64,000 nt of DNA from Selaginella moellendorffii (lineage: Eukaryota; Plantae; Lycopodiophyta): NCBI RefSeq assembly GCF_000143415.4, contig NW_003314357.1, positions 257,811 to 321,810 of the forward strand, read 5' to 3'. Shown one piece after another: positions 1-64,000 of the stretch (its first letter is position 1; each line of letters starts with the position of its first letter). Under the pieces are notes generated by a model, which saw only the letters and a list, made by a program, of their open reading frames with translations, was not told where the DNA came from and ran no database searches. A program made the translations under genes and the position numbers.

Positions 1-591
1 CTTCATTCCATTGTCTGGGGGCGTGGCGCAGATCCAAACCCATTTGGCGATGCTCAGCTTGCTCTTGCTGTGCTCCGCGATGCTTGCATTGAGACGGTCC
101 AGGAACTTCCGCATCTTGACCTGGATGTCTCGGGGATGTGCGTAACTCTTTCCAGCAGAGGACATGGCACCATAACTGCGGAATGCCGAGACCGGTGTCA
201 GCTGTAAAGCTTCGTGCAGTTGTAACAGCTGCAGGGTCGTGATGGGTGAGCTCTCCGGCCAGGACCTGATGACGGCAAGACCTCTCAAGAGCCCTGCGGA
301 TCGAGCAGGATCGTCCAAGCCATGGGACGTAGCAACTTTGATAGCTTGGGTGTCCCAGAAGGCCTCAAACCTGGAGTAGATTGGATAAGTACGTGGAGAG
401 AGCTGCGACATAAGACATACCAGAAGCCTGCGTGGTTGGACGGTGTAAGCAGTGGTTCTGGCTCCTTCTCCTTGCCAGCTTTTCCCCTTGGTTTCCTCAC
501 TGCAATATAAGCAAACACTATACGAGGTTGAGAGATCGAAATGCATACCAGCACTTCGGACGAGATTCAGAGCCGCGCGCCGCCCATCCAT
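1..591 (-). CDS. Fic/Fido-like gene, spliced, running off the window edge; canonical motif not seen (possibly degenerate)
   Basis: Manual splice model: exons 591-549, 499-421, 370-1 with GT-AG introns of 49 and 50 nt, in phase. Translation includes LLQLHEALQLTPVSAFRSYGAMSSAGKSYAHPRDIQVKMRKFLDRLN, which parallels the pre-motif Fic region of the neighbouring gene (SHELL..GLFRSG..HFYADAWAIRPKLSKLV). Not in the ORF track because there is no stop inside the window. Confidence 0.55.
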   Translation of the reverse strand, partial: MDGRRAALNLVRSAGMHFDLSTSYSVCLYCSEETKGKSWQGEGARTTAYTVQPRRLLVCLMSQLSPRTYPIYSRFEAFWDTQAIKVATSHGLDDPARSAGLLRGLAVIRSWPESSPITTLQLLQLHEALQLTPVSAFRSYGAMSSAGKSYAHPRDIQVKMRKFLDRLNASIAEHSKSKLSIAKWVWICATPPDNGMK

Positions 592-1088
592 GATACCAGC
601 CGAGAGAAATTCACAAGTCCTGTGACCCTAGGAAGGTGCATTTCATGGAATCGTTGGAAATATGGCAATATCGATCTCCATACCTACACAGGCCGCGAGT
701 TGCTCTTGGATCCTAGCTCTGCAGCAAGAAAAGGTAGCTGAGCGCTACACACCCGGGGCGAGAGGAGAAATCGATCGCTGACGCTGAGCCGGCCCGATCC
801 AGCTAACAGGGAGCGATCTAGAGCAAGAAACTATGAAATTTCGTTGTGATCGACCGAAGCGCCTACCCTGCGCTGGCGCTGGATCAATCGTTCACCCCGC
901 CAGCGCCATCGCCATCGCCATCGCCATCGCGCTCACGCCGTCGCCTCGCCAAGCCCTGAAGAATGAGCTTGCGCCGACAGCCAATTATCGCGTGCCGCGT
1001 GTCAAAGCCCGGGAAATTCAAATGTACCCCTTTTCAAACCTTGGCTGTATAAAAGGGGGCCCTTCTGGGTTGAGGCTAGGGCATATAG

Positions 1089-2009
1089 ATGGGGCGATAC
1101 GCGGAGAGGCCCTTCTGGAGGTGCGATGGCGACGGAGCCCCGGCGACGAGCAGCATGGTGGACGCCATTTGTGGGTACGTGAAGAGGTTCCAGGCCCTGG
1201 ACGGCGATGCCAAAGCATGGGCGCTGGACGTGTACGGGCAGCGCGACGCTATGGCCGACTTCCTCTTCCAGGTGAACAAGCTGGAGCTGGAAGGCTTTGA
1301 TACCCGGGACCAAACACTCCACGCCCTGGAGCAGCTCCACGAAGTGGTGGCTCCAGACGAGAGATTGGAACAAGTCCGCTGCCTGTCCCGAGCATTCAAC
1401 GCATGGTGGCTCCAGGAGGAGAAGGCCGAGGAGGCTCCCAGCGTCAACAACTACAAGCTCAGGCAGTCACACGAGCTTCTTATGGAGCCGAGCAGGCCGG
1501 AGATCGCAGGCTTGTTTCGTTCCGGCAGCGAGGTTGCAATGACGATCACGAGCAGCGGAAGGCAGCACTTCTACGCGGATGCCTGGGCAATCCGGCCCAA
1601 GTTGTCCAAGTTGGTGAGCAAGACTAACGCGGATGTGGAGCGGCTCTTTGAGGAGGAGGCGACGACAAGGAGCTGCAAGACGGTGGAGCAGCTCCTGGTG
1701 CTGGCCTCGGACTTCTTCTACAAGTTTGAGTGCATCCATCCGTTTGTGGATGGGAATGGGCGATGCGGGAGGATGATGCTGGCCTACTTGCTTCGCAGCG
1801 TGGCTGTGTTCCCCAATGTCTTGTTCGCTGCTGGCGCTGGCCGCCAGCACGAGTTTGTAGACCGGGATGTCTACCTCAAGTGCTTCGAGAGTGCTCGCGA
1901 GGATGACCACGAGCCCAGGGACCTGACTGCTCTCATCATAGAGGGGGTCTACTTCGGTTGGCAGAGGTTCTTTGTGGCCCTCGAGTCGTGGCAGGGCCTC
2001 AAGTTGTAG
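1089..2009 (+). CDS. Fic (Fido) domain protein, putative adenylyltransferase, intronless
   Basis: 306-aa ORF with canonical HPFVDGNGRCGR motif at ~1737-1772. Upstream VNKLELEG resembles an N-terminal inhibitory helix. TATAAAA at 1048. Confidence 0.9.
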   Translation: MGRYAERPFWRCDGDGAPATSSMVDAICGYVKRFQALDGDAKAWALDVYGQRDAMADFLFQVNKLELEGFDTRDQTLHALEQLHEVVAPDERLEQVRCLSRAFNAWWLQEEKAEEAPSVNNYKLRQSHELLMEPSRPEIAGLFRSGSEVAMTITSSGRQHFYADAWAIRPKLSKLVSKTNADVERLFEEEATTRSCKTVEQLLVLASDFFYKFECIHPFVDGNGRCGRMMLAYLLRSVAVFPNVLFAAGAGRQHEFVDRDVYLKCFESAREDDHEPRDLTALIIEGVYFGWQRFFVALESWQGLKL

Positions 2010-4512
2010 CGACCTCATACTTACCTCTCGCCCTCGAGAGGTTGCTCGAGCTCGCTTTCCAGCTCTATTTTTTCCTGGAAAGACCACCTGCCTTCCTCGG
2101 CCGCGTGTCAATGAAGAAAGCGAGCGACCCAAACATACCTTTGGACTGCCTCCAGTACTAGATGCACCGATCCATCGTCAAGCTTTCTGCTCGGCCGAAC
2201 AAAAACTCTATGAGGAAGCATGGCAAAAGCTCACTACGTGACCAGGAACAAAGGGAGGAAAGCTTTACCTGATCGAAGGAGGTGCTCGTCTTTGCGTGAT
2301 CATCCCTGGAGCTTTGCATGCCCCAGATTCCAACGACGATCTCTCCACGACTTTGAGCTAAACGAAACGTCTCGAGGATGCCTGCCGCACAGATCCTAGA
2401 AGCTTGACGATCTCTGGAAGGAAAGGAAAACAACGACATATCGTCGCGCAATGCAGGCAGATCTTACTCGCGTGATTCCACCAGCGCAACCCTGGCGACA
2501 TCGAAGAGCTTCACATTCTCGCCTCCAGCGATCCTCATCCACCCCGAACAAGAACAAGAGAGAGAAATTAAACCCCAGAAAGGGACACCCGCAGGAATCG
2601 AACGCGTAACGGGACTTGGTGCGCAAAGAATATTCGGCTCGTGATCCCCTTGTCATGTTGTATATATAAAACTATATACTACTCACTATATATTTAGAAA
2701 TGTTAATTGCTTGCAGCTCATTGCAAATGCTCAGGAGAAAAGGCCAGAGCCTGAGGGACGTCTTAGGAGGGGATTTTTCTAATATGATGATGCCAAACAT
2801 GTATCCCTTATAGCATAGTGTGATGGTATCAAAGAATGTTATCAAATTTAACAAAACTTTCTTATAATAATATAGAAAATTTAAATGTATTAAACTAGAA
2901 ACTAGATAAATCCATCTAACATTATTAGTCTCAGTTATTGAATCATTATCTATATGTATTGATAAAATTTAAAATACTTTTAAAAATATACTTATTGATT
3001 TCTAAAATTATTATTTGTATATTTTATTATTTCACTGTGGTTAATAGTTTTTCAGTTGCAATATTAAGATTTCTTTAAAAAAAGCTATACCATTTATAGT
3101 TGGAGACAGGTATCCCAATCAAAGGATTTAAAATCAAAGTAAAAAATGAATGTTTAATAACATTATATTCTTATGTTTCTGATTGATATATTCATAGAAG
3201 TATAACAATTGTGATTGCTTATAAAATCCTATATATATATATATAAAGTTTTTAAGACATGTGATTACTGTGCATTCAAGAAAACACTCATGGCTACCAA
3301 CATAAGCAAGAAGTCTCAATGTTATTGAAAATATAGATCTTAACCTCTTATTCTACTAAGTTCTTTATGATTAATCATAGAAACAATAGAGATTCTTCTG
3401 AAAGAAAAGAGAAAATGCAAGCAAAAGAGCATTAGAATCACATTGCATTGTGTGATCCGCACCTTGAAAGGCTACAAGATTGTCAAAAGATCTTGATATA
3501 GTCTCCAAAGCCATGAACTTGCAATGCACTCATCCAAGGATAAGGGTGCCTGTCCAAATAAACATTAGAGCATTTCTACATTTAAATGGATAGAGTTGGC
3601 TATGCGAATAATGTGCTTTGCTGTCATCATGGCCTGCTTGAGGAGTGAACCAAGATATTGGCACTGGGCCATTGGCTTGACTCCATGTGTGACAAACAAT
3701 AGGAAAAAGGAAACTAGTGAGCTTTGTGAGAAACCTTTACTAAAGCATACCTATTTGTGCTCATAAACACAGAGAATGTCATTATCTTTTAGTATGTTCC
3801 ATCTCTAGAGTTTAAAACTAACAACAAATGTGATTGGCAGCCGTGGCACTGATGATCTTGAGCATCCCTTATCTCCATCTTCATCAGAAGCTACTCCAGC
3901 AGACTCCCCCAAAGAATGGTCAGCAAAGGAGAAACTGATCAACCAGGGATGGCATAATGATCTTGAGGAAGAATCAATTCCCTCTCCAGCACTGTCCAAC
4001 TTTTCTGCATACTCCATCGAAGCTCACATAGTTTAGTTTGAAATGCAAAATCAATGTCACTCTTAGGTGGAATGCTTTTTTTGGTACATGAGGTAAAATG
4101 GATCCATTGCACAGTCATTAATTCTGGTCTCAAATTCATGAGCACCAACCTCAATTATATGAGGATAATCTTGTGACTACTTTATTGTTTTGGAGTTTTT
4201 ATTTTTCCCGTGATCTCAACTATAGTTGCTTACCATAACTACATTAGCTAGTTTGCTGAGTCAAATGTTCATCTGGATCACATCCTCAACTCTTTGAGGA
4301 AAACCTTATACTATTCCCAAGATCTCGAGGTCGTCCATTATTGGCCTTTTTCTATCCACCATCTCACCTACAAGTTCACACATGAACTATAGTGGAGAGC
4401 CATGTCTTCCCGACTTGCTACTCCTCACGGATAGGCCCACTCTTAGGACTTTTTGATGCCAACACTAATGGTGATATACTTAAGCACCAATAAAAGTTAG
4501 ACTAAAGAACAA

Positions 4513-6066
4513 CTCCGATACCAAATTGTAATTGACTAATTTTTCCATTCTACTTTAGTCACTTAACCACACCTCCGACCACTTGGAGGAGTCTCAGTCA
4601 TAACCTCCATAAGTCCTATTCCGGACTCAGGCATGCTAGCCCCGAGAATGGCATCTCCTCCACTCAACCTTTGCACTTGGCCCAAGTGCTCCATGTGTCC
4701 GATCCTAAGACTGACACCCCAAGGTACCATTGACATACCAGCCCGTTACACTAAGGTCATGCCCATTCACCTTGGTACCACCAGTGGTCCAGCACTACTT
4801 GTATCGCAGTCCCATCTCTCCACAACTGGGCCATCTATCCAGGAGTGACCATCCAAGATCCACTCCTTAGCATCCTTAAGATGCCTGCAGACAAGAGGAA
4901 CCGCCTTCCCCAATATCCCTTTTACAGTCCCCACCAAGTCTCTTTTCTGCCCATGGCCGAGTTTGCCTACTCTGCCACTGGGACAAGGTTTGCAAGCCCG
5001 ACAACTAAGTCCCACTGTCCTCTGGGACTTTCTTACCACATGACCGTATCCTTGGTCACCATACTAGAGAACTGCTCCGCTTCCATTCTATAGTCTAGGA
5101 CTTTGGGACAACATTTCGGAACACCGTCGCCTTATACGAGCCTCGTGGGTACTCTCCTCACTTTCCGCCTTTGGGTGCTTTAGCCATGGGCTTAGAGTGA
5201 GGTTCTGTTGAGCCACACTAGGTATCCAAGTAGGTAGTGCCACCCACACTTGGACTAAGAGCATCGACCATTTGATCTCCCAGGGGAACTAGAGCCGACT
5301 CTTGAACATTTCACCAAGCTACCCTACTTGATAGTCTGTATTCACTCTAGCCTTAGACCTCCCAGTGGTTATCCCATCACCCAACACCTAAGTATAGCCT
5401 TCCTAGGCCAAATTGGCCTTTTCTGGCCAAACTGGCTCCACTGGAGTCCTCCCCCTTACTATACTTTTGGAGCTCACCAAACCCCCCAGGGTTTGGGAGA
5501 CGAACGCTTTGTGCTTTCACCTCTCAAACTCGAACTTAGACTTGAACTCAGACTTGGACTCAGATTCGGACTCAGACTCGGCCTCAGTCTCAGCCTCGGC
5601 CTCGGTCTCGGTCTGGGTCCCGGTCTCGGTCTCGGTCTCAGTCTTGGTCTCAATCTCGGTCTCGACTTCGGACTCGGTCTCAGGTCCTTCTCGGACTCCA
5701 TCTTGGGTCCATCTTGGTCCATCTCGGACTCCATCTCAGGTCCATCTCGGACTCCATCTTGGGTTCATCTCGGACTCCATCTCGGGTCTATCTTGGACTC
5801 CATCTCGGACTCCATCTCGGGTCCATCTCAGACCTCATCTCGGACTCCATCTCGGGTCCATCTCATGTCCCTTTTCTAGAGACTCTCTTATGGCTCGCTT
5901 TATGCTCGTATCTTGAGCACTCCGTTGGGAGTTCCACTCCTGCTCTCAACCTTTCAAGTCAAAGCTTTTAGTCAAAACGTGTTACGCTTGTTTGGATTTC
6001 GCTTTGGCCACTGCCACGTGGCACCCTTTTGGCTCCACTTTGGGGCTTAGGGATTTATGTCTCACA
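4513..6066 (-). mobile_element. LTR (family A, ~1540 bp, 4527-6066) with adjacent Met-tRNA PBS
   Basis: TG...CA termini. Reverse-strand TGGTATCGGAG at 4513-4523 abuts the LTR end. A second copy lies in the opposite orientation at 37713-40803. Confidence 0.85.
5520..5870. repeat. GACTC/GGTCTC-type 6-12 bp microsatellite array inside LTR A
   Basis: Visible tandem ctcgga/ctccat/ctcggt units, also present at 37935-38340 in the other LTR copy. Confidence 0.9.
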
Positions 6067-6199
6067 TTATGCTCTTCACTACATCTTTGAAGTGGGTTTT
6101 GTCATAATAGAAATGCACTTTCAAGTTATTTGTTGTTTGTCCATGACTTGGGGGACCAAGATATATGTGGGGGAGAAGCAACAATATAGGATATACTTA

Positions 6200-8680
6200 A
6201 CGAATTTGCCGATGTTTTTTCATCTAAACTTCCTCATAGGTTGCCTCCATTTTGCAGTGTGGAGCATGGGATTATATGGAGCTAGGGACATGGCCAATTT
6301 ACTAGCATCCATTTTTGTTAAATTATGCGGAGGAGCAAGAAGTTCAATGACAAATCAAAGAGTTATTTGAGTTTGGATTTATTCAACCAAGTAAGTTTCT
6401 ATTTGGTGCTCTGGTTTTGCTTGTGAAGAAGAAGGATGGTTCAATCCAAATATGTATTGATTATTATGCCTCGAATAAGAAGACAATGAAGGATAAAATG
6501 CCAATATCACATATGAATGATATCTTAGATAAACTTGATGAAACATGAGTGTTTACCAAGATTGATATAAGGAGTGGATATCATCAGATTGTAATGGATG
6601 ATGCATCTATCTCTAACATGGCATTCAACACAAGTTTTAGCCATTTTAAGTTTACAGTTATGCCGTTTGGTTTAACAAATGCACTAGCCATATTTACTCG
6701 GTTGATGTTAAAGGTATTTAGGCGTTATCTTCATGAGTTTGTGGAGATTTTCTTGGACAATATTTTTGTTTTCAACAAGAATATAGAAGAGTGGAATATT
6801 TATGTTATATTGTGACATCTAAAGGTGTCAAGATAGATCCAAATAAGGTGGTTGTGGTGGAGAATTGGCTTACATCGACTTCAGTGGCCAAGTTATAGAA
6901 CTTCCTTGGTATGGTTAGTTACTACCAATGTTTCCAACACAAGTTTGATTCCTTTGACATAGTTGTTACACAAAAACATACCATTTGAGTGGAAGAAGTT
7001 ATATAAGGAGAGTTTTGTGGCATTGAAATGGTTATTGAACGAGGCTCTAGTGCTTTGCATTGCTGATCCATCAAAACCTTATGAGATGATATATGATGCA
7101 AGTGGTTTTGCATTGGGAGGAGTTCTTATATAAGAGGGACAGCATATTGTATATAAAAGTCAAATTTTAAATCCTATAAAGCAACACTATTCTATATATA
7201 AGCAAGAGTTAATCTCTATTGTTCATGCTTTGCAGACATGACAGCACTATCTTTATAGTGTAATGTTTGTGGTGTTGATAGATCACAAATTTATTATATA
7301 TCTTTTTACATAGAAGGAGTTGAACACTAGGCAAGCTTGTTGGATGGTCAAGCTCATGGATTTTAGGGAGTTTTCTATTAAGCATCTTTTGGGAAAATCA
7401 AATGTGGTGGCAAATGCTTTATCTTGTGTTCATCATGTGACAGCATTATAAACACAATTTTGTCATCATGTAAGTAAAATGGTTAGTGAGTTTGAGCAAT
7501 TGGTTGAGTGTGCTCAGGCTCAAGATGCTAAAGTGGTCTCTTTGCAAGCTTAGATGGAAGCACTTTTCTCATTAATGGATGGGATTCTTTACTATAATAA
7601 CTGTGTATATTTACCACAGGTGGATATGTTAATTACTCAAGTTTTATTCCACTATTATGATCGTCTAGAGGCTGGTCATTTTGGAGGGAAGAAGATGTAT
7701 AAGTTGATTAAGTGTAATTTTTATTGGAGGAATATGAAGGTTGATATCCTCAAGTATTAAAAATCATGTAAACTTTGTTAATAAATAAAGGTGTTATGGG
7801 AGAAGTTGGGGGGACTTTTGCAACCTTTACCTATTTCTCAAAGCTATTAGTGTAGTATCTCTATAGACTTCCTCTTGTTTGCCACAAACATAGAAGCAAA
7901 AGGAGCAAGTATGGGTTATAATGGATCATTTGACGAAGTATGTGTAGTTGTTGGCTCTTTGAAAGACTATCACTACATCAGACTTAGCTATAATATGCTT
8001 GAAGAAGGTTTTTCCTTATTTTAGTTTATCAAAGGATATTATTGTTGATCGAGATTCAAAATTCACTAGTGGATTTTGGAAGAGCTTTGCAAATGCTATG
8101 CAAGTGACTTTGAAACTCTCAAGTGGAGATCATAGGCAAATCGAGTGTGTGAATTAAGTGGTGGAAGATATGTTGTACTATAGCATTGGTCAAAGGCAGA
8201 GATAATGGGATCTATATCTTCTATTAGTGCAATTTTCTTACAACAATATCTAACATAGTAGAATTAAATTAAATTTTTACTTTACCATGTTTGGAAAGCA
8301 TCCCTGAACAATGGTGAAGTTGAGATTGCATTTGAGTAAGGATGTTCAAGATAAGTTTGATTCTGAGGTGACTGATTTGGCTATAGAATTTGATGAGATT
8401 CTGGTGGTATGCAAATGGAATTTATAGGTAGCTCAGGATAGAGCGGAGGAACTTGTTAATAGGCAGTGCTAATTCTAGGAATATAAAGTGGGTGATCTCG
8501 TTTTTGTGCGAATGATCTTTTTGTCAAGTGAGTAATAGAATAGATTGGTGCCTTTATAGAATGGGAAGAGTGACAAACTTTCCCATCGATATGCTCATAC
8601 ATATGAAGTGCTAAAGTGCATTGGTAAGGCAGCTTATCGAGTGCAATTGCCAACTATGGTGAAAATTCATCCAATACCTT
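6200..8680 (+). mobile_element. Degenerate Ty3/Gypsy pol (RT, RNase H, integrase)
   Basis: Fragments FTKIDIRSGYHQI, VMPFGLTNA, FLDNIFVF (YxDD-like) and integrase HHCC AGHFGGKK..FYW in RT-RH-IN order, with many stops and frameshifts. Confidence 0.9.
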
Positions 8681-8775
8681 ATATCAAAGTTCCCCAAAAA
8701 GAGTGATCACCAATACAACTTGTTTTTAGGTGGAGGTGTCAACTTTCACCATATAGTCAACATCAATCAAAAGGA

Positions 8776-9125
8776 AGGTTAAGGGTATATTAAAGCATGT
8801 TAGGGTAAGGAATTTAACCTACCCTGCATGAAGCTTCTAAGGTAGCTCAAGTGGAACTTGAAGAGGCATAGTCTAGAGAAACTAAATCTTTGTCTTTTTA
8901 GTGTCGAATTATAACATTTGCCACCTACTTCTTACACACTACCAAGAAGGTTAATGGTATATTAAGGCATGTTAGGTAAGGAATTTAACCTACCCTACAT
9001 GAAGCTTCTGAGGTAGCTCAAGTGGAACTTGAAGAGGAGGTTGTAACATAGTAAAGAAACTAAATCTTTGTCTTTTTAGCATTAGATTATAACATTTGCC
9101 ACCTACTTCTTACACACCGCCAAGA
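8776..9125. repeat. Diverged tandem duplication, 2 x ~171-179 bp
   Basis: aaggttaa.ggtatattaa.gcatgttagg...ccacctacttcttacacac repeated at 8776 and 8947. Confidence 0.85.
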
Positions 9126-10200
9126 CACTTGTCCACACTGCAGCATCTGCTCACCTGGCATGCTCTCGATCATCTCCACCCCTTGTGGAGCCGATTGTCA
9201 AGCATGTCAATCACACAAGTGTAGTGAGCGATCCTGGGAGCAATCGACAAGCTCACCACCATTGCCTCGAAAATCTTCGTGCCTCAATCAACAAGCCCAG
9301 CATGGCTGCAAGCCACAAGGACCAAGGAAAGTCGTGGCGTCGTTGGATCCTTCCTCCTGGAGCTTGTGGAAGGGCTCGAAAACTCACGTTGGATCGCCAT
9401 GGCAGCTGTATCCACTGACAAGAGTGTTCCAGTGAGGAAGAGCTGGAGAACTGGTTGAGTCGAAGACGTGGTGCGCGATGAACATGCTGCTGCCACACTT
9501 GCTGTAGAAATCAATCAGGGAGCTCACCACCACAGCGTCACTCTGGAATCCATCCCGGCAGGTCAGAGCATGGAGTTTTCTCCCAGAGTCGAGGCTGGCG
9601 AGGCTGCTGGAAGCCATGAGAGCCATGACGATGGTGAGTGGCAAAAAAGAAACTCTTCCTCCTCCTAGAGCAGTATCTCCTCCAGAAGATCCAGTGCTTG
9701 TTGGTGCTGCTCGTTTTCCACGAATCCCAGCATCATTGCGTGCCAGGACACGGGCGTGCGCTGCTGCTGCCCGATCTAGTCGAAGACAGCTTCGCATCGC
9801 TCAATCCTCACACTTTGCATACATGTCGATCNNNNNNNNNNNNNNNNNNNNNNNNNNNNNNNNNNNNNNNNNNNNNNNNNNNNNNNNNNNNNNNNNNNNN
9901 NNNNNNNNNNNNNNNNNNNNNNNNNNNNNNNNNNNNNNNNNNNNNNNNNNNNNNNNNNNNNNNNNNNNNNNNNNNNNNNNNNNNNNNNNNNNNNNNNNNN
10001 NNNNNNNNNNNNNNNNNNNNNNNNNNNNNNNNNNNNNNNNNNCATGTCATAACCACTGGCAATGGATCGTCCTCCCTCTTTCCAAACACTGCTGGAGCTT
10101 GGACGAAGATCCACTCTTTCCACCACCACAACCATCGCCATCATGCAGAGATGGAGCTCCAGAAACTCGCAAGCTCTCACGAGAGCGGCCACCACGCGGT
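9120..10200 (-). pseudogene. PLS-class PPR gene fragment interrupted by an assembly gap
   Basis: GRKLHAL..DAVVVSSLIDFYSKCGS..AHHVFD..WNTLVSGYSCHG with frameshifts. Confidence 0.7.
9832..10042. other. Assembly gap (211 N)
   Basis: Run of N. Confidence 1.
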
Positions 10201-10209
10201 TGTGGTGGC

Positions 10210-10975
10210 CTTTAGCCCTGCAAAAGAGAGGCTTGTCTTCGAGTACTTGTGAGCCAAAGGAATCGCCAGGAGCTTACGACCCTTCCTGTCACTCTTGCTG
10301 ACGTCTTGATGGTCTTCGTCATCATCATCTTTCATATAATCGTCCTTGTTATCATCATCTATATCATCACCTTCTGCTTGATCTGCTTGATCACCACCAG
10401 TGCCAGCAGCCCATTGCTGGAAGAGAGCTCTCACTTGGGGAAGAGCCGAGACGAACGACGGGACGTGTATAAACTCCACGTTGTTTCTCACCAGGCTAAA
10501 AACCAGGCACAACCTCGACCCGCTCGTCACCTCCTTGAGCTGGTGCTCGCAGTCGCAAAAGAAGATCGTCGAGAAGTAGTGGCTGGAGCTCCCGTCCGAG
10601 AAATCAAACTCGGAGCACTGCCATCCCTGGCGGACCGCAAGAGCCCTGCCGCTGTGTCCCGTGCTCGTTGGAAGTCGCAAGATCATCGTCGTAAACATGC
10701 CATCTTCCTTCTCCGCGTCCCTGTGGAACTTGAAGTGGCCGCCAGCCTCGTAGAGCTCTCGGGATTGATCTGCCAAGGCCGTATGGAGCTTGCTGGCACA
10801 CGGACTTGATCTTGTCGAGATCTAGGGGCGAGAGTGGAAGATCAATCTTCTCAGTGCCTTCCACCAGGAGCAACACTGGCATCCGAAACTTTGCTACATT
10901 GATCTCACCTCCGGTGGCGAAGACCTCGCGGTCGCACCACAGCGCCTTGTTGAGGATGGAAATCTTGTATCGTAA
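10210..10975 (-). pseudogene. 2OG-Fe(II) oxygenase (2OG-FeII_Oxy_3-like, fungal/bacterial type), frameshifted and 3'-truncated
   Basis: LYEAGGHFKFHRDAEKEDGMF (HxD), FFCDCEHQLKEVTSGSRLCLVFSL (distal H and R), upstream LPLSP..QAPYG in another frame, and downstream LAHKYSKTSLSFAGLK. Confidence 0.75.
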
Positions 10976-11159
10976 GTTCCAAAGCTTTAGGGTTTATCAG
11001 GTAAATGCGGATGCTCTCAAAATTTAGGGCTCCCTCGCTATAATTATGCCTCCCCTTCATCTTCTTCAGCTTCATTTAATCATTGCAGCAGGAGCTTCAC
11101 CACCTTTAGAAAGGATACTTGTTTCTTAGGTGGACCTGGTAGAAGTGGTGACAAACAGG

Positions 11160-11400
11160 TTATTGCCGTGGGCTACGTTCCTATGGCCTCATGCTCCTGC
11201 GGCCCCATGTGTGGCATTCATGGAGGTGACATAAACGACTACGTGCCAGATGTGGCCGTCTGCAATCCTCGCACGGGTTTCCACCGTGAGCTACCCACTG
11301 ACCTTAACAACACTCCTGATTCAGCGCACACCTATGGTCAGATGAAGTTGGAAATGAGCGGCAACCATATCAGTTCAGCCTTCACCTGCTTTGCACACAA
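11160..11400 (+). pseudogene. F-box-associated domain fragment
   Basis: ASCSCGPMCG...VAVCNPRTGFHRELP resembles the SCxGLLC...VCNPxTxxWRxLP pattern of plant F-box proteins. Confidence 0.45.
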
Positions 11401-11679
11401 TCAAGTGATAAGTACACCGTTTATACTTGGCACTCGAGCGGCCACACCACCTCTAGTATACTCAGTCAGTCGACTGGCCTCTTCAACTTAGCAATCTGCT
11501 AATGATGCACACACTAACATGCTTGACTCTGGAGAGGCCCGAAGCTCTCAATCTCAAACATCATAATTGGCTGGAACTTTCAATAAGCGTGCACTGACTC
11601 AAGCTTGCATCTACATCCCATAGCGTCACAGGGGCTGCTGGGTAAGCTCACGATCATGTGGCCACATTGCAATACATCA

Positions 11680-12270
11680 AAGTCAGTTCCCTTCAAGAAA
11701 GTCAAAAGTTGTTGACAAATAAGCTTCAAGGAAAACTCAATGCCACTTCCACTAGCAAAAGTGTTAAATGAAAAAAGTGTGTGGTTGAAGCATTGTCTCT
11801 GGCTGCCATGGAGAAGGTTACAATTGGAGTACCCATTAGAGGGTCAAGATATAGTAGGACATAGTGCATAGGTTTCTCAAGCATCCTTCCATGGATGATG
11901 CTTTCAAGAAGTCAGTGATGGTTAGTGTTGTGGCTGATAAGGCTCTTGAGAACCTTATCTTTAGGCCAAAGCGTCCACCATATGGTGAAAAGAGCAGCAT
12001 TAGATTCAGTCTTAGGAGGAGACTTTGGCTTCTTGTTTCAAATAGAGAAAGCTGTAGACAGATCAGAAGCCCTCCAAGAATCAGATATCTCTTTGATTTG
12101 GACTCTAGGTTCCCTGATGTCATGTGCTCATTAGGACAAGTCAGGGCATCACTCAAAACTTTCCTTGAGAAGCCAGATATATTTTTCCAGTTCATAAGTC
12201 CCTGGATGAGGATTGAGGTTTTAGGAAAGTTGTGACTCTTTGCATTACTTCTCAATGTCTTAAGCAAATC
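11680..12270 (-). mobile_element. Possible degenerate LINE reverse-transcriptase fragment
   Basis: Weak matches: GCLRNLCTMSYYILTL (~RQGxPxSPxLY) followed by FNTFASGSGIEFSLK (~F..ASGL.IN..K). Confidence 0.3.
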
Positions 12271-14099
12271 TTTTGTTTCTCAATTCTATGACAAGGAGAC
12301 AATTGAAAACATAATTGGTTTTTGTGACTTGTCAGATTGAGCTGTAGAAGACCTTCAGCAAGGAGAACTATGAGTGTACATGTGTGTATCTTGTAATGGT
12401 GCAGGATGCATGGGTGTGCATGACATTGTGGACTTTTTGCTTTGTCCACAGCACACCCGTCAATATGACATATATGGTTTTTTATTTTTCTATATGGTTT
12501 TTCACATAACTCTCACAAAAATTGAATAAAATGAAATAGGTGAATATTCTGTTTCAACCATGTGAGGTTGCAAGATTCCCTTGCAAGAGTACATTGATTT
12601 GGGATCAAAGTCTTATAATTACTATAGTATACATATATGTGTTCTGACATAATTCTCTCCAAAGTATAGTTATGAAACTGGAACTGAATCAAGTTATCAA
12701 TATACATAACATTTGATTCTATGAATCCTATTATGCAACTATAAATCAGTCTGTAGATAACATATGATTTTTATTCTAAAACTATAAATTAATGTGTTTT
12801 TTAATGTAGAAAAAATATTTTTTCTCTTTATATTTTAAAAATAGAATATAATCTAGTTGATGATATATGTAATACAAAATTGGAACACAATATGGTCTTT
12901 AATGTAGATAACATATGATTATCTCAAGCACAATTTTAAAACTAGGACACAATCTGATTTCTAATATAGATAATGTTATGGCACATTATATGTGAAACAC
13001 AATATTGTTTTTAATATAGATAACATATAATTATTTTAAGCATTATTCTAAGGTTGGAACATAATATAGTTTTTAATAAAGATAGAGTTGTTGTCCATGA
13101 TTTCAATATAGATAATGGTATGGTTTACATTAGCTTTACTTGGCCATAGCAGCTTTATGAGGGGGCATGGTGGTGGCTAGTGTCATGGGACTTCTTTTCT
13201 GCTTAGCCATAGTGTTCACATTTGCATTTCAATTTTATGGTGAATAAATTTTTTTTCTCTCTAATGAAACTCTATGTTAGACTCAATGGTTTCCTACCGA
13301 ATGTGTAGAAATTATGCCTATCAATGAAATATGTTAGCATAACTTATCTGTTGATTTATAAAAAGGAGTGAGAAAAAAAAACTTTAATATAGTTCTACTT
13401 CACTCTTCTTTGTTTTATGATGTTTGGGCAAAACATTTTGATTACACCTAAGCTTATGTAATAGAATCAACATAGAGAAACTGAATAAAAGAATGTAATA
13501 AAACAAAAATGTTGTATAACTGTCATTGTGCTACAATTGTTGGCCTCTAGCACTACTAACATTCCACCCCTTGAGCCTATTGTCAAGGGCCAAAGCCAGC
13601 TCAAGAATAAGAGTTAAAGTCAGGAGTTTTTCCTTCTTTTTTTGGTTATAGTGGGGGAATAAGGGAATATTTGGCTGGAAACAGGGTGTTACCTTTGGTG
13701 CCAGAGGTTGACGAGAGGGCAAACAGCCAATTTCCGGGCATAGCATGTGTGTAGAAGTGAGGGGAGTGAAATAAAAGAGAAGGTTCTTGGAAGGATGCCT
13801 CATCTGACAGCCTTGAAGCGCGTGGAGCGGAGGTTGGCAATGTAGTAGCAACTACAGTTGTTTGAGGAGCGCATCATAACAAGAATCGCTCAAGATCAAC
13901 CAATCTATGTGAGTTGTCCGACCTGTAAGCAGCCTTGGGTTAGGATGTTGGCAAAGGTTGTAGCAGAGGTTGCCGAAGAGGCTAGGGACGAGACTAGGCA
14001 GCAATGATTCTCCACTTCGTTGGAGTGTCATCGCGAGGAGTGACATCTTTTGGTGACTACCAGGGAAGCAAGTGTTGAGGGCATCCTTTTTAGCTACCT

Positions 14100-14360
14100 T
14101 TTAGCCAATAGGCTTTTCACAGTGACTCATAAGTGATTTGAGTCATTTCCAACTTTTGTTGGGTGAGAGTTTACAAAACTATACATTAAGGTTCAAGGGA
14201 TTGATTCTCAAGAAGCAACCACAACTAACAGAAGAGGAGCAAGCACAGTACTACATAAATGGCTTGCCTCATGCAGTTAACTTTCATGTCTCATACTATA
14301 ATCCACAAACTTTGGCCGATGCAATTTGTCTTGTAAGAACATGGGAGCAAGTGTAGCTCA
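14100..14360 (+). mobile_element. Gypsy gag (Retrotrans_gag-like) remnant
   Basis: QLLLGESLQNYTLRFKGL..EEEQAQYYINGLP..PQTLADAI. Confidence 0.7.
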
Positions 14361-14818
14361 AGATGAGATGCCACTATAGTAATCCTAGATTAGGAGCTTT
14401 CAGCAATGGAATGATGAGTTCTATGATAAGAGGTCCTGCAAGTATGCTGTAGCAACCAATGCCTACTAGACAATAGTCTTCTGGAGTATTTAGAACAAGT
14501 CTTGGGATGATGGACTATAGCTACCAACAACAGTGACAATGGCAAGCTTTAACAAATGTAATTCCAAATCCAATGCCAACTACAGTGGATATCCAAGTAG
14601 AGATGAAGAAAATAAAGGAGGACATAGTGGAAGTCGTGACAAAAAAAATGAATGACTTGTAATTGAATTGGGTCAGAAGGGTATAGAGTAGGCTATAACC
14701 CATATGGCATTCTTTACTGTTTAATGATGAAAGTCTTAGAAGTGTTTTAAATGAGTTTCATAATATTTAATTTTCTAATAAAAAATTTATTCAAGTTAAC
14801 AATTTTTAATTTAGTAAT

Positions 14819-15841
14819 TTAAAGAGCTTTCCAAAAGACTCTTCCTTTCCAATAAATAATAACATTACCATAGTTTGTAATAACTAGTGTTGTTGTGATC
14901 TCACATGAAGGTTGTGGTTTGCAATAAATATTACTAGCCCAATAAATAAATTTGCTATTATCATCTTTAGGTTGCAGATATGTATTATCTTCTTTAATCA
15001 CAAAATTACCATCCTTTTGCAAATGTGCATAACAATTTTGAACAGGTTTAAAGTTATGTTTACTAGTCCAAAGGATAGAGTTATACCCAATTCTATATAG
15101 CACTAGCTTGCAATTACTATCTAAGGTTAGTTTAAATTTTCTATTTCCTGAAGTTATACTATTATTAATATCAATAGTTGAGCCAACAATATCAGCATTT
15201 TGCCCAACAAGTACAGTTGAAAATGCCCAACAATTTTCACTATAGACATCCTTTATTTGCAAAGGAATTACTTTTTTTATTGGAATTATAGATATTGGTT
15301 TATCAGTAGAATTGATATGCATTAATAAATCATGAGGAAGCATTGCAGAGAAGGTATAATCAATCATAAGATTTAAAAATACAACTCGAATTTCTGCACA
15401 AAAAGATATACGATGAGGGTCTGATGCAGCATAGTCAACAATAGAGGTTACAATTCTTTCAAAAATTATTCTAATTTCAGGACCTTGATAACCAAATGGG
15501 CTTGTTGGATCAGTTGTGCAAGTATATGATACAAGACTCTCTGGACCAGTGACTCCAGGAGCTAAAATATATAAATTTACAGTCATCCTAATCCTTGATC
15601 TACGAAAGATGATGATCAAAGTTTGTAATGATGGGGGATATGTTTGGCCATCTTGAAACCTTGAGTAAATATACAATAAAGTATGCCTTAAAGTGCGCCT
15701 GAATATATTTACATTAAGAACAAAGGGATTTCTAATATAAACCACACTAGGGTCAGTAGCTGGAGTAGGAGGTGGTGACAATACAAATATTAATGAATTT
15801 GAAATGAAAAAAATGTATATAAGAAAAAAATTCATTCTCAT
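14819..15841 (-). CDS. Secreted protein: signal peptide, unknown ~190-aa domain and C-terminal bulb-type (GNA) lectin domain
   Basis: Intronless, AT-rich 340-aa ORF with a hydrophobic N-terminus. C-terminus has SITSGNRKFKLTLDSNCKLVLY, ILWTS, LQKDGNFVIK, YWASN and NYGNVIIY..VFW repeats. Confidence 0.8.
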   Translation of the reverse strand: MRMNFFLIYIFFISNSLIFVLSPPPTPATDPSVVYIRNPFVLNVNIFRRTLRHTLLYIYSRFQDGQTYPPSLQTLIIIFRRSRIRMTVNLYILAPGVTGPESLVSYTCTTDPTSPFGYQGPEIRIIFERIVTSIVDYAASDPHRISFCAEIRVVFLNLMIDYTFSAMLPHDLLMHINSTDKPISIIPIKKVIPLQIKDVYSENCWAFSTVLVGQNADIVGSTIDINNSITSGNRKFKLTLDSNCKLVLYRIGYNSILWTSKHNFKPVQNCYAHLQKDGNFVIKEDNTYLQPKDDNSKFIYWASNIYCKPQPSCEITTTLVITNYGNVIIYWKGRVFWKAL

Positions 15842-17139
15842 GATAAGTATATAAATTTATAAACTCCTTAATATTATTTTATGTTATAATTAGGCCAATC
15901 TCATTGGTATAATATTGTGGGATATCCATCTAAATGCTTATTTGTATTTTTGGTAAATCCAAATAAGTGTACAAAAGAGGTATTAGTTCAATATCTAAAT
16001 TATTTTAACTATATTATCCAAAATTTAGAGCTTGCGAAGGGGTAAAGATATATATATATTCCAATGAAACAGACAGCAAAGATGGATATTCTTTAGAAAG
16101 ATAATAAGTGCCTTAACAACTTAGACATATAAAACACATTCGTTATTAAAGATGCAAGATGTGTTTTGTCAGATAAATAAATGGTACTTTAGGGATATTA
16201 TTTTTATATGATCGATTCAGAGTTTTTAATGTTTGATGGTTATGATTTATTTCTTAACAAATATGGTCTAAAATACTATACACTACTATCAATTTTATTC
16301 AATATAAAAATCTAGCTCATTATTAATGAGTATCATTATGAACCACAACCATAACCTCCTCTTCCTCGTCCATGACTTTATTCATAATTGTGGCCACCAT
16401 CACTACCATCACCAGCATTAGTCACAAACTAGGAGTCTCATGAAGATAGTACCCATCAATTTCCCCATATATAATCTATTTAACATTAATAAATATAGTT
16501 AAATTTTCTCTCACCATGAAAGTAATCCATAAATATGAACTACAAAATGCTGGCAAAAAATATGTTATATCTTGCAATTGTCTCTAAATTAGAATTTGTT
16601 TTGGAAGTCACTAAAGAAAAGCCAAAGTCCTTGTCACAGTAATTTTTTTTCCATAACAATAAACTCACACCTTGTGTTAATTGTTACATCACAAGTAGTA
16701 TATACTAGATTTTCTCATAACTTGGCTATCAGCAAACTCTTCTTTGACACATATCCTCCTAAAACTAATATTTATTGCATATCGTTTTTCTAACACCAAA
16801 ACCATCTATTGTTATCAAACATAAGCACAAACTGAAGGATTGTAGCAGCTAATCTTTCTCATAAAAACTCTATATAAAATAAAATAAAACCTTTTTGTGA
16901 TTTAGAGTATTATAAGATTTTAAGGGTATCAAATTCCTTACCTCTAAAGTAATACTTGAATAAAAACCATTATACTGATTAGGATGAAATTTAACTAAAC
17001 TCTAAACTTGATATGTGTCCATGGCAATTTAGCTCGAGTATTGTGCCAGCACTAACTTGCATTAACTACTTCAAAATTTTATTAAAATATGTGCTTTAAG
17101 AATAATTGTATTAAGAAGCATAAAGTGCTATTGTAAACT

Positions 17140-17480
17140 AGGTAATATAAGCTTGAATTTGGATTAGCTAAAGAATTATAATGGATATCCTATTATATTA
17201 TTCTACCAATAAGTTTGGAAATATTTATTCTTATTGTATTAGATCATATTTACATTTGTGCAGAGATTTGAGTTGTATTTTTAGATATAAGGATTGACTA
17301 TGACTTTTTCCAGTACTACGTAGTGATTTTGGATTAAATATAGGTTCTATAAAAGGTATTAATTTCTTTAAAAGTGATCAAAGTGGAAATCCTCTTCTTT
17401 ATATAATGGACATTTGGTGATGAAATTATCCAAGTAAACAATGGTTTAACTTCTGGAAATAAAAAGTTTAGGTTATGATA
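17140..17480 (+). pseudogene. Degenerate paralog of the 14819-15841 lectin-fusion gene
   Basis: DHIYICAEI*VVFLDIRIDYDF matches HRISFCAEIRVVFLNLMIDYTF, and QVNNGLTSGNKKFRL* matches DINNSITSGNRKFKLTL. Confidence 0.75.
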
Positions 17481-19158
17481 GATGAGTATGATAAAAATTT
17501 AAGATTAAAAGTATGAACCACTTCTTCATCTTAAGTTTGAGCACTTTATATTTGCATCATGTAATAGTGTTAATCTTCATTCTCTATAGTAAATGTTAAA
17601 AGATATAAGCACCATAAAGATAGCCCCACCTAGTTTTTAGTGGGTATGATGTTATTGGTTCTTAAGGGACACTAAACATTTGATGCACTTTCAAGAAAAA
17701 TAGTCTTAGAGAATAATTATTAAGATCAAGTAATTTCAATCAAAATATATATGCTTAAGTGTTATATTGATTAAAGTTTCATAATGTTATATTATACTGC
17801 ATTTAATCAATAAATATCTGTTTTTGCATATATTGTTATGAAATATTTTCCAACCAAGAAGATATAAGTTTGGTATTTTTTATTGAAACAAAAAAAAACA
17901 TAATTGGTACTTCACTTGTGTTTTTGAGTTTCTTCTTAATCATAGCCTTGTGCTACAAGCTGGAAATATCTTTGAAGGCTCAAGATTAGCCATAAACTAA
18001 ATTGAAGCCATACTCTTGCAATAAGCCTTGTGACAGGTTAGGCAACTTATTGCTCATTACAAGTTTTGGATTTAATCATTCCCAAAGTGTGTGTTACCCA
18101 AAGATGTCTACCATGGATAAAGTTGGCCTAACTACATCAGACTCTTTGCAAGCTTTAAATTTGGAAGGTAGTTAAGTGTTACATTTTACAAGGCAATTTC
18201 TTTTGCCTTGCAATAGGAAAGGTGAATATTACAATTGTCCTTTATTTTGCAAGATAAAAATTTAACTTATACTTCCTAATATATAGATATTTATATATAA
18301 AAAATGCTTCTAATACAACTAGTTCAATCACACAAAATCCTTCTCTCTCTTTTTGATGCCATTTATCATTAACATGCCCCTAGTTAATCTTATTGTAGTC
18401 ATCATCACCATTTAAATAGAAGAACATAAAATTATCTAAAGTAGAGAGCATCTTGAAGTAGTTTTTAGTTGATTTTGACAAGAAAATCCATGTTTAGCAC
18501 AAACAAGTGTTTAAAAATTTCAAGAAGATGATTTTTCACAGTTCCATCAAATTATAATATATATCTATCATGGAAATATCATCTCTGAAAACCATTAATC
18601 CATTTTTTGTTGGCAAAGTCTTTTACATTTTTCCCCATCTATTGGTTTAATAAGATTTCTTTCTATGTAAACTTTGACAATGATTCGTGATCAACATTTT
18701 TTTATTTGTTTCCATTTCAGCCAAGCATATTAATAAGATAATATGCTTTGATAGGGCTAAAATATTTTGAATTTGTCCTCAAAATGTATGCCACGTGGCA
18801 AACCCTACCCTTCAAGTAATGGCAAATTAGAAACTAATCCTCAAATGCAAGATAAACATGCCTTTGCAGGGCTCTTCAGGGTACAAATTTGAGGCCTGAC
18901 TCTTTTTACAAACCTTTTAATTAGGTCAACACCAGTTTTGACATTTGATCTTGTCTTTTCATCAGGTTATATTCCTGGTATGCAATACTATCCATCTGCT
19001 TCAATAAAACTCTGAGCACCTTAAGCTTGATTGTGGCGCCATCCATTGCAGCCTATTTGTCACATTTATGTAGCATGGCAACAATTTTAGAATATGTAGT
19101 ACAAGCAAATCAAATTTGGCACTAGTCAATGATAGTCAACAGTGTTTAGGTCACGGAG

Positions 19159-20999
19159 ATGGAGGAGGCTAAAGGCAAGGGGAACGAGGCGGTCAAGGCG
19201 GGCGATTTCGCCCAAGCTCTAGATCACTACAAGCAGGCGATCGCGATTGCCGTGGCGGATCCAGCGAGAGCGGATGATCTGGCGGCCTTGCACAGCAACT
19301 GCTCGTTTGCGCACCTCAAGCTGGGGCAACTGATCGAGGTATTGAAGCGATCAATCATAACTTTAAATGCGATCATTTGCAATCCAACTAGGCCTTGGAT
19401 GAAGCAATTAAATCCGTGCATGCAAACAGCAAATGGAGCAAAGTAAGCGGTTCTTCGAATCCTTGGAGAAAATGTGATGAAAGTTTTTTTTCTTTCCTCT
19501 TTTCATGTAGGCTCACTTTCGATGCGGGGAAGTTTACTTTGCGATGCGGGATTACGCCCGTGCGGAGGAAGCATATGCACAAGCAGCTCAACTGGTACGA
19601 TCTCGCTCTCTTTTCCTTGTTGCTTTCGAGTTTTTCGTTTTATCTTTATCTGTGTAGCTTGCAGTCTCCAGCAGATGAAACCATCGGTAGAAAACTCCGT
19701 CTCACGCGTGAAGCTGTAAATGGGAACTTCTACTTTCGACAGGTATGATTTTTCGCTGGAGTTTACTTATTTCTTTTGACTGATACAAGACCACTTTTTT
19801 TCTAGCTTCTAGCGGGAAGAGATTTCTGTCTAAACCCCGGGAATATAATAGAAACGCAGGTGAGTGAGGCTTATTTTTTGCTGCTCAAAGTATAGCTCGC
19901 CACAATGAGATGTTTACTTCAGATTTTCAACGCTGGAGCTCAGATGCAAAACTACGTCTATTTGGTTGGCGATGCGAAAACTCGCGAGGCTGTAGTGGTC
20001 GATCCGGCATGGGACGTCAAAGTAAGTCCTTACATGCGTGGAAAAAATCTTGTTTTATTGGAGTTCCACTAGGGAATCAAAGCCTTCGCAGATGCGGAAC
20101 ACATAAAACTTGTAAGTGAATTTTATTTTGGGAGATCATTCTAAAAGAACTTCTTTCTCTCGCTAAAGGTCGGTGCTGTAGCTACTCATTATCACTTTGA
20201 TCATACTGGAGGCCCCCCTCCGCCTCCTTTCGATCGACTTATGATCAAGCTGCCGGGAGTGCGTCAACTGGCAGTCGAAGATAATCTCCCGGTACAGCCA
20301 TTGTATTTCTTGTGTTGGTTCTAACTTTTCCTTTTCCATTTTCTTGTGTCTTATAGATTTATGTCAACAAGCATGACGCTGGAACAATCAAGACCAAGAA
20401 CGAGGTGCCCGCGCAGTCTATAGTCGAGTTGGATGTAAGTGGTGATCGTCGTGCTTTGAGTGTCTATTTCCAATTCTTTTCAGGATTTGAGCACTGTGAT
20501 GGTGGGAAGCGTGAAACTGGAGTTCATACACACACCGGGTCACACTCCGGGAAGCCAGTGCATTCGTATCAACCGGTGCGTGTCACTCACCTCTTCTTTC
20601 TCCGGTTTTGATAAAGCAATGCTGTCCAGAGCTCCGGCTGAGGACATCCTTATTTCCGGCGATACTCTCTTCATTTCCAGGTACTCTAAATCGACTCTTC
20701 TATGTGATAGATGACGCTCAAAAAACAACAAAAAAAACGTAGCTGCGGGAGATTGGATCTTCCAGATTGCAGTGTTGAGGCCATGTACACAAGCTTACAG
20801 AAGAAACTTGCATCCTTGCCCGATTCCACGAGGTAGCGTTGTTTCCATTGACATATATCTCCATGGCTCGCTGCTTCCTTGTAGAGTCTATCCTGGTCAC
20901 AACTATGGTGGCCCTTCCACCTCCATCGCAAACGAGAAGAAGCACGGGTTCCTGCGACCGATGTCCGAGAGAGAGTGGCTCCAGCAGCACCGCCTCTAG
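19159..20999 (+). CDS. TPR domain fused to a metallo-beta-lactamase-fold hydrolase (glyoxalase II-like), 13 exons
   Basis: Exons include 19159-19338, 19392-19442, 19511-19594, 19665-19742 and 20886-20999, all GT-AG. TPR: AKGKGNEAVKAGDFAQALDHYKQAI..LHSNCSFAHLKLG. MBL motifs: VVVDPAWD, THYHFDHTGG, HTPGHTPGS, SGDTLF, GRLDLP, YPGHNY. Confidence 0.88.
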
Positions 21000-22166
21000 C
21001 TCGCGAGGAAGCGGTCGAGTCAAAGAGTGTTTGACCACCGCTGACTCCCGTTGACCGTGGGAGAAAGTTTGGCACAGATTATCATGGTTGTTGTGGTGTG
21101 TCCCAAGTAACAAGGCTGGCGGCCTGTGACCAGCGCAGCTGGATTTGGACTTGAATTGCGTATCTCGTTTCCTCGCTTCCAATGTCCCCTTCCATGAAGT
21201 TAAAAAAGCTTTAAAAACTATACCACCATTTCTTTGTTCCTCGTCTCGGGTGTTTCGCCGGGCCAGTTTGGTTTTGGATGGCGATCGCTAGAGGCACTGC
21301 TAATTTGCCACTCTCTCTTTTCCTTCTACAAACAAGGACATACTACACTTACGTAATGTCCACACCACAAAAACAATGGGAGAGTTTAATAACTTTTATG
21401 TGCTGATACTATTTTGGAATACAATGTGGCCGGAGAGAGTTTCTATTTTGGGTCACACAACCATGTTGTGTTGTTGGGAATGCAGCGAGCAAAGCAAGCA
21501 AGAGATCGGTACGACACGTGTCCGTACGCCATTCATTCATTCATGGGTCACGAAACCAAATAATTCTCTCCTCTATTATTTTCTTTCTCTCGAGCGATGC
21601 TTCACGCGCTCTCGTCTCGTTGTCTTCGATCTCGTCGCTCGTGAATTGGATTGGTTTTGCTGCTGCTGCTGCTGCTCCGTGAGAATCTGGACTGGACGAT
21701 CTCTTTGCTCTCCCAGAGGCAGGAAAAGAAAGGCAGAACTTTGAGCCTGGCTGGAGAGCGTGAGTCTGTGCTACTATACCTCAACGCCTGTGACCAAACA
21801 GCCAGCCAGCGCGTGAATAGTCAAGGCTCGAGGTCCAAGGTAGCCGAGAATCTGTAGATCTTCTTCACTTCCCATACTGGAAAACAACTAAGGAAGATCA
21901 CATGAGACCATTTACTCAAGAGGAAGGAAACGAGACAGGGACAGAGAAGAGAGAGAGAGCAGACGAGTTCTAGCTATATATTCGTACCGTTGTCCTTGAG
22001 GGACTTGAGCTGAGTGCTATAGCTGAAAGAATAGACAAAGCAGAGTTAGATCAGTGCTAGAGTAGAGGAAGGATACTTACTTGAGAAAGGACGAGCAGCA
22101 GCTCGGATGATAGAAGTTTGAACTGGAAAGCATTTCAATTCACAGCGCTGCTCACCACCACCGTCG

Positions 22167-23186
22167 ATGGATAATTCAGCACCGCCTCCAACACCACCAC
22201 CAGCGCCAATCCAGCCTCCAGCAGTCGCGGAGGAAGTGAGCTCTGCTGCTGCTGCTACTTCCAATGCCCGTCCTTCTTCCCAGAAAGGAGGAAGGAGAGC
22301 GAGAGCCAGAGGGAAAGGCGGTCCAGAGAACGGTCTTTACACGTACAGAGGTGTCCGGCAACGGAGCTGGGGACGATGGGTAGCCGAGATCCGCGAGCCG
22401 AGGAGGCGGACTCGGGTATGGCTGGGAACATTTGCGACTGCTCAAGACGCTGCTCAAGCTTACGACATGGCAGCCTGGCGGCTCTACGGCTCCCGAGCTC
22501 AGCTCAACCTCCGGCCATCACCCCCGTCATTTTCTTCGTCTTCTCGACAAGGGAGCGCTGGTGGTAGCAGCGTTGCGAAGCCCAGGATCATTCTTCCAAG
22601 TTCCATGCGTCCTCGAATGATGAGCCTTCCTCCTCACCACCGCTTCCAAATTCCCAACTTCAATCAATTCCTTTCTCATCAAGCTGCCACCAGCTCTTTA
22701 TTTCCGCTTCCAAATGCCGCCGCCGCCACTGCTGCTGCCGGTACTGGTCCTCTACTGCTGGGATCTTCTTCCTCGTTTTCTTCTTCCCCTTCTCTTCATT
22801 CGTCTGTTTTGTACCCAGCAGCAGCAGCATACAGGGAGTCCTTGCAAAGAACCAGTAACTTGAGCAGCAACTCGAGCTTTTCGGTTGCCTGTTCTTGTTG
22901 CGTGCAGCCTCCGCAGCAGCAAAAGTATCCGGACGTCTGGTATGACAGCATTCTAAGCGACTCCGAATCAAGCCCAAGCCAGCTGACAGGAGGGCCATCG
23001 TCTCCAAGCTCTTGCAGCGGAATTCACTGGCATCTTTCCAATGTTGACGATTCTAACGATAAAAAAGTCGCAAATCATGGAGCCTTTGACTGGATTCCCG
23101 ACATGTTCGACTCGTCAGCCGCTGTCAACGAGATCCTGTCCGCCAACACCAGCAGCAGCAGCACAAGCTTGTCACCAAATAGTTGA
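22167..23186 (+). CDS. AP2/ERF transcription factor, DREB A-3 / ABI4-like, intronless
   Basis: [58 protein letters not shown], followed by Ser-rich tracts and an acidic tail. Confidence 0.9.
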
Positions 23187-23324
23187 GCTCCGCCCGGCCA
23201 TGTCCGCGTTGATCAATTCTTTCTTTCTTCCTTTTCCCATCTCTTCCCAGTTTTTGTTGCCATTTTTTTCGTTGAATCCAATATCTTCTTTCTAGCTGAT
23301 AGATGTCGTTGCGAACCAGACTTT

Positions 23325-26178
23325 CTACCGCACGTCCGTGGAAGAGAATGAATCCGCAAAGCCAGGAGGCCGAGTTGGAAGGCTCGTCCGCGTCTCGTCC
23401 ATTCCTGTCTCTGATTCTTGCCATCTCCTCAACGCCTCCGACAGGCTCAATCCCAGGTCTATACCACCCTCTTCGGCATCGAAATCCATTGACGGCTTCC
23501 ACCTCTCCACCATTGGAGCTAACACGTTGACGGCATGGCTCATGTCGGGCCTCTGATACGGCTCTCGCATTGTGCAATAGCCCGCGAGCTCCGCAACGCT
23601 ACAGATGCTCTCAAACTCTTCGTCCGTCACCTCCAGGACGGGATCCAGAGAGCTCCTGAAGGTTTCCCGGTTTACTCTCATGCGCTTGAACCAAGTTGGC
23701 AAGTGCATCGTCTCCTCCGAGCGGCTTGTGTCCAAAGCTTGTCGACCGGTGATAAGCTCCATCAGAATTACTCCAAAGCTGTAAACGTCCACCTTCGTAG
23801 TCACCCGCCCCGTCACTGCAAGGAAATACAAATTCAACGACAAGTATGAGAGTTGATAATTCCTTACCTGCATACTCTGGCGCAAGGTAGCCAAATGTGC
23901 CCGCCAGCCTCGTCTCCACAGAGACCTTTCCCTCTGGTGCAAGCTTCACCAGTCCAAAATCCGCGACTTTGGCGTGCAAAGTGTCGTCGAGTAGAATATT
24001 TGACGGCTTCAAGTCCCTGTGGATGAAACTCTTGTGCGCCAACCCGTGAAGGTACTCGATCCCTCTGGCCACGTCCAACGCAATCGATAACCGGTGCTTC
24101 CACGTAAGGTGATGATAGCCATGCTTTGCAAACTCGAAGAGGTGCTGGCTCAGTGTTCCCTGTGGCATGTACTCGTACACTAAGAGCTTCTCGTTGCCAT
24201 CTATGCAATAGCCGAGCAGTGCCACGAGATGGCGATGCCTGACTTTGGTGAGGACCTGGATTTCTGCCTGGAATTCACTAAGTCCCTTGTTATTCACCAC
24301 CGCTGACTCCATCCGCTTCACCGCAATCTTTGTTCCATCGTCAAGTTCCCCCTTGTAGACGACGCCAAAGCCACCTCTGCCTAGAATGCTGTTCTCACTG
24401 AAACCGTTTGTTGCCTTGCGTAGAACATGGATGGAGATAACCAGGTTGCCAGTCTCTACCCGCACCTCACTCGGCCCGCTGTGTCCTTCCTTAGCAACAC
24501 TCGTTGGCAACTTCACTGTTTCTCTCTCGAAGCTCGAGTCCCTTGGATGCACCACGATCGCGCTGGAGCTCTGTACCCGCATGAACCGAGGCCTCTTTCT
24601 TCTACACATCACGAAGACGCTGACAGCAGCAGCCACTGCCGCCACAGCGCCTACAACTGGCACAGCAACCGCCGCCGGTGACACTTTCCTTCGGGTACTT
24701 TGCTCCGCTCCAGAAGGAGCGTTCGGAGAACCTGGAGCCTGAGTACCGGACGAACCCGACGGGCTGGCTCCGCTCCCTGAGGCAGGCGACACGGGGGTCA
24801 GCGGATTTTCATCCACATTGACTTGCAAGCCACTCGGGAAAGGTGGCAGCGGCCCAGACAAGCGGTTCCTGAAGAGGTTGAGGTTTCTCAGCGTCGGAAT
24901 CTGAACGATTGCTGCAGGTAGCAAGCCCGAGATATGGTTGTTCCGGAGATCCAGTGCCGTGAGACCCGTCAAGTTTGCCAGCGCTGTGGAGATGCTGCCG
25001 TTAAGCTGGCAATTCGGAAGTTGTATCGTTGTCACGGTCCCCCTGACACAGTTTATACCGGTCCAGCTACAGGGATCGTTGCCTTTCCATGTCGTCATAC
25101 ACGGAGACGTAAACGCGTCGGCGGCGCCAGCAAAGTCTAGTAAAGCTGTGACGCGGGGATCGCACGGCAAACCTGGAGTGGCTTGGCAGAATCCATTGGT
25201 GGAGCCATCGTAAGAAAAGCCAAGCTCCGGCATGGGCCCGACGAGCATGTTCCCCTTGATGGTGAAATTCTTGAGAGCCGGCAGCTGCGTCAGCGACTGA
25301 GGAACAACTCCCACGAACTCATTGTCGTTGAGCTTGAGATCTTGCAGTGACGATAAGTTGCCCAGACCGGGAGGAATCACTCCAGAGAACTGGTTGACAT
25401 GAAGCCAGAGCGTCGTCAGCGATTGCATGCTCGCAACGGGATCGATAGATCCCGTAAGTGGCTCGTTTCCCTGCTGGTTGTTCGCCTGGAACTTTATCAA
25501 GTTGGAGCCCGCAAAAGTTGCCGGAATGCCACCCCGGAGAGTGTTGTAGGCCAGGTAGAGGTTCTTGAGACTGCTCATCGTACCGAGAAAACCTGGGATT
25601 GTTCCACCCAAGGTCGTGTTGGTGATGGACAGCGTCTGTAGATTGGAACAGTGTTGGATGTCCGCTGGAAGCGACCACCCCTGTGTAGAATTGACGTGGT
25701 TGTCCTCGAGGAAAATCTCCATCACGTTTGTCAGCCCAGTGAAGAAATCGCCCGGGATTGTGTCGAAGGAATTGCCACCAAAGTAAGCTCGCGAGAGGGA
25801 CGTTAATCCGCTGAGAGATGGGAGCGATCCCGTGAAACCATTCTGCTGGAGCTGGAGCGAATCCAGAGAACTGAGCTTGTTGATGTCGGGAGTGACGGTT
25901 CCACCGAGCTGGAGGTTGTTCATCTCCAAGGCTGTGACGGCCGCGCCAGTGCATTTGATGTGAATCCATCGGTCCCCGCAAGGATCGCTGTTCTTCCAGT
26001 TTGTAAGCACTGATTTCTGGTCGATTCCCTGGAGAAAACTCTGTAAGACCGCCAGGTCGCCGGGATTCGTCGTCGCAGAGCACCTCCAATGCAGCGATAC
26101 CAGCAGCAGTACCAGCAAGAGCAGCTTCTTCCATGGATTTCTCGCTGCCGCCATGGCCCCAGCTCTAAATCTCTCCAT
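23325..26178 (-). CDS. TMK: TMK-type LRR receptor-like kinase (LRR-IX), 2 exons
   Basis: Signal peptide, two LRR blocks split by a Cys pair, TM segment and kinase ([22 protein letters not shown]). 52-nt intron at 23867-23816. C-terminal [13 protein letters not shown] is the TMK signature. Start is ATG 26178 or 26154. Confidence 0.93.
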
Positions 26179-27059
26179 CGAAGACGATCGACGAGGACGA
26201 GCTCCTAGAATCTTAGCAGCACTGAAACCTCGCTTGCTTCTTCGCGACGAAACTCTTGCGCCTAGATCCAGCAGCAAGGATTGAAGGAAGAAAATCACCT
26301 ACACTGACCTCCAGCTCCCGCGCACCGCCGCCATGGATCAATCCCACCGCCCATTCTAACCCTATAGGTAGCTTCAAGAAAGAGAGCGGCCTTCTTTTCT
26401 TCGTTTCCCAATGCCAATGCGGTGCGAACGAATGAATGCTCCACAAAACCATGACATTCCGCATACGTAATCCCAGCGTCAATCCTGGCCCTACATCTGT
26501 CCGCCCATTCCAACTGTCTTTTACACCGGAAAACGATTGGTTGGTCGTACAAATGGCCACCGCTTTTTCCAATAGTGGCCAGCCACCGTTTGCCAGCCAG
26601 CTCACTCCTGGCAGGACTGGCAGAATATGCTCCGTTCGATCCGTGTTTTAAACTTTTGGCGCCCACATGCTCTCCACATGCCTGCGTTTGACCTAGAGAG
26701 CAGCAGTTTTTAGTCAGGGGAACGATTGGAATTCCATGAGATATAATGGGGCAATTTTTTGTGACAACTTTGCTATTCTTATCATAGTTTTTCTATTCCT
26801 AGAAGCCATACTTTAACTATCTTGGTTCATTCTCCATAGTTAACATTATATGAGCTAAAGTTTACAAGCATTTGAGAAACAAATTGAATTTAATGGCCAT
26901 ATTGTAAAATAAATGTATTTGCCATATAGCTCAAAATTCAAATTATTGGGAGGACTAAAAACTAATCATATATCCCATATGAGTGATGTGGTTTATTTCC
27001 AATATGCAATATTATTGGAGCAATTAAATTTAGCAATTGTCATTACTAGCTTGATTGTC

Positions 27060-30000
27060 TTGTGTAATCCACAAAAGTTTATTTTTCTAATTTGTCAGCT
27101 TACCTTGTCTATTTGACTACCATTACCTTGGCCTTAGTTAAGTTCCCTTACCAATGTTCCTATCTATTATATTAGCTTTTATTTGGTCTTATTTGGTTTT
27201 AGCAATTCACTACATAAACAATGAAGTGTAGCCATCTATCTACATTCTCTCATAATCCCCCTCCCTAAGTTAGACTAAACTTAAAGTTCAACTACATTCC
27301 CCTAAACACTAAATCCCATCCTAAAAGGAAGGCCCAAACCCTTAGGAAAGTGTAAGGACTAATGAGCCACAAGATACTCAAATGGAACATCACTCCACAT
27401 GAGTCAAAAGCATTGTAATTGATTTCCCTTTCGGCAGTGAGAGTTGTTTTTAAGCACTTCTTTAGATGGCCCCTTTAGCACCACCCAAGTCCATGCTCAC
27501 TCCCACCTAAAACCCCTAAACCCCAGTCTTAACCTTAGTCAGTTTGAAAGTACTACTGAAGAATTTTTTCAAGATTAGTCTGTAAACTTCACTATCCCTA
27601 CTATACTTTTGGAACCACTCGCCCCCCCCCCGCCCCCCCCCCGCCCCCCCTGTTTGGGAGACACATGCTTTGGCTTTCACCCCACTATATTAGTATTCAG
27701 ACTCAATTTTGAACTTGACTTTTGACTCGGTGTTGGACTCAATCCCTGACTTGGTCTTGGTCACACTCGATCTTGAACTCAGACTTAATTTTAGACTCAG
27801 TCTCGAACTTGGTCTTAAAGTTAGTCTCGAACTTAATCTCAGACTTGGTTTTATCCGATGAACTCTTTATCATGGGTTCCTTTAGTCTACAACACCTCGG
27901 GTCCACTGCCTTAACTTTAATTAAGTTCCCTTGCCAAGATTCCCACCTATTTTATGAACTTTTACTTGGTTTTACTTAGTTTCAACTACTCACTACATGA
28001 GCAACAAAATATTAACCATCCATTCACAGATTCCTAAATTCTCTCCCAATCCCGCTCTTTAGGTTAGACTGAACTTAAGGTTTAGTTACACTCTCTGTAA
28101 ACACAAGTAGCCAAACACACTAAACCTCCAAATTATTAACATCCCTCGATACAACAACATTTAATCATAGGACCTTTTAATCCCAAGCTTTGGGTGCATC
28201 TTTTGCTTCGGAACTTTAGGGGGAAGACACTGTAGTCTGACAGCCAGGTATGGGTGACTTGACTCCCCCACTTCCATCCCAAAAGGAAGGCCCAAGCACT
28301 TAAGAAGGACTGAGGACTAATGAATTATATAATACTCAAGTGGGGCACTATTTCACTTGAGTTAGGAGCATCGTAATCAATTTCCCTTTCAAGAGTGGGA
28401 GTTGCTTTTGAACATTTTCTTGGGTGGGTTTTTTAGCACCACCTAAGTCCATGCTCACTCTCACTTAAGGCCCTTAGCCCCAGTCTCAACTTCAAGTTCA
28501 TTTAGAAGCACCACTAAAGAATTCCTTTAAGATTGGTTTCTAAATCTCATTATGTCACTTACTATACTTTTGGAACCCATTGCAGGCCCCCTCCGAGGTA
28601 GACATATGCTTTGGGCTTTCACCCCATGACCTGTATTAGTATTCAGACTCGGTCTTAGACTCGATTTTAGACTCGACTTTAGACTTGGCCTCAGCCTTGA
28701 TCTCAGACTTGGTCTCAAACCCAATCTTGGATCTCGAACTCAGAGTCAATTTCAAACTTGGTCTTAAACTCGATCTTGGACTCGGTCTTATTTGATAAAT
28801 TTTTTATCGTTACGATACTTTAGGGAGTTGGTTCCTTACATAAGCTCAATATTGCAAAGGTCCTAACACTAGTAAATGCAAGCAAATAACATAAGCTTCT
28901 TATCACCATATCAAATATATTTAAGTAAATGATAACTTTCCTTCTTTAATGCCCTTCCACTCTAAGTGCATATATATTGACTAGTTTCTCAACTAATTTA
29001 GATGAAGACTGATAAAGGGTCAAGCAATACCAACCTTTTGTTAAGGAAAGAATATTCAAAATGACTTGCTAATAGATAATTTTTAATACCTATAGTCATA
29101 TTTGTAATAGTAACCATGGGGGGCGGGGGGGGGGGGGGGGGTGATGATAATCAGGATGTAAGGAACCAACTTTGGTCGGATAGATAAGATAAGCTGACAA
29201 ATTGGAAAAGTAAAATTTATGGCTTATAACTTGGTCCCTTAAAACTCATTACATGATAGCTTACCGTGTCTGCCACGACACCCTTGCTATCTGTATTAAT
29301 TCCATTTGGTCCCATTGGCTATTTATAGATAGTGTCTAGATTTGTTAGTCAAGCATATTTACGGAATGTAGAGATTATCATGAATACAATGTTGTTGTTC
29401 TCATGCCCAGATTCACAATCTAGCACCATTTCTATATTTAGTAAGTTTTCATGATTATCATAGAGACTAACTTCTTGGGATAAAGAATGTGTTTTTGAGA
29501 GGGGGCTATAAGGGATTCCTAATATATAGTAAGGATAGTGAGTAATTCATGCATGACTAACCAATCTAACACATAATCTAGCTCTTTGTTGGCATACTTG
29601 TATTTGTTTTACATCTAGCTTGAGTTAAAGTCCAAGCTCCAAACCATGCTAGTTGGTGAAGTACCCATAGAATACCAATATGCTAAAATAATACTAAACT
29701 CTATTTAGCTTTGTTTTGCATGTTGGTCCTAATATTGGGATGCTAAATATTCTAGGGCTATTAAATAAAGAGTTCTCACTTAGTTGTGTTTTGCACTGGC
29801 TAGTGATATGAACCCTTGTGTATTAAGGTCTAGTCTTAATATCATTACATAATATCTTACTATGTCTTCTAGACATCCTTGCCATATGTAGGTTTTGTTT
29901 TGGTCCCATTAGCTATTTATGAAAAGTTTCTAGATTTGTTACTTAGGAATATTTATAGAATGTAGAGATTGTCCTAAACATAATATTATTGCTTCTATGT

Positions 30001-30100
30001 TAAAATTTACAATTTAATGCTATTTCATATTTAGTAAGTTTTAATGATTATTCTAGTGACTAACTCATGGGATTAGGGTGAAACCCCAAAGCGTGTATTT
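27060..30100. mobile_element. Cluster of decayed LTR fragments related to LTR families A/B
   Basis: Diverged duplicates at ~27230-27870 and ~28040-28800 share ctatacttttggaacc..gctttcaccc and gactc repeats with LTR A. 29260-29720 is inversely similar to 37250-37700 and 40810-40850. Confidence 0.6.
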
Positions 30101-30149
30101 CTCATAGAGAGAGGTTGATGGTGATCCATTTTATGCTAAGATAGCATTG

Positions 30150-33100
30150 GTACCTTGGCTTCTTGGATATTTGCTTATTAAGGTTTTTTAGAGAAGTTAT
30201 AGCATTCATTTACTATAATTTATTAGTGAATATGTTAACACTTAAGAGTAGATTGTTAGATGGAGAACGTGTGTAGTTAAGGCATTCACATTAGTAACAC
30301 TTATGTTAGTGGAAGTGATATTATTATTTTGAATGATACGAAGTTTTTCTTAAAGCTTAATTTTTCATGTCATTTTTCATGTTAATTTTTTAGCTTTATA
30401 TTGGATCTTGAATGTGATTAAAGAAGAGTGTAAGTGCAATATAGATATTTAAATATATGTTCTTCATGATTAAGTCTAGAGTATTCATTAGCATTTGTGA
30501 ATATCATTGGTGGATATATAAGCTTGTTGTTAGATACTTAAGCATACTGTTGAGACATGAGAAGTTATATTGAGGTGAATCTATGTGAAGTTATAAGTAG
30601 GAGAAAGATGGTTGAGTTTTAAGAATTTGTATTCTTGGATTGAGAGATATTCTTTCTCTTGGATGGAAAATCTTTTTATAATTTTTTTTTATATTTTTCC
30701 AATTACTAATCTATTGATTATTTTACCTGAAAACCATTTCATTTTTATAAGCCAATACAAACTAGTGAAGAGGTCTTCAGTTAAATTAGACTTTAGTAAG
30801 TAGTTTGAATTATGCAGCTTGAAAGAGATGCTAATTTTTGGGGCTAAGGCAATTAAGCTGGATAGAATTTAGAGTTGGCATAAAAAAGTGGCTATTGTGT
30901 TTTTGTAAAAAGATGACCTTTATGCCTTTCTTCTGTAATGTAATACTTTATGGTAGGTTGCATATTGTATTTTGTTAAACTTTATAAGAGTAGTAAACTT
31001 TCACTGATCTTGATTTAGTATTGGTGGTTTTATACTTCAACTAAGGACGGTAATGTTCAATTTAACTATAAATAGTTAAAGTATTAATACCTATACTATA
31101 GCTTTATCCATTAGCTGGTTGTGCACCATATGAGTCCATCTTATGGTTTTCATTTTAGTTCGGCTTAGTATTAATCATGTATGGCTAACCTTTTCAGTGA
31201 TGCTGTAACGCATGTGATCATGGGATGAGATTTGGATATACTGTCACCGTGGATCCTTGGAACCGTGGGGGATAAATGGGGATAAAATAGCCACTAAAGG
31301 CTCTCTCATCAAGCAATTGCCCCTTTTCCAGTTGGTTTAAGGGGAGAGAGATAAGGTGTGCTACAATTGGTATCGGAGCAAATGGCACGGGTTCGATTCC
31401 CATTGATTAGTGGCTACTTAAAAATATATATATAATATACCCTTGAGCAAGGTATATTCCTACCTCTAAATTTGAAATCGTATGTATTGGGCATCCATGC
31501 GTACGTCCTTCCTCTTGTGTGGAGTATCCACGGACAAAGGCATCCATGCGTACGTCCTTCCTCTTGTGTGGAGTATCCATGGACAAAGGTATCCACCGTG
31601 GGACTGCGGTACGGGTGGATGACTAGTTACCTCACATGGATTGGTAGATTCCGTGCGGAAATGGAAGTGCTGGTTCCCCTTGGCTTAGTAGGGGTTGCTA
31701 GTCAATAGTCAATGAGGACATTGACATCTCTGAAGGGGCGGTGAGTGTAGCGCATGTGATCATGGGATGAGATTTAGATATACTGTCACCGTGGATCCTT
31801 GGAACCTTGGAGGATAAATAGGGATAAAATAGCTACCCCCCACCCGGTTTAGGGTTTAGGGTTTAGGGTTCCCTAAACTGGAGCTATTAAGGGCTCTCTC
31901 ATCAAGCAATTGCCCCTTTTCCAGTTGGCTTAAGGGGAGAGAGATAAAGTGTGCTACAGATGCTTAGAGCTATTAACTATATGTGATAGTGGGTTTATTA
32001 TTGTTTGATTCGATTCAAATAGTCATTTTATCCATATTTATCCATGATTTTTTATTTTATACTTGGGGTGTTATCTTTCTGTTGGACAAGTATAAGACTC
32101 AATAATATGAGTTTGGTGTTTAGGTCTTGTGAGGGCGTGTTGAAAAGTGATTATTTGTTACTTTATAACTAGTGATTACTTATAGATTTTGTTAAAAAAT
32201 ATTAACACTTTACTTAACTTAATAATAATTTAGATTTACTTATCAAATGGTATTGTAGAGGATTGTGTTTTTAAAATTTTATGGTTTTTCCATATTAGCA
32301 TATTATTTTGACCATCGTTGATATTTTTTGGTTACATTTAGTTTGTAATATTGGATTGTATTAAATCTTAAATATGGTGATTCACTCCTTGATGATATAT
32401 TATTTGTAACTGAGTATTGTTAAAGGATTAGTCTTGGATATTAAATGAGGCATCTTGGCTTTGGTTAGCTTGGTTACTAGAAAGTTTTAGTTGGTGATTC
32501 ATTCTTGCATTCTTCTAGCTTTATTCTTGTGTTAATAGCATTAAGGTGACATCTTGATATTAATATTGTTAACATTGAGATTGGAGTGGGAAGAGATATT
32601 TCTTCATAGGCATACTAAGGAAGTTGATCCATTTATAGTGATTTAGATGGTTGGTGATCAGTTGAGCCTTATTGAAGATTGGCATTTTATTTTATTTGTC
32701 TTGATGAAGATAGTGTTGATAATTTGGCTATACCTTTATATCATTGATATTCATACATTTTTTTAATTAGCAATTCAAACTAATTGAGTGGCAAGTTGAG
32801 TTAGTCTTGTTCTAATGAAATTCCTTAATAAGGATTAAGCTTTGGCTTTTCCTTGAAAAGTGATTTAATTATGGACTATGTTAGCTTTGCAAAAGAAAGA
32901 GTTAGTAATCAATATTAAAGTTTTTGGATCTTTATTGGTTTAAGTTGAGGCTATATTGATTATTGATGATTCTTTTTATGTTTATTATAAAATGAATTAC
33001 ATCTTGACATGATAAATGAATTTATGAAGGGTTGGTTTAGTGATAATTTATTAACTATAGCTTTGTCATGTTTAGCTTATAGATTAATGCAAATATAATC

Positions 33101-34500
33101 TTCATTAGCTCTTGTATTATGCAATACAGCTTATTAATATGTTGACAAAGATAATGTGGATCATACCCAGATTTCTTCTTTCTTTGACATTAAAGTTAAT
33201 TGATGTGAAACTTGAAATTATTGTTATACGAAACTTAGCTATAGGCTTTTTCATTAGTTTTGATGTTCAAGTTGGTGTTTGCATTTAGTAATCATTGGTG
33301 ATGATTGACTATCATCTAGGATAATTAATTATTCTTATCAACAATTTTGCTTAATTATTGTTAATATTGAATGATTTGCTATTTTTTAGGATTGTAGATT
33401 ATTTCTTCGACAATGATTATGTGTCTCTTTATGAATGGGATGATTAATCTTTTATGATGGTTTAGACTAGTTACTATGATAGTTGGGTGTTTATTATCTT
33501 TGTGACATTCATTCTATTTTGTTGATTTTGCTATGGTTGGTTCTAATAAATTTGGATATTATTTCCTTCAGGTGATGTTGGGAGATGAGGGTTTTCTCCC
33601 AACCTCTCTGATTCAAGCTCTCCATACCTCCATCACAAACTCAAAATCTTTCTTATGTCAAGTAATACATTTTTATCAAATACTTTCTTTTGTTCATTAG
33701 TTTTGGGACAGTTTTGATAAGTTGACAGTGGCACTTTAGTGCATGGGTTCCATTTATAATCATGGGTATAATTATTATAGGTTGATCATAAGTCCCCGCC
33801 TCTCTCTCGTTGACCTATATTTTAAAAAGGGTATGGTTATATAAACAATTTCATCTGCTAATTTATAATAGTTGTCTAAATCTTCCCAACAAAGTTGATT
33901 TATACTCAGGAGAGTTAAGCATCTAGATCTCTCTCTATATCCTTATAGGAGAATAGGATCATTCCTTTGTAAGTCAGAGTAGCAAGGGTAACTAATTTTA
34001 TTAATCATTTCCTTGTTAGTGATGGCCAAAGGGTATCTAAGTATAAATGCCTTTAGATGTAGAGAAGAGGTAGTTCCTCTATTTATTTAAGTTGATGTAT
34101 TTTCCAGAAAGTGTGCTTTAAATTAACTTTTAGAGTTGTTTTTCTAACAGTTTGCACTATAGAGGTTTTAAATATACAATAGAGATATTAGTTGGAAGTA
34201 TTGCCAACTACTTGAGATATTCGTTTAGCTCCTTTTGGGATATGTCGCTCCTTGTTCTATATTTAGCTTGGGTTTAAGCCTAAACTCCATACTGCTTTAG
34301 TCAGTGGGGTACCCTCCTCATCACATTAGGCCACTGGTATATCGAGATTGTAGTAGACAATGTTTGACACCATTTTGCATATAAGAGTTAGATATAAAGA
34401 GTTAGTGCTGATAAAGGGTTTATTTCATAGTATAATGGGCTTAGAGTTTGGCTCCAGATTCAAGTGCACTAGAGTAACTAAGCACTAGTTTGATAACATT
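30150..34500 (-). mobile_element. Highly degenerate LINE-like element, interrupted by the TRIM
   Basis: Weak minus-strand matches in RT order: LYKVLTK (~YKILTK), QPSFSYL*LHIDS (~PLSPYLFxL), MIFTNA (~LxFADD). No intact ORFs. Confidence 0.35.
31204..31958 (+). mobile_element. Complete TRIM (non-autonomous LTR retrotransposon, 755 bp)
   Basis: LTRs 31204-31365 and 31746-31958 (TG..CA), PBS TGGTATCGGAGC at 31368, PPT at 31732-31745, perfect 5-bp TSD GATGC on both sides, and an internal 2 x 49-bp tandem repeat at 31490-31587. Confidence 0.93.
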
Positions 34501-35579
34501 GTTAGGAATAATGAAAATTAATTTCTCAAGACTTCTTATTACGATAAAAATGAAATTAAATATATTTCTTGAGGAATAAGTTACTAATATTATGATATAG
34601 TGAGTTATTATTGTAGAAGGAAATATTCATTGTCTAAAAAGTTTATTATTGAAACATATAAACACCTTAAAGCACCAAGTGTTGTTTAGTACCATGAGGG
34701 CTTTTAATAAGGCCCAAGGATTAAATCCCTAAAGAATAATGAATAAAAAGTGCTATTCAAAGTTTAAGGTTAAGGAAAATTAAATATATAGAAAGTTTAT
34801 CTATCTAGAGCGGATGATGAAAAAATGATTTCAACATAACAAGCAATGGGGCCTATGAGTAGCAATATTAATCTTTGTGTGTAAGACTATAAAATTAAGT
34901 ATATCTAAATTGAGAAACCACTTTTTGAGTTATTGAGTAGGTTTATGTTTAAGAATACTCACTAAGACATGAGTAGAAAGTGCAAAGATACCCTAGCATA
35001 GAGAAAAATAAGCAAAAAAAACATATGGAGCTAGAGTAAGCAGTAAAGGGATATAATCAAACTATAAAAACCAAGGGATATAACAAAAAATGGCTATATA
35101 AATTGAGTGGGGAATCAAGTGTAAGCTCGAGGGTTTGATACTTACAAATATAGTATTATAAAGTCTAGAGTATAAAAGTGTCCATATTAAACCAAATAGC
35201 AAGTAAGAAGCTTTTGAAGGGAGAGGTCTTAATAAACTAAAGGGTGTGGTCCCCTAAATGTTCCCATTATAAATTTTGAATAAACTAGTATCTAGGAAGT
35301 CGAGTATAAATGGTTTATAAGCATGTATATAATTCAAGACAAGTGTAACAAGATCATGGTTTTGAAGCATGCTATGAGGTAAGGCTATTAATATTAGGGA
35401 AGTAGTTCTCACATGTTCAAAAGGATGGCTTTCAATAAAAGTTGGTATTTGAGGAACTTATATTTAGTATTAGGGCAATCTTGAATAGAGAAACATATAA
35501 CATATTAAGATTGACATATGACAGTCTAGTTTGCTCTGGCTAGATTTAACTCAAAGGGTAAAGTGTCGAGAGAGTGAGA

Positions 35580-36230
35580 TGTAAATAACTAATTTTTTCA
35601 TTCTACTTTAGTTATTTAACCACACTTTTGACCACTTGGAGAAGTCTCACTTACAACCTTCATAAATATTATTCTCGGCTTAGGGACTTGCTAGCCCCGT
35701 AAATGACGTCTATACATTTTGCTTTTGCACTTGGTCCAAGTGCTCCACATGTCCAATCACACAATAGACACCCAAAAATACCACTAACATATTAACCCAT
35801 TGCACTAAGGCCATGTCTATTCACCTTTATTTAATTAGTAGTCTAAAACCACCCATACCATAACCCTATCTCTCAAAGATTGGGCTATCAATCCATGAGT
35901 GGATATCCTATAATCACACTTTAGCATCTTTAAAATGCCCAAAGACATAAGAAACACCCTCCCTTAATATCCCTTCTTTGGTCCCCACTAAATCCCTCTC
36001 TATTCACTGTAGTACTCGCCAACACCACCACATAAAGGCTTAACCACCAAGTCCTATTAATTTTTAGGACTTCCTCACCATATGACCATACCCTTGGTCA
36101 CTACACAAAAACATTGTTCTTCTTCTTTTCTATAGTCCAAGAGTTTGGGATGATATTTCTAAATATTATGGCCCTAAGAAAACCTTATGGGTACTCCCTT
36201 AACCTTCCACTTCTAGGTGCCCTAGTTATG
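35580..36230 (-). mobile_element. Older truncated copy of LTR family A
   Basis: tgtaaataactaattttttcattctactttag.. is colinear with 4527-5190 but much more diverged. Strand is taken from the PBS-defined orientation of the 4527 copy. Confidence 0.75.
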
Positions 36231-37712
36231 TGGCATTATGGCATTACAAGCAATGAGTTAACACTTCATTGCAAATTATTTTTCAAGAGGAAAAAATGAT
36301 TTATGTGGTTGATCCTTCGTCCCTAATGATTCTTTTTTCAGTTTTATCTTTGACCAAACCTCAAATTTGCATTCGCATTGCCTTCAATCCAATCCAAAAA
36401 AAGTTTATAAAAGAGTATAATAATGACTACTTGAACCATTAGACCAATCCCTACAGTCTTGTTTGATCTATTTGTAATTATGCCTAGGAAGGATCCACTA
36501 GTGCCGTGCTTAACAATTACGGACTAGCCTATTTACCACTTATAGCAAACCTAGGGGAAATTTACTTATACCTATGGTACATAGAACAACTCATGGAACC
36601 ACTAATAGTGTAACATTTATCCTGCCAGCTTAAAGTGCAATTTTGAGTTGCTAATGTGCCTCACTCACGAGCCCAAGTGCAAACTCATAGAAACCAAACA
36701 TCTCTGATCCAACCTATGAGCCCAAGCACAAGCTTATACAATTTAGTCCAAAAAGGTAACCAAAATTTATACCTAAAGAACAAATGCAAAGTCATAACAC
36801 CCAAACATGTACCTACTTGGACCATCATTTTCATCTTTGCATATGCAACAAGATTAATTGCTCAATCTCATTGGATAATACTCATTGAGACTCTTCTTCT
36901 GATACCAAATGTACCACATATGGTTTTACCTTTTATCCTATGGTGATTTACTATAGGATAACCATGAAACGAAACCTAAACCTTCCATATGCCACATATT
37001 ATATGCCATGTGTCCAAAGGACAATGGAGTGGAACCTGAGTTTCAGGGCCTTGGGCCATGGAATGAAGGAACAATGCTAAACTTCTAAGCATGGAACCAA
37101 GGAGCAAACGAATTGGAGCACGAAGCAATTCCTAAACGTTTAACCCAAGGAGCGAAGGGACAGGAGCACAGAGTGACTTGGTATAGTCCTAAAGCATCTA
37201 ACATCCCAATGCTAGAACCAACACACAAAATAGAGCCAAACAGAGTCTAACACTATTTTAGCATACTAGTGGCATAACACGAGGATATGGGTACTTCACC
37301 AGTTAGCATGGTATGGGACTTGGGCTTAAACCCGAGCCGAATGCAAAACAAAGACAGGCACGTAAGTAAGAGCTAGACTATACCTTAAGTTGGTTAGCTA
37401 TACCTAACCTACCCACTATTCCTACTATACATTTGAAACCCCTTATACCCCCCTATGCCCTCCCCCCCCCCCCCTGCCCTTCTAAGGAACACACACATAC
37501 TTTGGGCTTTCACCCTTATTGACCCTTAATACCAAGAGTTAGTTTCTAGAACAAGCTCAAAACTTATTAAATATAGAATGTCCCTAGATTGTGAATTTGG
37601 ACATAGCCATTGTATTCAAGACAATCTCTACATTCTGTAGATATGCCAAATGAGTAGATCTAGGCACTTTCAATAAATAGCATTTAAGACTAGAATGAGA
37701 TTAACACATAAG

Positions 37713-40700
37713 TGTGAAACACAAATCCTTAAGCCCCAAAGTGGAGCCGAAATGGTGCCACGTAGTAGTGGCCAAAGTGAAAGCCAAACGAGCGTAATAC
37801 GTTTGGACTAAAAACTCCGACTTGAAGAGTCGAGAGCGGAAGTGGAACTCCCGTTAGAGTGCTCAAGGAACGAGAATGAAGCAAGCAATAAAAGAGTCCT
37901 TAGAAAAGGGACACAAGAGGACCATCACATGACACGAGATGGAGTCCAAGATGGAGTCTAAGATAGACCGAGACGGAGTCTAAGATGGAGTCTGAGATGG
38001 ACCAAGATGGAATCTGAGATGGAGTCCGAGATGGAGTCCAAGATGGAGTCCGAGATGGACCGAGACGGAGTCCAAGATGGAGTCCAAGATGGAGTTTGAG
38101 ATGGACTCGAGATGGACCCAAGATGGAGTCCGAGATGGACCCGAGATGGAGTCCGAGATGGACCGAGTTGGAGTCTGAGATGGAGTTCAAGATGGACCTG
38201 AGATGGAATCTGAGATGGAGCCCAAGAAGGACCTGAGATGGAGCCTGAGGTCGAGACTGAGACCGAGACCAGGACCGAGACCGAAATCGAGACCAAGGCT
38301 AAGCCTGAGTCCAAGTTCGAGTCTAAGTCCAAGTCCAAGGGTGAAAGCCCAAAGCGTTCGTCTCCCAGACCCTAGGGGGTTTGGTGAGCTCCAAAAGTAT
38401 AGTAAGAGGAGGACTCCAGTAGAGCCAGTTTGGCCAGGAAAGGCTAGTTTGGCCCAGGAAGGCTGTACCCAAGTGTTGGGTGATGGGATAACCACTGGGA
38501 TGTCCAAGGCTAGAATGAATATGGACTGACAAACGGGGTAGCTTGGTGAAGTGTTCAAGAGTCGACTCTAGTTCCCCCGGGAGATCAAATGGCCAATGCT
38601 CTTAGTCTAAATATGGGTGGCACTACCTACTTGGACACCTAGCGTGGCTCAATGGAACCTTGCTCTAAGCCCATGGCTAGAGCACCCAAAGGCAGAAGGT
38701 GGGGAGAGTACCCATGAGGCTCGCGTAGGGCCGCCGTGTTTTGAAATGTTATCCCAATGTCCCAGACTATGGAAAGGAAGAAGAATGGTCCTTTGGTGTG
38801 GTGACCAATAATACAGCCATGTGGTAAGGAAGTCCCAGAGGACAATGAGACTTAGTGGTTGGGCTTGTGGGCCTTATCCCAGTGGCAATGTTGGCGAACA
38901 CGGCCATATGTAAGCAACCAAAGGGAATGACTTGAGAAACGATCCATAGGGGTTCAAATATAGAGGGAAAGGGCCCATGAACAAGAGTGCACCCCTTTTT
39001 CCAATCGGTCAAGGGTCTTGGGATAGTTGGGGTTAAGCGTCCTTGGGTTTGAATAGTACTGGGTTGGGTGACCTCCCGGGAAGTCTAAACTCAGAAGCTT
39101 ATATTTGGTATCAGAGAGGTCTCAAGTCCGACTCTGTTGGTTGGCTAAGGGAATCGCACCACATGTTGATTGACATCTGGCTGGTCCAGTTTGCTCCGCT
39201 GGGCTCGACCCGAGGGGTAGGGTGTCAAGAGAGCGGGGCTCTCGGGAGAGCTGCGGCTCTTAGCTTCCGTTCACGAGGGCGTGAACTTGTAGGGAAGCGT
39301 GGTGGATTGGGGTCCGACTCTGTTGGTTGGCTAGGGGAATCGCACCACATGTTGATTGACATCTGGCTGGTCCAGTTTGCTCCGCTGGGCTCGACCCGAA
39401 GGGTAGGGTGTCAAGAGAGCGGGGCTCTCGGGAGAGCTGCGGCTCTTAGCTTCCGTTCACGAGTGCGTGAACTTGTAGGGAAGCGTGGTGGATTGTAAGC
39501 AACCAAAGGGAATGATTCAAGGTAGGGTGTCAAGAGAGCGGGGCTCTCGGGAGAGCTGCGGCTCTCAGCTTCCGTTCACGAGGGCGTGAACTTGTAGGGA
39601 AGCGTGGTGGATTGTAAGCAACCAAAGGGAACGATTCGAGAGACGATCCATAGGGGTTCAAATATAGAAGGAAAGGGCCCATGAATAAGAGTGCACCCCC
39701 TTTTCCAATCGGTCAAGGGTCTTGGGATAGTTGGGGTTAAGCATCCTTGGGTTTGAATAGTACTGGGCTGGGTGACCTCCCGGGAAGTCCAAACTCAGGA
39801 GCTTACACCATGGACAAAAAAAGGGACTTGGTGGGGACTGTAAATGGGATATTAGGGAAGGTTGTTCCCCATGTCTGTGGGCATTTTAAGGATGTTAAAG
39901 AGTGGATCTAAGATGGTCACTCATGGATGGATGGCCCAATCCTTGAGAGATGGGACTGCGATGCAGATGGTGTTAAACCACCGATGTGACCAAGGTGAAT
40001 GAGCATAGCCTTAGCGTAATGGGCTGGTATGTCGATGGTACCTTGGGGCTGGTCCAGTTTGCTCCGCTGGGCTCGACCCGAGGGGTAGGGTGTCAAGAGA
40101 GCGGGGCTCTCGGGAGAGCTGCGGCTCTTAGCTTCCGTTCACGAGGGCGTGAACTTGCAGGGAAGTGTGGTGGATTGTAAGCAACCAAAGGGAACGATTC
40201 GAGAGACGATCCATAGGGGTTCAAATATAGAGGGAAAGGGCCCATGAATAAGAGTGCACCCCCTTTTCCAATCGGTCAAGGGTCTTGGGATAGTTGGGGT
40301 TAAGCGTCCTTGGGTTTGAATAGTACTGGGCTGGGTGACCTCCCGGGAAGTCCAAACTCAAGAGCTTACACCATGGACAAAAAAAGGGACTTGGTGGGGA
40401 CTGTAAATGGGATATTAGGGAAGGTTGTTCCCCATGTCTGTGGGCATTTTAAGGATGTTAAAGAGTGGATCTAAGATGGTCACTCATGGATGGATGGCCC
40501 AATCCTTGAGAGATAGGACTGCGATGCAGATGGTGTTAAACCACCGATGTGACCAAGGTGAATGAGCATAGCCTTAGCGTAACGGGCTGGTATGTCGATG
40601 GTACCTTGGGGTGTCGGTTATGGGATCGGACACATGGAGCACTTGGACCAAGTGCAATGGTTGAATGGCATGGATGCCATTCTTGGGGCTAGCAAGTCCC

Positions 40701-40803
40701 TAAATCTAGAATAGGACTTACAGAGGTTGTGAGTGAGACTCCTTTAAGTGGTCGAATGTGTGGTTAAGTGACTAAAGTAGAATGGAAAATTTAGTCGCTT
40801 ACA
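37713..40803 (+). mobile_element. Solo LTR family A containing a nested Cassandra array
   Basis: Reverse complement of 4527-6066, with TG..CA ends and near-TSD ATAAG/ACAAG. Confidence 0.85.
38909..40370 (+). mobile_element. Cassandra-type TRIM array with 5S rRNA-derived LTR segments
   Basis: 195-bp LTRs at 38909-39103, 39613-39807 and 40176-40370, plus a stub at 39494-39520. Each full LTR has GTTAAGC.TCCTTGGGTTTGAATAGTACTGGG.TGGGTGACCTCCCGGGAAGTC (5S box A/IE/C). PBS TGGTATCAGAG at 39106, TSD CCATA/CCATG. Confidence 0.92.
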
Positions 40804-41699
40804 ACAAGGCATAATAGCAAGGGTGTTTGGCAGACATGGTAAGCTATCATCTAGTAAATATTGAAAGACTAGTGGTCATCCTATAATTACACCTTAGAAT
40901 ACTTAGGATGCTCTATGATATATAGTGGAACACCATCCCCTAATATCTTTTCTTCAATCCCTACCAATTAACACTATGTCATAAATGTGACTTCAAGTAT
41001 TGAAAGTTACCTGTCAGGTAATCCTTTCAAATATTCTTTCCTTACTACCACGATAGTAAGAGGTTGGTATTACTGGACTCTTTATTAATCTCCACTTGAG
41101 TTAGTTGAGTCTTAAATCGAATAAACATAAGGTAGGAACTTTATGTGTTTCTTGCTGAGCATACTTGGCCCGATTTGAGAAACTTGTGTCATTAGCTTGC
41201 ACTTGCTAATATCAAGAACCTTTGTGATATTGAGATTTGGATAAATAGCCCAATCTTAGAGAGGCAAAACCATTGTAGAGGTGGTTTTAGACAACTAATG
41301 AGATATAAAAATGGATATGGCCTTAGTGTAAGAACAATTGTACCTTTGAGTGTTTAAAGTGGGACTAAGCATGGAGCATTTAAGTCAACATGGCTTTAAG
41401 ATTTGCTCCATTAAACTTGAAAGTCATGGGATATGAAACTTCTAGAGTGGATTTCTTATTGTCACCTCTATGATAATCATTTAGTAAGAAAATCTGAAAA
41501 CTAAACCTACTCACACACCACTCCACTATCAAGGATAGGTTACTTTTTACAAGTACCTCAGTTAGTAGTTGAGCAAACATATTCCCACCAAGCAACCATC
41601 TACTGATGGGATGTGCAAAAGGAGCACTATTAGGCCAAGGTCAACACCACATTGTTATATAGTTGTGCCATATGGGTGCCCAGCCAATCATTGACAAGC

Positions 41700-41741
41700 T
41701 ATACATATATGTATATATATATATGTATGTATATGTATATC

Positions 41742-41794
<53 letters not shown>

Positions 41795-41845
41795 GTATAT
41801 ATGTATATATATATATGTATATATGTATGTATATATATATGTATG

Positions 41846-41879
<34 letters not shown>

Positions 41880-41956
41880 TGTATGTATATGTATATATGT
41901 ATATATACTGATATACATACATATATATATGTATGTATATATGTATGTATGTGTAT
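41700..41956. repeat. Compound (TA)n/(TATG)n microsatellite
   Basis: Directly visible. Confidence 0.97.
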
Positions 41957-42257
41957 ATTGCACTCCTATGTTAAATAAATTTCTATTTGATGGCACACAA
42001 TCATCTGCACTCCAGTTGCTGTGACATAAAATGAAATATATAGTTTTTAGATATGAAATATATAGAAACGACACAGCTTGTGTTTAGTTCGAGTCAAAAG
42101 TGCTTGATTCTTATATCTTGGACCATACTTCACGAAAACTAACGATGAGGTATAATGCTTGCCTTCCTTCTTACTTTGATCTACACAAAATTTGACAACC
42201 TTGAAATCAATCACATACCACCATAAGTGAGTTCATCGTCCACAGGTTTCATATCAT

Positions 42258-44000
42258 TTAGGGCGCAATGCTATTGGTAAGCAACACATAGTGAATGGAG
42301 CTCGCTGGATCCAACTGACCCGCCCCACACGCGCTCAAGAATGTAGTCCACGTTACATCGTTTGGGCGGTAGGGCATTGCTTGGAGGAGATCTAGTGCTT
42401 CTTCGATTTGCCCAGCACGCGCAAGAATCCCCAGCATTCGCGTGTAGTGATCGAGCCCTGGCTCCAGCGAGTGATCGTGTCTCATGGACACAAAGCTCTC
42501 CCGCGCCAATGCTACCAGCCCGCTATGGCCACAGCTAAAGAGAAGGCTGTTGAAGACCACGTGGTCGGCTGGGATGCCGTGGTGGAGCATTGCCCTGAGC
42601 GTATCGACGGTCGCCCTGGCACAGCCGTTGAGAGCGTAGGACGCAATCAGGGCCGTCCACAGCACTGCATCGTCTCCACCTCCCTTCTGGACAGCCAGAT
42701 CGAACAGCCGACAAGATTCTGCCACGTAGCCCCTCTGCGCGTGTGCGGCAATCGTCGCCGTCCACGACATTGCCTCCCTCTCGGGCATCTTCTCCAGGGC
42801 TTCTTGAGCGAGTGCGAGATGCCCGTTTTGGGCATATGCTCCAACCATTGCGTTCCAGCACACGCAATCGCGCCTTGGCATTAGATCGAAGATGTCTCTC
42901 GCTCTATCAATGGAACCATGGATGGAATAGGCGATTATCATTGAAGTCCAGCACACCATATCCACATTCACAGTGGAAGAAGCCATGGAATGGAAAATCT
43001 TCTCGGCCTCGTCCAAGCAGCCGCTCTGGGCAAGCGCCTGGAGCATTGCGGTCTTGCTTGACAGATTCCACATTGGCATCCTGGTAAAAACTGCCCTGGA
43101 ATCTCCATAACCCGAGCATGCCGCCACTAAAACGGCATTCCAGGACGTGATGCTGCGGTGTGGCATCTCGGAGAAGATGCCATGGGCTTTGCCGTATATG
43201 CCGTACTGCAAGAATGCGCCAATGATGCCCGTGCAAGCTCCGGAATCGTGACGCGGCATCTTTGCAAACACCTCTGTCGCGCCCTCAAGATGCCCGGACA
43301 GGGAATATGCCCTGGACAGGATTGTCCACGACACGGCATCTGGGCGTGGAATGGAATCGAACACCATGCGTGCCTCTGTAAGCTTTTGGGACTCGGTGTA
43401 CATTCCAAGTATCTCGTTCCACGACACCACATTGGGCTCTGGCATCTTCGAGAAGAAAAGACACGCACAAACAATTTGCCTCCTCTGGGCATATGCCGCA
43501 AGCATAAGATTCCACGTGTATACGTTCCTGAGGGGCATGGAATCAAAGAGCGATATCGCGGCACTAAGGTTCTCAAGATTTGATAGAGCGGTGATGACGT
43601 AATTACAAGAGAAAACATCCCAATGGGGCATAGAGTAGAAGATCTGTAAACATGTTTGGAAATGCCCTACCTGGGCATATGCGGTGATAAGCGTGTTCCA
43701 GGCCACCATGTTCCACAGAGGCATCCGATCGAAGGTTCCTTTCGTGCTGTGGGGATCGCTATTGCGCACGTACGCGGCGGCCATGGTGTTCCACGAAACA
43801 AAGCTACGCTCGGGCATGGAATCGAACAGTCGCTTCGCCGCTGCCACATCCCCAGTCTGGGCATGACTGGAGATTATCATGTTCCACGTCACCACGTCCC
43901 AGCTGGGCATTCGGTGGAAGGTGAAGCGGGCCTCCTCCATTCTCCCCGCTTGAATCAGTGCCTGGATCCTGGCGGTCCACGGTATCGCGATCCTTGGCAT
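42258..44000 (-). CDS. PPR protein (S-motif-rich PLS class, truncated E domain), intronless
   Basis: Tandem ~31-aa units (VxWNxMIxAYAQxGxxxxAxxxFxxMP) ending MPYRPNDVTWTTFLSAC..HYVLL. First in-frame ATG is at 44000. Confidence 0.85.
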   Translation of the reverse strand: MPRIAIPWTARIQALIQAGRMEEARFTFHRMPSWDVVTWNMIISSHAQTGDVAAAKRLFDSMPERSFVSWNTMAAAYVRNSDPHSTKGTFDRMPLWNMVAWNTLITAYAQVGHFQTCLQIFYSMPHWDVFSCNYVITALSNLENLSAAISLFDSMPLRNVYTWNLMLAAYAQRRQIVCACLFFSKMPEPNVVSWNEILGMYTESQKLTEARMVFDSIPRPDAVSWTILSRAYSLSGHLEGATEVFAKMPRHDSGACTGIIGAFLQYGIYGKAHGIFSEMPHRSITSWNAVLVAACSGYGDSRAVFTRMPMWNLSSKTAMLQALAQSGCLDEAEKIFHSMASSTVNVDMVCWTSMIIAYSIHGSIDRARDIFDLMPRRDCVCWNAMVGAYAQNGHLALAQEALEKMPEREAMSWTATIAAHAQRGYVAESCRLFDLAVQKGGGDDAVLWTALIASYALNGCARATVDTLRAMLHHGIPADHVVFNSLLFSCGHSGLVALARESFVSMRHDHSLEPGLDHYTRMLGILARAGQIEEALDLLQAMPYRPNDVTWTTFLSACGAGQLDPASSIHYVLLTNSIAP

Positions 44001-44439
44001 ACAACGGAGACTCAAAATCGGGGCTATGGCGCATTTGGAAGGGAGCGCGCTTCAAGCAGTACGGGGACACGGCCGAGCCCTGGAGAGTCTATCCTACCCC
44101 AGCTCTGGGGTAGGATATAGATCCGCGCCACCCTTGGTATGCTGGAGAATTACTGAGCCTTTCCATTTGGATCACGGGGCAAGGTGACGCTAACGAGTAG
44201 GCTCCCAGGCTTGTGGGAGTGGAGCGTCTCGTTACCGGGTTACCAAGATCGATCAAGCCCATTTTCTCTTTTGAGTGGCTTTAACGAGTGCGTGGCACTG
44301 GAAGTTTTCCCCACCATGCCGGATCAAGGCTTTGGCTGTTCTTGGTGCCTGCGCCGTCTTGGCAGCGGGAGAAGACGACAGAGAGGTGGCTGGATAAATG
44401 GTGAAAGTGGGCTCTCTGCCTCGAGTCTAACCGGTTTCT

Positions 44440-45040
44440 GGCAAGCATGCTACTCGACTTTTACGTCAACTGTGGATCTCTGGAAGATGCTCCACAGGCT
44501 TTTGACAGAATCCAAGACCGCAGTGTGTCATCTTGGAACGTTATGAACCGGAGAGCAATCAAGGCGAAGTGGCTCTCGAGCTCTTTTCTCTGATGCAACG
44601 CACTAGAGGTGGTGAGCTGGATGCTCGGACATTCCTCGTGGCAGCCATTGCCTGCACGAGTCTGGCAGCTAGAGAAAGTGCAGAACTTCTGCAGGGAAAA
44701 CTTATCAAGGTGGTCAATTTGGAAAGAGGCATGGCACTTCACAAACTACTTGGAGGAAAGGTCCCTGCGAACCTATTTGTTGGGAGCATCCTCATCAACT
44801 TGTACACGAAGTGCAGGAGCATGGTGGACGCTACTCGGGTCTTTGAGAAGATGCGACGTGGTGCTGTGGACTGCTTTGGTTCTGGCATTCGTGGAAAACA
44901 AAGAGGATAGCGGCCTTGGAGGTTTCCTCTCACATGCTGCAGGAGGAAAGCTTGGCACCAGACTCAAGAACTTTCATTGCTGTCTTGAGGACAAAGCTTT
45001 ACCATGGCGAGCCTCTGGTGTAGCGGCAGCTCCTTGATAT
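44440..45040 (+). pseudogene. PPR gene fragment
   Basis: ALELFSLMQ..DARTFLVAAIAC..LFVGSILINLYTKCRSMVDATRVFEKM with frameshifts. Confidence 0.7.
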
Positions 45041-45249
45041 CCCACTTGCTGCTGTTCCTGCCAAGCCAAAACAAATCATCAGCAATTCGATGGATCGATC
45101 AAAACATATCAGCCATTTTCCTTCCAAGTTATGCTTTTTTAATTATGATTATTGGACATTGTTTTCGTGAGGAAAACAATGCCTGTCATCTTCAATTCAT
45201 AATACTTATGCTTTTTTTCTGTTTTTGAATGCATGGATGAGAATTCTAT

Positions 45250-45680
45250 TATTTGGCTACAAGCAAAAGGACTCTAGCTTATTGTCCACAATCATTATAT
45301 GTTTGAAGTCCCACCCTGATCTTGAGAGATATTTCACAATTTTTTTTCCCTTCAACTTCTTTGGATGAATATAAATCTCTGTACAGACGATAGACAAAAA
45401 GATTCTTAGCCAAGTCAAGCTTATCCAAAATCTTATCCACATATGGCTTCATTACCCAAGTAAAAACCATGATCTCATATATTTTATTCATCTCTTTTAG
45501 AAAATCATCCATGCCTAGCCTCTTTGCCATAAGGTAACACTACAGTGGAATAATTTTCCCATTAAAGATCTTATAGGATGTTGTGGCGTTGTGGGCATGG
45601 ATTAATGTCTTATCCATGTCTAACACAAATGTGGATTTCTTCTCCAAAGCTGGTGGCAATGGTTTAACAACTTCACTTTT
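45250..45680 (-). pseudogene. NIF/FCP1-SCP-like CTD phosphatase pseudogene, intronless
   Basis: FVLDMDKTLIH (DxDxT), KRLGMDDFL, YEIMVFT, YVDKILDKLD, IMIVDN, with an in-frame TAG and a frameshift. Confidence 0.75.
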
Positions 45681-46487
45681 TTGTTCTTCTCTTTAGTGGT
45701 AATGTCAAACGTCGCAAAACTCCTAGTCCCATGGCCTTTTCATAGCTGATAGAAGCCCTAATACTTAATTGTAATGAACCTTTATATTTCAAGTTAATAC
45801 AAAGTTAAAGCTATAAAGTAGGAGTGATGTGAAATGAAAAACTCACAGCAATTGCAGTCAGTACACCATAAGACGTGATCCAAACCTGGTGAAATACAGA
45901 AGCACTTCATATTGAGAGTGAGAGATATGTGCACTCTTAACTTCAAAGACTTTTCTAAGTCTTAAAGCAGCAACTTGAGCTTCATCAGCTGGTGTCTATG
46001 TGCTGTGTCTGGGCATTTGGCAACATCTTCTCAAGAAACTCTTGCTATTTTATGTCGAAACAGAGAAAGAACAGGGAGATGGGAGATTTCCCTGATGGCG
46101 TCATTTTGCACTCGTTTCTCAGTAGAGCCGAGAGTTGAAGCTCTTTGCAAGGCACGGCTGTTACTTCTTCTTCTATGGCTTTTTAACGAGAATAAAGAAA
46201 GAAAAAGCAAGGAAAATGCTGGCAGAATTATGTTCTCTATAAGCCAATTTGTTCTACAAGTTTATGTTCACCTAGGTGCCAATGGATTGGAAACCGATGC
46301 GCCACACGTCAGACGATCCCATGGGATGAGAGCCTGGACGAAACTAAACGGCTTGCATACTCTCGGTAAGATAAAGGAAAGCATGAACAAGGCGTGCGCC
46401 AGCTTCAAATTTGTATTTATCAAAGAAACCCCTCCAATCTCCGTCAAAATCCTTCTTTCCATCAAACTTTCACGTATTACACGTTCT

Positions 46488-47675
46488 TTAAAAGCTTCTA
46501 AATCGTCCAGTGTCTTTTATGGCTTTTGTGCTTCTACCGTTCTCTGAATGACAATCCTCGTTCTCTGTTCGTCGTATGAGAGATCTCTGGATTTCTACCG
46601 CGTGATTGTCGGAAGAGTCATTCTGATCCACTGTCCACAAGAGTAAATTTTTCTTAGGGATAGCAGAGATTGTGACTTACCAGCATCAAAAAGACCAAAG
46701 TCCTCATCGTCAACGTGGCTTTGGCTTGAGGAAGTTTTTGTCGAAGGCTGTGAAATACGAGCTGTGAAAGAAAATGGTCAGCACTAACTATAGGGAAGTA
46801 ACAGTCTTTCCTTATATTTGATATCTTGAGCTTGTCGGGCTATGAAGCTCCAAATTATTGTCGTTTCCAACCTGCGCAAAAAGAGGCCCTTTATTCCAAT
46901 CTAAATAGTGAAAGGGAGCTCACCTCTACATTTAGAGCCGCATAATAATCCCCAACGACTTCGAGCTTTTCCAGCATTGTTGATGTGAGCCTCCATACGA
47001 AGATTGCTGAACGTAGGAAAACGCAAAATAGACATACCTTGACAACGACAATAGCTGTTGTAGTGGTGAATATCGTCTCACCATTAGATTTTGTTGGTAA
47101 ATCACGCTTGCTCTGCAAAGCCAACCCGAACGCCATGGCTCCTTGCAAGCCTATCAATAAAAACCATCAGTTAAGATCACAATCGCCGTGCTTAACAGCT
47201 CCGTACCGCTAAACCAAAGGGCCTTTTGATGCTTGAGAGGTATTTTCCTTGCAACTGGCCGAATCAAGTTGATCAAACATGCGCAAGTTAGCTGCTCTGA
47301 TAAAACAATAGCATTAGCAATGTAAAAACTTCCACGAGCAATACCTTGCTGCCAGGATAAACACTTGCAGGTGCCCTCTCAGTCAAGGAACACGTCCAAG
47401 AATAAATAATAAAATGAGAAAGGATACAATAGAGAAAAAGATGAATCACCGTGTAGATGAACCTGAAATTAAGGGTAAGACTCGGAAAAATATAAAGACT
47501 CACAAAATTGTTTCTGTCAATCGCGTAAAAGCTTGAACCGGTTCAGACAGGTTTTGAAACGCATAATGCTTCATGAGCTGCTAGAAGGCATTAGAGGAAA
47601 CCAAAAGACCACAAACTTACAATACCACAAAAGAGAATGGCTATGATTCCCGTAAGTCCAGCTAGCATGAACCTG
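46488..47675 (-). pseudogene. 3' half of an endosomal NHX5/6-like Na+/H+ exchanger, degenerate
   Basis: Exon remnants [61 protein letters not shown] and YFTAFDKNFLKP. Frameshift after RAAN, and the 5' half is absent. Confidence 0.75.
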
Positions 47676-47794
47676 GAAAACAAGCATAGGATCTTTTGTA
47701 ATGCTGGAAAAAAAACTCAGGAAAAGTACGGGAAAAGAACGAATAGACACCATTCCAGATTATGAAGGCTGCAACACAAAAGGATTCCACATCG

Positions 47795-48400
47795 CAAAAC
47801 ACTGCCCTGGAATAACCCGAGCATGCCGCCACTAAAACAGCGTGATAAGATGCCATGGGCTTTGCCGTATAGGCTGTAGTGCAAGAATGCGCCAATGATG
47901 CCCGTGCAAGCTCCGGAATCGTGACACGGCATCTTTTCTAACACCTCTGTCGCACCCTCAAGATGCCCAGACAGGGAATATGCCCTGGACAGGATTGTCC
48001 ACGACACGGCATCTGAGCGTGGGATGGAATTGGGCATGACTGGAGATTATCATGACCACGTCCCGGTGGAAGGTGAAGCGGGCCTCCTCCATTCTACCCG
48101 CGCCTTGGCGGTCCACCCTTGGCATACAACGAAGATTCAGTGCTCTAAAATCTGGGCTATGGCGCATTTGGAAGGGAGCTAAGGCGCACGGGCGCTTCAA
48201 GCAGTATACAATTCCAGCCAAGTGAGCTGGAGAGTCAATCCTACCCCAGCTCTGGGGCAGGATATAGTTCCGACATCACAGGCTGCTGTGCTTGTCGCGA
48301 GGAGCATGCTTCCTCGTTGGAACAAGGCCTTGCTGAGCCTTTCCATTTGCATCACAAGGTGATGCTGGAGAGGGAAACGAGTAGGCTCCCAGGCCTGGTG
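47795..48400 (-). pseudogene. Internally deleted duplicate of the 5' part of the 42258-44000 PPR gene
   Basis: Near-identical blocks to 43090-43355 and 43855-44210 (DAVSWTILSRAYSLSGHLEGATEV; GRMEEARFTFHR). Confidence 0.88.
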
Positions 48401-49205
48401 TTCTCGGGGATTCTGCGAACAATGTGCTGCTAGCGGTCAAGAGCTGGTTTTGTACTCCACAGGAGGCCGGTGTCAAGAGCTTCAGGCTCCTCTTGCGATC
48501 ATCCACCATCGATGTAAGCTGCAAGCGACGACAACGTATTATGGTTTTATCGTGAATGGATGTGAGCTGCTTATTTTCTTCTTCTTCTTTTATTATGCTG
48601 GAAGTACATCAAGTCTGAAGGAATTTAAACGGAATTTAATCATGTTTGGAGAAACTTAAAAAGGAAGAAAATACTTCTCTCACATCCACATCATCTTTTC
48701 CTGATCACCTCATCCACACCAACTCTCGTTTCCGCTCTCATTTCCGCGACTTTAGAAGCAAGCATCACAAGACTTTTAGAGTGATTGCATCCGTGCCCTC
48801 TATGACAATCACCTAGTAAGAGAATCTGAAGACTAAGCCTTGTAGGTAAGTAAAACTCAATGAATACCTACAATTGCTTCTCCACTCCGAGAGGTGTGCG
48901 CATTGTTGTAAACTCTTGCCAACTTTGTTTTCTTTTTGCAGATGGAGAAAACTTTTCATTCGTGGCACTGCTACAGGCAAGGATTGTGATGCAGGTCTTT
49001 GTGGAGATGCATATCACTCTCACTTTCTAGCTCATAAGATCAGATTCATGTCAACCAGTGATACCTCCCAGCCTATCCGATCTCAAAGTCTAAACATGAA
49101 ATTGATCTCAACCCCAGAGATGATGAGAGCATTTGAGCTTGAAAGAACTTGGCCCTCTCTCTCTCTCCCTCTCTCTCTTTCTCTTTGATTTTATGGCTAG
49201 CTAGG

Positions 49206-49934
49206 CTAGTGCCCTCCACTCTTTACGTGTTCTTCGTACGCAGCTGGGTCCATTAGGCCGTCGAGATCGGAGACGTTGGACATCTTCACTTTGATCAGCC
49301 ATCCCTCGCCAAACGCATTCTTGTTCACCTGGAAGCAAGAAGGCAATTCGGGAGTGATTCAAGAAAGAAAATTTGCTCCTGGTGTCACTTACGAGCGCTG
49401 GAGTTTGCTTGACTTCTTCGTTCACTTCAATCACTTCGCCAGACACTGGGCTGTAGATATCGCTGCAAGCCTTGACGCTCTCCACCACACCAAAGTTCTT
49501 CCCTTTCGTCACAGAAGACCCAATTTCTGGCAAATCCGCAAACACCACATCACCCAATTCATGCTACATACACACAACAATCACGAGAGATAGAAAATAA
49601 AAAGAGAAAAATTTCAAGCTCGTTTTACCTGGGCATGGTCGCTGATACCCACAGTTCCAGTCCCACTCTCCACCTTGACCCATTCGTGCGATTCCAGAAA
49701 TTTCAAGTCTTGGGGGATTGGAACGGTAGCTGCGGCTTCGGCTGGAAGAGAAAACGAAAGAGGGTAAGAATCACGTTGAATTTGCGTGCTAGATCCATGC
49801 ACATTGCGATGAAAATCCCAGGACTTACTTGCAAATCCTCGCGCCAGTGGAATCGCCAAGGCCTGCGCCAGGTGAGGCTGGCATCGAATTCTCAGAATCG
49901 TGGCAGCTTGCGCCGCCATAGACCGGAGCGCCAT
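49206..49934 (-). CDS. GDCH: Glycine cleavage system H protein, mitochondrial, 4 exons
   Basis: Exons 49934-49829, 49741-49629, 49563-49393, 49328-49206. [23 protein letters not shown], lipoyl motif [14 protein letters not shown], and an Arg/Ala-rich transit peptide. Confidence 0.95.
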
Positions 49935-50151
49935 CGTGTTGCTTCTACTCCCTTTCTTTCTTTCTTTCTAGGGTGCTTTCCACAAACACTGGACGCAGCC
50001 TTGCGGCCACAAAAGCTTCTACGCCCAATCCGGAATCCAGCCAATCGCATAATTCCCGCATTCAATAAATTAACCTGGGGTTAGGGTTCCTCTGTTTAGA
50101 TTCCTCGAATATGCTTTCCATGGCTACTTGAGCGATTAGAAGTAGAAGTAG

Positions 50152-50943
<792 letters not shown>

Positions 50944-50999
50944 GAAAGCTTCTCGATCGAAGAGATGGATAGAAAATAATGGAAAGCAAAAACCTCTTT

Positions 51000-53647
51000 C
51001 TAGTAGCGCTCGTTGTCCGAGAGATCGTCGTTGATGCTTGCGTCGAAACCATCGTAGTGTTCTTCGTCCCCGCCACAGCCCAATCCCAGCCCCATTGGAA
51101 CGACGCCGCCACTGCCATTTCTTTCGAAGCTCCCGGAGTCTTGGAACTCTCTGGGAGTCGTGAGGTACGTAGCCGAGCTCACGGCAGCGTCCAAGTTGTG
51201 ATCCGGATCACTGTCGTGGTAAAGTACGTCCATTTGTGACATGCTGCTGCTGATGATCGAGTCAGGTACAGAGATGATGTAAAAGCGGAGATTACCTCAG
51301 GTGTGGATCGGAATCGGCTCGACCGGGCATTGGGCCCATGTATCTATACCATCCACGCAAAGTTTTGAGATTCATGATTTGGTTCCGGTACCAGACCTGT
51401 GAAGAGAAGAAAGGTATCAGCGAGGAAAAGATATATGCACGACTTACGTTCGATTCGGGCTTTCCGATCGGAGCTAGAAAGAGTTGCCTCGGTTCACTCG
51501 CGGACGCTTTTGGAGGCGCGTGGAAGAAGTACTTGTCCAGACATAGCACGACGTCACTCTCGGAGCACGACACAGGCTCTCTAAACGAGGATTTTCGCTT
51601 GTGATTTGCAGCTCTTTTCTCATCGTATCTGAAAGCAAACATTTTCAAGCCATTATAACCAGAAAGATGAAAGAATAAAACGAGCGAGAACTTACTCCCA
51701 GGTCGCAGTGCCGTCCCCGTTCCCAAATCGTTTGAACTCTACGTCCGTCGTATAGTAGAGTTCCATATGTCCATGGACATGAAACTTGCGTATGACGTAG
51801 AAGCAAAGCCTCTTCAGCAAACCATACGGGTCCGTCACTTGGTTTGCAGGATGGCAAAGAATGTCCTCCTCCGGAGCAGGAATCCATTCGTCAGGATTCT
51901 TCCTTCGTTTCACATTTCCTCCGTGTGATTTGCTATACTTCATAGCTTCGAGACATGCAAGCCTCGCTCTTTCAAAGAGTGAGTCTCTGCTCAAGTCGAC
52001 CCCAGGACCATCATATCGTCCCTGTAGCTGTAGTTTTCTGTAGTGAGATCTGAGAATGCGGCAAAATGCCCGGAACATGGCACGCAAACTAGAAACAGAA
52101 AAACGAGATTGAGTGGGTAATCAGAAAAAAAAAAAAAAAAAAAAAACAGGAAAGATAGACCTGTACCTTTCCGAAGGAAAAAGGCTTCCGTTCCGCTTCT
52201 TTACCATGCGAAAGAACTTCGTAAGACAATCAGCAAGTTCTGGCAGAGGTAGATCCTCGAGATTAGAAGATGGCAGTCCCTGCTCTTTCCTCCATTCTAA
52301 GAAATGCCGCCTGGAAAATGACAGTAGAAAGAAAAACATTAGCATGTAAACCAAGCTGCAAGAAAATCTTCGCATACTTCGCCCACAGATCACTACATAG
52401 GCTTCGATTCTTCTCTTCTCGATCAGCGTCGGCATTAATATGCGGCTGCATATCCAGGGACGGAAGTAGACCTTGATTATTTGGCATTGCCTCAAATAGT
52501 TGGTCATGAATACCATTCGCAGCAGAAGCGCTCATCTCATCACCGCCTGCATTTTCAACGTAAGCAGAAGCATAGTGCCAGAGTTGGGATACGTACCGGC
52601 ACAGTACGTTTCTTCAAGCTTCAAGTCCGGGCTGCAAGGAGCTTCTCCAAGGTAAAAGCTCCCGTCGGATGAATTACTGGGAAACTAGAAGAACAAGCTG
52701 TTTGGAGAAGGAAGACAAATACTAAATACCTTCACAGTCGAGGGTGCCGCTTGCAATACAGGTTTGGGCTGCTTCCGCGACGGGTTCAAAGGACTGACGT
52801 TTATAGCCATAGCCCTCTGTTTCGCTCTAATGCACTCCACAGTATCCAAAACTTTCAAAGTTTTGATCTGTGAGATGAAAAACATTAGCAGTTATAAGAG
52901 CGAGCTTGCTCCGTGTACCTTCCCTTCCGCTAGAGCAGCTTCCAAATGGAACACTCGGCTCTGGGCTGCGAGAAGAAGCTTCAAATCAAAAAGGCTACAT
53001 CAGCGATGAACTAAGGCATGACAAACAAGAAGCAACACGCCGTCTCTAAGAACCAACCTGCTGAAAGGGTCTCGAAAAACTCCCAAATCAGTGTGCTCAT
53101 GTTGTCGCTGGCACATCTCCCTTCTGAAAGCTCCAGCTCCAGCGAGATTTCTCTCAAGGAGATCCTGGTTTTCAGTCGTCCCGATGCAGCAGCACCTGGG
53201 ATGGGAGCATTTGAAAAGTGAGGGAAGTGTTCGAGAAGAACACCAGAAAAACTAAGCAAGCATAAAGAAGAAACTCACGACTAGGTGCTGCCGCGCTGAG
53301 CTCAAACTTCACTTGGTTGGATGAAAAGCCATCGTGTAGATTTTGCATATAGACAGGGAAGCTATCGCGTATTCCCAGCTCATTTCTCTGCAGTAGAACC
53401 ACTCAAGCTATAGCCAGAAATCGTTGAGCACAGACACAATGCTCACCAGATTTTCGAGGTAGTCGTAGTCGAAGCTCGCGCGCCAGGTGTTGGAATGGAA
53501 GTCGGACACCACGACGTGCAAATCCTCGTAGCGGGAAGGATTGATGGAGAACAAGAATGCGGTGCTGCTGCAATGCGCGGCAAGCAAGGGATCGATCTGG
53601 CCCTGCGCTCGATTGCAGATCGGCTTGAAGCTGGACAGCGCCTCCAT
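51000..53647 (-). CDS. PAXX/XLF-like head and coiled coil fused to a Crypton-derived DUF3504/ZMYM-QRICH1-like domain, 12 exons, ~652 aa
   Basis: In-phase GT-AG model: 53647-53447, 53387-53279, 53195-53058, 52965-52919, 52867-52730, 52684-52597, 52546-52378, 52310-52167, 52088-51696, 51628-51448, 51396-51296, 51249-51000 (1959 nt, no internal stop). Domain calls are from recalled motif patterns. Confidence 0.75.
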
Positions 53648-53944
53648 CGATCGCTCGTCGGCACCGCTGCTCACCTCTAGCTCAGGGGCGCCATCGCTCG
53701 CCCTAATAACCAGGAAGAGAAAGGAAGGAGTATCGAACCACCGACCTGGCCTGCTCAAAAGAATGTAGCTAGCCTAGGTCAGCTCAAAAGACGCGATCCT
53801 TCATAAGTTCTTTCTTGCCGCCTAAGGCGTCGCCGGGGATAGCGATGATCGCCTCTGCGAGCTCGAGAAGTAGTGAGGGTTTTCGATCATCTTGCGCGGA
53901 TCCAAGACTTTGAGCTGCAGGGGAGCCGCGGCTGCCACAGCAGG

Positions 53945-54619
53945 ATGGAGAGATGCGATCTTCTTGAGCGCTTGGACGAGCAAGAACCGGGAGGAGATGG
54001 GCGGGGGAGGCGCTGCTGCTCCAAATTTCGGTCCGTGATGGCGTGCTTTTCAATCTTTCCTCACGAAATATTTCGCGCAGGTGCCAAGCTCGATCGAGGA
54101 ACCCTGCCGCCATCGCAGAATCTGTGCCCCGACGGATCGGTGGGATGCCAGGAGCCAGCTCCAACGATGGTGATCGTCATCGCCGGCCTGTGCGTCATGC
54201 TCTTCCTCATCGCGATCGCGTTGCTGCTGCTCTTCTACTCGTATTACAAGTACCGGAGGCCGGCCAGGGTGGGATTGGACGTGGAATCGGCCGCAGCTCT
54301 TGCGGCTATGGATGCCGCCGCCGGAGAGGACGAGGGTAGCGAGAACTACGATGGAGCTTTCTTGGTGTTGATGCCTGGCGACGAGGAGCCGCATTTCTTT
54401 GCAAGACCGAGTCCATTGCCGGGGGATTTGGAGGATCCGGAGGGTGTTACTGGCGAAATTTTGGCTGGAATTCTCGACGCCGTGCTGGATCGAGAGGCAG
54501 AGATCGCTGGCAATGCTGATGGTTCCAGTGGCGGTGATGGCAGCGTGGATCAGGGTGAGAATGGGAAGGATTTGAGAGGCGGAGGCGAGGAAGACGATCC
54601 CTCGAGGAGGCACCGATAG
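53945..54619 (+). CDS. GLUTAMINE DUMPER (GDU)-like single-pass membrane protein
   Basis: TM segment IAGLCVMLFLIAIALLLLFYSYYK (~GGLAAMLGLIAFALLILACSYW) and VIMAG-like FLVLMPGDEEPHFFARP. Start uncertain. Confidence 0.7.
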   Translation: MERCDLLERLDEQEPGGDGRGRRCCSKFRSVMACFSIFPHEIFRAGAKLDRGTLPPSQNLCPDGSVGCQEPAPTMVIVIAGLCVMLFLIAIALLLLFYSYYKYRRPARVGLDVESAAALAAMDAAAGEDEGSENYDGAFLVLMPGDEEPHFFARPSPLPGDLEDPEGVTGEILAGILDAVLDREAEIAGNADGSSGGDGSVDQGENGKDLRGGGEEDDPSRRHR

Positions 54620-54712
54620 GAAGTATAGATTCTTCTCTCCATTCCTTCGAGGAAATTTTGTCTACTGATACCAGTTTTGTGAATTGAATCGCTTCGGTTT
54701 TGCGCGAGCGAT

Positions 54713-56116
54713 ATGGGATTGTCGCAGTGGAACTCACTGCTTGCTGCGAATGCCCGGAGGAAGAATCTGGATGGCGTGAAGAGCGTCTTCGATCGAATGC
54801 CACTGCGCGACGCGATCTCCTACACGATCATGCTCAATGCCTACGCTCGCAGCGCGAAAATCGAGCTAGCAGTGGAAATCTTTATGCAAATGCCACACAA
54901 AGATCTCGTCGCTTCAAATTCTCTCGTGGAAGCATTTGCCCAATTGGGGCATTTGGAAGAAGCTTTGCGAGTGTTCCACGCGATGCCACTGTGGGACGTC
55001 GTGACGTGGACAAGCCTTTTAACGGCGTGCATACGTGGCGGCCATGCAGAGGCCGCTTTTTCCGTCTTCCAACGCATGCCGGCGTGGGATCTTGTGTCCT
55101 CGACCGCGATGCTAGCAGAATATGCCGATCACGGGCGTTTGGAAGATGCGCGGGACATTTTGTTGGCGATGGAGCTGCGCGATAGGGCTTGTTTGAATGC
55201 GATGTTGGCGGGATACGCCAAGAAGGGGCGGCTGGAAGAGGCGACGTGGGTTTTCCAGGGAATGCCGGAGCTGGATCTCATCTCCTGGAATTCGATGCTG
55301 CTGGCGCTCGTCCAGGGCGGGAGCTACGCCGAGGCGCAGCAATTCTTTGATGAGGCGATGTCGCAGTGGGATCTCGTCTCCGCCACGATGATGCTCAATC
55401 TCTTCTCGCAGATGATCGGTAGTGAATCCCAGGCAGCGGCTGTGGCGGCATTGTGTGAATCTTTGCCCGTCCACGACGAAATCTCCTCCACCGCGCTTCT
55501 TTCCTTGCACGCTCAATCGGCTCGAATGGAAGAAGCCAAGGTCGTGTTTGATCTCATGCCGGATCACAGCTTAGCCGCCTGGAACGCCATCCTGGCGGCC
55601 TACTGCGGCAATAATCTCGACGAGGCTGTGGAGCGGCTGTGGAATCGGATTCCAGTCCTGGATCTGGTCTCCTGGAACACGATGCTCGGCGCCTACATCC
55701 GCGAGGGCAGGATCCACGAATCCAAGCGCCTGTTCGATGCGATGCCGGAGAAGAATCCATACTCGTGGACGCTGCTCGTCTACGGCTACGCACAGCTAGG
55801 CCTCTTGGAGCGCGCCCTGGGCGTGTTCGTGGCCATGCCGGAGAAGGATCTGGTGGCTCTCACCGCGATGATGGACTCTTACACTCGCAATGCGGCCTTC
55901 GATCGCGCAGTGGAGATCTTCAACGAGGCCAAGCTCGTGGAATCGCCGGATCGCGCTTGCTTTACCTCGGCGCTGGTAGCATGCAGCCATTGGGGCAGGG
56001 TTGGAATGGGGATGCGCGTGCTGGACTCCATGGAGAGGGACTATGGCTTGATTCCAGGCGAGCAACACTACCGATGCGTCAGTGATCTGTGGGCTCGAGC
56101 GGCTGAAAGGGTTTAG
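54713..56116 (+). CDS. PPR protein (S-motif-rich PLS class), intronless, no complete E/DYW
   Basis: 467-aa ORF of tandem PPR units ending FTSALVACSHWG..HYRCVSDLWAR. Confidence 0.8.
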   Translation: MGLSQWNSLLAANARRKNLDGVKSVFDRMPLRDAISYTIMLNAYARSAKIELAVEIFMQMPHKDLVASNSLVEAFAQLGHLEEALRVFHAMPLWDVVTWTSLLTACIRGGHAEAAFSVFQRMPAWDLVSSTAMLAEYADHGRLEDARDILLAMELRDRACLNAMLAGYAKKGRLEEATWVFQGMPELDLISWNSMLLALVQGGSYAEAQQFFDEAMSQWDLVSATMMLNLFSQMIGSESQAAAVAALCESLPVHDEISSTALLSLHAQSARMEEAKVVFDLMPDHSLAAWNAILAAYCGNNLDEAVERLWNRIPVLDLVSWNTMLGAYIREGRIHESKRLFDAMPEKNPYSWTLLVYGYAQLGLLERALGVFVAMPEKDLVALTAMMDSYTRNAAFDRAVEIFNEAKLVESPDRACFTSALVACSHWGRVGMGMRVLDSMERDYGLIPGEQHYRCVSDLWARAAERV

Positions 56117-56177
56117 CTTTGGAGGGACTCCAAAAAGTTTGGCCAAGAACAATGAGAATTTTTCGCTCATCCATCGC

Positions 56178-58277
56178 CTATGTAGATGACAACATGTTTG
56201 AGAGAAGCACGTAGAAAGCTGGATCCATGACTGGAGTGGAGACGCTAGAGCTGCTGGCCATGGAGACTTTACTTCTAATATCATTCATATTCAAAGAACT
56301 TGTACATGATCCTAGAAGTCGCTTGGATTCCTCGGCACTCGTCGTGAAAGGCATGCTGGCGATCAGATCTTGGGCTTCGACCAAGTGACCCGATCTCGCC
56401 AGAAGATCGACCATGCAGCAAAAGTGGTGCTTGCTCGGCTGGATCGCAAAGTCGCTGCTCATCGAAACGAAGCTCGCGACTCCAGCAGCCACCTCTCCCG
56501 CGTGGCTACACGCAACCAGCACCGAGACGAAGCACGACTCGTCCGGGAGCTCCACCATCTTGATCGTGTCAAAGAGAAGGACCGCCTCGTAGAACTGGCC
56601 GCTGTGAGCGTAGGCCGCGAGGAGCGTCGTCCAGGAGATGATGTCCGACTCGGGCATGGAGCCCAAGAAGTGAATCGCCCGAGACATCTCCCCGTTGATG
56701 ACATACCCGGCGAGCATCGCGTTCCAGCTGACCAAGTTCCGGACGAGCAGCGAACCAAACACTTGCTTCGAGTGCTCCAAGTGCCGGTGCTGGGCGTAAG
56801 CGACGAGCATCGCCACCGAAGCCACAACGTCGTCTCGCAGAAATCCATCCAGCAGCTGCCTGGCGTGCTCGAGGTACCCCTTGTGCGCGTACGCGACGAG
56901 CATGGCCGTCAAGCACACCGAGTCCCACTCGGGCATCTCCTCGAAGAGCCGCTTCGTCTTGTCGAGCTCCCCGTTCTCGGCATACGCGGCGAGGACGTTC
57001 GTGGAGGAGACGAGGTCGCGGCAAGGCAGGCTCCGGAAGAAGGTGGCGGCCTCGTCGGTGTGGCCGCTCCGGACATAGGCCAGCAGCATCGCGTTGGAGG
57101 AGATGGAGTCCCAGGCCAGCATCGAGTCGAAAGCTCTCTTGGTCTCGTCGAGAGAGCCGTGCTGGGAGCTCACAGTGAGGAGCGCGTTCCAGGAGACGAG
57201 GTTCCTCTCCGGCATTCGTTGGAACAGCGCCCTGGCCTTGGAGAGATCGCTGGCGTTGTGCGTGTAGGCCGAGAGGAGAGAGTTCCATGACACCATGTCG
57301 TGCTGCGGCATAGAGTCGAAGATGGCGTTGGCTCGATCGATATGCCCGGTCTGGGCATACGCTGAAAGCATCGCGTTCAAGGCTACTGTGTCGTGCTGGT
57401 GCATCGAGTGGAAGATCTTCTCAGCGCTAGCGCAGTCGCCGACTCGGGCATACACCCCGATCATGGCTGTGGAGGAGACCAAATTGTGTTCGGGCATTCG
57501 CCCGAGCAAGAGCTCCACGTCCATCGCCTGTTCTTCCTGCTGAGACTGCGATTGCCACTGGGAGCTGCTGTAAGCTCGCAGTAGTGTCGTGAAGGAGACG
57601 AGATTTCTCTGCGGCATCGCGTCCAGGAAGCGTCGAGCGTCGTTGAGCTTGCCGTGCTGCGTGAGCCCCAGGAGCATCGCGTTGTGGGAGATTAGATCCC
57701 ACTCGGGCATCGCGTCGAAGAGCCGCTGGAGAGTTTCTAGATCCCCGGCCTGTGCCAGCGCCGCCAGCATCGTGTTCCAGGAGACGAGATCCCAGCTTGG
57801 CGTCCCCGTGTCGAAGAGCTGCTTGCTCTCGCGGATGTGATCGTGCCCATGCGCCGAGAGGAGCGCATTGAAGGAGATCTGGTTCCAGCCAGGCGCCGCC
57901 GTGAAGAAGCGCCACGATTCTTCCAGATCCCCGGCCTGGCAATACGCGGCCAGCATCGCATTCCATGCCGCCATGTTCTTGGCCCAGGGAGGGATCTCCT
58001 CGTCGAAGAATGCCCTCGCCCTGGTGATCTGGCGGCTCCTGGAGTAGGCGCACAGCATGCTTACCCACGAGAATCCATCCCTGGTGCCGCTGCTCATCGA
58101 ATCAAACACCGCCCGGGCGTCGGCCGCGCTCCCACACCGCGCGTACATGTCGATGAGCTTGTTACACACGAATCCATCGCCGGCGCGGTGGTACTGATCG
58201 ACACGGGCGTGGATCTGTCTCGCCGATTCCCGATCGTTGCAGCGCTGGATGAGGAGGAGGCAATCCCCGCGATTCAT
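56178..58277 (-). CDS. PPR protein (PLS class, truncated E domain), intronless
   Basis: 699-aa ORF with NKLIDMYARCGS, about 17 repeats, FVSVLVACSHAG, HFCCMVDLLARSG and YVLLSNM. Confidence 0.9.
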   Translation of the reverse strand: MNRGDCLLLIQRCNDRESARQIHARVDQYHRAGDGFVCNKLIDMYARCGSAADARAVFDSMSSGTRDGFSWVSMLCAYSRSRQITRARAFFDEEIPPWAKNMAAWNAMLAAYCQAGDLEESWRFFTAAPGWNQISFNALLSAHGHDHIRESKQLFDTGTPSWDLVSWNTMLAALAQAGDLETLQRLFDAMPEWDLISHNAMLLGLTQHGKLNDARRFLDAMPQRNLVSFTTLLRAYSSSQWQSQSQQEEQAMDVELLLGRMPEHNLVSSTAMIGVYARVGDCASAEKIFHSMHQHDTVALNAMLSAYAQTGHIDRANAIFDSMPQHDMVSWNSLLSAYTHNASDLSKARALFQRMPERNLVSWNALLTVSSQHGSLDETKRAFDSMLAWDSISSNAMLLAYVRSGHTDEAATFFRSLPCRDLVSSTNVLAAYAENGELDKTKRLFEEMPEWDSVCLTAMLVAYAHKGYLEHARQLLDGFLRDDVVASVAMLVAYAQHRHLEHSKQVFGSLLVRNLVSWNAMLAGYVINGEMSRAIHFLGSMPESDIISWTTLLAAYAHSGQFYEAVLLFDTIKMVELPDESCFVSVLVACSHAGEVAAGVASFVSMSSDFAIQPSKHHFCCMVDLLARSGHLVEAQDLIASMPFTTSAEESKRLLGSCTSSLNMNDIRSKVSMASSSSVSTPVMDPAFYVLLSNMLSST

Positions 58278-58581
58278 CCGGGCGGGAGATTTTAGGGTTC
58301 TTCGCTACCCGGCCAGCGAATATCCTGGCCACGTGTCCGGTTGTCGTGAAGGAATATTTCACGGGAATATCCGCCCCAGGAGGGTTGATTAGAGGGAGTG
58401 GCACAAGTGCGCTTTTTTCGACCGCCGTATAGGTCTTCCACTGCGCTTAGGCTAGGTTTTGATGCCCAGGGCGCTCTAGGCGGGGCGCTGGGAGCAGCTC
58501 ATGGAGCCCTAGAAGTCGATCGATCTGGTCGCGGGGGAGCTAGAAGAAGCTGGGATTCGCGAGGGTTTGCGAGCTTCCAGG

Positions 58582-61500
58582 ATGAAGGTGAAGAGGAAGA
58601 GAGGCGCGGAGACGGTAAGCTTTTGGATTCTCGCCCGCGCTTCGGCTGCTTTGCATGCCTCTATAGTTCTTAGGGTTCTGTGTCCGGATTGAGCTGAAAT
58701 TCGATCGTTTTTCCAGCCACCGCGAATCCGTTCGTTCATCAATAACGTAGTGAGCACGCCATTGGAGAGCATACACACTGTTTTGAGCAGCTTTTACTGG
58801 GATTTTGAGAAGGTATGCTCTTCGTCATTTCCACCTGTGCTAAGTGCCATGGTTCTTTCTACCAGGGAGATTTTTTCCACTGGCTGGATTTGATCAACCA
58901 TTTTGATAGTTTCCTGGAGAAGTTTGTGACGTCGAGGAAAGACCTACAGCTTGATTTAGAGGGTAGCGATGAGAGTGACGTCCCCAAAGAGGCTGTTTTA
59001 CAAGTTCTTCGGGTCACACGGTGTTTACTAGACAACTGCGTCAACAGGTCTTTCTACAACTCCTTGGAGGTGAGTGGAAGTTTTGTTTTGTACGAGTGAG
59101 GAGGTGATAACATTGCGGTTTTGCAGCACCTGACTGTGCTGCTAGCGTCGACCGATCCAGACATTGTTCTTGATACGCTTCTAACACTCGCATCCTACGT
59201 AAAGAGGCCGGCACAGGTTGCAAGAGCTTTTCGGGTGCACAGGGATCCGGTCATGAATGGGAAGCTGTTTTCCTTGTCGCAAGGTTGGGGTGGAAAGGAG
59301 GAGGGACTCGGCCTGTTGGCTTGCACGAGTAGCAGTGGGTGCGACGCAGAGGCTTGCAGATTAGGATCTTTCCTACATTTTGAGTTCTACAAGGAAGGGG
59401 AATCCCGCGACTCGAGTGCATCGGGGCTGCAAGTTATTCACATTGAAAACCTTCATCAGTATCCAGGAAGTGATCTTCAGGTGTTGAAGGCGTTGGTGGA
59501 GCAGTACAAGGTTCCAGACAACCTGAAGTTCTCGCTGCTGACTAGAATTCGGTTTGCTCGTGCGTTCTCCATCCTTGAGACACGGAGACAGTATGTCCGC
59601 ATACGGCTCGCGGCATTCACAGCTTTGATACAGTCGAATCCCGACCACGAGGACCTTGCTGCATTCTTCGTGAACGAGCCGGAGTTTGTCAACGAGCTGG
59701 TTTCACTGCTCTATCACGAAGATGAAGTGCCTGAGGATGTCCGGATGTTGGCTCTGGGTGCCTTGGCTGGGATGTCGATGGATCGACCACGTCAGGCTGC
59801 CGTTTACAGCGTGCTTACTGCGGGTGGGAATTGTGGGATCATACCGACACTGGTGCAGAAGGCTGTAGCGTCGCTAGCAAGCACAACTCCCCACTACTCG
59901 CTGAATTTCGTAGAAGCTCTTCTTCAGCTCGTGTCCGTACTGGTCTCATCTTCTTCCGGTTGTGCGGCACTCCGAGAAGCCGGGTTGATTCCTATCCTTC
60001 TGCCGCTGTTGAAGGATACCAACAGGAGACACATACATTTGGTGATTCTGGCTGTGCACATTCTAGAGGCTTTTATGGACTATAGCAATCCAGCGAGCAC
60101 GCTCTTCAGGGACTTAGGTGGTTTGGATGATACCATCTTTAGGCTGAAGGTCGAAGTTAGTGCTTTCGAGGATGTCTCGGGTGCTAGGCAAGAAGAAGCA
60201 TCCTCGTCCAAAGGAAAGGCTCCAATCAGCGAAGACGCAGGTCCAACGCACGACATCCCATACCATCACAGGGTTCTGCTCAAGGCACTGTTACGCGCGA
60301 TATCTCTTGGCACTTATGCACCGGGTGGTAATGCAAGACTTCATGGTTCAGAGGAGAGCTCGCTGCCGTTTTGTCTGAGTACCATTTTCAAGCACGCAAA
60401 GCTGTTTGGTGGCGGGGTGTTTTCGCTTGCGGCATCGGTTATGAGCGACTTGATACACAGGGATCCAACTTGCTTTCCGTCGCTGGACAAGGCAGGACTC
60501 CCTGGTGCGTTTCTTGATGCCATCACCAGCGGCGTCCTTCCGTCATCGGAGGCTATCTGCTGCATTCCAACTAGCCTCGACGCGATTTGCCTTAACAACG
60601 CCGGACTGGAAGCTGTCAAGGACCGTGATGCTCTTCGGTGTTTTGTCAAGATATTTACGTCGAAGATGTACTTGAAAGCTCTGGCCAACGACACACCGGG
60701 ATCCTTGGCCTCCAGCCTGGACGAACTCATGCGTCACGTCCCAGCTCTGCGGGCTCTTGGTATAGACGTCTGCATCGAGATTTTGAGAACGATAGCTGCG
60801 ATGGGAGGTGCGGTAGACGTTGACACACCCGTGCCTATGGATACTGACGGTGGTGAAGAAAAGCAACCATCGGAGGACCCGGCACCCGAGACTTCAAGCT
60901 CAACCGCAGAAAGCTCGCTTTCCGAGTATATCAACAACTCGGTTCGGCTTTTAGAGACAGTGCTCCAGAATGCGGACACAAGCAAGCTGTTTATTGAGAA
61001 GGGTGGGATTGAGGCATTGCTGCAGCTCTATACTCTACCGGATTTGCCTGTCTCATTCGGAGGATCTTCTACGGCACACAACATGTCGGTTACCTTCAGG
61101 GCCTTCCCTCCTCAACACGCAGCGACGCTGACGAAGTCTGTGTGCAAAGTACTCCGGGAAGATCTTAAGGTTACTCTGGCACTTCTCGAGTCTATAGCAG
61201 GTAGCCGTATCTTTGAGTTGGAGACAGGTCTGAAGATGAAGGTTCTAAGGAGCCTGTCCGCAACGGAGTGCTTTTTATCGCTGTCTGCAGTCTTGGTGAG
61301 AAGTTCACCTGTGATGCTGGCCGAATTGAGCACAGGGGAGGCTGATATACTGCATGACATAGGACGGGTGCATCGGGAAGTTTTGTGGCAAGTCTGCCTT
61401 GCCAGCGAAGGGAAGACAGAGAGCAAGAAGGAAGTGGATGAAGCTTCGGCCAGTGCAGCAAGCTCCTCTTCTGCGAGGGAAAACGAAGAAGACCTGGAAA

Positions 61501-64000
61501 GCTTGTTCTCCGTTGGTGGAACGGACAGACAAACAGCGGTTCGTAGTGGTCCAGCTGACTGGGGGATAGGTGCAGATTTTTTTGCTCCGGTTCGAACAGA
61601 CAGCCTTCACCGCCGATCCTCGAGCCGTCGTGAGCCTGTCAGTACCGCCGAGGCTCTCTCACAGATTGCACGAATGGGTCGACTTGCACGGCAGGGCATA
61701 ACTTCGACAAACATAGAAGTTGACACCGTTGTCGAGCAACCTCCAGTGCAGGAGTCCTCGAAGAGAAAGTCGCCGGAGGTGTTGAACTACGAGATGGTGA
61801 TGAAGCTTGTTTTGGCAGCGCGAAGCTTGTATCTGGCTCTGGGCAAGTCTATGGTGATACCTTCACGCCGGCGTGACGATCTTGCGACGATGAGCGTTCC
61901 TGCTAAGTCTGTGGCTTCGGGCATTGCGAAGGTGTTTCTGGAGAACTTGTCATTTGAGCCAGCCGGGGGAAGTCCGACTGTCAGATGCCGATACTTGGGG
62001 AAGGTTGCCGAGGATATACAAGCCGTTCTTTTTGACAGCCGGAGGAAGACGTGCAATACAGTCTTGGTGAACAGGCTTTACGTTTATGGCACCTTCGCAC
62101 ATCTGTTGGAGACGTTTGAAGAGGTTAGCGAGCTGTTATGGACAGTCGGGTTTGGCAACATGCAAGCAGAGAACGGGAAGGAAGCCGAAGCTTCGGATCA
62201 GAAGTCCGAAAGTCATTCTTGGCTGTGGAACACCTTGCACAGCTACTTAAAGCTTATAGAGCAGCTGGTTACGTCCACAACCTTGTTAAGTCCGATATCG
62301 GTAACACATTTGCTCGTGCAGCCGGTTCAAGACGCACCGATAGCAGCTCCCAAGGACGTGGAACAGTTCGTGCAGAGTATGCAGATGCAAGCACTCAACG
62401 CCATTCTTCCCGTCTGGAACCATCCCAGCTTTGCTGAATGCAACACGACGTTTATAACGTCTATCGCTGGTATTATCCGACAAATCTACGCGGGGGCAGG
62501 GGATACCAAGTCCAGAAGCTCTTCGGGTGGTGCGAATCCTCGTCTCGGTCCAGCACCAGACGAGGCATTGATCTCGACAATAATGGAGATGGGATTTCCA
62601 CGTGCTAGAGCGGAAGCAGCACTAAGAAATTCTGAGGCCAGCAGTGTGGAGCTGGCGATGGAGTGGCTGTTCACTCATCCGGAGGAGGTGACTCAGGAGG
62701 AAGATGAGCTCGCTCGGGCATTGGCTCTTTCTCTTGGCAACGCCGACGGTGAAGGCGAAGCAGGGAAGGCCACCGAGATGACTGCGGAGGAAGAAGAAAT
62801 CGTACTGCAAATGCCAGACGTGGAAAAGATGGTGAACACGTGCGTCAACATCTTGCAGATGAAGGACGCGGTGATCTTCACCCTCACGGACTTACTGGTG
62901 ACTATCAGCAATTACAGCAGCGGCCGGGACCGTCCTTTAGTGGTATCCTTCCTCGTGGAGCAACTGAAGCGGTGTCATGCCGAAGGTGCTGATTGGAACC
63001 GGCTATCGACTGTCTCTCACTTGATGGCGCTGGTCTTAACTGAAGATACTCCTGCCCGGGAGGTTGCTGCAAAGAGTGGACTTGTCGGCACCAGTTTGGA
63101 AATCCTGGCCTCCTACAATGATACCTCCTCGGAAACCCCAGTGTGGGTGACAGCACTGTGTTTGGTCCTGGATCAGATGCTCCAGGTGAAAGTGAACACT
63201 GACTCGACGCCTGCTAGCAACGCAAGCTCGAGCTCTAGTGGTGGTGAAGCTCAGGATCAAACACCTTTTGCATCCATCTTGGGAAAGCCTGCGGGATATA
63301 TGACGGACGAAGAGCGAGAGAAGTCAATGGCCGTGGTTTGCAGGTTGCTGCACATGCCTCTGATGCCCATGCCTTTGCAAGCGGTCTTGCAGCTATGTGC
63401 AAGGTTGACGAAAGTCCATGCCATGGCACTGCAGTTTCTCGACGGTGGGGGGCTCACTGCACTGCTGGATATTCCTCCGGCCAACTGGTCTGGTTTTGAT
63501 GAGGTTGCTGGTGCAATTATCCGGCACCTTATGGAGGATCCTCAGACGCTTCTCCTGGCTATGGAATCGGAAATACGGCACTGCTTTACAGTTGCTGCTC
63601 GGCAGAATGGACGCGTCTCTCCGCGCCTTTTCTTGTCAACTCTGGCGCCTGTCCTGACCCGTGATCCAGCGATGTTTATGCAAGCCGCGGCAAACGTTTG
63701 TCAGCTGGATTCTAGTAATGGTGGAAGGCTTACCATCACTCTGGCGAAGGAAGAGCGAGAGAAAGAGAAGGACAAGGAGAAGGCCACGGAGAAGGGGAAG
63801 GAAAAAGAACGACAAGGCAGCCGGGGCGAGGTGGCAGCCAGGATCCAGGACAGAGGTGGTAAAGGCCACAAGCGAGTTCCTCATAGCTTCTCCCGCGTTA
63901 TTGATCAGCTGCTGGAAGTGATTCTGCATTATCCTTCTGGCAAAGGTGGTGATGGTACGTCAATGGAGATAGACAAGAAGCTGGAGAAAACATCATGTGA
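58582..64000 (+). CDS. UPL1: UPL1/UPL2 (HUWE1-like) HECT E3 ubiquitin ligase, 5' part
   Basis: Exons 58582-58614 (MKVKRKRGAET), 58717-58812 (PPRIRSFINN..WDFEK), 58866-59069 (GDFFHWLDL) and 59127 to the window end. UBA (MEMGFPRARAEAAL..ELAMEWLF) and UIM (EEDELARALALSLG) at ~62560-62740. The HECT domain lies beyond the window. Confidence 0.92.

Follow-up and report, generated by a model that had tools for sequence, protein, structure and literature searches.

The XRCC4-superfamily scaffold PAXX acts in DNA-break repair, and here we report that the Selaginella moellendorffii gene LOC9650439 makes one messenger RNA whose protein joins a PAXX-type head and stalk to a domain predicted to adopt a Crypton-type tyrosine-recombinase fold, in which the catalytic residues have been lost. 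The combination is conserved from clubmosses to conifers, and we found no paper describing it. The N-terminal part is homologous to plant PAXX but belongs to a paralogous family distinct from canonical short PAXX, whereas the C-terminal part most closely resembles, in its predicted structure, the Crypton-derived domain of human QRICH1. The function of the protein, a dimeric, non-catalytic DNA- or chromatin-binding scaffold, is inferred. Plant end joining is known only from its core factors plus PAXX, which was identified in 2023, and a conserved PAXX paralogue with an added structured module of the DNA-binding type would be a new candidate player in plant genome maintenance. To our knowledge and within the searchable literature, it would also be the first domesticated Crypton recombinase gene described in land plants.

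Gene structure and transcripts

The gene lies on the minus strand of a 64,000-nucleotide (nt) stretch of S. moellendorffii DNA (contig NW_003314357.1 of assembly GCF_000143415.4, positions 257,811 to 321,810; hereafter referred to as the window). We rebuilt the gene model from the raw sequence and obtained twelve exons, at 53647-53447, 53387-53279, 53195-53058, 52965-52919, 52867-52730, 52684-52597, 52546-52378, 52310-52167, 52088-51696, 51628-51448, 51396-51296 and 51249-51000, separated by 11 GT-AG introns of 45-92 nt and encoding a stop-free frame of 652 codons. The model equals RefSeq XP_002989356.2 minus a 47-residue upstream extension (it is identical to residues 48-699 of the longer protein model, P0046), and is 98.6% identical to the 652-residue model of the other haplotype, XP_002980847.2. 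The features of the gene are as follows.

51000..53647 (-), the whole coding region of LOC9650439, with 12 exons encoding 652 amino acids (651 with the acceptor that the transcripts use).
52826..53647 (-), exons 1 to 5 (first part), residues 1-179, the PAXX-type head (a β-sandwich with a helix-turn-helix insert, residues ~1-130) plus the coiled-coil stalk helix (residues 135-179).
52401..52825 (-), the linker, residues 180-289, rich in Ser/Pro/Gly/Asn, acidic overall and presumably disordered.
52604..52624 (-), a conserved linker motif, L232-K233-L234...Y238, a candidate remnant of the PAXX Ku-binding motif.
51325..52400 (-), residues 290-560, the two-lobed, Crypton-type tyrosine-recombinase-derived domain, with a helical N-lobe (residues ~290-400) resembling a core-binding or QRICH1-type domain and a C-lobe (residues ~405-560) resembling DUF3504 and covering the first two thirds of a recombinase catalytic domain.
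51773..51775 (-), the codon of His450, at the position of catalytic Arg I.
51607..51609 (-), the codon of Ala483, at the position of the conserved Lys of the E-R-x-S-K-N motif.
51000..51324 (-), residues 561-652 plus the stop codon, an acidic Ser/Asp-rich tail.
51247..51295 (-), intron 11 as the transcripts use it (49 nt), with a tandem NAGNAG acceptor.

Assembled transcripts from four independent studies (X1, X2, X6 and X10) support a single gene. Spliced contigs of 2029-2174 nt from X2, X6 and X10 each cover the whole gene with every intron removed, whereas in X1 the gene is covered by several shorter contigs. The ten joints recovered appear in all four studies, apart from the alternative exon-4 acceptor in X1, and the intron-8 joint, which falls at a poly-T tract, is contiguous in the records. 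The transcripts use the acceptor three bases further on at intron 11 (joint 51246/51296 in all four runs), so that exon 12 starts at 51246 and the protein has 651 residues, whereas the RefSeq model starts exon 12 at 51249. In addition, one study shows an alternative exon-4 acceptor at 52978. The preliminary description had proposed, from the sequence alone, a twelve-exon gene fusing a PAXX/XLF-like scaffold to a Crypton-derived domain, and had named transcripts of two separate genes as one outcome that would refute it; the transcripts show one gene, not two, and the motifs on which it based its domain calls are all present, at residues 7-144 and 294-541.

The PAXX-type head and the predicted recombinase-like domain

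Both domain assignments of the preliminary description are supported. Homology to PAXX was detected by phmmer at E 0.001, and a profile of the N-terminal domains hits the Arabidopsis thaliana PAXX (AtPAXX) crystal structure 8P26 at E 1.4e-15. A homology search with the head alone gave no hit, whereas the alignment query retrieved the cluster that holds the published Klebsormidium PAXX orthologue, A0A0U9HJC7. The AlphaFold model of residues 1-180 (pLDDT 83) has the strand and helix order of the fold, and its best PDB match is 8P26 (E 7e-9, TM 0.83, rmsd 2.8 Å), followed by CCDC61, XRCC4, SAS-6 and XLF.

The linker is poorly conserved apart from one motif, which in relatives reads as a basic run followed by S-S-L-K-L..N-S-Y. 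This motif aligns with the C-terminal basic motif of canonical PAXX from Pteridium and Klebsormidium, and the AtPAXX tail contains RKRGALLQD, but the basic run is lost in this gene, and the link to Ku binding is an inference only. The extreme C terminus, where AtPAXX carries its Ku-binding motif (the L228 region), is instead an acidic tail with a net charge of -15, and the tail of a relative found nothing in the PDB.

The C-terminal domain has a net charge of +13 and is predicted with a pLDDT of 90.4 to form a two-lobed tyrosine-recombinase fold. Its best matches are QRICH1 in the Zincore complex (9hjt_H; Foldseek E 6.9e-7; VIA Z 14.5, rmsd 3.2 Å over 146 residues), then Cre recombinase at Z about 11.5, with topoisomerase I at Z 7.7. 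Its ESM-Atlas structural neighbours are the KCTD1-like, ZMYM2-like and QRICH1 clusters, which carry PF12012 and PF25561, and its language-model neighbours are DUF3504 and DUF3435. By contrast, the Pfam DUF3504 (PF12012) score is below the curated cut-off (15.7 bits, E 0.016, against 29.7 bits; the relative P0013 scores 24 bits), single exons, which are too short, gave nothing relevant in Pfam, and a sequence profile of the C-terminal domain found no meaningful hit in the PDB. The Crypton assignment therefore rests on the predicted fold, on language-model features and on a chain of weak sequence hits.

The recombinase-like domain is truncated as well as mutated. The motif F-x-I-R-G-G-x-E-L-Y of free-standing relatives reads F-H-V-H-G-H-M-E-L-Y here, placing His450 at Arg I, and all six fusion proteins carry H, F, N or Y at this position. 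Ala483 replaces the presumed catalytic β-hairpin Lys, and all fusion proteins carry Ala; the equivalence of this position to Cre K201 is inferred from the motif position. Furthermore, four relatives in the alignment (P0008, P0011, P0013 and P0017) continue with SGRTT...TGHKS.GAY.RYD, whereas the acidic tail replaces this HxxR, His/Trp and Tyr segment in the present protein. Thus, at least five of the six catalytic positions of an active tyrosine recombinase (Arg, Lys, His-x-x-Arg, His/Trp and the Tyr nucleophile) are substituted or deleted.

Conservation and relationship to canonical PAXX

The same fusion occurs in the Selaginella paralogue LOC9653486, in Diphasiastrum complanatum, in Taxus chinensis and in two intron-free transcript contigs from other runs, which encode it in one open reading frame (the organisms of the Logan runs SRR17638750, SRR32617109 and SRR32617127 could not be named). 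Between the two transcript orthologues, dN/dS is 0.13 for the head, 0.10 for the recombinase-like domain, 0.20 for the linker and 0.15 overall, although dS is about 1.2, close to saturation. The gene sits in the same gene order in both haplotypes, between which there are 14 synonymous against 9 non-synonymous codon differences, and exons diverge by 1.2% against 2.7% for introns. No named angiosperm hit turned up in the searches.

The fused C-terminal domains and the fused heads each form one clade with 100/100 support, and the head clade is separate from canonical short PAXX of the fern Pteridium and the alga Klebsormidium; Pteridium gave only a canonical short PAXX, in a search restricted to 99-315 residues. 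The present paralogue sits on a long branch (0.59), and has lost the GGP insert of the head as well as the basic run before the LKL motif, and may therefore have drifted from the ancestral function.

Possible modes of action and related proteins

Together, these data are best explained by a real, expressed, single host gene belonging to a PAXX-paralogue family that formed once and persists under purifying selection in lycophytes and gymnosperms, a reading to which we assign a probability of about 0.72. In this reading, the protein consists of a PAXX-family head and coiled-coil stalk (the dimerizing XRCC4-superfamily module), a disordered linker with a degenerate remnant of the PAXX basic tail motif, a two-lobed domain derived from a Crypton-type tyrosine recombinase and an acidic tail; because Arg I and the Lys are lost and the entire HxxR/His/Tyr segment is missing, the domain cannot cleave or rejoin DNA. 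The most likely mode of action, which is inferred, is that the stalk makes a homodimer presenting two positively charged, clamp-shaped, non-catalytic recombinase-like modules, which bind DNA or DNA-bound proteins, as the related QRICH1 domain does in the Zincore complex. The protein would therefore be a bivalent DNA or chromatin tether, possibly coupling XRCC4-LIG4 or Ku to DNA, although in this particular paralogue the Ku motif looks eroded.

A less likely but possible alternative is that the protein is a chromatin or transcription co-regulator of the ZMYM/QRICH1 kind, in which the PAXX head and stalk serve only for dimerization, with no role in end joining. Consistent with this, the nearest solved structure is QRICH1 bound with SEPHS1 to a zinc-finger factor on DNA, all known DUF3504 genes are regulators, not repair factors (PMC3212892; PMC13538652), the Ku-type basic motif is eroded in this gene, and a separate canonical PAXX accession is listed for Selaginella. 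However, the head is as strongly constrained as the recombinase-like domain, which is more than simple dimerization would need, and most family members keep a basic run plus SSLKL motif that aligns with the PAXX Ku-binding tail.

A more speculative extension of the repair reading, which we consider doubtful although not excluded, is that non-flowering vascular plants have a dedicated end-joining or DNA-bridging factor, in which a PAXX-paralogue dimer uses two dead Crypton-recombinase clamps to hold DNA duplexes or ends while its head recruits XRCC4-LIG4, thereby supplying in structured form the DNA-tethering role that XLF tails play in animals. Alternatively, the gene could be a relic of a transposon-host alliance in which a Crypton recombinase was physically coupled to the repair machinery that seals its excision sites.

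It is improbable that the gene is simply the canonical and only PAXX of Selaginella with a domain inserted into its disordered tail. The strong homology to AtPAXX and the internal motif at about the right distance from the stalk would fit this view, but Khan and Ochi (doi 10.1101/2023.05.26.542399) list UniProt D8RQ89, the sequence of which we could not read, as the S. moellendorffii PAXX, whereas the accessions shown for the clusters holding the two fusion genes are D8SC65, D8T155, D8SQN0 and D8RT87, and the fused heads form their own clade. An active or recently active Crypton transposon that captured PAXX exons is very unlikely: Crypton-like proteins with an intact GHK...Y..RY motif exist in liverworts and in unnamed samples, but here the catalytic residues and the tyrosine segment are missing, the window holds one copy, which lies in the same gene order in both haplotypes, and orthologues span lycophytes to gymnosperms with dN/dS of about 0.15. 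An artefactual joining of two neighbouring genes, suggested only by the caveat in the preliminary description and by the fact that a length-maximizing splice search does produce wrong models (a 735-residue model with poor splice sites), is refuted by the spliced contigs, which run from the 3′ UTR to the 5′ UTR.

Among known proteins, AtPAXX (UniProt F4KC77) shares the XRCC4-superfamily head with a helix-turn-helix insert and the short coiled-coil stalk, a VK.ELGGPASA..G.GA motif present in most family members, and a basic-run plus Leu motif at about the same distance after the stalk. AtPAXX dimerizes, binds XRCC4 through its head and Ku through its C-terminal tail (L228), and stimulates LIG4 (doi 10.1101/2023.05.26.542399), but it has only 236 residues and ends in the Ku-binding tail, whereas the present protein continues for about 400 more residues.

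The animal DUF3504 genes QRICH1 (structure 9HJT), ZMYM2/3/4, WOC, KCTD1 and KIAA1958 are domesticated Crypton recombinases that lack the catalytic tetrad (PMC3212892), and they share with the present gene the two-lobed tyrosine-recombinase fold, here predicted, and the behaviour of conserved, expressed host genes. The plant gene probably represents an independent domestication, since its nearest sequence relatives are bryophyte and lycophyte proteins, and its partner domain is a PAXX head instead of MYM zinc fingers, a BTB domain or a Gln-rich region.

Trypanosomatid XRCC4/XLF/PAXX-like proteins with a C-terminal phosphodiesterase domain, noted by Khan and Ochi, are a precedent for an XRCC4-superfamily head and stalk fused to a second, nucleic-acid-related domain, but there the added domain is an apparently active enzyme, the lineage is different and there is no transposon origin. 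The ALOG domain of land-plant LSH1/G1 regulators (PMC3537659) and yeast Ndc10/Cbf2, which appears among our fold hits at Z 6.4, are known domestications of tyrosine-recombinase DNA-binding parts as non-catalytic DNA-binding modules. No Pfam ALOG hit was seen in the present protein, and whereas ALOG derives from the N-terminal domain of DIRS1-type retroposons only, this protein keeps both lobes.

Gene model, transcripts and locus

We rebuilt the gene from the raw sequence on the minus strand as twelve exons extending from the ATG at 53647 to the TAG at 51000. The eleven introns are 45–92 nt in length, are all GT–AG, and have pyrimidine-rich 3′ ends and lower G+C than the exons, and the resulting frame comprises an uninterrupted 652 codons. 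Since a search that merely maximizes frame length yields a different, poorer model, the frame alone is not proof. The proof comes from RNA. We aligned assembled transcript contigs from four independent studies (X1, X2, X6 and X10) to positions 50950–53750. Single contigs of 2029–2174 nt from three of the studies (X2, X6 and X10) run from the 3′ UTR to the 5′ UTR with every intron removed, whereas the fourth (X1) covers the gene in several shorter contigs. A long poly-T tract within intron 8 (52116–52159) was skipped as a repeat in the alignment. The listed joints fall exactly where we placed the introns, with two exceptions:

51246–51251 (minus strand), a tandem NAGNAG acceptor of intron 11; all four transcript sets use the acceptor three bases further on, so that exon 12 starts at 51246 and the protein is 651 residues with two Ser, whereas the RefSeq models use 51249 (three Ser)
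52966–52978 (minus strand), an alternative exon-4 acceptor at 52978 in one study (X1), which adds 13 nt, shifts the frame and would end the protein at 182 residues, giving either a product with the head but no stalk or a target for nonsense-mediated decay

The alternative outcome considered in the preliminary description, in which the transcripts would show two separate genes, is therefore not borne out, and the locus produces one mRNA.

An exhaustive HMMER search with exon 9 returned a 652-residue protein that is 98% identical over exon 9, and cluster look-ups revealed that the protein encoded in the window is Selaginella moellendorffii XP_002989356.2 (LOC9650439), of which our model equals residues 48–699. 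RefSeq XP_002989356.2 adds 47 N-terminal residues from an upstream exon (53890–53855, minus strand) spliced to 53746. No orthologue has this extension, the upstream exon overlaps a GDU-like membrane-protein open reading frame (ORF) on the opposite strand, and without that splice the frame upstream of the ATG at 53647 is closed by a stop codon. The other haplotype is XP_002980847.2 (LOC9657615), located on a scaffold (L001) with the same neighbours: a HECT ligase, two PPR genes, a GDU-like gene, this gene, a GST and the glycine-cleavage H protein. Between the haplotypes there are 14 synonymous and 9 non-synonymous codon differences, and exons diverge by 1.2% and introns by 2.7%. The window contains only one copy of the gene. 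Its surroundings include the following features:

42258–44015 (minus strand), a long intron-less PPR gene
47717–48037 (minus strand), a short ORF that repeats part of the 42258–44015 PPR protein almost word for word and looks like a duplicated fragment
49201–49934 (minus strand), a glycine-cleavage H protein gene, directly downstream
50170–50943 (plus strand), a tau-class glutathione S-transferase gene, directly downstream; this gene and the glycine-cleavage H protein gene are in the same order as in the other haplotype
53873–54619 (plus strand), the GDU-like membrane-protein ORF
54713–56116 (plus strand), a long intron-less PPR gene
56178–58277 (minus strand), a long intron-less PPR gene

N-terminal PAXX-family head and stalk

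Evidence at three levels agrees on the identity of the N-terminal half. First, language-model features of exon 1 point to XLF/XRCC4 clusters. Second, the full protein hits PDB chain 8p26_A, from the crystal structure of Arabidopsis thaliana PAXX (8P26), with an E value of 0.001, and a profile of six N-terminal domains hits it with an E value of 1.4e-15 over residues 8–171. Third, the AlphaFold model of residues 1–180 (pLDDT 83) shows a β-sandwich with a helix-turn-helix insert and a 45-residue stalk helix, and its best PDB matches by Foldseek are the ten 8P26 chains (TM 0.80–0.84 by target, rmsd about 2.8 Å), followed by CCDC61, XRCC4, SAS-6 and XLF. The same profile retrieves a 270-residue Pteridium protein that itself hits 8P26 with an E value of 3.9e-30, as well as the cluster containing Klebsormidium A0A0U9HJC7, which Khan and Ochi list as a PAXX orthologue. 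Thus, by homology, the head is a genuine member of the plant PAXX family. It is not, however, the canonical orthologue: the fusion heads form a 100/100 clade apart from the two canonical sequences, and Khan and Ochi give D8RQ89, the sequence of which we could not read, as the Selaginella PAXX, whereas the accessions shown for the clusters containing the two fusion genes are D8SC65, D8T155, D8SQN0 and D8RT87.

Predicted fold and catalytic residues of the C-terminal domain

Sequence-based assignment of the C-terminal half is weak. Pfam DUF3504 scores 15.7 bits against a cut-off of 29.7 for the whole protein, and 24 bits, together with a faint Phage_integrase hit, for a distant relative, and a sequence profile finds nothing in the PDB. 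By contrast, the predicted fold is decisive. With a 23-sequence alignment, residues 285–575 are predicted with a pLDDT of 90.4 to fold into a helical N-lobe and an α/β C-lobe. Foldseek ranks QRICH1 of the Zincore–ZFP91–DNA complex first (E 6.9e-7), followed by some thirty Cre recombinase chains. VIA-align gives a Z score of 14.5 for QRICH1 (rmsd 3.2 Å over 146 residues, the C-lobe), about 11.5 for Cre across both lobes, 8.2 for archaeal Xer, 7.7 for topoisomerase I and 6.4 for Ndc10. The ESM-Atlas structural neighbours are KCTD1-like, ZMYM2-like and QRICH1 clusters carrying PF12012 and PF25561, and then bacterial integrases, and the feature neighbours of exon 9 agree. Kojima and Jurka showed that exactly these animal genes are domesticated Crypton recombinases without the catalytic tetrad (PMC3212892).

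To examine the catalytic state of the domain, we aligned it with free-standing relatives from liverworts, Diphasiastrum and unnamed samples. Four of the five free-standing relatives (P0007, P0008, P0011 and P0013) keep F-x-I-R-G-G-x-E-L-Y, whereas P0017 has Trp at the Arg position, and all five keep E-R-x-S-K-N. Four of them (P0008, P0011, P0013 and P0017) continue with S-G-R-T-T ... T-G-H-K-S-x-G-A-Y-x-R-Y-D, which is box II, the His and the tyrosine region. In all fusion proteins, Arg I is replaced by H, F, N or Y (His450 here) and the Lys is replaced by Ala (Ala483). The chain leaves the recombinase fold after the helix at residues 546–556 and runs into an acidic, low-complexity tail. The domain therefore cannot perform strand cleavage. 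It keeps many invariant basic residues and has a net charge of +13, against −15 for the tail. The free-standing relatives without a PAXX head include Marchantia MARPO_0141s0031 (P0007), a Calypogeia fissa protein (P0017) and a Diphasiastrum protein (P0012). The Marchantia protein lacks the tyrosine motif and may represent a second domestication, whereas the Calypogeia protein and some unnamed proteins keep G-H-K...Y..R-Y and may be active Cryptons.

Distribution, selection and inferred function of the fusion

The same head–linker–recombinase-like architecture occurs in the Selaginella paralogue LOC9653486/LOC9657420 (700 residues, several isoforms), in Diphasiastrum complanatum (717 residues), in Taxus chinensis (715 residues, partial) and in two sets of intron-free transcript contigs from other public runs, encoding 727 and 725 residues in one frame. 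Ginkgo and Cryptomeria have fusion-type head fragments. No named angiosperm protein appeared among the hits of the exhaustive search, although most weak hits are unnamed. Between the two transcript orthologues (70% amino-acid identity), dN/dS is 0.13 for the head and stalk, 0.20 for the linker, 0.10 for the recombinase-like domain and 0.27 for the tail; as dS is about 1.2, these values are approximate. The fused C-terminal domains form one clade (100/100), separate from the free-standing bryophyte proteins, which fits a single fusion event before lycophytes and seed plants split. The gene in the window sits on a long branch (0.59, against 0.21 for its paralogue) and has lost the GGP insert of the head motif. 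RefSeq describes the genes as uncharacterized, and full-text literature searches combining PAXX with Crypton, DUF3504 or tyrosine recombinase, together with searches for plant PAXX, found no description of this architecture; Khan and Ochi mention a trypanosomatid XRCC4-like phosphodiesterase fusion, but nothing of this kind.

The only conserved linker element is a basic run followed by S-S-L-K-L..N-S-Y (L232, K233, L234 and Y238 here). MAFFT places this element against the C-terminal basic motif of canonical PAXX, which in Arabidopsis reads R-K-R-G-A-L-L-Q-D and contains the Ku-binding Leu228. This suggests, as an inference, that a complete PAXX coding region, tail included, was extended by a Crypton-derived module. 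In the gene in the window the basic run is absent, so Ku binding, if it ever existed, may be weakened.

A single mRNA joins a PAXX-type head and stalk to a dead, truncated and positively charged recombinase-like clamp, with purifying selection on both domains. We infer that the stalk dimerizes the protein as in AtPAXX and that each subunit contributes a non-catalytic clamp that binds DNA or DNA-bound partners, whereas the head may engage XRCC4. On the basis of sequence analysis, which cannot settle the matter, we consider a bivalent DNA or chromatin tether linked to end joining to be the single most likely function, and a ZMYM/QRICH1-style co-regulator to be the main rival.

The extreme C termini differ among the fusion proteins. 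Those of the Selaginella paralogue (P0002), Diphasiastrum (P0006) and Taxus (P0023) end in a shared motif, S-[DE]-[LI]-[DE]-E-I-[TN]-[LM], which the gene in the window lacks, ending instead in D-D-L-S-D-N-E-R-Y. Several tails carry [ST]-D-x-[DE] acidic sites.
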